Source: Methanobacteriaceae archaeon (GTDB lineage Archaea > Methanobacteriota > Methanobacteria > Methanobacteriales > Methanobacteriaceae). Taken from it: a stretch of DNA of 27,868 nt. Under the pieces are notes generated by a model, which was given only the letters and a program-made list of their open reading frames with translations, was not told where the DNA came from and did no database searches. Of the stretch, positions 1 to 27,868 are shown piece after piece; position 1 is the first letter of the stretch; each line of letters opens with the position of its first letter. The DNA is taken from contig PWMT01000152.1 of assembly GCA_003558085.1 (NCBI GenBank), forward strand, positions 1 to 27,868. The letters run 5' to 3'. The translations under genes were made by a program, and so were the position numbers.

Positions 1-75
1 CGCAAAAAAATTATAAGCAATTGGGATTTGCCCCTATTTAATCAGGAATTTTTTGAAAATATGGACTGGATTTAG
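1..75 (+). CDS. 3' end of a gene entering from the left edge (partial, unknown product)
   Basis: Frame 1 is open from base 1 (RKKIISNWDLPLFNQEFFENMDWI) to TAG at 73-75, followed by an AT-rich spacer. Too short to identify. Confidence 0.45.
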   Translation, partial: RKKIISNWDLPLFNQEFFENMDWI

Positions 76-143
76 CTTATTTTTATTTAAATTAAATTTA
101 AAATATTATGGAATTAAAGAATTTTAAAGGATAAAGATTTCTT

Positions 144-575
144 ATGAAATTTATAGACAGAATATTATCTGCTTTTTTTGGAAACGATAAGCAAAAATTT
201 AGGGAAGTACATTTAGATCAAGAAGTGGTGGATGAGATAATACAAATTTCTCGAGAAGCTACACCCCGAGAATTTGTAGCTCTTTTATCCGGAAAGATCA
301 GAGAACAAATATTGCATATTGATGGTTTGATCTTTTTACCTGGTGAAACCTCTAATGAAGGCGCAGTAATGAAAATCTTTATGCTACCTCCAATGTCTGG
401 AGCGGTGGGATCGGTTCACTCTCATCCAGGTTATTCTGCTCAACCATCTTCAGATGATTTAATTTTCTTTGCAAAAAATGGTTTTTTCCATATAATAATC
501 GCCAAACCCTATACATTAGAGAGTATGGTGGCCTATAATAGTTTAGGGGAAGAAGTGAGTTTTAAGGTTGTTTAA
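144..575 (+). CDS. JAMM/MPN+ (Mov34/PAD-1) zinc metalloprotease, desampylase-like
   Basis: 143 aa with the JAMM signature: E in PREFVALL, then [14 protein letters not shown] (H-x-H-x7-S-x2-D). Confidence 0.88.
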
Positions 576-584
576 TTTTTTTTT
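576..584 (+). terminator. Oligo-T archaeal terminator candidate
   Basis: T9 run directly after the JAMM stop codon, in the gap convergent with serA. Confidence 0.5.
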
Positions 585-697
585 AGCAAATTTCCTATAT
601 TGTTATTCTAAAAGAAAAATTAATTTTTAGTATATCCTAAAGGATAATAAATAGTGAATAGTTTTTTTAATTTTTCTTTAAGAACATTCTGAGAAAT

Positions 698-2281
698 TTA
701 ATCAAATTCTAATGAAACAGCGCCATCTACATTATCCATTTTTTTAACTTCCTCTAGAACACTCTGAGGGACGCTTTGATCTACCTTTAAAACCATTATA
801 GCTTCTCCGCCTGCTTCACGACGCCCTACCTGCATGGTGGCAATGTTAATTTCATGTTCACCTAATTTGGTACCAATTGCACCAATAGTTCCTGGCAGGT
901 CTTGATATTTAGCAATAAACATGTTTCCTTCTGGTTTAACATCCACCCAGTAACCATTAATTTTTATAATTTTAGGTTCATCTACAAAGGTACCGTCAAT
1001 GGAAAATACATCTTCATCTGTTTTAATTTCCAATTCGATAATACATTTATATCCTTCTGATTCCAATCTTTTACCTTCAGTAACAACAATGCCCCTATTT
1101 TGAGCAATAGAGAGCGCATTAACTAGATTAACTGGCTCAGTAAGTATAGGATTTAAAATAACTTGGAGTATACTGCGGGTTAAAATATCGTGCTGGGGCA
1201 TTTCAGCTAGTTCACCACAGTAGGTGACATCCATATTTTTTATATTCCCTGAAGTAGCCTGCATCATGAAACTACCCATTTTTTCAGCTAACTCTAAATA
1301 GGGCTTCATGAGTTGGAAATTTTTAGGATCCATAACCGGCATGTTCAACACATTTCGAGGTGATCCGTCCTGAAAAACAGTTATTATTTCGTTTGCCACA
1401 ATCAAAGCCGCATCCCTTTGTGCTTCAACTGTGGATGCTCCTATATGGGGAGTGGCCACTAGGTTATCCAGTTCAAAAAGAGGACTATCTTGGGGTGGTT
1501 CTTCTGTAAAAACATCCAAAGCCGCTCCACCTATTTTATTATTTTTTAAAGCATCATAAAGAGCTTCTTCATTAACAATACCTCCTCGGGAACAGTTAAT
1601 TATGAAGGCAGTGTCTTTCATTATTTCTAATTCATCTGCAGATATTAAATTTCTGGTTTCAGGTGTTAAAGGCACATGGAGGGTTATCAGATCTGATTGC
1701 CTGATCAGGGTTTCAAGATCCACTACACTAACTCCCATTTCTAAGCCAGCTTCATCACTAATATATGGATCGTAAACCAAAATATCCATATTAAATGCTT
1801 TAGCTCTTTTAACTACTTGGGATCCTATTCTACCCATTCCCACAATACCTAAAATTTTATTATTCAATTCCATACCCATGAACTTACTCTTTTCCCATTT
1901 TCCTTCTTTAACTGATTTATCAGCCAGGGATATTTTACGTGCCAGAGACATCATTAAACCCATGGTATGTTCGGCTACTGAAATTGATGTTGACTCTGGA
2001 GCATTAATTACCATTATACCCTTTTCATTGGCGGCCTCCACATCAACATTGTCCACACCTACACCAGCTCGGGCAATAATTTTAAGTTTAGGAGCAGCTT
2101 CAATTACCTCTCGGGTGACTTTAGTCCTGCTTCTAACTACAATAGCATCATAATCTTTTATTGTTTTTACCAGTTCTTCTGGGGTAATGGAGGTATCAAC
2201 CGTTACATCGGCCACCTCTTCAAGATCAGAAATTCCTTTTTCATTTATTGAATCCGCGACAATTACCTTTTTTTGATCCAT
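698..2281 (-). CDS. serA: D-3-phosphoglycerate dehydrogenase (long form with ASB and ACT domains)
   Basis: [11 protein letters not shown], Rossmann [28 protein letters not shown]-terminal ACT domain ([10 protein letters not shown]...NIATMQVGR). GGTGA SD lies just upstream of the ATG. Confidence 0.96.
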
Positions 2282-2324
2282 AATTTCACCGCTTATTTTC
2301 TCTGATTATTGATATTAACAATCC

Positions 2325-2334
2325 TATTTAAATA
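2325..2334. promoter_or_regulatory. TATA-box candidate (palindromic TATTTAAATA), probably the serA promoter
   Basis: TTTAAATA reads on both strands, about 45 nt upstream of the serA start, in the divergent intergenic region. Confidence 0.45.
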
Positions 2335-2458
2335 TCTATTTTAAGAGTTAATAAAATTCAAAACTGAAAGTAATCAGTATTAGTGCAGCATTATATTTTA
2401 ATCATCAGAAAAATAAAATTATTAGTTACTTAATATATATTAATAGAAGGCTAATATC

Positions 2459-3208
2459 ATGTTTCAAGATTATATCCCCCTAAATGATGAAAAACTACCT
2501 CAAATATTGTTGGGCACATCTCCATTTATTGGTGCTGCTCAGTTTGGTCATCGGGCTCGATTATATCAATTAGATCTCTATTCAAAACCACAAAACATGG
2601 CCAACATTATTAAAAAATCTTTCAATCTGGGTATCAAAGGAATTCAGCTTTTACCTTATGATCCAGTTATTAAAGCCTTAAAATTAGCCCAGGATGATGG
2701 ATGCCCTATGGAGATAGTGGGAACTATACGTCCAGATTTTGAGGAAGCGGATATTGAAACTTTAGCTTCTTTAGAAGCCACTTCCATGTTGCTCCATGCT
2801 AATATAACAGATAAAGGTGAATGGGAAGATTTGGGAGAATACTTGGATGGAATAAAAAATCAAAATTCTATTCCGGGATTAGTTACTCACACTCCCTTTA
2901 AAACCACCCAGGCACTTTTAGAATCCTCTCTTTTAAATGATTTTGACATATACCTCTTACCAGTTAATAGATTAGGTTATCTAATGGATACCAGCCAATT
3001 CCTAGAAGAGGAGAGGGATCAACTTGCTAGTTTGATAAAAGAATTGGATAAAACTATAATAGCCAAAAAAGTATTGGCTGCCGGAATTCTAAGCCCAACT
3101 GAGGCTTTTCAATTCTTAAAAACATGTGATTATGTTGATGCAGTTACAATTGGTATTGCATCGCAATTAGAGGCAGAAGAAACTTTCGGATTGTTATTAA
3201 AGGAATAA
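2459..3208 (+). CDS. Conserved hypothetical protein, aldo/keto-reductase-like TIM barrel
   Basis: 249 aa. N-terminal LLGTSPF and IIAKKVLAAG resemble AKR-fold segments. Catalytic residues not verified. Confidence 0.55.
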   Translation: MFQDYIPLNDEKLPQILLGTSPFIGAAQFGHRARLYQLDLYSKPQNMANIIKKSFNLGIKGIQLLPYDPVIKALKLAQDDGCPMEIVGTIRPDFEEADIETLASLEATSMLLHANITDKGEWEDLGEYLDGIKNQNSIPGLVTHTPFKTTQALLESSLLNDFDIYLLPVNRLGYLMDTSQFLEEERDQLASLIKELDKTIIAKKVLAAGILSPTEAFQFLKTCDYVDAVTIGIASQLEAEETFGLLLKE

Positions 3209-3265
3209 AATAAAACTTAAAATTAAAAAATAGCTACTAAAAAGGAATCGATTAAAAGAATGTTT

Positions 3266-4228
3266 TTAACTACATTCTTTTCTTTCCCTGATTAATTTAA
3301 TTAATTCTCCTGGGGCTTCCATTTCTTCAATTTCCCAATTGTTTACCACGGGGATTCCATCTAAAGATTCAAAAGTTTTTTTACGATCCATGATGAAGAC
3401 AGAATCTGAACCAGTTACAATTGAGAGATCTTTTAAATTCACTGCCATTTTATTTAAAGTTTTCTGGTTTCGCTTCTTATCTAGATTAGTTATCAAAGGA
3501 TTATTAGAAATATTGGCCTTTTTAATAGTGGTTAATGCATCAAAGGGTGTTTTTTGTGTGGGTATAACTCCAAAACCTAAATTTAACAATAATTTAGCTT
3601 CAGAATCTTTTCCTTTTTCCAGGGAATCAGTATTAAATTCTTGCTCAGGAACCTTGAATAAGTCAATAGAAATGGTAATTTTAAGGTCTAAAATATCTTG
3701 CAAAATCATTGCAGTTTCAGGACAAGCTCTGACTAATCCATGTTCATATTTATAAATAGTTTCTCGGGATACATGGGCTAAATCAGCTAAGTCTTTTAAA
3801 GAAAGATTATATTCTTGACGAAGATCTTTTAAGGCTTCTCCATTTATTTGAACGTAATATCCGCCTCTATCTGCAAACACTTCCGGATAATAACCTTCAA
3901 TGATCATGTTTTTTAAGGTTTCTAGAGCAATAACTGGAATACCATGGCGTTCGTAAACCACGTCTTCTTCCAAATATTCTGTTTTAGATTTAAGTCCCAC
4001 TATAAGGGGGGATCCTAAAAAAGTACGGGAAACTTTTTTGATAGAATCAGCCTGTAAACCATTGATACTGTCAATATTAATTAAAACCTTTAATAATAGA
4101 AGCAATAACTTCTTTCTAGCAACCATATCAAAACAGCTTCGATCATAAATATCTGATGTTTCAAATCCATGGTTGGCTAAAAGATTATTAATTTCTTGAA
4201 GGACATGAGCCCTTTCAGTATTAATCAT
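3266..4228 (-). CDS. Archaeal XRE/Cro-type HTH transcriptional regulator (COG1395-like)
   Basis: HTH segment LRQEYNLSLKDLADLAHVSRETIYKYEHG, plus family motifs CFDMVAR, VVYERHGIP and RGGYYV. Start reassigned to the ATG at 4228 (MINTERAH) because GGTGA precedes it and the longer ORF overlaps tiaS. Confidence 0.85.
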   Translation of the reverse strand: MINTERAHVLQEINNLLANHGFETSDIYDRSCFDMVARKKLLLLLLKVLINIDSINGLQADSIKKVSRTFLGSPLIVGLKSKTEYLEEDVVYERHGIPVIALETLKNMIIEGYYPEVFADRGGYYVQINGEALKDLRQEYNLSLKDLADLAHVSRETIYKYEHGLVRACPETAMILQDILDLKITISIDLFKVPEQEFNTDSLEKGKDSEAKLLLNLGFGVIPTQKTPFDALTTIKKANISNNPLITNLDKKRNQKTLNKMAVNLKDLSIVTGSDSVFIMDRKKTFESLDGIPVVNNWEIEEMEAPGELIKLIRERKECS

Positions 4229-4250
4229 ATCATCACCGGTGGTAAGTAAT

Positions 4251-5516
4251 ATGTATGAACTACATGTAGGTATAGATGACACAGATTCCCCAGAGGGAAT
4301 GTGCACTACTTATATTACATGTGTAATTATTGAGCAACTTAAATATTATGGTTACCATGTATCAAGTTATCCTCGACTAATACGTCTCAATCCATTTGCT
4401 AAGTTTAAAACCCGAGGTAATGGGGCTACTTCTTTTATGCTTAGATTAAATTCTATCTCTCAAATAGGAGAGGTGAAAAATATTATTTTAAATAAAGTGG
4501 AAGATTTATCTTGCTTAGAAAATGAGAATACTAATCCAGGAGTTGTTTTTCTTAGAGGGCCGATTACAGATGAATTAGAATCATTTGCTATTAATACAAT
4601 TAGGAACATAATGAGTATTGAAGATGCCAAAACGATGATTCAAAAACTAAATGCAGAATACTATATTTTTAAAAATGGTAGGGGGATCATTGGAGCCTTA
4701 GCTGCTATTGGGTGCCCCTTAGAGGATTATACATTTGAATTGCTTTCCTATCGTTTACCTGAAAATTATGGTAAAAAGAGAAATATAAACCATCAATCAG
4801 TCATTTCAATGGATGAGAAAACTTATCCGCAGACTTTTGATAATTTAGACGGTAAATATATGGCTATAGCACCTAAAACTCCTTGTCCTATTCTATATGG
4901 TATTCGTGGTGAAACTCCGGATGCTGTTTTAAAGGCACATTATTTAGTAGAGACTCAGGAACCTATAGAGCGCTATTGTATCTTCCAGACCAATCAACAT
5001 ACTGATATTCATCTCCAAAAAATAAATGAAATAAAAAATATGCAAAAATATGGATGTTACATTGTCTCCGGAGAAGTTAAAGATACTCCCTGGTATATTG
5101 AAGGAGGACATGTTTTTTTCAAGCTTAAGGATGATTCTGGAATAATAGAATGTGCAGCCTATGAGCCTACTAAAGAGTTTAGAAAAATAGTAAAAAAATT
5201 GCAACCAGGAGACCAGGTAGAAGTATATGGTGGAATAGGTTCCCAGGGAACATTGAATTTGGAAAAGATAAAGATAAAAAGTTTGACTCCGGTATTCTTC
5301 GAAGAAAACCCTTTATGTATCTGCGGAAAACGTATGAAATCTGCAGGAAAAGATAAAGGATTTAAATGTTCCCATTGTGGAGAAAAAATTCGAGAAAAAT
5401 CTAAGATCAGTAAAAAAATAAGAAGGAAAATAACACCCGGCTTTTATGAGGTTCCTCCTTCTGCCCGCCGCCACTTATCCAAGCCATTGATACGTTTAAA
5501 GGGAGAATCAACCTAA
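4251..5516 (+). CDS. tiaS: tRNA(Ile2) 2-agmatinylcytidine synthetase
   Basis: GIDDTD...GMCTTY, RLNP..KTRGNG, GRGIIGALAAIG, TNQHTD, OB-fold GGHVFF, zinc ribbon CICG...CSHCG, and terminal RRHLSKP. The ATG at 4251 follows a GGTGGT SD. Confidence 0.93.
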   Translation: MYELHVGIDDTDSPEGMCTTYITCVIIEQLKYYGYHVSSYPRLIRLNPFAKFKTRGNGATSFMLRLNSISQIGEVKNIILNKVEDLSCLENENTNPGVVFLRGPITDELESFAINTIRNIMSIEDAKTMIQKLNAEYYIFKNGRGIIGALAAIGCPLEDYTFELLSYRLPENYGKKRNINHQSVISMDEKTYPQTFDNLDGKYMAIAPKTPCPILYGIRGETPDAVLKAHYLVETQEPIERYCIFQTNQHTDIHLQKINEIKNMQKYGCYIVSGEVKDTPWYIEGGHVFFKLKDDSGIIECAAYEPTKEFRKIVKKLQPGDQVEVYGGIGSQGTLNLEKIKIKSLTPVFFEENPLCICGKRMKSAGKDKGFKCSHCGEKIREKSKISKKIRRKITPGFYEVPPSARRHLSKPLIRLKGEST

Positions 5517-5532
5517 TTTTTTCATCTTTTTT
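5517..5532 (+). terminator. Oligo-T terminator candidate after tiaS
   Basis: Two T6 runs directly after the stop codon. Confidence 0.4.
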
Positions 5533-5612
5533 ATTGAAATTGATAATCAGATTTACTTAATTCAATATAGAATAGTAAAATATATTTCATTTTTTTACTT
5601 ATCATATAATTA

Positions 5613-7004
5613 ATGATCAGCTCAGCATTCGCCTCATTTATAGAAAATTTATACTGGGAAGAAATACCTCCTAATATCATTGAAAAAGCTAAATATTGTT
5701 TGATAGATTATTTAGGAGTAACTCTTCGAGGCTCCAGGGAAAAAAGTTCTCAAGCTGCATGCAGACTAATGAATTCTATTCAAAAGACAGATAAAGATTC
5801 AGCGGGATTAGTTACTATTTGGGGCCATGGGAAGGGGGGATTAATGGAAGCCTGTTTTCTAAACGGGATTTCCTCTCATGCTCTAGACTTAGATGATGGT
5901 CATGCTTTGGCTCAAGTTCATCCAGGATGTGCAATTATAACTTCTGCTCTGGCCTTAACCGAATATTATGATAAAACTGGCCAAGATTTATTGGAAGCTA
6001 TAATTACAGGCTATGAAGTGGAAATAGCTTTAGGTATTCTTTTTAATCCTCATCATAGAAATCAAGGTTTTCATAGTACCGGGACCCTGGGAGTCTTCGG
6101 TTCAACTGCTGCTGCAGCAAAAATTCTTGATTTAAATCAGGAACATATTATAAATGCATTGGGTTTGGCAGGATCCCAATCCTGCGGACTTTTAGAATCA
6201 GATCATGCCGGTACAATGGCTAAACATTTACATGCTGGCCATGCAGCTCAATCAGGTGTAAGATCTGCTATTATGGCTCAAAATGGATTTACAGGACCTT
6301 CAAGTATTTTTGAGGGTCGGGAAGGATTTATAAATAGTATGTGTAATTTAAATATTAATTTCAGTGAATTAGAATCGGATCTGAATTCTCTTTTAGGCCA
6401 ATTTCATATTAAAGATGTTTATTTTAAGAAGTATCCTGTTTGTCGTCATTTGCATTCTGCTATTGATTCAGCTTTACACATTTTTAATGAATTTAAAGTA
6501 AAACAGATTAATATTGATCAGATTGAAAATATCAAAGTCCATACTTATAAAATTGCGGCTGAACATGATAATCATTATCCGGAAACAGCAGCAGCTACTA
6601 GACAAAGCTTACCGGTTTCTGTAGCTATTGCATTAGCTAAAGGAGATATAAAATTAGAAGATGTAAAAGCATATGATCAACTTTCCCCAGAAATCAGAGA
6701 ATTAACTCATAAAATAATGATAGAGTTTGATGAGAACTTAGATAATTTTCAGCCATACCAAAGGCCTTCTCGAATAAAAATTGTTTATCATTCAAATATT
6801 AATAAAAAAATAGCTTTAAAACCTTTTAATATTGAAATAATCACTTTCAATCCTGCAGGAGATATTGATAATCCACTTACCCATAAAGAAATAAAGCATA
6901 AATTTCAGGTCTTAAATCCACAACATAAAGACCTAAACTGGGAGATTTTAAATGAGTTGGAGACACAGAAGATGGGATCACTAGTGAATAATTTAAATCT
7001 ATAA
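5613..7004 (+). CDS. MmgE/PrpD family protein (2-methylcitrate dehydratase / cis-aconitate decarboxylase / iminodisuccinate epimerase superfamily)
   Basis: NGISSHALDLDDGH, VHPG, GYEV, GFHSTG, KHLHAG, GFTGP..IFEG..GF and FKKYPVCRHLH are typical family motifs. Substrate cannot be determined from sequence. Confidence 0.9.
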   Translation: MISSAFASFIENLYWEEIPPNIIEKAKYCLIDYLGVTLRGSREKSSQAACRLMNSIQKTDKDSAGLVTIWGHGKGGLMEACFLNGISSHALDLDDGHALAQVHPGCAIITSALALTEYYDKTGQDLLEAIITGYEVEIALGILFNPHHRNQGFHSTGTLGVFGSTAAAAKILDLNQEHIINALGLAGSQSCGLLESDHAGTMAKHLHAGHAAQSGVRSAIMAQNGFTGPSSIFEGREGFINSMCNLNINFSELESDLNSLLGQFHIKDVYFKKYPVCRHLHSAIDSALHIFNEFKVKQINIDQIENIKVHTYKIAAEHDNHYPETAAATRQSLPVSVAIALAKGDIKLEDVKAYDQLSPEIRELTHKIMIEFDENLDNFQPYQRPSRIKIVYHSNINKKIALKPFNIEIITFNPAGDIDNPLTHKEIKHKFQVLNPQHKDLNWEILNELETQKMGSLVNNLNL

Positions 7005-7208
7005 AAAAATTTATCCAATTTAGAATGAACTAGAATAGGTTTTATCATTTAGAATTAAACTATATTTGGAGGCAATGGCATTTTAAAAAAATCGTATATA
7101 ATTAATCAGAGCTAAAAGAATAACTAAATTTTATTAAATGTATTTTAAATAAGTTTTATTAAAGAATACTTTATTTTTAAATGTATTCTAATTATAGGGG
7201 ATGAGTTA

Positions 7209-8117
7209 ATGCATAAAACTACACTCTTTCTACAAAATCTTGGAATCAATACTTCTTCTAGAAAGCATTCACTAGAATCTAAAAAGAGATTTGATGATGG
7301 TTCGCAATACCGCTTTGAAGTTCCTGGAATACAAAGACCGGAGACTTTGCAGGCTTTAATTAGTGCCATAGATGATTACGAATTGATTATACATCGGGTT
7401 ACTCAGACTAAAGGGATAATGTTACTCACTGATCATGAAATAGAAGAAATGGGGGATTTGGCCCGAGATGCTAATATAGAATTATTTTTAAGTGTGGGAC
7501 CAAGAGCCACTTATGATACTAGTGCTTCAGTTCACACTAAAGAGGGTGTACGAATTGGTTATCGTTTAAGGGGATATGAAAATCTGGTATATGCTATTGA
7601 AGATGTTAAAAGAGCAGCAAATCTGGGTATTAGGGGAATGGTTATCTATGACGAAGGTTTGCTTTGGATATTAAATCAAATGAGAGAAAAAGGAGAGATC
7701 CCTAAAAATCTTCATTTTAAAGTATCCGCCCATACCGGCCATGGAAATCCGGCTTCGGCTTTATTATTGGAGAATATAGGGGCAGATTCATTTAATCCAG
7801 TACGGGATTTACAGATCCCGATGTTGGCTAGTATAAGAGGAGCTATAGACATTGCCATAGATGTACATACTGAAAATCCTAAATCTTCAGGAGGTTTTAT
7901 TCGCCATTATGAGGTCCCAGATATTATTAGAGTAACCGCACCGGTTTATTTAAAAACTGGTGGGGCAATAGCCCAGCACCATGGATGGGATACCACCAAG
8001 AACCAGGCTAGAGAACGAGTCAGACAAGTGGCACTGGTACAGTCCATGATCAATGATTACTATCCTCAGGCTATAATTTCAAAACAGGGAAGCAAGGATC
8101 TGAATATACCTATTTAA
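7209..8117 (+). CDS. U32-peptidase-like TIM-barrel protein lacking cysteines
   Basis: 302 aa. RFDDGSQYRFEVP, GIRGMVIYDEGLL, KVSAHTGHGNP and LENIGADSFNP resemble the U32 barrel. The translation contains no Cys. Confidence 0.6.
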   Translation: MHKTTLFLQNLGINTSSRKHSLESKKRFDDGSQYRFEVPGIQRPETLQALISAIDDYELIIHRVTQTKGIMLLTDHEIEEMGDLARDANIELFLSVGPRATYDTSASVHTKEGVRIGYRLRGYENLVYAIEDVKRAANLGIRGMVIYDEGLLWILNQMREKGEIPKNLHFKVSAHTGHGNPASALLLENIGADSFNPVRDLQIPMLASIRGAIDIAIDVHTENPKSSGGFIRHYEVPDIIRVTAPVYLKTGGAIAQHHGWDTTKNQARERVRQVALVQSMINDYYPQAIISKQGSKDLNIPI

Positions 8118-8195
8118 TTATTATTCTTAATCTTTTCAAAAATATTAACTTTAATTAAGATTATCTTGTGGATATAAAAATTAGAGATTATATAA

Positions 8196-9047
8196 GTGGA
8201 AATAATGAGCATCACCTATAAAGTACAAGAAGCATTGATAGAAGCCAGTACTACATTTCGATCAGATCAAATTCAGGCTTATCAAAATGCAATAGAAAAG
8301 GAAACTAATGAAAATGCAGCTTGGGTGCTAGAAATTTTACTGGAAAATGCTTTAATCGCCCAAAATAAGAAAGTTCCTCTTTGTGATGATACAGGAATTC
8401 CCCATGTATTAGTGGAGATAGGTAATGAAGCTCCAATACCAATTCATTTTTGGGATGAGATTTCTAATGGTATTGAAAAAGGTCTTCAAAAACTTCCTGG
8501 CCGTCCCATGGCAGTTAAAGGCGGTGATATTGAACAAATTGAACAGAGTAAAGGATTGTTTAATGATCCTGGTAAAGTAATTTCTCCGGCCTTCTCAGTA
8601 GATAAAATAAGTGGTAATAAAGTAAAAATCCATATATTAATGTTGGGAGGTGGTCCAGAAATACGGGCCAAGACTTATAGGGTTTTTCATAGGAGAGATA
8701 ATAGAAAAGTATTTGAGGAAGTGCAAACATGGTTGAAATCAGAGGCTTCAATTTTAGGATGCACTCCCTGTACTCCTGCTGTTGGAATTGGTAGGACTCA
8801 TTTTGAAGCTACAAATTTAATGTTAAAGGCCATGGCCTATGGAAATTTAAATCAGCAGTCTAAATGGGAAGAAGATTTAACTAATTCCATAAATCAGTCT
8901 AATATTGGGCCACTGGGAATGGGTGGTGCGGTAACAGCATTAGGTTCATTTGTGAATATTGGACCACAAAGGGCTAGCGGGGTTAGAATTCTTTCCATGC
9001 GCCCTTGTTGTTGTGTAGAACCTAGAAGAGCCAGCATAGAATTTTAG
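8196..9047 (+). CDS. Fe-S hydro-lyase alpha subunit (class I fumarate hydratase / tartrate dehydratase alpha-like)
   Basis: PLCDDTG (cf. PxCQDTG), GGGPE (cf. GGGSE), GCTPC..AVGIG, NIGPLGMGG..TAL, C-terminal CCC...RRA. Start is either GTG 8196 or ATG 8205. Confidence 0.85.
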   Translation: MEIMSITYKVQEALIEASTTFRSDQIQAYQNAIEKETNENAAWVLEILLENALIAQNKKVPLCDDTGIPHVLVEIGNEAPIPIHFWDEISNGIEKGLQKLPGRPMAVKGGDIEQIEQSKGLFNDPGKVISPAFSVDKISGNKVKIHILMLGGGPEIRAKTYRVFHRRDNRKVFEEVQTWLKSEASILGCTPCTPAVGIGRTHFEATNLMLKAMAYGNLNQQSKWEEDLTNSINQSNIGPLGMGGAVTALGSFVNIGPQRASGVRILSMRPCCCVEPRRASIEF

Positions 9048-9159
9048 GATATTTAAAAGCTAATTTCTGATCATAATTTAATTAATGGCTAAAATAACTT
9101 TAAAAGGGTAGTTTATACTTAAATATCATTATCTTTCTATTTTTTAGGGGGGTATATAA

Positions 9160-9978
9160 ATGGCGATAGGAAAAGAGTCATTAAAAAATCTATTCACGGT
9201 GGGTAAGCCTAAATGGAGAACTGCTATTACTAGAGTAGAACCAAACAACATTATAACTAGAGGACATTCCCAAGAAGATCTTATTGGCAATATTTCTTTT
9301 TCTGAAATGGTTTATCTTTTAATTAAAGGAGAAATGCCTTTAAAAAAGGAATCTAAAATGTTAAGCGCAATTCTTGTTTCATTTTGTGATCATGGAGTTA
9401 CTCCGCCGAGTACACAAGCTGCCAGACTCATGGCTTCTGCTGGATCCAAAGTACATGCTTGTATTGCCGGAGGACTTTTAGCTTTTGGTAAGAATCATGC
9501 AGGTGCCATAGAAGAGTCTATGAAGGCCTTGCAAAACTATATTCAAAATTCAGGTCCTGAATATGACTGGGAATCTTTGGCCCAGAACTTTGTTAATGAA
9601 TATATAAAAGAAGATGTTAAAATCCCTGGCTTCGGGCATCGTTATCATTATGAAGATCCTCGTGCCATTAAAATTATTAAATTAGCACAAGAATACGATT
9701 GTATAGGTAAACATACTCAGTTAGCACTGGCTATACAAGAGGTAATCTTTGAATCTAAAGGGATAAAAATGAACATCGATGGCGCAAATTCAGGAATTCT
9801 ATCTGATTTAGGATTTGATTGGAGAACAGGAACAGGTATTTTTATGATAGGACGGTTACCGGGTTTAATTTCCCATGTATATGAGGAAAAAGTCCGAGAA
9901 CCTGAATTTAGGAAATTTTTCGATGTGGAAGAAATTTATTATGATGGTCAGGAGGATAGACAGCTAGGAGGTTTATAA
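9160..9978 (+). CDS. Citryl-CoA lyase / short citrate synthase-like protein
   Basis: Citrate-synthase-fold catalytic motifs DHGVTPPS, HAGA, IPGFGHR..DPR and NIDG. At 272 aa it is the short CCL-type form. A GGGGGT SD lies upstream. Confidence 0.88.
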   Translation: MAIGKESLKNLFTVGKPKWRTAITRVEPNNIITRGHSQEDLIGNISFSEMVYLLIKGEMPLKKESKMLSAILVSFCDHGVTPPSTQAARLMASAGSKVHACIAGGLLAFGKNHAGAIEESMKALQNYIQNSGPEYDWESLAQNFVNEYIKEDVKIPGFGHRYHYEDPRAIKIIKLAQEYDCIGKHTQLALAIQEVIFESKGIKMNIDGANSGILSDLGFDWRTGTGIFMIGRLPGLISHVYEEKVREPEFRKFFDVEEIYYDGQEDRQLGGL

Positions 9979-10024
9979 TCCCTCATTATATTATGTTTTA
10001 AATTGTGCTATTAGGGAATCAAAT

Positions 10025-10041
10025 AGTAAAAGATAAATATA
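10025..10041 (+). promoter_or_regulatory. Candidate BRE/TATA of the ATP synthase operon
   Basis: Purine-rich AGTAAAAG followed by ATAAATATA, about 40 nt upstream of atpH. GGTGA SD at 10068-10072. Confidence 0.35.
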
Positions 10042-10076
10042 CCTCAAACTAGATTATGCTTAACCATGGTGATTAA

Positions 10077-10391
10077 ATGATAACGATATCGGAAGCTATT
10101 ACAACGATTAAAAAAGCCGAAAATAATGCTGATCAGTTAATTACTGATGCAGAAGAAAAATCAGATCAAATGATTGACGAGGCAAAGGTAAAATCCATGG
10201 AAATGATGGAAACTGCTAAAAAGGATGCTCGTGAGGAATCGGAAGAGCTAATTTTTGATGCAGAGTCCAAAGCCAAAAAAGAGGCCAATAAAATCATTAT
10301 CCAGGCTAAAGAAAATGTTAAAGCTATCAAGGTAAAGTCTTTAAGCAAGGTTGATGAAGCCTCAGATATTATTGTAAAAAGTGTACTGTAG
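10077..10391 (+). CDS. atpH: A1Ao ATP synthase subunit H
   Basis: 104-aa charged helical protein (IKKAENNAD...AKKEA), first gene of the operon, GGTGA SD. Confidence 0.88.
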   Translation: MITISEAITTIKKAENNADQLITDAEEKSDQMIDEAKVKSMEMMETAKKDAREESEELIFDAESKAKKEANKIIIQAKENVKAIKVKSLSKVDEASDIIVKSVL

Positions 10392-10401
10392 AGTGACTGT
10401 T

Positions 10402-12381
10402 ATGTTTTTGCCAGCAAGGATGTATAAACTTAAAATTTTAATTTTGGAACAGTATGCTGATTCAACAGTGCGCTCTTTGCACGAAGAAGGCATTGTACAG
10501 ATCCATGATATATCTGAGCGGATTCAACAAGACGTTGAATGGGCACAAATTCTAAGACCATCCAAGGTAACCGAGTATACTGGTAAAATATCATCTCTTT
10601 TAATGAAAACTACTGGAATTCTTGATTTCTTAGAAACAGTAGCTTCAGAGGGTGCTGGACTTTTAGAGACGGTTAAAAGTTTCATAAGTCCTGAAATCTC
10701 TTCAAAAAGGGAAGTCGAAGATTTAGGTGCCAAAAGTCTTTTAGAAAAAGCTGAAACTATACTTGATAAAGTGGAAACTAAAACCAAAATCATTGAAGAG
10801 AAATTAGTGGAGATAGATGCTGAAAAAAATGAAAATATTTCTGCACTTGATCTTCCTCAAAAATTAATAAATTTTGATATTGATTTTGATGATATTAAAC
10901 AATCTAAATATGTTACTGCTATAGCTGGTGAAATTTCCACTAAATCTTTTAAAAAGTTTCAGGATGAACACGCTCAAATAACCGACGAAATATTGATTTA
11001 TACTGATTCGGGGGAATCTAAAACTGATTTAAAAGTTATAATCATAACTCTCAATGAACACGCTGAAGAGCTTGCCCGACTTTTAAAGCAGTTAGATTTT
11101 GAAAGATATGAAATTTCTTCTCTTTCAGGTAGACCTAAAGAAAGTATAGATCAAGCTAAAGCCAGACTGGAGGTCTTGAAAAAAGAGAGGAAAGAAGTTT
11201 TAAATGAACTTAAACATGTCGCCCAAGAATGGGAAGAAGATCTTCTGGTTTTAAAAGAAGAACTAGAAATCGAAAAAGAGAGAAATGAAATTTTCGCTTC
11301 ATTCGGTGAAACTGATAAAACAATGATGCTTGAAGCATGGGTTCCAACCAAAAAAGCAGATAAAGCATTAGAAATCATAAAAGAATCAAGTGAAGGATAT
11401 TCTGTTGTAGATATCGAAAATCCAGATGGCGATGATGTACCAGTAAAACTGGATAATCCTCGTTTTGCCCGACCATTCCAATTATTTGTGGATATGTACT
11501 CACCTTTAAATTATAATGAGATAGATCCAACCGTGTTTGTTGCCTTAGTATTTCCCTTTTTCTTCGGCTTCTGTCTTACAGATGCCGGTTATGGAATAGT
11601 TATTTCTCTAGTAGGAGCTATTCTATATAGAGGCATGGGAAAAGTTAATGAAACTATGAAAAATTTTGGTATAATCATGATTGTAAGTGGTATATGGGCT
11701 TCTATTTTGGGGCTGATAACTAATTCTTTCCTCGGGGATTTCTTCCCTGTATTTCTGGGATGGGAATTACCCACGGTGATTGAAATAATAGATACCTTTG
11801 CTCAGCCACAAAACATTTTAATAATGGCCCTACTGGTGGGTATAGTTTATACCATTGTTGGTTTAGTTTTAGGAGCCATCAATAATCTTAGAAGAGGAGA
11901 AATTAAGGAAGCATTAGGTAGTCAGATCGTATGGTTAATTATGGTTTTAGGGGTAGGCCTACTAGCTGGAACTTATCTAGCCGGATTTGGATCCATTTAT
12001 ATTGGCGGGGCCATAATTGCGGTAGCCTTTATCATGCTAGTTGTATTTAATGGATTGTTTGGTTTAATGGACATCTCCGGATTTTTAGGAACCATATTAT
12101 CCTATGCCAGGCTACTTGCTTTAGCCATGGCAACTGGGGGTATAGCCATCACTGTAAATATTCTAGCAGGTTTGATCGGTGATTTGGTACCTTATATCGG
12201 CATAATTCTCGCCCCAATAATCTTTATATTTGGCCATATAGTCAATGGTATATTCCAAACTTTAGGTGCGTTTATTAATTCTCTTCGTTTACATTACGTA
12301 GAATTCTTTACTCAATTTTTTATAATGGGAAAGTCTCGCTTTGAAACTTTCCAAGCTAAAAGAAAATTCACTAAAACTTAA
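10402..12381 (+). CDS. atpI: A1Ao ATP synthase subunit I (a)
   Basis: Soluble N-terminal half plus membrane domain. EIDPT, FFGFCLTDAGYG, the essential Arg in LSYARLLAL, and LRLHYVEFF. Start reassigned to ATG 10402 (MFLPARM) after a GAGTGA SD. Confidence 0.95.
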   Translation: MFLPARMYKLKILILEQYADSTVRSLHEEGIVQIHDISERIQQDVEWAQILRPSKVTEYTGKISSLLMKTTGILDFLETVASEGAGLLETVKSFISPEISSKREVEDLGAKSLLEKAETILDKVETKTKIIEEKLVEIDAEKNENISALDLPQKLINFDIDFDDIKQSKYVTAIAGEISTKSFKKFQDEHAQITDEILIYTDSGESKTDLKVIIITLNEHAEELARLLKQLDFERYEISSLSGRPKESIDQAKARLEVLKKERKEVLNELKHVAQEWEEDLLVLKEELEIEKERNEIFASFGETDKTMMLEAWVPTKKADKALEIIKESSEGYSVVDIENPDGDDVPVKLDNPRFARPFQLFVDMYSPLNYNEIDPTVFVALVFPFFFGFCLTDAGYGIVISLVGAILYRGMGKVNETMKNFGIIMIVSGIWASILGLITNSFLGDFFPVFLGWELPTVIEIIDTFAQPQNILIMALLVGIVYTIVGLVLGAINNLRRGEIKEALGSQIVWLIMVLGVGLLAGTYLAGFGSIYIGGAIIAVAFIMLVVFNGLFGLMDISGFLGTILSYARLLALAMATGGIAITVNILAGLIGDLVPYIGIILAPIIFIFGHIVNGIFQTLGAFINSLRLHYVEFFTQFFIMGKSRFETFQAKRKFTKT

Positions 12382-12402
12382 AATTAATTGGAGGTAAAAA
12401 AA

Positions 12403-12888
12403 ATGGTTGAAATTACAATGGGTACAGCTTTACTGGCAGTAGCTGCGGGTATTGCCATAGGCTTTACTGGATTAGGTTCTAGTTTAGGTCAAAGTATGGT
12501 AGCAACATCATCTGTAGGTGCGGTGGCAGAGAAATCTGAGATGTTTGCTCAGGGTGTTCTCTTTAGTGCTTTGCCTGAGACTCAGGCTATTTATGGTTTT
12601 TTAATAGCCATATTATTAATAGTCGGAGGATTCCTTGGCGCAGAAACTACTATAACAGTAGAATTAGGCATAGTAGCTATAGCAGCAGGTACTGCTATGG
12701 GGTTGGCTGGTTTAGGTTCCAGTCTAGGTCAAAGTATGGTAGCTTCTTCATCTGTAGGTGCAGTAACTGAAAATCCTGACATGTTTGCTCAGGGAATACT
12801 GTTCAGTGCATTGCCAGAGACTCAGGCTATTTACGGTTTCTTGATAGCTATATTGTTAATCATATTCAGTGGAATCTTAGGAGGATAA
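12403..12888 (+). CDS. atpK: A1Ao ATP synthase subunit K (c), duplicated two-hairpin proteolipid
   Basis: Two copies of GLGSSLGQSMVA...MFAQG.LFSALPETQAIYGFLIAILL. ATG 12403 follows GGAGGT. 161 aa. Confidence 0.96.
   Translation: MVEITMGTALLAVAAGIAIGFTGLGSSLGQSMVATSSVGAVAEKSEMFAQGVLFSALPETQAIYGFLIAILLIVGGFLGAETTITVELGIVAIAAGTAMGLAGLGSSLGQSMVASSSVGAVTENPDMFAQGILFSALPETQAIYGFLIAILLIIFSGILGG
12469..12860 (+). repeat. Intragenic tandem duplication in atpK, 240-bp period
   Basis: ATGTTTGCTCAGGG occurs at 12541 and 12781. TAGGTCAAAGTATGGTAGC, TCATCTGTAGGTGC and GAGACTCAGGCTATTTA each also occur twice. Confidence 0.9.
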
Positions 12889-12892
12889 GTAA

Positions 12893-13516
12893 ATGACCTC
12901 CGGGGCAGATAAAATTGTCTCCAGCATTATTCAAGAAGCTGAAACTGAGGCTAATGCTATCATTGAGAAGGCAGAAATAGAAGCAAATTCTATAATTGAA
13001 ACAGGTGAAAAAAAGGCCCATTTGGAGAAAGAAAAAATCTTGGATGAGGCCAAAAAACAATCTCAAATGAAATATCAGCAAATCATTTCAGAAGCTAAAA
13101 TGAATGCAAGAAGATCTGATTTAGAGGCTAAAGAAGAACTCATAGAAGAATCTTTCCATAAAGCCCAGGAGAAATTAAAAAACATAGCTTTCACATCATC
13201 TGCCGAATATAAACAATCCCTCATAGAAATCATCACTGAAGCAGCTTTAGAAGCTGGAGGGGGAGACTTAGTGGTTCAACTTAAAGAGGATGATGTAGCC
13301 AAGATTAAGGATTCCTTATCCAATATTGAATCAACAGTTCAAAAAGAAACCGATAAAAAAACTAACCTGGAAATTGGTGACAATATCAATATCATTGGAG
13401 GAGCCATAGTTAAAACCAAAAATGGTGAAATAGAGGTAAACAACACCATTGAGGCTAGAATAGAACGTTTTAAAAAGACTCTTCGGTATGAAGTGGCTAA
13501 GATTCTATTTGAATAA
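12893..13516 (+). CDS. atpE: A1Ao ATP synthase subunit E
   Basis: N-terminal coiled coil, C-terminal IIGGAIV...IEVNNTIEAR, and operon position. Confidence 0.94.
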   Translation: MTSGADKIVSSIIQEAETEANAIIEKAEIEANSIIETGEKKAHLEKEKILDEAKKQSQMKYQQIISEAKMNARRSDLEAKEELIEESFHKAQEKLKNIAFTSSAEYKQSLIEIITEAALEAGGGDLVVQLKEDDVAKIKDSLSNIESTVQKETDKKTNLEIGDNINIIGGAIVKTKNGEIEVNNTIEARIERFKKTLRYEVAKILFE

Positions 13517-13531
13517 TAGGGGAGATACACC

Positions 13532-14689
13532 ATGCCAGATACCATTAATCCAACCATAACAGCAATGGGTTTCGCTTCCTTAGAATCTTTTTTGATGGTT
13601 CTATTTATAGCTATAGCTCTTCTAGCAGCTTTTGTAATAATAGTCGCTGTTAAACCAGTTTATTCTATGTTTCCCTATGCTTATCCAAACGCCAGATTAA
13701 GAGCTAGGATTGGTCGCTTAATAACTGCTAAACAGCTTTCAGAAATACTTGATTCAGACAGTCTAGAAGAAGTTAAAAACTATTTACGCGGGTTTCCCGA
13801 ATACGCAAAATATGTGGATAAATATTCTCTGGAGAAAGCTCTGGATATGCAATTGGCTGAGACCTATGATCTGGTTGCCAGAATCGCTCCAGATAGCATA
13901 AAAAGTATATTTCTCATATTACTCAAAAAATGGGATATACGGAATATTAAAACATTAATCACAGCTAAAGAATCAGATCTTGGCCCAGAAAAGACCGCTG
14001 AATTATTAATTCCTTTTGGTGAAATCACTGATGTGCTTGAAAAATTAGTTGAAGCAGAATCAGTCGATGATGTGATCATGGAATTGGAGGAAACAGAATA
14101 TTATCCTCTTTTAGAAGAAGCTCTACCTGATTATGAAAAAACAGGAATGATTTTACCGCTGGAAGCAAATTTAGATAAATATTTTTTTGAAAATCTTTTA
14201 AAAACATTAGAAGATGATTCTGATGAAAATAAAGAATTATTATATTCTTATATAGGTTCCCAGGTAGATATAACTAATCTGAAGATAGTGCTAAGGGCTA
14301 AAATGGATGATCTGCAATATGAAGATATAAGTTCTTATTTGGTTTCGGAAGGATATCAAATTAGAGATTGGAAATTAAAGGATCTTATGGATGCGGAAAA
14401 TGTACCGGGAATAATTAGTTTACTAGAAGGTACTGATTATGGGCCATATTTGGAGGAAGTATTATCTGAATATAATAAAACAGGTTCTATAGCTCCCTTT
14501 GAAGTTGCTTTAGCAGAATACATAACAAAAACAGCGAAAACTTTATCTCGTAAAAAACCTTTAGGAACTGGTCCGATGATCGGATTTTTAAGTAAAAAAG
14601 AAGCTGAGATAAAGAATTTAAAAGTTATCGTTAGAGGCAAAAGAGAAGCTGGTTTTCCAGTCTCTAAAATAAAGGAGATGTTAATATGA
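13532..14689 (+). CDS. atpC: A1Ao ATP synthase subunit C, with hydrophobic N-terminal extension
   Basis: YAYPNARLRA, WDIRNIKTL, DITNLKIVLRAK, KEAEIKNLKVI, and operon position. Confidence 0.94.
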   Translation: MPDTINPTITAMGFASLESFLMVLFIAIALLAAFVIIVAVKPVYSMFPYAYPNARLRARIGRLITAKQLSEILDSDSLEEVKNYLRGFPEYAKYVDKYSLEKALDMQLAETYDLVARIAPDSIKSIFLILLKKWDIRNIKTLITAKESDLGPEKTAELLIPFGEITDVLEKLVEAESVDDVIMELEETEYYPLLEEALPDYEKTGMILPLEANLDKYFFENLLKTLEDDSDENKELLYSYIGSQVDITNLKIVLRAKMDDLQYEDISSYLVSEGYQIRDWKLKDLMDAENVPGIISLLEGTDYGPYLEEVLSEYNKTGSIAPFEVALAEYITKTAKTLSRKKPLGTGPMIGFLSKKEAEIKNLKVIVRGKREAGFPVSKIKEMLI

Positions 14690-15006
14690 CTTCATCTATT
14701 GCCGTGGTAGCAGATGCTGACACTGTAGTTGGCTTCAGGTTAGGAGGAATTAAACAAGGTTACGTAGTTGAAACAACAGAGGAGGCTGAAGAAGCTTTAA
14801 CCAAATTGATTAAGGAAAATACATCCATAATCATTATCACTGAAAAAATAGGTGATGAACTAAGAGAGGTTATTGAAAAATTCACCAAATCTAGTGCACT
14901 GCCCATAATAATTGAAATTCCAGATAAATATGGTTCTGCTGAAAGAACCGCTGATCCGATGATGGAATTGATTAAACGAGTTATTGGGGTTGAGATGGTA
15001 AAATGA
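14686..15006 (+). CDS. atpF: A1Ao ATP synthase subunit F
   Basis: [31 protein letters not shown]. Four-base overlaps with both neighbours. Confidence 0.95.
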
Positions 15007-16754
15007 TTACAGAAGGAAAAATTATTAAAATAGCAGGTCCTGTTATCATCGCAGATGGGATGAAAGGAACTCAAATGTATGAAATGGTTAAAGTCGGTGA
15101 AGACAGGCTTATTGGTGAGATTATTGAGCTTGAAGGTGATACCGCTACCATTCAAGTTTATGAAGAAACGGCAGGTATAAAACCAGGAGAAATTGTAGAA
15201 AGTACCGGAGGCCCCCTCTCTGTAGAATTGGGTCCGGGGATTATTGGTTCTATATTTGATGGTATTCAAAGGCCTTTGGAGACTATAAAAATCGAATCCG
15301 GAGATTATATAGAAAGAGGGGTAGATGTTCCCTCTATACCTAAAGATAAAAAATGGACTTTCAAACCCCTACTTTCTGTGGATGCTAAGGTAGAAGGGGG
15401 AGATATAATTGGAGAAGTCCAGGAAACTTCTGCAGTTTTACAGAGGATTATGATACCCCCTAATATTTCTGGTACTTTAAAAAGTATAGTCCCCCAGGGA
15501 CAATATACTGTATTAGAAGACATTGCTGAAGTTGAAACTGAAAGCGGTATAGAAAAAATTCAATTAATGCAAAAATGGCCGGTGAGAAAACTTAGACCTT
15601 ACAAGGAAAAACTTGATCCAGGCATACCCCTTATAACTGGTCAAAGAGCACAAGATACATTTTTCCCAGTAGCTAAAGGTGGTACTGCAGCTATACCTGG
15701 ACCTTTCGGGTCTGGTAAAACTGTAACTCAGCAACAATTAGCCAAATGGGCTGATGCTGACATCATCGTATATGTAGGGTGCGGTGAAAGAGGTAACGAA
15801 ATGACTGAGGTATTGAAGGAGTTTCCAGAATTAGAAGATCCTAAAAGCGGTAAACCTTTAATGGATAGGACGGTGCTTATTGCTAATACATCTAACATGC
15901 CAGTAGCAGCTAGGGAAGCGTGTGTATATACTGGTATTACCATTGCAGAATATTTCCGAGATCAAGGATACGATGTGGCACTTATGGCAGATTCTACTTC
16001 CAGATGGGCGGAAGCTATGCGTGAAATATCTGGACGTCTGGAAGAAATGCCCGGAGAAGAAGGTTATCCTGCATATTTAGCCTCTAGATTAGCTCAATTT
16101 TATGAAAGAGCAGGTCGTGTGACCACGGTGGGATCAGAAGACAAAATATCCTCAGTATCAGTAGTAGGAGCAGTTTCACCTCCAGGTGGAGACTTATCTG
16201 AACCGGTAACTCAAAACACTTTACGTATATGTAAGGTATTCTGGGCATTGGATGCTTCTCTTGCTGATAAACGTCACTTCCCATCTATTGATTGGTTACA
16301 GAGTTATTCATTGTATGTGGATAGTGTGCAAAATTGGTGGATGAATATAGATGCGGAATGGAGATCTAATCGTGATTTAGCTATGGTCTTACTGCAAAAA
16401 GAATCTGAACTGCAAGAAATTGTACAATTAGTGGGTCCTGATGCTCTACCAGATAGGGAGAGAATTACTTTAGAAACCACCCGTATGCTCAGGGAAGACT
16501 TCTTGCAACAGAACGCCTACCATGAAGTGGATACTTATTGTTCCCCTCAAAAACAATATCAAATGCTGCAAACCATACTCATGTTCCAGGATAAAGCCAT
16601 CGAAGCATTGGAAAGAGGAGCTGCCTCTGAAGATATCATTAATTTAAAAGTAAAAGAAGATATTGGTAGAATGAAATTTATCCCTGAAGCCGAATTTGAG
16701 GTTAAAATTAAAGAAATTCAGGATAAAATTGTAAAACAATGCAGTGAGGTGTAA
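15003..16754 (+). CDS. atpA: A1Ao ATP synthase catalytic subunit A (no intein)
   Basis: Walker [38 protein letters not shown]. 583 aa. Confidence 0.98.
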
Positions 16755-16756
16755 AA

Positions 16757-18154
16757 ATGAACATTAATATTAAAACTAGGGAATACACCACTCTCACTGA
16801 AGTTGCTGGCCCTCTAATGATTGTGGAAGGGGTGGAAGGAGTTTCTTACAGTGAAATAGTGGAAATAGTAACACCTTCTGGTGAGAATAGACGAGGTCAG
16901 GTTCTAGAAGTTAAAGAAGATTTGGCTGTGGTTCAAGTTTTTGAAGGGACCAGTGATTTGGATATATCTACTACTAAAGTTAGATTTACAGGTGAAACTG
17001 CAAAAATTGGGGTTTCATTGGATATGATGGGACGTATATTTGGTGGTACAGGCAAACCTATTGATGGAGGTCCTGAAATAATCGCTGAAAAGGAACTGGA
17101 TATTAGTGGTAGTCCTATGAATCCCTCGGCCCGGGAGTTTCCAGCAGAATTTATTGAAACTGGTATTTCCACCATTGATGGGATGAATACTCTAGTTAGG
17201 GGACAGAAATTACCTATCTTCTCTGGATCTGGTTTACCTCATAATGAATTGGCTGCCCAAATTGCTCGACAGGCTAAAGTACTGGCTGAAGAAACTGAGT
17301 TTTCTGTAATATTCGTGGCCATGGGTATTACCCACGAAGAAGCTAACTATTTCATGAAGGATTTTGAACAAACCGGTGCACTGGAAAGAGTAACGGTTTT
17401 CATGAACTTGGCTGATGATCCAGCTATAGAAAGAATCATTACTCCTCGTATGGCTTTAACCACAGCCGAATATTTTGCTTTTGAACATGACATGCATGTA
17501 CTGGTTATTCTCACTGATTTAACTAACTATTGTGAAGCTTTACGTGAAATCTCCGCTGCCAGAGAGGAAGTACCTGGAAGAAGAGGTTATCCGGGATATA
17601 TGTACACAGATTTATCCAGTTTATATGAAAGAGCAGGCCGTTTAATGGGTAAAGAGGGTTCTATTACTCAAATGCCTATACTGGTCATGCCTCAGGATGA
17701 TATTACTCACCCTATTCCTGATTTAACGGGTTATATAACTGAAGGACAGGTGGTGCTTAGTAGGGAACTGCATCGTAAAGGTATTTATCCTCCAGTGGAT
17801 GTATTACCTTCATTATCTCGACTCATGAGTGGAGGTATTGGTGAGGAAAGGACCCGAGAAGATCACAGTGGTGTTTCAGATCAATTATATTCTGCATATG
17901 CTGAGGGTAGAGATTTAAGGGATCTTATGGCTGTGGTTGGTGAAGAAGCTTTAACTGAAAGAGATCAAAAATTCTTAAAATTTGCGGATGAATTTGAAAA
18001 ACAATTCATCACTCAAGGAAAGGACCAAGACAGATCTATTCAAGAAACCCTTGATTTAGGATGGGAACTATTGAGTATGCTGCCGGTTGCAGATCTAAAA
18101 AGAGTTAGAGAAGAACACATACCCAAATATCTTCCTAATTACCAAGAAGAATAA
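16757..18154 (+). CDS. atpB: A1Ao ATP synthase subunit B
   Basis: [53 protein letters not shown]. Confidence 0.98.
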
Positions 18155-18183
18155 CATTTCCTAAATTCTTTAAGAGGGATAAA

Positions 18184-18825
18184 ATGGCACAGGAAATGAT
18201 TGAAGGGATTAACCCTACAAGGATGGAGCTTTTAAAGCTTAAAGACAGGGAAAAACTTGCGGTTAAAGGTTATAGTCTTTTAAAAGAAAAGCGAAATGCG
18301 TTGATCATGGAATTTTTTAATATCCTAGAAAGGGTGAAAGGATCCCGGCAAATCGTAGAAGAAAATCTTCAGGAAGCTTTTGATGATCTAACTGAAGCTC
18401 AAATTATAATGGGTGACTTAGCTGTTAATAAAGCCTCTTTATCAGTCAAAGAATCAATAGAAATGGATATTGATTCTAGAAGTATTATGGGGGTCGTGGT
18501 CCCTGTAGTTGAATACAGCTCTCCCCAGAGAAGTATGGTGGATAGAGGCTATGGTTTTGTTGATACCTCAGTTAAATTAGATGAAGCTGCCAAAAAATTT
18601 GAAGAATCGCTTTCTCTTATCATAGAGCTAGGTGAAATTGAGAAAACTATCATTCTATTAGCTGCTGAAATAGAATCTACTAAAAGAAGAGTAAATGCAC
18701 TGGAAAATATTATAATTCCTCGCCTAGAAAATACAGTTAAACATATTGAAATGAGATTAGAAGAAATGGAAAGGGAAAATTTTGTACGCTTGAAAGTGAT
18801 TAAAAAAGCTATGGAGAGAGAGTGA
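18184..18825 (+). CDS. atpD: A1Ao ATP synthase subunit D
   Basis: [42 protein letters not shown]. Confidence 0.97.
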
Positions 18826-19208
18826 TGGTAAGAGTATTAACCAGATTAGGTGAAGTTAAAAAAGGATTAGAAAAATACCGTGATGCATTAGTTGATTTTA
18901 AATTAGGTGAGGTATCTGGTAAGCTAAGAGCCATCGTAGCTGATGAGACTGTAGAAGTTAAATCTGGAGAAGCTAAGCCTATTAAAATAAAAAAGATCGC
19001 TATTCCAGGGAGTCATATTATTTACATGTGTGGTTATGCTACTAATCGTCTGGGACATACCATAGCTGCAGGAGAAGAAACTCCCTTACCTATCAGCATG
19101 GATCGCACCGCAGATTATACTACTTTTGTAGCTGCATTATCCGGCACTATAGAAAAAGATGATTTATTAGGTGTGGCCATTCTTTTACCAGTAGATCTAA
19201 CTAATTAA
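18825..19208 (+). CDS. DUF22-like conserved methanogen protein, coupled to atpD
   Basis: The ATG overlaps the atpD stop (TGATG). GKLRAIVADE...IKIKKIAIP...IEKDDLLGV matches my recollection of DUF22 proteins. Confidence 0.7.
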   Translation: MVRVLTRLGEVKKGLEKYRDALVDFKLGEVSGKLRAIVADETVEVKSGEAKPIKIKKIAIPGSHIIYMCGYATNRLGHTIAAGEETPLPISMDRTADYTTFVAALSGTIEKDDLLGVAILLPVDLTN

Positions 19209-19212
19209 TCTA

Positions 19213-19230
19213 TTTTAACTTTTTTTCTTT
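19213..19230 (+). terminator. Oligo-T terminator candidate of the ATP synthase operon
   Basis: TTTTAACTTTTTTTCTTT directly after the last gene, in a convergent gap. Confidence 0.5.
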
Positions 19231-19342
19231 ATAATAAGGCTTTATAATTTAATTAATTAGCCAAATTCCATATCAGTAAAAAAGAATAGATATTTTTTCT
19301 AAAGTTTTAAATTAAACATAAATATTTCAAAAACTATTAAAT

Positions 19343-19786
19343 TTATTTTCCCCTAGAACTGGGGAATAGTTCTTGCTTTTTTATAACCATATAAATATCA
19401 ATCATTAAATCTTCTATTTCTTCAACGCTATTATCTACAGTTTTTTTAATTTCTTCCAAAGGCTTTATTTTCATATCTTTTTCTGCCTCCAGATTCTTCA
19501 TAGTCCGGGCGCGTAGTTGGGGTATAGAATCACTTTTATTAAAAAAAATTTTGGATCGGGGTACATTTTCCTTAATTTCTAGTTCTAAATTAATATTATG
19601 CCGGCGATTGAGGCAATCTAATTCAATAGCTCGGATTTCCTTAGAAACGTCATCTTTAAGTTCCAATAAACTCTCTCTTTTTTTCTTTAATTCCATTAAT
19701 GTTTTTTAGGAAATCGTTAAATCTAAATTTTCTCTTTTAAAATCCATTAATTCATTAACAGTATTCATATATTCTTTAGAATTCAT
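19343..19786 (-). pseudogene. Coiled-coil hypothetical gene interrupted by an in-frame TAA at codon 27 (or a shorter CDS 19343-19696)
   Basis: From ATG 19786 the frame reads MNSKEYMNTVNELMDFKRENLDLTIS*KTL and continues in frame into the listed MELKKKRESLL ORF. The TAA is at 19708-19706. Confidence 0.55.
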
Positions 19787-19803
19787 ATTAATCCCAAATT
19801 AAA

Positions 19804-20154
19804 TCAGGAATCATTTATATTAATGATAAAATGTAATAATTGGTCTTTTACCTGGCATTTAGTTCTGATTTCAGAATTTTCCTTTTCCATTTCTCTAAAT
19901 TTATAAAAAATGTTGGATAAAGAAGTGGTGTTGAAAAAACCGGTTTTATTTTCTGGTTTAGAAGATATTAAAACTATATTTACGGTTTGATTTTCAATGA
20001 GTACATTATAATTAATAGCATTCAGATATATTCCATCAGAAAGTCTTAACAATAATTTAATGTATTTAATAGGTAGCTGACTCTTACTAATGATTTCTTT
20101 TATTTTATCATTTTCCCGACATTGTTCCAAGTCAATATCCACCAAGACCACCAC
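19804..20154 (-). CDS. Hypothetical protein
   Basis: 116-aa ORF with GTG start and protein-like composition, divergent from the DUF61-like gene. No motif recognised. Confidence 0.7.
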   Translation of the reverse strand: MVVLVDIDLEQCRENDKIKEIISKSQLPIKYIKLLLRLSDGIYLNAINYNVLIENQTVNIVLISSKPENKTGFFNTTSLSNIFYKFREMEKENSEIRTKCQVKDQLLHFIININDS

Positions 20155-20217
20155 ATAACTATAAGTTATTTATATCATATAAAAATAATCAATAAGTGAT
20201 TTAATTGATGGTATATT

Positions 20218-20619
20218 ATGCGAGAAGATGATCGATCTCATCATTTATTGAAAAAACAAATTTTAATTTTGAATCGTCATCTCCCTAGAAGGAGAAAAAC
20301 GCTTCAAGATTTAATCCAAGAAGATAAACCTCATGTTGTAGGTTCAGATGGAATTAGGCACCGTTTTAATAATGAGGAAATCAAATTTTTAACTGAAATT
20401 ATAGAATCTGATGATCTAAGAAGAATTAAACTACCTATATATATTGAAATTAATTCTAAAAATTCTGGTTATAAGATTTCAGGAATAATGGAGACTAAAG
20501 TGGTATGCAAAATACTTAAAATAGAAAATTGTGATGATCCGCTATTTATTTACCGGAATGATATGAAAAAACTGAGAAAAAAACTTCCTTCAACCACTCA
20601 ATACATTTTTCTTAGGTAA
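20218..20619 (+). CDS. DUF61 (UPF0216) family protein
   Basis: LNRHLPRRRKTL.DL..EDKP, DG..H.F...E, LPIYIE and LRKKLPSTTQYIF are characteristic of this archaeal family. Confidence 0.8.
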   Translation: MREDDRSHHLLKKQILILNRHLPRRRKTLQDLIQEDKPHVVGSDGIRHRFNNEEIKFLTEIIESDDLRRIKLPIYIEINSKNSGYKISGIMETKVVCKILKIENCDDPLFIYRNDMKKLRKKLPSTTQYIFLR

Positions 20620-20763
20620 AAAGTAACTATATAACTAATAAAATCAATCATCAGCCGCATAGAATTGGAGCAATATATTTAAAATCATTATTTATTATTA
20701 AAAATAAAGATTTATTTTAATAAAAGTGAATAAATAATACCTAAATTTAATTAGGGTGATTTA

Positions 20764-20919
20764 ATGAGTAAAGATCCTCTGGAGGAATTTCTTAAAGATC
20801 CTGATAGGCGTGCAAAAGCATTTCTAGTTTTAACAGGAGCAATGATTCTTTCTACCATACTTATTGTGATTGGCACCATAGTTTTCATTTTAACAGCAAT
20901 AGGAATCATCAATTTATAA
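20764..20919 (+). CDS. Small membrane protein, 51 aa (absent from the ORF track)
   Basis: MSKDPLEEFLKDPDRRAKAFLVLTGAMILSTILIVIGTIVFILTAIGIINL*. GGGTGAT SD ends 3 nt before the ATG. The stop lies 4 nt from the convergent ATP-grasp stop. Confidence 0.8.
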   Translation: MSKDPLEEFLKDPDRRAKAFLVLTGAMILSTILIVIGTIVFILTAIGIINL

Positions 20920-20923
20920 TCCA

Positions 20924-22045
20924 TCAACACTTTCTCCATTTCTCTTTTAACTGTTTAGAAGTTATATTAACTTTATATTGGACTTCAGCTAAATCTTTGG
21001 CTGCGTGAATCACAGTTGCTATTGGCTCTCCTTTTTCTATAATGGTATTGGTTAAAGGTACATCGTGCACGCCAGGGTTATTTAAGTTTCCTACTTTAGT
21101 TTTATATGGGGCATAGAGAATTTTTTTTAAGGTATACTTATTAGGCTTAGGGCAATTAATTAATTCTCCTTGACAGGCTTTAACATGAGCCTCTATCATA
21201 TTTATTCCTAAAGAAGATTCTGAACATTCAAAGGTACCTTGAATACGGGGATTTACTTCTATTATGTAAATATCATTGTCCTTTATTATCATATCTACTC
21301 CATTGGAACCGATAAGTGATAGTTCTTTCACTACTTCCTGGGCAACAGAATTGAATTTAACATCTATCCCGGGATAAGGAGCAACATTACCGGCGTATAT
21401 GAAACTATTTTTTGAAGCATAATCTTCAACATATAATTGTCTACTACTTATAATGGCCTTGCTTTCTTTAATAGTTGATAATACCGATGTTGAAACATTT
21501 TCTCCAGGGATGAATTCTTGTAAAATAAAATTTTCATCGTCAAGTTCCCTTTTCCTCTTATTTAATTTTTCGATACCATAACCTCCTGATCCGAAGATCG
21601 GTTTTATGATAAATTCTTTTTCAGGAAATTGTAATCTTATTTCCTGGATTTCTTCTAGACTTGGTGATAAGTAGGTAAGAGGTAAAAGGAATTTCTTCTT
21701 TAATTTTTTATACAATTTATATTTATTTACTATATTTTCCACTCTTTTATTTCCTAATATTTTAGAGGAGGGAAAATTATCTGGTAAAACACCAGTATAG
21801 GGAATAATATGATCTACTCTATCTATATAAGATGATGCTAAATCTAATAAAACTGAGGAATGGAATGATTCTTCAAAGTTGCCACAAGAATAATCGGTCT
21901 TCTGCTTTAAGATACATTTTTTATGGTGGTAACTATTAAAATCTGAGGTGCAAAAGTAGCTGGTAGAAAATATTTCATATCCCAGTTGATAAGCAGATTG
22001 AGTCAATGGTCGAGTGTTAACTCCTACAAGCAGCATCTTTTCCAT
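20924..22045 (-). CDS. ATP-grasp domain protein (COG2232-like), substrate unknown
   Basis: IIKPIFGSGGYGI, ILQEFIPG, GSNGVDMI, IIEVNPRIQGT, KGEPIATV. Confidence 0.85.
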   Translation of the reverse strand: MEKMLLVGVNTRPLTQSAYQLGYEIFSTSYFCTSDFNSYHHKKCILKQKTDYSCGNFEESFHSSVLLDLASSYIDRVDHIIPYTGVLPDNFPSSKILGNKRVENIVNKYKLYKKLKKKFLLPLTYLSPSLEEIQEIRLQFPEKEFIIKPIFGSGGYGIEKLNKRKRELDDENFILQEFIPGENVSTSVLSTIKESKAIISSRQLYVEDYASKNSFIYAGNVAPYPGIDVKFNSVAQEVVKELSLIGSNGVDMIIKDNDIYIIEVNPRIQGTFECSESSLGINMIEAHVKACQGELINCPKPNKYTLKKILYAPYKTKVGNLNNPGVHDVPLTNTIIEKGEPIATVIHAAKDLAEVQYKVNITSKQLKEKWRKC

Positions 22046-22247
22046 AGTACAACCTTATGAATGATTATTATATTTTCCTGGTAAATAATTTAGTAATGTA
22101 AATTTTTAACCCTAAAATTAATAGAGTAACCTCATAGGATTTAATTATTGTAAATTTAATAAAATATATACTAATACTAATTTAATTAATTAGAAATAGC
22201 TTTAAGATCTATTCTATATTATACATCTAATTTAATGAAAATAAGGA

Positions 22248-22319
22248 TAGTCCCGAGCGGAGTCGAACCGCCGTCGCCGGGTCCAAAGCCCAGCAGGATT
22301 ACCACTACCCCACGGGACT
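22248..22319 (-). tRNA. tRNA-Gln (anticodon TTG), intronless, CCA not encoded
   Basis: Minus strand reads AGTCCCG-TGGGGTAGTGGTAATCCTG-CTGGG-CTTTGGA-CCCGG-CGAC-GGCGG-TTCGACT-CCGCT-CGGGACT-A. It folds into a full cloverleaf with the A1-U72 pair typical of archaeal tRNA-Gln. Confidence 0.96.
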
Positions 22320-22383
22320 AGTCGGGATTTTTGGTATGAATTGCCTGCTTGAATGAGGCAATCTAAACCTTTACTTAATTTAC

Positions 22384-22399
22384 TATTTAAAGTTATCGG
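22384..22399 (-). promoter_or_regulatory. BRE/TATA promoter of tRNA-Gln
   Basis: Minus strand CCGATAAC-TTTAAATA, a BRE-like element directly upstream of a consensus methanogen TATA box. Confidence 0.65.
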
Positions 22400-22658
22400 A
22401 CACCCTAGACCTAAAATAAAAAAGACTACACTTAATATTATTCAAAATAATAGGTAATAGATGATTTAGCAAGTATCGATGTTTTTAATTGACTTATATA
22501 TCTCTTTTATACTGGTAGTGATATTTTACTATACTTTTGCCACAAAAAAATAGTTAGGGGAGATAGTAATCTTAGATATTATATTAGCATATTATTTGGA
22601 TTATGTAATAATCATTTTTAGTTTTAAATTACTTTTTTTTAGGATTTAAAGTTAATAT

Positions 22659-23027
22659 TCATAATTTTTTAACTTTGAAATTTTCATCTAACCACAGGCC
22701 AATCACTGGTAAGGAGGGTATCAAATTTTTTATAACATTTATGGAGAGATTGATTTGTTTTTGGTGCAACTCATCGCTTACTGGGTTAGCTGCACAGTCG
22801 TGATGACCTACTACAAAAATCATTTGGGATCCATGATTTATGGTGGATATATTCAGTTTTTTTAATAGTTTAGTATCATATTTTTCAGAGGATAGTATTT
22901 CTACCATACCTGCTTCGGTGATCATATCCACATGATCCACAGGATACTGGGAGGTAATCCATTGGATTACGGGTAATTGTGTTCTTCCATCCATACAATT
23001 TAAACAAGTGGCAAATTTATTTTCCAT
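22659..23027 (-). CDS. Minimal beta-class carbonic anhydrase-like protein
   Basis: Zn-ligand motifs CMDGR (C-x-D-x-R) and HHDC (H-x2-C). Probable start ATG 23027 (MENKFATC) overlaps the end of purC. Confidence 0.8.
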   Translation of the reverse strand: MENKFATCLNCMDGRTQLPVIQWITSQYPVDHVDMITEAGMVEILSSEKYDTKLLKKLNISTINHGSQMIFVVGHHDCAANPVSDELHQKQINLSINVIKNLIPSLPVIGLWLDENFKVKKL

Positions 23028-24048
23028 CCAGTTCTCTCCCAATCGCAGCTATTATTTCCATAAGAGGTGATGAATCTTTAAACCATTCTCGACCAGTTAT
23101 TTCGTTGGTGCAGGCACAATAAAGTTCTGAAATCAGAGATTTTAATTTAGGGGGTAAAGGATTAGGATTAACTGAGCATATGTTTTTCCATTCAGCCCTG
23201 TTTTCATTTTTAGCCTTTTCTGTTTCCTTATGCCAATTGGTACCTCGGTAATGTATTCTAGTTATTTCTTTACTTACCGGTAAACCCTTAAAAGTGAAAC
23301 GGCATTCATCTAGAGTACCTAATACATCTACCAGCATTATTTCCCTTTGAGGAGTGAAACCAACTTCAATCTTACCATCTTCATTTACAATGCCTATTTT
23401 AGCAAATTCAGAGCTTATAGTTTCATTGGCAATCTCTAAAACTTGCTTCACTTCTTCTATTTCATCTTTACTTAATCCTGAAATTTGCTGAGCCTCATCC
23501 CAACTAATATATCTATCAGTTACTTCTAATTTAGTGGAAACATCCAGAATGGGTGTCTCCAATTTTTCATTGGGTGAGGGTAGTTTATCCAATCCTAAAT
23601 CTTCTAAATCTATTTCTTCTCTTTCTAAACGACCAAAAACACTACTTCCTTCCGGTATATAATTTCTATAGATCATTTCTAATGGTATTAGAAAATTACC
23701 TTCCAATTTTTCGTATACGGAGTAATCATACTCAGTATTTCGACGTTCTGGTTCAATTACTTTTAACAGTTTTACTTGCATTTGGTTAGATGGTTTTTTT
23801 AATTCAGATAATCTTTTCACTACTCCATCTTCAATTAGGCCTAGATAGTGGGTTTTAAATCCCATCTTCTCAAATTTTTCAAAAAAATAAGCTCCTAATA
23901 TAGATATTGCTTCGCCTTTATGAGGTATAAGATCGGGCATTTCCCCCCAATCAAAAATAGAGTATCTATCAGAGAATATGAATTTTCCTATACCTTCTTG
24001 ATCGTCTCTTGGTTTTTTTATTATTTTTAAATCTTTTACACTACCCAT
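23017..24048 (-). CDS. purC: Phosphoribosylaminoimidazole-succinocarboxamide (SAICAR) synthase, long form
   Basis: MGSVKDL, FSDRYSIFDW...IPHKG, IPLEMIYRNY..GS, STKLE..D, DGKIEVG, DVLGTLDECRF, SKE..R. The ATG at 24048 follows a GAGGAG SD. Confidence 0.93.
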   Translation of the reverse strand: MGSVKDLKIIKKPRDDQEGIGKFIFSDRYSIFDWGEMPDLIPHKGEAISILGAYFFEKFEKMGFKTHYLGLIEDGVVKRLSELKKPSNQMQVKLLKVIEPERRNTEYDYSVYEKLEGNFLIPLEMIYRNYIPEGSSVFGRLEREEIDLEDLGLDKLPSPNEKLETPILDVSTKLEVTDRYISWDEAQQISGLSKDEIEEVKQVLEIANETISSEFAKIGIVNEDGKIEVGFTPQREIMLVDVLGTLDECRFTFKGLPVSKEITRIHYRGTNWHKETEKAKNENRAEWKNICSVNPNPLPPKLKSLISELYCACTNEITGREWFKDSSPLMEIIAAIGRELDGK

Positions 24049-24124
24049 GTTCAGTCTCCTCATATTTCTGGTGAGTAGGGTGGTCTCACCTATTCTTAAT
24101 GATTAATAATGATTAGTCTTCGGG

Positions 24125-24141
24125 CTTTTTATAGTTAACGA
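24125..24141 (-). promoter_or_regulatory. BRE/TATA candidate for purC
   Basis: Minus strand TCGTTAAC-TATAAAAAG, about 80 nt upstream of the purC ATG. Confidence 0.45.
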
Positions 24142-24231
24142 ATTTTATAATAATATTAAGTTATATATTATTAAAAATAGATTTTTTACTAAACTGTAAA
24201 ATTAAAGTAAGTTTAAAATAGAATATAAATT

Positions 24232-25716
24232 ATGTTTAACCTTGATTTTTTTGGAGGAGTAAATGAAATTGGTGGTAACAAAATCCTTCTCCATCATGAT
24301 GATTCAAAATACTTCTTGGATTTTGGGATGAGTTTCAGCCAGGCCAATAAATATTTTTCAGAATTTTTACAGCCTAGAAAGACTAACGGGGTTTTAGATT
24401 TTATTGAATTCGGCCTTCTGCCAAAAATGAAAGGCATATACCGAGAAGACTATATGAAACATTCTGGTTTACCCTATGATAGACAACCAGGAGTGGATGG
24501 GGTTTTCTTATCTCATGCCCATATGGATCATTCTGCATATATTAATCATTTAAGGTATGATATTCCTATCTATCTCAGTGAAGAAACTTATTTAATACTT
24601 AAACTTATTGAAGATACCAGCCGAGTTTCCTTTACTGACTTGATCAACCTAAAAACTGATTTTCAGTTAACTCCTCGAAAAAGGATGGATGGCTATAAGC
24701 GGTTGCCCCGAAATCATTGTCAGAAAAAACGAAAGATAAAAATGATGAAACCTTATAAATATTATGAGGTTGGGGATTTAAAGGTGAAAATGGTACCTGT
24801 TGACCACTCACTTCCAGGTGCCAACGCCTATTTAGTGGAAACTGATGATAATAGTTTGGTTTACACTGGGGATTTCCGTTTTCATGGTAGAAAACCTAAA
24901 CTAAGTCAAAAATTGGTAAAAGCTTGTCAAAAATTAAATCCACACATAATGATTTGTGAAGGAACCCGTATGTTGGATTCAGATAGTGTTTCTGAGAAGG
25001 ATGTGCAGCAGATAATCAGCACTAAAATTAGAGATTATAAAGGCTTCGTAGCTATAAATTACCCTATCCGCGACTTGGATAGATTATTAACCTTTTATAA
25101 TATTGCTCAGGAGGTAGGGCGGGAATTAGTGGTTAACTTAAAACAAGCCTATATGTTAAACTTATTTAAAGGCAAAGGTTATCCAGATATAAGTGATGTT
25201 GCTATATATGTTCCCCGGAAAGGATGGGGGTTGATAGATAATGAATCATATGCTTTTTATCAGGATCAATGGATATGCTCACCAAAAATAGATGAATATC
25301 AAATTCATTTCGACTATAATCGTTGGGAAAGGGACTTGTTAAACCAGGAAAATACTATCAACTATACCCATATTCGAGAAAATCCTGCTCAATATTTGTT
25401 TCGCTGCGATTTTTTTGAACTGAAAGAATTAATCGATATTAAACCTGAAAAAGGTCTCTATATTAGATCCATGACCGAACCATTCGATGAGGAAACTTTC
25501 ATAGACTATAAAAAAGTACTTAATTGGCTGGAACACTTTAATCTTAAAATGTTCCAGGTCCATGCCTCTGGCCATGCCAGTGGTAAGGAGATACTGGAAA
25601 TGATAAGAGAAATTAATCCGGAAAAAGTCTATCCGGTACATACTTTATCCAGCTCTAGTTTCCAAGAACTTGAAGAAAACGATATAGAGGTAATTATTCC
25701 TCCACTTAAAAAGTGA
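24232..25716 (+). CDS. Metallo-beta-lactamase/beta-CASP nuclease, RNase J-like
   Basis: GGVNEIGGN, LDFG, SHAHMDH (motif 2), VDHSLPG (motif 3), YTGDFR (motif 4), CEGT, HASGH and PVH (beta-CASP motifs B and C). Confidence 0.85.
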   Translation: MFNLDFFGGVNEIGGNKILLHHDDSKYFLDFGMSFSQANKYFSEFLQPRKTNGVLDFIEFGLLPKMKGIYREDYMKHSGLPYDRQPGVDGVFLSHAHMDHSAYINHLRYDIPIYLSEETYLILKLIEDTSRVSFTDLINLKTDFQLTPRKRMDGYKRLPRNHCQKKRKIKMMKPYKYYEVGDLKVKMVPVDHSLPGANAYLVETDDNSLVYTGDFRFHGRKPKLSQKLVKACQKLNPHIMICEGTRMLDSDSVSEKDVQQIISTKIRDYKGFVAINYPIRDLDRLLTFYNIAQEVGRELVVNLKQAYMLNLFKGKGYPDISDVAIYVPRKGWGLIDNESYAFYQDQWICSPKIDEYQIHFDYNRWERDLLNQENTINYTHIRENPAQYLFRCDFFELKELIDIKPEKGLYIRSMTEPFDEETFIDYKKVLNWLEHFNLKMFQVHASGHASGKEILEMIREINPEKVYPVHTLSSSSFQELEENDIEVIIPPLKK

Positions 25717-25744
25717 ATTAATTATACCACCGGAAGGATTCTAA

Positions 25745-26653
25745 ATGATCACTAAAAATGATGAAGATTATGTAGAGAACTTAAACAAAAATCGGGAAAT
25801 TAATACAACCTTTTTGATTTCTAATAAGGAAATAAAAAGAACAAATATGGGTAAAAAATATATCCAGTTAGATTTATCTGATAAAACTGGTTTAATAGTA
25901 GCTAGAACTTTCCCAGAAGAAAACATAGACTCAATTTTTGCTTCTATTCAACTGGGAAAGGTATATCAAATAAGGGGAAAATTAAATGAGTTTCCCCGGG
26001 GATCTGGAAAATTCAGCATCATATTTAACGCCCATAAACCACTTAAAGCTGATGAATATGATTTAGTCGATTATATTCGCTCTACCCCACGAGATAAGGA
26101 TATTATGATCCTAGAAATTTATAATGCCATTAAAAGCATGCAGAATGATCAATTAAAAGCTCTGTTGAAGTCTTTTTTTTGTGATGAGAATTTTACAGAT
26201 AAATTCTTTAACTATCCTTCTGCCAAATATTATCACCATAATTACCTGGGGGGCTTATTGGAACATACCGTAGGGGTCTTAGAGTTATGTAAAACTTCCT
26301 GTTATATATTCCCTGAATTAGATAAAGATCTTCTTTATACGGGAGCTCTGCTACATGATATTGGAAAGTTAGATACTTATGATTTTGATACAGTAACCAT
26401 AGATTATTCTCAGAAGGGTGAATTACTGGATCATTTATTTATAACCGCGAGTATGGTTAAAGAAAAGATAGATGAACTAGCTTTAAATGAAGAGCTATCT
26501 GATCAAGTACTGCATTTAATTTTAAGTCATCATGGTGAAGTGAAAAATGGTTGGGGATCTCCAGTAAATCCTAAAACTCCAGAAGCAATGGCCTTACATC
26601 ATGCAGATAATCTGGATGCTAAAGTAAAGGGTATACTGCAAAGGAAAATATAA
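25745..26653 (+). CDS. OB-fold + HD-domain nuclease, YhaM/Cbf1 family 3'-5' exoribonuclease-like
   Basis: N-terminal OB fold (GKKYIQLDLSDKTG), PSAKYYHHNYLGGLLEHT, LLHDIGK, G.LLDH, ILSHHG, GSPV.PKTPEA..LHHADNLDAK. Confidence 0.88.
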   Translation: MITKNDEDYVENLNKNREINTTFLISNKEIKRTNMGKKYIQLDLSDKTGLIVARTFPEENIDSIFASIQLGKVYQIRGKLNEFPRGSGKFSIIFNAHKPLKADEYDLVDYIRSTPRDKDIMILEIYNAIKSMQNDQLKALLKSFFCDENFTDKFFNYPSAKYYHHNYLGGLLEHTVGVLELCKTSCYIFPELDKDLLYTGALLHDIGKLDTYDFDTVTIDYSQKGELLDHLFITASMVKEKIDELALNEELSDQVLHLILSHHGEVKNGWGSPVNPKTPEAMALHHADNLDAKVKGILQRKI

Positions 26654-26695
26654 TATTAAATAATGGTTTAATCAATTTAAATAGTTAGCACGGTC

Positions 26696-27526
26696 ATGAA
26701 GTCTACCACACTACAAAGGGAAATTATTCAGAAATCTGAGGAACTTAATATTTCTCTCTTGGGATTTGCACCAGTAGATAGATGGGAAAAACCATCCAGC
26801 AAACTTCCAAATCAATTTGAAGAATGGATACCTCCAGAATTTTGGCCCCAATCTATTTATCCACATTGCAAAACTGTAATTGTAATTGGATTACCAGTTC
26901 CTTTACCCATTATAGAAACTGCACCATCCATCTATTATCATGAATTATATAAAACCGTAAACATATTGCTGGATATTAGGGCCTATGAACTAGCCAATTT
27001 TATCACAGATAAAGGTTATCCTTCTATTTCTCTTCCTAGAGATGGTTATGGCGATATAGATATTCTTTTAAATAATCCTATAACATTTTTTTCTCATCGA
27101 CATGCAGCTTATCTTGCTGGTCTGGGCTCTTTTGGTCAAAATAATGTTTTATTAACTCCTGAATATGGGCCGAGAGTTCGTTTCAATTCTATCTTCACCT
27201 CAGCTGAGCTGGAACCCACTCCCCTCCAATCTAGAGATATTTGCACTAGATGTCTTAAATGTGTGGAGTCCTGTCCAGTAAAGGCAATACCTCTTTTAGA
27301 TAAGAGTAAGGAATTTTTCCCGGATTTAATTGATAAAAAAAGTTGTGCCTTATGCAGCAAGGAACTTCGAGAAGAGCATAGATCGCCCTGTGGAATCTGT
27401 ATAAAGGTTTGTCCGGTAGGCAAAGATAGAGTGAACTATAACTGGGACGATATTTTAACTAATAGGAGAGAAAAATTAAAAAAAGCTGTAGATCATGTGA
27501 GGAGTTATGGAAGTAAAATTGAATGA
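26696..27526 (+). CDS. QueG/reductive-dehalogenase-like cobamide- and 2x[4Fe-4S]-binding protein
   Basis: LLGFAPVDRW, SHRHAAYLAGLGSFGQNNVLLTPEYGPRVRF..IFT, CTRCLKCVESCP, and CALC...CGICIKVCP. Confidence 0.8.
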   Translation: MKSTTLQREIIQKSEELNISLLGFAPVDRWEKPSSKLPNQFEEWIPPEFWPQSIYPHCKTVIVIGLPVPLPIIETAPSIYYHELYKTVNILLDIRAYELANFITDKGYPSISLPRDGYGDIDILLNNPITFFSHRHAAYLAGLGSFGQNNVLLTPEYGPRVRFNSIFTSAELEPTPLQSRDICTRCLKCVESCPVKAIPLLDKSKEFFPDLIDKKSCALCSKELREEHRSPCGICIKVCPVGKDRVNYNWDDILTNRREKLKKAVDHVRSYGSKIE

Positions 27527-27573
27527 GATCTGTAAGCATATCCTAGATAATTAAAAATTTTAGAGTTTTTGAT

Positions 27574-27771
27574 TCAATGCTCTAGATAATAAATGGAATA
27601 TCCTAGAATAAATCCCAGTACACCAAAAATCAGCATCGCAGTTAAAGTAGATTGAATAACACTTATTATGATGAATTCTTCTTCAATCATACCCCATATA
27701 AAGAATACTGCCCCTCCGAGAACTCCTAAAAATAATCCTATTTTCAAGGCATACTTCAGACGACCTTTCAA
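27574..27771 (-). CDS. Small two-helix membrane protein
   Basis: 65 aa with two Gly-rich hydrophobic segments. TTG start preceded by a GGGGGA SD. Confidence 0.7.
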   Translation of the reverse strand: MKGRLKYALKIGLFLGVLGGAVFFIWGMIEEEFIIISVIQSTLTAMLIFGVLGFILGYSIYYLEH

Positions 27772-27782
27772 TTTAATTCCCC

Positions 27783-27868
27783 CTATGCAAGATTTTTATT
27801 ACGAGAAAATGTTTGGGTAACTTCTTGAAGCGTTTTAGGTATGTTAATGAGTTGTGGGCAAAGATTTA
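27783..27868 (-). CDS. 3' end of a gene entering from the right edge (partial)
   Basis: Minus frame is open from the window edge (NLCPQLINIPKTLQEVTQTFSRNKNLA) to TAG at 27785-27783, which abuts the SD of the next gene. Confidence 0.45.
   Translation of the reverse strand, partial: NLCPQLINIPKTLQEVTQTFSRNKNLA

Follow-up and report, generated by a model that had tools for sequence, protein, structure and literature searches.

A conserved enzyme set of Methanobacteria, with a divergent Fe-S hydro-lyase and a citryl-CoA lyase homolog, that may form a citrate/malate-type side pathway

The closest described counterparts of the genes considered here are the citryl-CoA synthetase/citryl-CoA lyase (CCS/CCL) system of Hydrogenobacter thermophilus, the two-subunit class I (Fe-S) fumarate hydratase of archaea, the methylcitrate cycle (prpC-prpD-acn-prpB), the iminodisuccinate epimerase and IRG1/cis-aconitate decarboxylase branch, and the U32 family, whose characterised hydroxylases carry an Fe-S cluster. 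In the window, by which we mean the whole stretch of 27,868 nucleotides from a Methanobacteriaceae archaeon that was analysed (contig PWMT01000152.1), four co-oriented plus-strand ORFs occupy 5613..9978, and the ORF list places them exactly where the initial annotation had located them (Table 1); the gaps between ORF1 and ORF2, ORF2 and ORF3, and ORF3 and ORF4 are 204, 78 and 112 bp, respectively. As had been claimed, genes for prpB, acs, aconitase and isocitrate dehydrogenase are all missing from the window, and the view that the block differs from an ordinary methylcitrate or TCA operon is supported. The best, though still tentative, explanation is that the four genes, together with an unlinked fifth gene, beta2, make up a single enzyme set, passed on and lost as a whole, which may represent a side pathway of the citrate/malate type connected to the incomplete reductive TCA branch.

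Table 1. Genes of the proposed set and their positions
Feature	Position	Strand	Length (aa)	Description
ORF1	5613..7004	+	463	MmgE/PrpD-family protein, not PrpD equivalog
ORF2	7209..8117	+	302	Cys-free TIM barrel, remote branch of U32/CutC-like barrels
ORF3	8196..9047	+	283	alpha subunit ('alpha2') of a two-subunit Fe-S (class I fumarase-type) hydro-lyase
ORF4	9160..9978	+	272	citryl-CoA lyase (CCL) homolog, short citrate-synthase fold
beta2	G000:C157:5100-5591	-		divergent Fe-S hydro-lyase beta subunit, directly downstream of mfnA, other contig

ORF4 scores 432 bits against the citryl-CoA lyase subfamily model NF004866 (cut-off 245), and its best solved relative is the CCL 6hxp (212.9 bits, E 4.8e-62, residues 19-269), although it falls below the equivalog model NF004864 (191.6 vs 261). 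The motifs nHAGA, GFGHR..DPR, NIDGA and iGRlpG align with citrate synthase at what we take to be the catalytic and oxaloacetate-binding positions, and this comparison showed that ORF4 retains the predicted catalytic residues of citrate synthase. In the genome (G000), ORF4 is the sole PF00285 (citrate-synthase family) match, and there is only one Ligase_CoA match, none being near the four-gene block, so that a separate citryl-CoA synthetase is apparently absent.

ORF1 matches both MmgE_PrpD_N (234 bits) and MmgE_PrpD_C (84 bits). Its identification as PrpD was rejected, with scores of 49-65 bits on PrpD equivalogs against cut-offs of 458-950 (e.g. 64.8 vs 575; 56.5 vs 458). In the PDB search, the matches were 2hp3 (9e-38), 7bra (6e-37) and cis-aconitate decarboxylases near 1e-25, PrpD itself appearing only at 1e-10; the nearest solved relatives are iminodisuccinate epimerase and proteins of the IRG1/cis-aconitate decarboxylase type, with which ORF1 has in common motifs around hAlDlDDgH..vHP, gfHstGtlG, tmaKhlHaG and fKkYPvC. 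It is the least conserved of the four proteins (38-58% identity over 20 loci).

By default thresholds, ORF2 has no Pfam or NCBIfam match; its score against PF01136 (U32) is 12.8 bits, below the cut-off of 22.4, and the same model is matched at E<=1 by 32 of the 38 members of the ORF2 family. The AF2 model is a confident TIM barrel (pLDDT 92.8), with fold matches to CutC (Z 16.0), the U32 protein 5d88 (Z 15.1) and class II aldolases (Z about 15), followed by further TIM barrels at Z 13-14. The label 'Cys-free U32-like barrel' given in the initial annotation is therefore a fair one: ORF2 contains no cysteine and its family has no conserved Cys column, so the Fe-S cluster of the U32 hydroxylases cannot be present. 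Nothing favors the protease role implied by the public annotation ('peptidase' or 'U32 family peptidase'). The conserved charged residues are D30, E37, D148, K171, R210, D218, R232 and K249. ORF2 is the most conserved member of the set (60-79% identity over 20 loci), has no counterpart in the clusters of other lineages (0 of 30 loci at E<=1e-3) and appears to be specific to Methanobacteria.

These families parallel prpC, prpD and acn, and PrpB is a TIM barrel that matches the ORF2 fold at Z 13.4, so that a methylcitrate-like propionyl-CoA pathway, with ORF2 in the place of PrpB, or else a repair function for the (homo)aconitate isomers that arise in coenzyme B synthesis, might be envisaged. 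We regard either role as very unlikely, given that ORF1 is far under the PrpD cut-offs, that the Z-score of PrpB is no better than those of generic TIM barrels, that no propionate-activating gene lies near the four-gene block and, with respect to repair, that Methanocaldococcus jannaschii, which makes coenzyme B, has no PF03972 match and fails NF004866.

ORF3 (alpha2) scores 185 bits on Fumerase (PF05681), compared with 339 bits for the canonical alpha subunit at G000:C68, and passes TIGR00722 (119.7 vs 100.65) but fails the fumarate hydratase equivalog NF004885 (121 vs 276); beta2 is also below the fumarate hydratase equivalog cut-off. Across 17 sequences, C63 and C189 are conserved without exception and C272 almost so. 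Canonical alpha and beta copies exist beside alpha2 and beta2 in G000, and also in Methanosphaera; the canonical alpha of G000, on another contig, shares 28% identity with alpha2. The alpha subunit was initially taken for an orphan, which it is not, the matching divergent beta2 gene being found on another contig. In 29 of 30 loci, which span 3 families, mfnA is immediately followed by beta2 on the same strand, and in four of these (L036, L038, L041, L054) the two genes touch or overlap; the mfnA of the genome passes TIGR03812 with 552 bits. The modelled alpha2-beta2 complex scored 0.89, against 0.07 for the best control, with at least 96% agreement of contacts and a partner pLDDT of at least 90. 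In the benchmark, 116 of 157 solved complexes and 2 of 215 mismatched pairs attained the mark, although a similar complex has already been solved and the pass may mirror mere likeness. From the joint presence and loss of the two genes, the beta-alpha adjacency seen elsewhere and this model, alpha2 is predicted to pair with beta2.

The order ORF1-2-3-4 is retained in all 20 loci, from about 17 genera and 4 families, and ORF2 was detected in 109 of the 121 genomes of the order, as anticipated by the claim that the cluster is conserved there. All 12 genomes without ORF2 belong to a single genus, Methanosphaera, as do the 6 of 61 genomes that lack a strong beta2 ortholog (at least 51% identity in the other 55). 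In five Methanosphaera genomes, neither ORF1 (0/5) nor ORF4 (0/5) was found, and the alpha query retrieved only the canonical copy, at 28-30% identity. In both Methanosphaera loci examined, the flanks are syntenic and ahaH comes 442 or 379 bp after tiaS; the four-gene block is cleanly missing between them. Gene neighbourhood is weak evidence in Methanobacteria, where the unrelated tiaS and aha flanks keep synteny as well. This synteny of the flanks, in 18 of 20 loci each, would fit neighbours held together by frozen gene order, with separate functions and no common pathway, but this we consider extremely unlikely: five genes at two loci were lost together in one genus with the flanks still in place, the block is intact at loci with a different flank on one or both sides (L018, L023, L024), and three of the families cluster in other lineages too. 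The set is present with CdhC unmatched in 25 of 61 genomes and so is apparently not tied to autotrophy. Since Methanosphaera keeps the canonical fumarase and not the set, the product of the set seems to be dispensable for 2-oxoglutarate synthesis, to which the set is, by implication, not central. No PF03972 match was obtained in M. jannaschii or Methanosarcina acetivorans, and all 14 control genomes failed NF004866; within the searchable material, the set was apparently confined to Methanobacteria.

Outside Methanobacteria, the same alpha/beta type occurs in beta-alpha order in 30 of 80 metagenomic loci, and in 29 of the 30 alpha follows beta at a distance of 27-131 bp; a CCL-like gene is found in 7 and a PrpD-like gene in 5 of the 30 loci. 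In L115 and L121, the order is FrdA-like, Fe-S subunit, beta, alpha, ATP-grasp_2+Citrate_bind, CoA_binding+Ligase_CoA and CCL-like, and L114 additionally contains aconitase, Iso_dh and a PrpD-like gene. Three of the five parts of the set (the beta/alpha hydro-lyase, CCL and the PrpD-like protein) are, as judged from sequence, the Methanobacterial counterparts of these clustered genes, which in the annotated cases have fumarate-reductase and citryl-CoA synthetase genes as neighbours. The Methanobacteria and the other lineages have every distinctive motif of alpha and beta in common, and the alignments showed that alpha2 and beta2 keep intact the putative Fe-S ligands and the motifs of the cluster-type enzymes. 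The assertion that each gene deviates from the textbook enzyme is overstated for ORF4, with its citrate-synthase catalytic residues, and for ORF3, which is 52-61% identical to the alphas of the fumarate reductase/citryl-CoA synthetase/CCL clusters.

Some of the other-lineage alpha/beta genes have non-TCA contexts, namely, an HpcH lyase with a CoA-transferase (L122) or transporters with amidohydrolases (L131, L137), so it is not certain that their substrate is fumarate. Class I fumarases hydrate mesaconate, ORF1 is closer to IRG1/cis-aconitate decarboxylase-type proteins than to PrpD, and the CoA-transferase beside the pair in L122 is of family III, all of which would suit a C5 branched-acid route (mesaconate, citramalate, itaconate), with ORF4 acting on citramalyl-CoA-type thioesters, alpha2beta2 as a mesaconase and ORF1, likened to cis-aconitate decarboxylase, as a decarboxylase or isomerase. 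Such a context, however, was seen in one of the eight annotated other-lineage loci, the Methanobacterial set has no linked CoA-transferase gene, and methanogens already make isoleucine via CimA and LeuCD, so we deem this route decidedly unlikely.

Under the citrate/malate-type side pathway, the set would have descended from TCA-like clusters by loss of the synthetase and the reductase and addition of the U32-like barrel. The alpha2beta2 enzyme would catalyse the interconversion of fumarate with malate or of a closely similar 2-substituted compound. ORF4 would form or split a thioester of the citryl-CoA type, built from acetyl-CoA or some other short acyl-CoA and from oxaloacetate or some other 2-oxo-dicarboxylate, condensation being the likelier direction because the citryl-CoA synthetase is absent. 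ORF1 might then dehydrate, isomerise or decarboxylate the resulting tricarboxylate. The step that sets the pathway apart would fall to ORF2, for which one may guess at release or processing of the thioester product, or at lyase or decarboxylase activity. Against the side pathway, a cleavage role of ORF4, as in Hydrogenobacter, would lack its activating enzyme, the five-gene set has neither an aconitase nor an isocitrate dehydrogenase gene linked to it, and ORF2 is without a counterpart in the other-lineage clusters; moreover, classical enzyme and labelling work in Methanobacterium reportedly detected no citrate synthase activity and traced 2-oxoglutarate to a reductive route.

The linkage of beta2 to mfnA brings in methanofuran. 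Passages of the relevant papers state that MFR-a bears a terminal tetracarboxylic acid (PMC6926001), that the enzymes for the terminal moiety had yet to be identified in 2021 (PMC8141765), in agreement with the initial annotation that the genes are unassigned, and that the Marburg strain also has tetracarboxyhexane as a major solute (PMC1224877). The acid, 1,3,4,6-hexanetetracarboxylate (HTCA), is structurally a 2,3-bis(2-carboxyethyl)succinate. If the set made HTCA, as methanofuran-a/c tail and free anionic solute, ORF4 would condense a C5 dicarboxyl-CoA (e.g. glutaryl-CoA) with 2-oxoglutarate to a 2,3-disubstituted malyl-CoA, alpha2beta2 would dehydrate this product in a fumarase-like manner ahead of an ene-reduction to HTCA, ORF1 would set the stereochemistry like iminodisuccinate epimerase, and ORF2 would supply the remaining step. 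This chemistry fits on paper, the best solved relative of ORF1 acts on a tetracarboxylate, and the newly found mfnA linkage and the taxon range add to its appeal. Nevertheless, we find HTCA synthesis unlikely. The alpha2/beta2 motifs are identical to those of relatives in fumarate reductase-CCS-CCL clusters, with no sign in the sequences of a pocket remodelled for a bulkier substrate; ORF4 matches a true CCL at 213 bits with all its residues kept; the mfnA synteny could be frozen gene order, as with tiaS and aha; and neither a reductase nor an HTCA-attaching ligase was found to travel with the set. The ATP-grasp gene of the window and a lineage-specific nitroreductase were considered for these roles and rejected, both being present in Methanosphaera. 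The taxon range cuts both ways: M. jannaschii and M. acetivorans have no PF03972 match, but Methanosphaera, which lacks it, retains mfnA (5/5), mfnB (4/4) and fwdA (6/6). A link of the set to the methanofuran tail is, accordingly, a testable but unproven proposal.

Returning to the side pathway, its putative enzymes can be set against the known systems. The set shares with the methylcitrate cycle the condensation and dehydration families and an Fe-S hydratase for rehydration, but that hydratase is of the fumarase rather than the aconitase type, ORF4 is of the truncated CCL type and not PrpC, ORF1 is no PrpD equivalog, and neither PrpB nor propionate activation is in evidence. ORF1 resembles the iminodisuccinate epimerase and IRG1/cis-aconitate decarboxylase branch in its best solved matches (9e-38 to about 1e-25) and in motifs of the active-site region, despite modest identity and a context that suggests no nitrogen-containing substrate. 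ORF2, below the Pfam cut-off and devoid of cysteine, nonetheless has the TIM-barrel fold of the U32 family (Mk0906 structure 5d88; RlhA, TrhP and UbiU/UbiV hydroxylases) and of CutC, with weak PF01136 matches throughout its family. The archaeal class I fumarate hydratase (7xky) is comparable to alpha2/beta2 in the Pfam alpha and beta domains, the three conserved cysteines, the separate beta subunit and the predicted alpha-beta interface that passes. By contrast, alpha2/beta2 exists in addition to the canonical pair, with only 28% identity in alpha, with PLCDDTGIPH in place of PLCQDTGLPI, RPMAVKG in place of RPNVV and PT(S/T)SNK in place of PTTSxRMNP, and its clade elsewhere adjoins fumarate reductase and CCS/CCL genes. 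Finally, whereas no CCS pair was found and ORF4 does not reach NF004864, the likeness to the CCS/CCL system of H. thermophilus (6hxp) extends to the CCL match, the preserved catalytic motifs and, in other lineages, the position of ORF4-like genes behind those resembling CCS.

The four genes at 5613-9978, described as co-oriented in the initial annotation, are all encoded on the forward strand, and the ORF calls agree with this; the gaps between ORF1, ORF2, ORF3 and ORF4 are 204, 78 and 112 bp, respectively. Together with beta2, the partner beta gene of ORF3, these genes constitute one functional unit. The G+C content of the region (0.33-0.36) is similar to that of its surroundings, and, in scans that applied bacterial consensus models to an archaeal host, both promoter-like sites (23 against 21.9±4.8 in shuffles) and terminator-like sites (2 against 3.3±2.1) occur at chance level. 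Neither prpB nor a propionate-activating gene is present in the 27.9-kb window, so the block does not qualify as a methylcitrate cycle operon, in agreement with the initial reading. A search of open-access article texts found no paper on this cluster.

Genes and loci considered in this analysis
Feature	Sequence	Coordinates	Strand	Remark
HTH regulator gene	window	3266-4306	-	longest ORF; upstream of the block
tiaS	window	4239-5516	+	upstream of ORF1
ORF1	window	5613-7004	+	PrpD-family; ORF call
ORF2	window	7209-8117	+	U32-like barrel; ORF call
ORF3 (alpha2)	window	8196-9047	+	hydro-lyase alpha subunit; ORF call
ORF4	window	9160-9978	+	citryl-CoA lyase (CCL) homolog; ORF call
A1Ao ATPase operon (aha)	window	10077 to ~18825		starts 98 bp past ORF4
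ATP-grasp_3 gene	window	20924-22045	-	373 aa
Pro_CA_2 gene	window	22659-23042	-	127 aa
PurC-like gene	window	23017-24063	-	348 aa
Fe-S protein gene	window	26696-27526	+	276 aa
beta2	contig C157, same genome	5100-5591	-	164 aa
TnpB/IS605 OrfB-type gene	locus L011	10831-12087	+	Cas12f1-like TNB domain
ORF2 relative and neighbor	locus L060	8022-9924		Chloroflexota MAG
ORF2 relative and neighbors	locus L061	8986-12013		Opitutales MAG

Several features of the flanks deserve mention in their own right. When the HTH regulator gene is called as its longest ORF, it begins with a GTG codon inside tiaS; because NF003162 aligns with residues 31-345 only, a later start and hence a smaller overlap with tiaS are probable. 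Beyond the aha operon, the Pro_CA_2 gene is a 'putative carbonic anhydrase' gene the end of which is overlapped by the gene for a PurC-like protein that scores below the equivalog cut-offs (281.9 vs 546 and 183.9 vs 189.9), and the Fe-S protein is weakly similar to reductive dehalogenases and QueG (51 and 40 bits; neither score reaches its cut-off). The ATP-grasp_3 protein, which falls into no assigned family and for which the top NCBIfam match is MfnD (47.8 bits vs a cut-off of 400), also resembles, weakly, MptN, PylC and a pseudomurein ATP-grasp model.

The four-gene block is stable within the Methanobacteria, as the initial annotation had anticipated for the order: the order ORF1-ORF2-ORF3-ORF4 is retained in all 20 loci compared, from about 17 genera and four families. 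The block is intact also at the three loci that lack tiaS or the aha operon as an immediate neighbor (L018, L023 and L024), and it holds together despite inserted genes: in L011, a TnpB/IS605 element separates ORF3 from ORF4 with no other break in the order, and in L018, an H2TH gene separates ORF1 from ORF2. ORF2 was detected in 109 of the 121 genomes of the order, and all 12 genomes that lack it belong to a single genus; in the sample of the phylum, it was found in 138 of 151 genomes, the single further miss being a genome that is 93% complete (these searches covered the phylum of the window, there the Methanobacteria only, and two named control genomes stood for other methanogen orders). 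Strong orthologs of beta2 (at least 51% identity) are present in 55 of 61 genomes. In the six genomes of the exceptional genus, which is Methanosphaera given that its MfnA is exactly identical to named records, the beta2 query retrieves only weak, canonical-type matches; in five genomes of this genus, ORF1 and ORF4 are both missing (0/5 each), and the alpha query finds only a copy with 28-30% identity. In both Methanosphaera loci inspected, tiaS is directly followed by ahaH, at a distance of 442 or 379 bp, with syntenic flanks. At these loci, the four genes are absent as one block.

The loss of autotrophy does not explain this pattern: CdhC, the marker of CO dehydrogenase/acetyl-CoA synthase, is encoded in 30 of the 61 genomes, and 25 of the 61 have the set without a CdhC match. 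Two neighboring genes were considered as further members of the set and rejected. Orthologs of the ATP-grasp_3 gene are found in four of four Methanosphaera genomes (38-42% identity, likewise located past the aha operon), so this gene was not lost together with the set. A nitroreductase-family gene (173 aa), which directly follows ORF4 in six loci from four genera (L009, L010, L011, L017, L019 and L020; g4, g11, g14 and g17), is present in all six Methanosphaera genomes and in neither of the two genomes of the window's genus, and hence is not co-distributed with the set. In the same six loci, a gene for a DUF3100 membrane protein and one for a membrane protein of ~160 aa are located directly upstream of ORF1, in the same orientation; together, the two might transport a substrate or product. 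Profiling of the genes within the Methanobacteria, one part of the initially proposed comparison across methanogens, showed the set to be order-wide but missing in Methanosphaera; the MmgE/PrpD domain PF03972 has no match in the named controls, M. jannaschii and M. acetivorans, and the NF004866 model is passed by none of 14 control genomes.

The individual proteins would fit citrate- and malate-type chemistry. ORF3 contains a Fumerase-alpha domain (PF05681, 185 bits) in which, across 17 sequences, C63 and C189 never vary and C272 almost never does; we take these residues to be the Fe-S cluster ligands of class I fumarase alpha, and the assignment as an Fe-S hydro-lyase alpha subunit stands. 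Nor is this subunit an orphan. The 1.86-Mb genome, which is 95.9% complete, encodes two Fumerase-alpha and two Fumerase_C beta proteins: a canonical pair (339 and 155 bits) and a second pair that consists of ORF3 and the co-distributed beta2 (PF05683, 84.7 bits vs a cut-off of 22.2). The proteins of the second pair score below the fumarate hydratase equivalogs (NF004885, 121.2 vs 276 for alpha2; NF004708, 62.4 vs 269, and NF005310, 85.6 vs 238, for beta2), and their motifs differ from the canonical ones: PLCDDTGIPH vs PLCQDTGLPI and RPMAVKG vs RPNVV in alpha, and PT(S/T)SNK vs PTTSxRMNP, TGRDAAL vs TARDxAH and GKGAL vs GKGGM in beta. The model of the alpha2-beta2 complex scores 0.89, against 0.07 for the best control, with contact agreement of at least 96% and partner pLDDT of at least 90; the mark for such models is attained by 116 of 157 solved complexes and by 2 of 215 mismatched pairs, although this pass may reflect likeness only, given that a two-subunit fumarase has already been solved.

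ORF1 carries both MmgE/PrpD domains (PF03972, 234.3 bits, and PF19305, 84.4 bits; cut-offs 32.1), in accord with its original assignment to the PrpD family. It scores far below the 2-methylcitrate dehydratase PrpD equivalogs (NF006943, 64.8 vs 575; TIGR02330, 56.5 vs 458; NF042438, 49.2 vs 950). Among solved structures, the closest are iminodisuccinate epimerase (9e-38) and a Bacillus IRG1-like protein (6e-37), followed by cis-aconitate decarboxylases (~1e-25), with true PrpD at only 1e-10; motifs of the active-site region are common to ORF1 and these solved relatives. ORF4 exceeds two CCL subfamily models (NF004866, 432.2 vs 245; NF004869, 264 vs 212), falls short of the CCL equivalog NF004864 (191.6 vs 261) and matches the Hydrogenobacter CCL structure with 212.9 bits. 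When aligned to 6hxp, 1vgm and 6abw, it retains the citrate synthase motifs with His, His-Arg, Asp and Arg, positions that presumably correspond to the catalytic His/His/Asp and the oxaloacetate-binding Arg, in keeping with its initial designation as citryl-CoA lyase-like. No other citrate-synthase-family gene was found in the genome. The citryl-CoA synthetase (CCS) partner expected of a citryl-CoA lyase was not found either, the only PF00549 (Ligase_CoA) match lying away from the cluster; at 95.9% completeness, absence is unproven.

ORF2 is the most conserved member of the set (60-79% identity over 20 loci; 70-79% across Methanobacterium and Methanothermobacter) and the least readily classified. 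It has no Pfam or NCBIfam match at default thresholds, and its score against Peptidase U32 (PF01136) is 12.8 bits, under the gathering cut-off of 22.4; 32 of 38 family members touch this model at E<=1 (top E 2.4e-8), and the ESM Atlas is consistent with remote kinship. An AlphaFold model built with a 38-sequence alignment is a confident TIM barrel (pLDDT 92.8, pTM 0.91). Foldseek matched it to class II aldolases and the U32 protein Mk0906 (TM ~0.5), and VIA-align to CutC (Z 16.0, rmsd 2.9, 203 aligned), U32 5d88 (Z 15.1, rmsd 3.0, 189 aligned), class II aldolases (Z ~15) and many other TIM barrels (Z 13-14), so that neither fold search yielded anything distinct from generic TIM barrels; the profile search against PDB sequences gave no match below E 0.04. 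ORF2 contains no cysteine, there is no conserved Cys column among the 38 sequences, and the conserved residues are mainly charged (D30, E37, D148, K171, R210, D218, R232 and K249). These results uphold the initial view of a Cys-free, U32-like barrel. Members of U32 of the UbiU/UbiV type have a Cys-ligated Fe-S cluster, for which ORF2 lacks the ligands.

The relatives of ORF2 (6203 at E<=1e-3 in 90% clusters, 787 representatives at 50% clustering) go by the public names 'peptidase' or 'U32 family peptidase'. Bacterial relatives (35-45% identity) were seen at two loci, neither with ORF1, ORF3 or ORF4; that in the Chloroflexota MAG adjoins an SMP-30/gluconolactonase gene, and that in the Opitutales MAG adjoins aldehyde dehydrogenase and sulfatase genes. 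Two loci are too small a basis for assigning a function, but they hint at sugar acids or other hydroxy acids, rather than peptides, as substrates of the wider family. Four longer, fused forms proved to be one-off proteins; the best of these lacks the first 44 residues of ORF2 and follows a truncated TPP enzyme, and for these reasons is probably a gene-call chimera.

A different context for the hydro-lyase emerged from a metagenome scan with the alpha2 alignment. It yielded 80 loci: 49 share the arrangement of Methanobacteria, one is too short for classification, and 30 (G+C 0.35-0.62) are organized differently. In 29 of these 30, a beta2-type gene is located 27-131 bp upstream of alpha, the thirtieth being cut by the contig end; identity is 52-61% to ORF3 and 42-57% to beta2. 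A CCL-like gene (35-43% identity) is present in seven of the 30 loci and a PrpD-like gene (28-36%) in five, whereas an ORF2-like gene is found in none at E<=1e-3. Eight of the 30 were annotated. L115 and L121 encode, in order, an FAD_binding_2 flavoprotein, a 2Fe-2S/4Fe-4S subunit, beta, alpha, ATP-grasp_2+Citrate_bind, CoA_binding+Ligase_CoA and a CCL-like protein, with a PrpD-like gene and a TRAP transporter also in L121; the ORFs of L117, L120 and L125 match these by size alone, and in all five loci the cluster is compact and co-oriented. By gene content, it looks like a reductive-TCA-type operon with a 'CDDTG'-type fumarase. In L114, the flavoprotein, Fe-S subunit, beta and alpha precede a two-subunit aconitase, Iso_dh, a PrpD-like protein and a cytochrome b protein; L139 combines a flavoprotein, a beta fusion, alpha, a cytochrome b protein, CitF and SucC; the pair in L122 is accompanied by an HpcH-type lyase and a family III CoA-transferase; and in L131 and L137 the gene content includes transporters, amidohydrolases and an Ldh_2 dehydrogenase.

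The location of beta2 raises the alternative, favored in the initial annotation, that the set makes 1,3,4,6-hexanetetracarboxylate (HTCA) by TCA-derived chemistry on longer substrates. HTCA is the terminal unit of methanofuran-a/c, and M. smithii carries a hydroxylated form. Beta2 is directly downstream of mfnA on the same strand in 29 of the 30 loci compared, which represent three families (the exception is L037), and the two genes touch or overlap in four of them; the upstream gene scores 552 bits against the 299 required by the MfnA equivalog model. No mfn gene is found close to the four window genes. The linkage of beta2 and the taxon range of the set speak for the HTCA route, which is chemically attractive as well, HTCA being a 2,3-disubstituted succinate: CCL-type condensation of a C5 dicarboxyl-CoA (glutaryl-CoA) with 2-oxoglutarate would be followed by fumarase-type dehydration and then reduction, and the steps without a TCA counterpart would fall to the U32-like barrel and the PrpD-like protein. 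MFR-a bears a terminal tetracarboxylic acid (PMC6926001), 1,3,4,6-tetracarboxyhexane is also a major solute in the Marburg strain (PMC1224877), and the enzymes that add the terminal moieties of methanofuran side chains were still to be identified in 2021 (PMC8141765), as was the whole pathway in 2011 (PMC3087415), consistent with the earlier statement that the HTCA genes are unassigned. However, Methanosphaera, without the set, keeps mfnA (5/5, above the cut-off), mfnB (4/4) and fwdA (6/6); no reductase or ligase is linked, the nitroreductase and the ATP-grasp protein having failed the co-loss comparison; and all the motifs that set alpha2 and beta2 apart from the canonical pair are shared, in the alignment, with the relatives from other lineages, so that the active sites bear no mark of a new substrate. 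We therefore regard HTCA synthesis as unlikely. Should it nevertheless prove correct, it would close the nearly forty-year-old question of the origin of the methanofuran tail and would also define a route to a major anionic solute of Methanothermobacter.

The simplest account, which we adopt tentatively and with somewhat less than even confidence, is that the five genes encode a citrate/malate-type side pathway. Such a pathway would include a fumarase-type hydration or dehydration, a citryl-CoA-type condensation (likelier than cleavage, because no synthetase is present), a PrpD-type dehydration, isomerization or decarboxylation, and one further step catalyzed by the ORF2 barrel. It would be dispensable for 2-oxoglutarate synthesis, given that Methanosphaera, which lost the set, still has the canonical fumarase. 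The main gut and rumen methanogens belong to the Methanobacteria, as do the model Methanothermobacter strains, and the retention of the set by every CO2-reducing genus sampled exposes a gap in their metabolic maps. In textbooks, the partial TCA pathway of these organisms is purely reductive and citrate-free, a picture that would need amending if the side branch is real. Elsewhere, judging by gene annotation, three of the five families co-occur in TCA-like clusters with fumarate reductase and CCS; neither CCS nor the reductase is linked to the set in Methanobacteria, where a U32-like barrel is added. If real, the side branch would also document how a CCL and a second fumarase outlasted the remainder of a TCA-like cluster.
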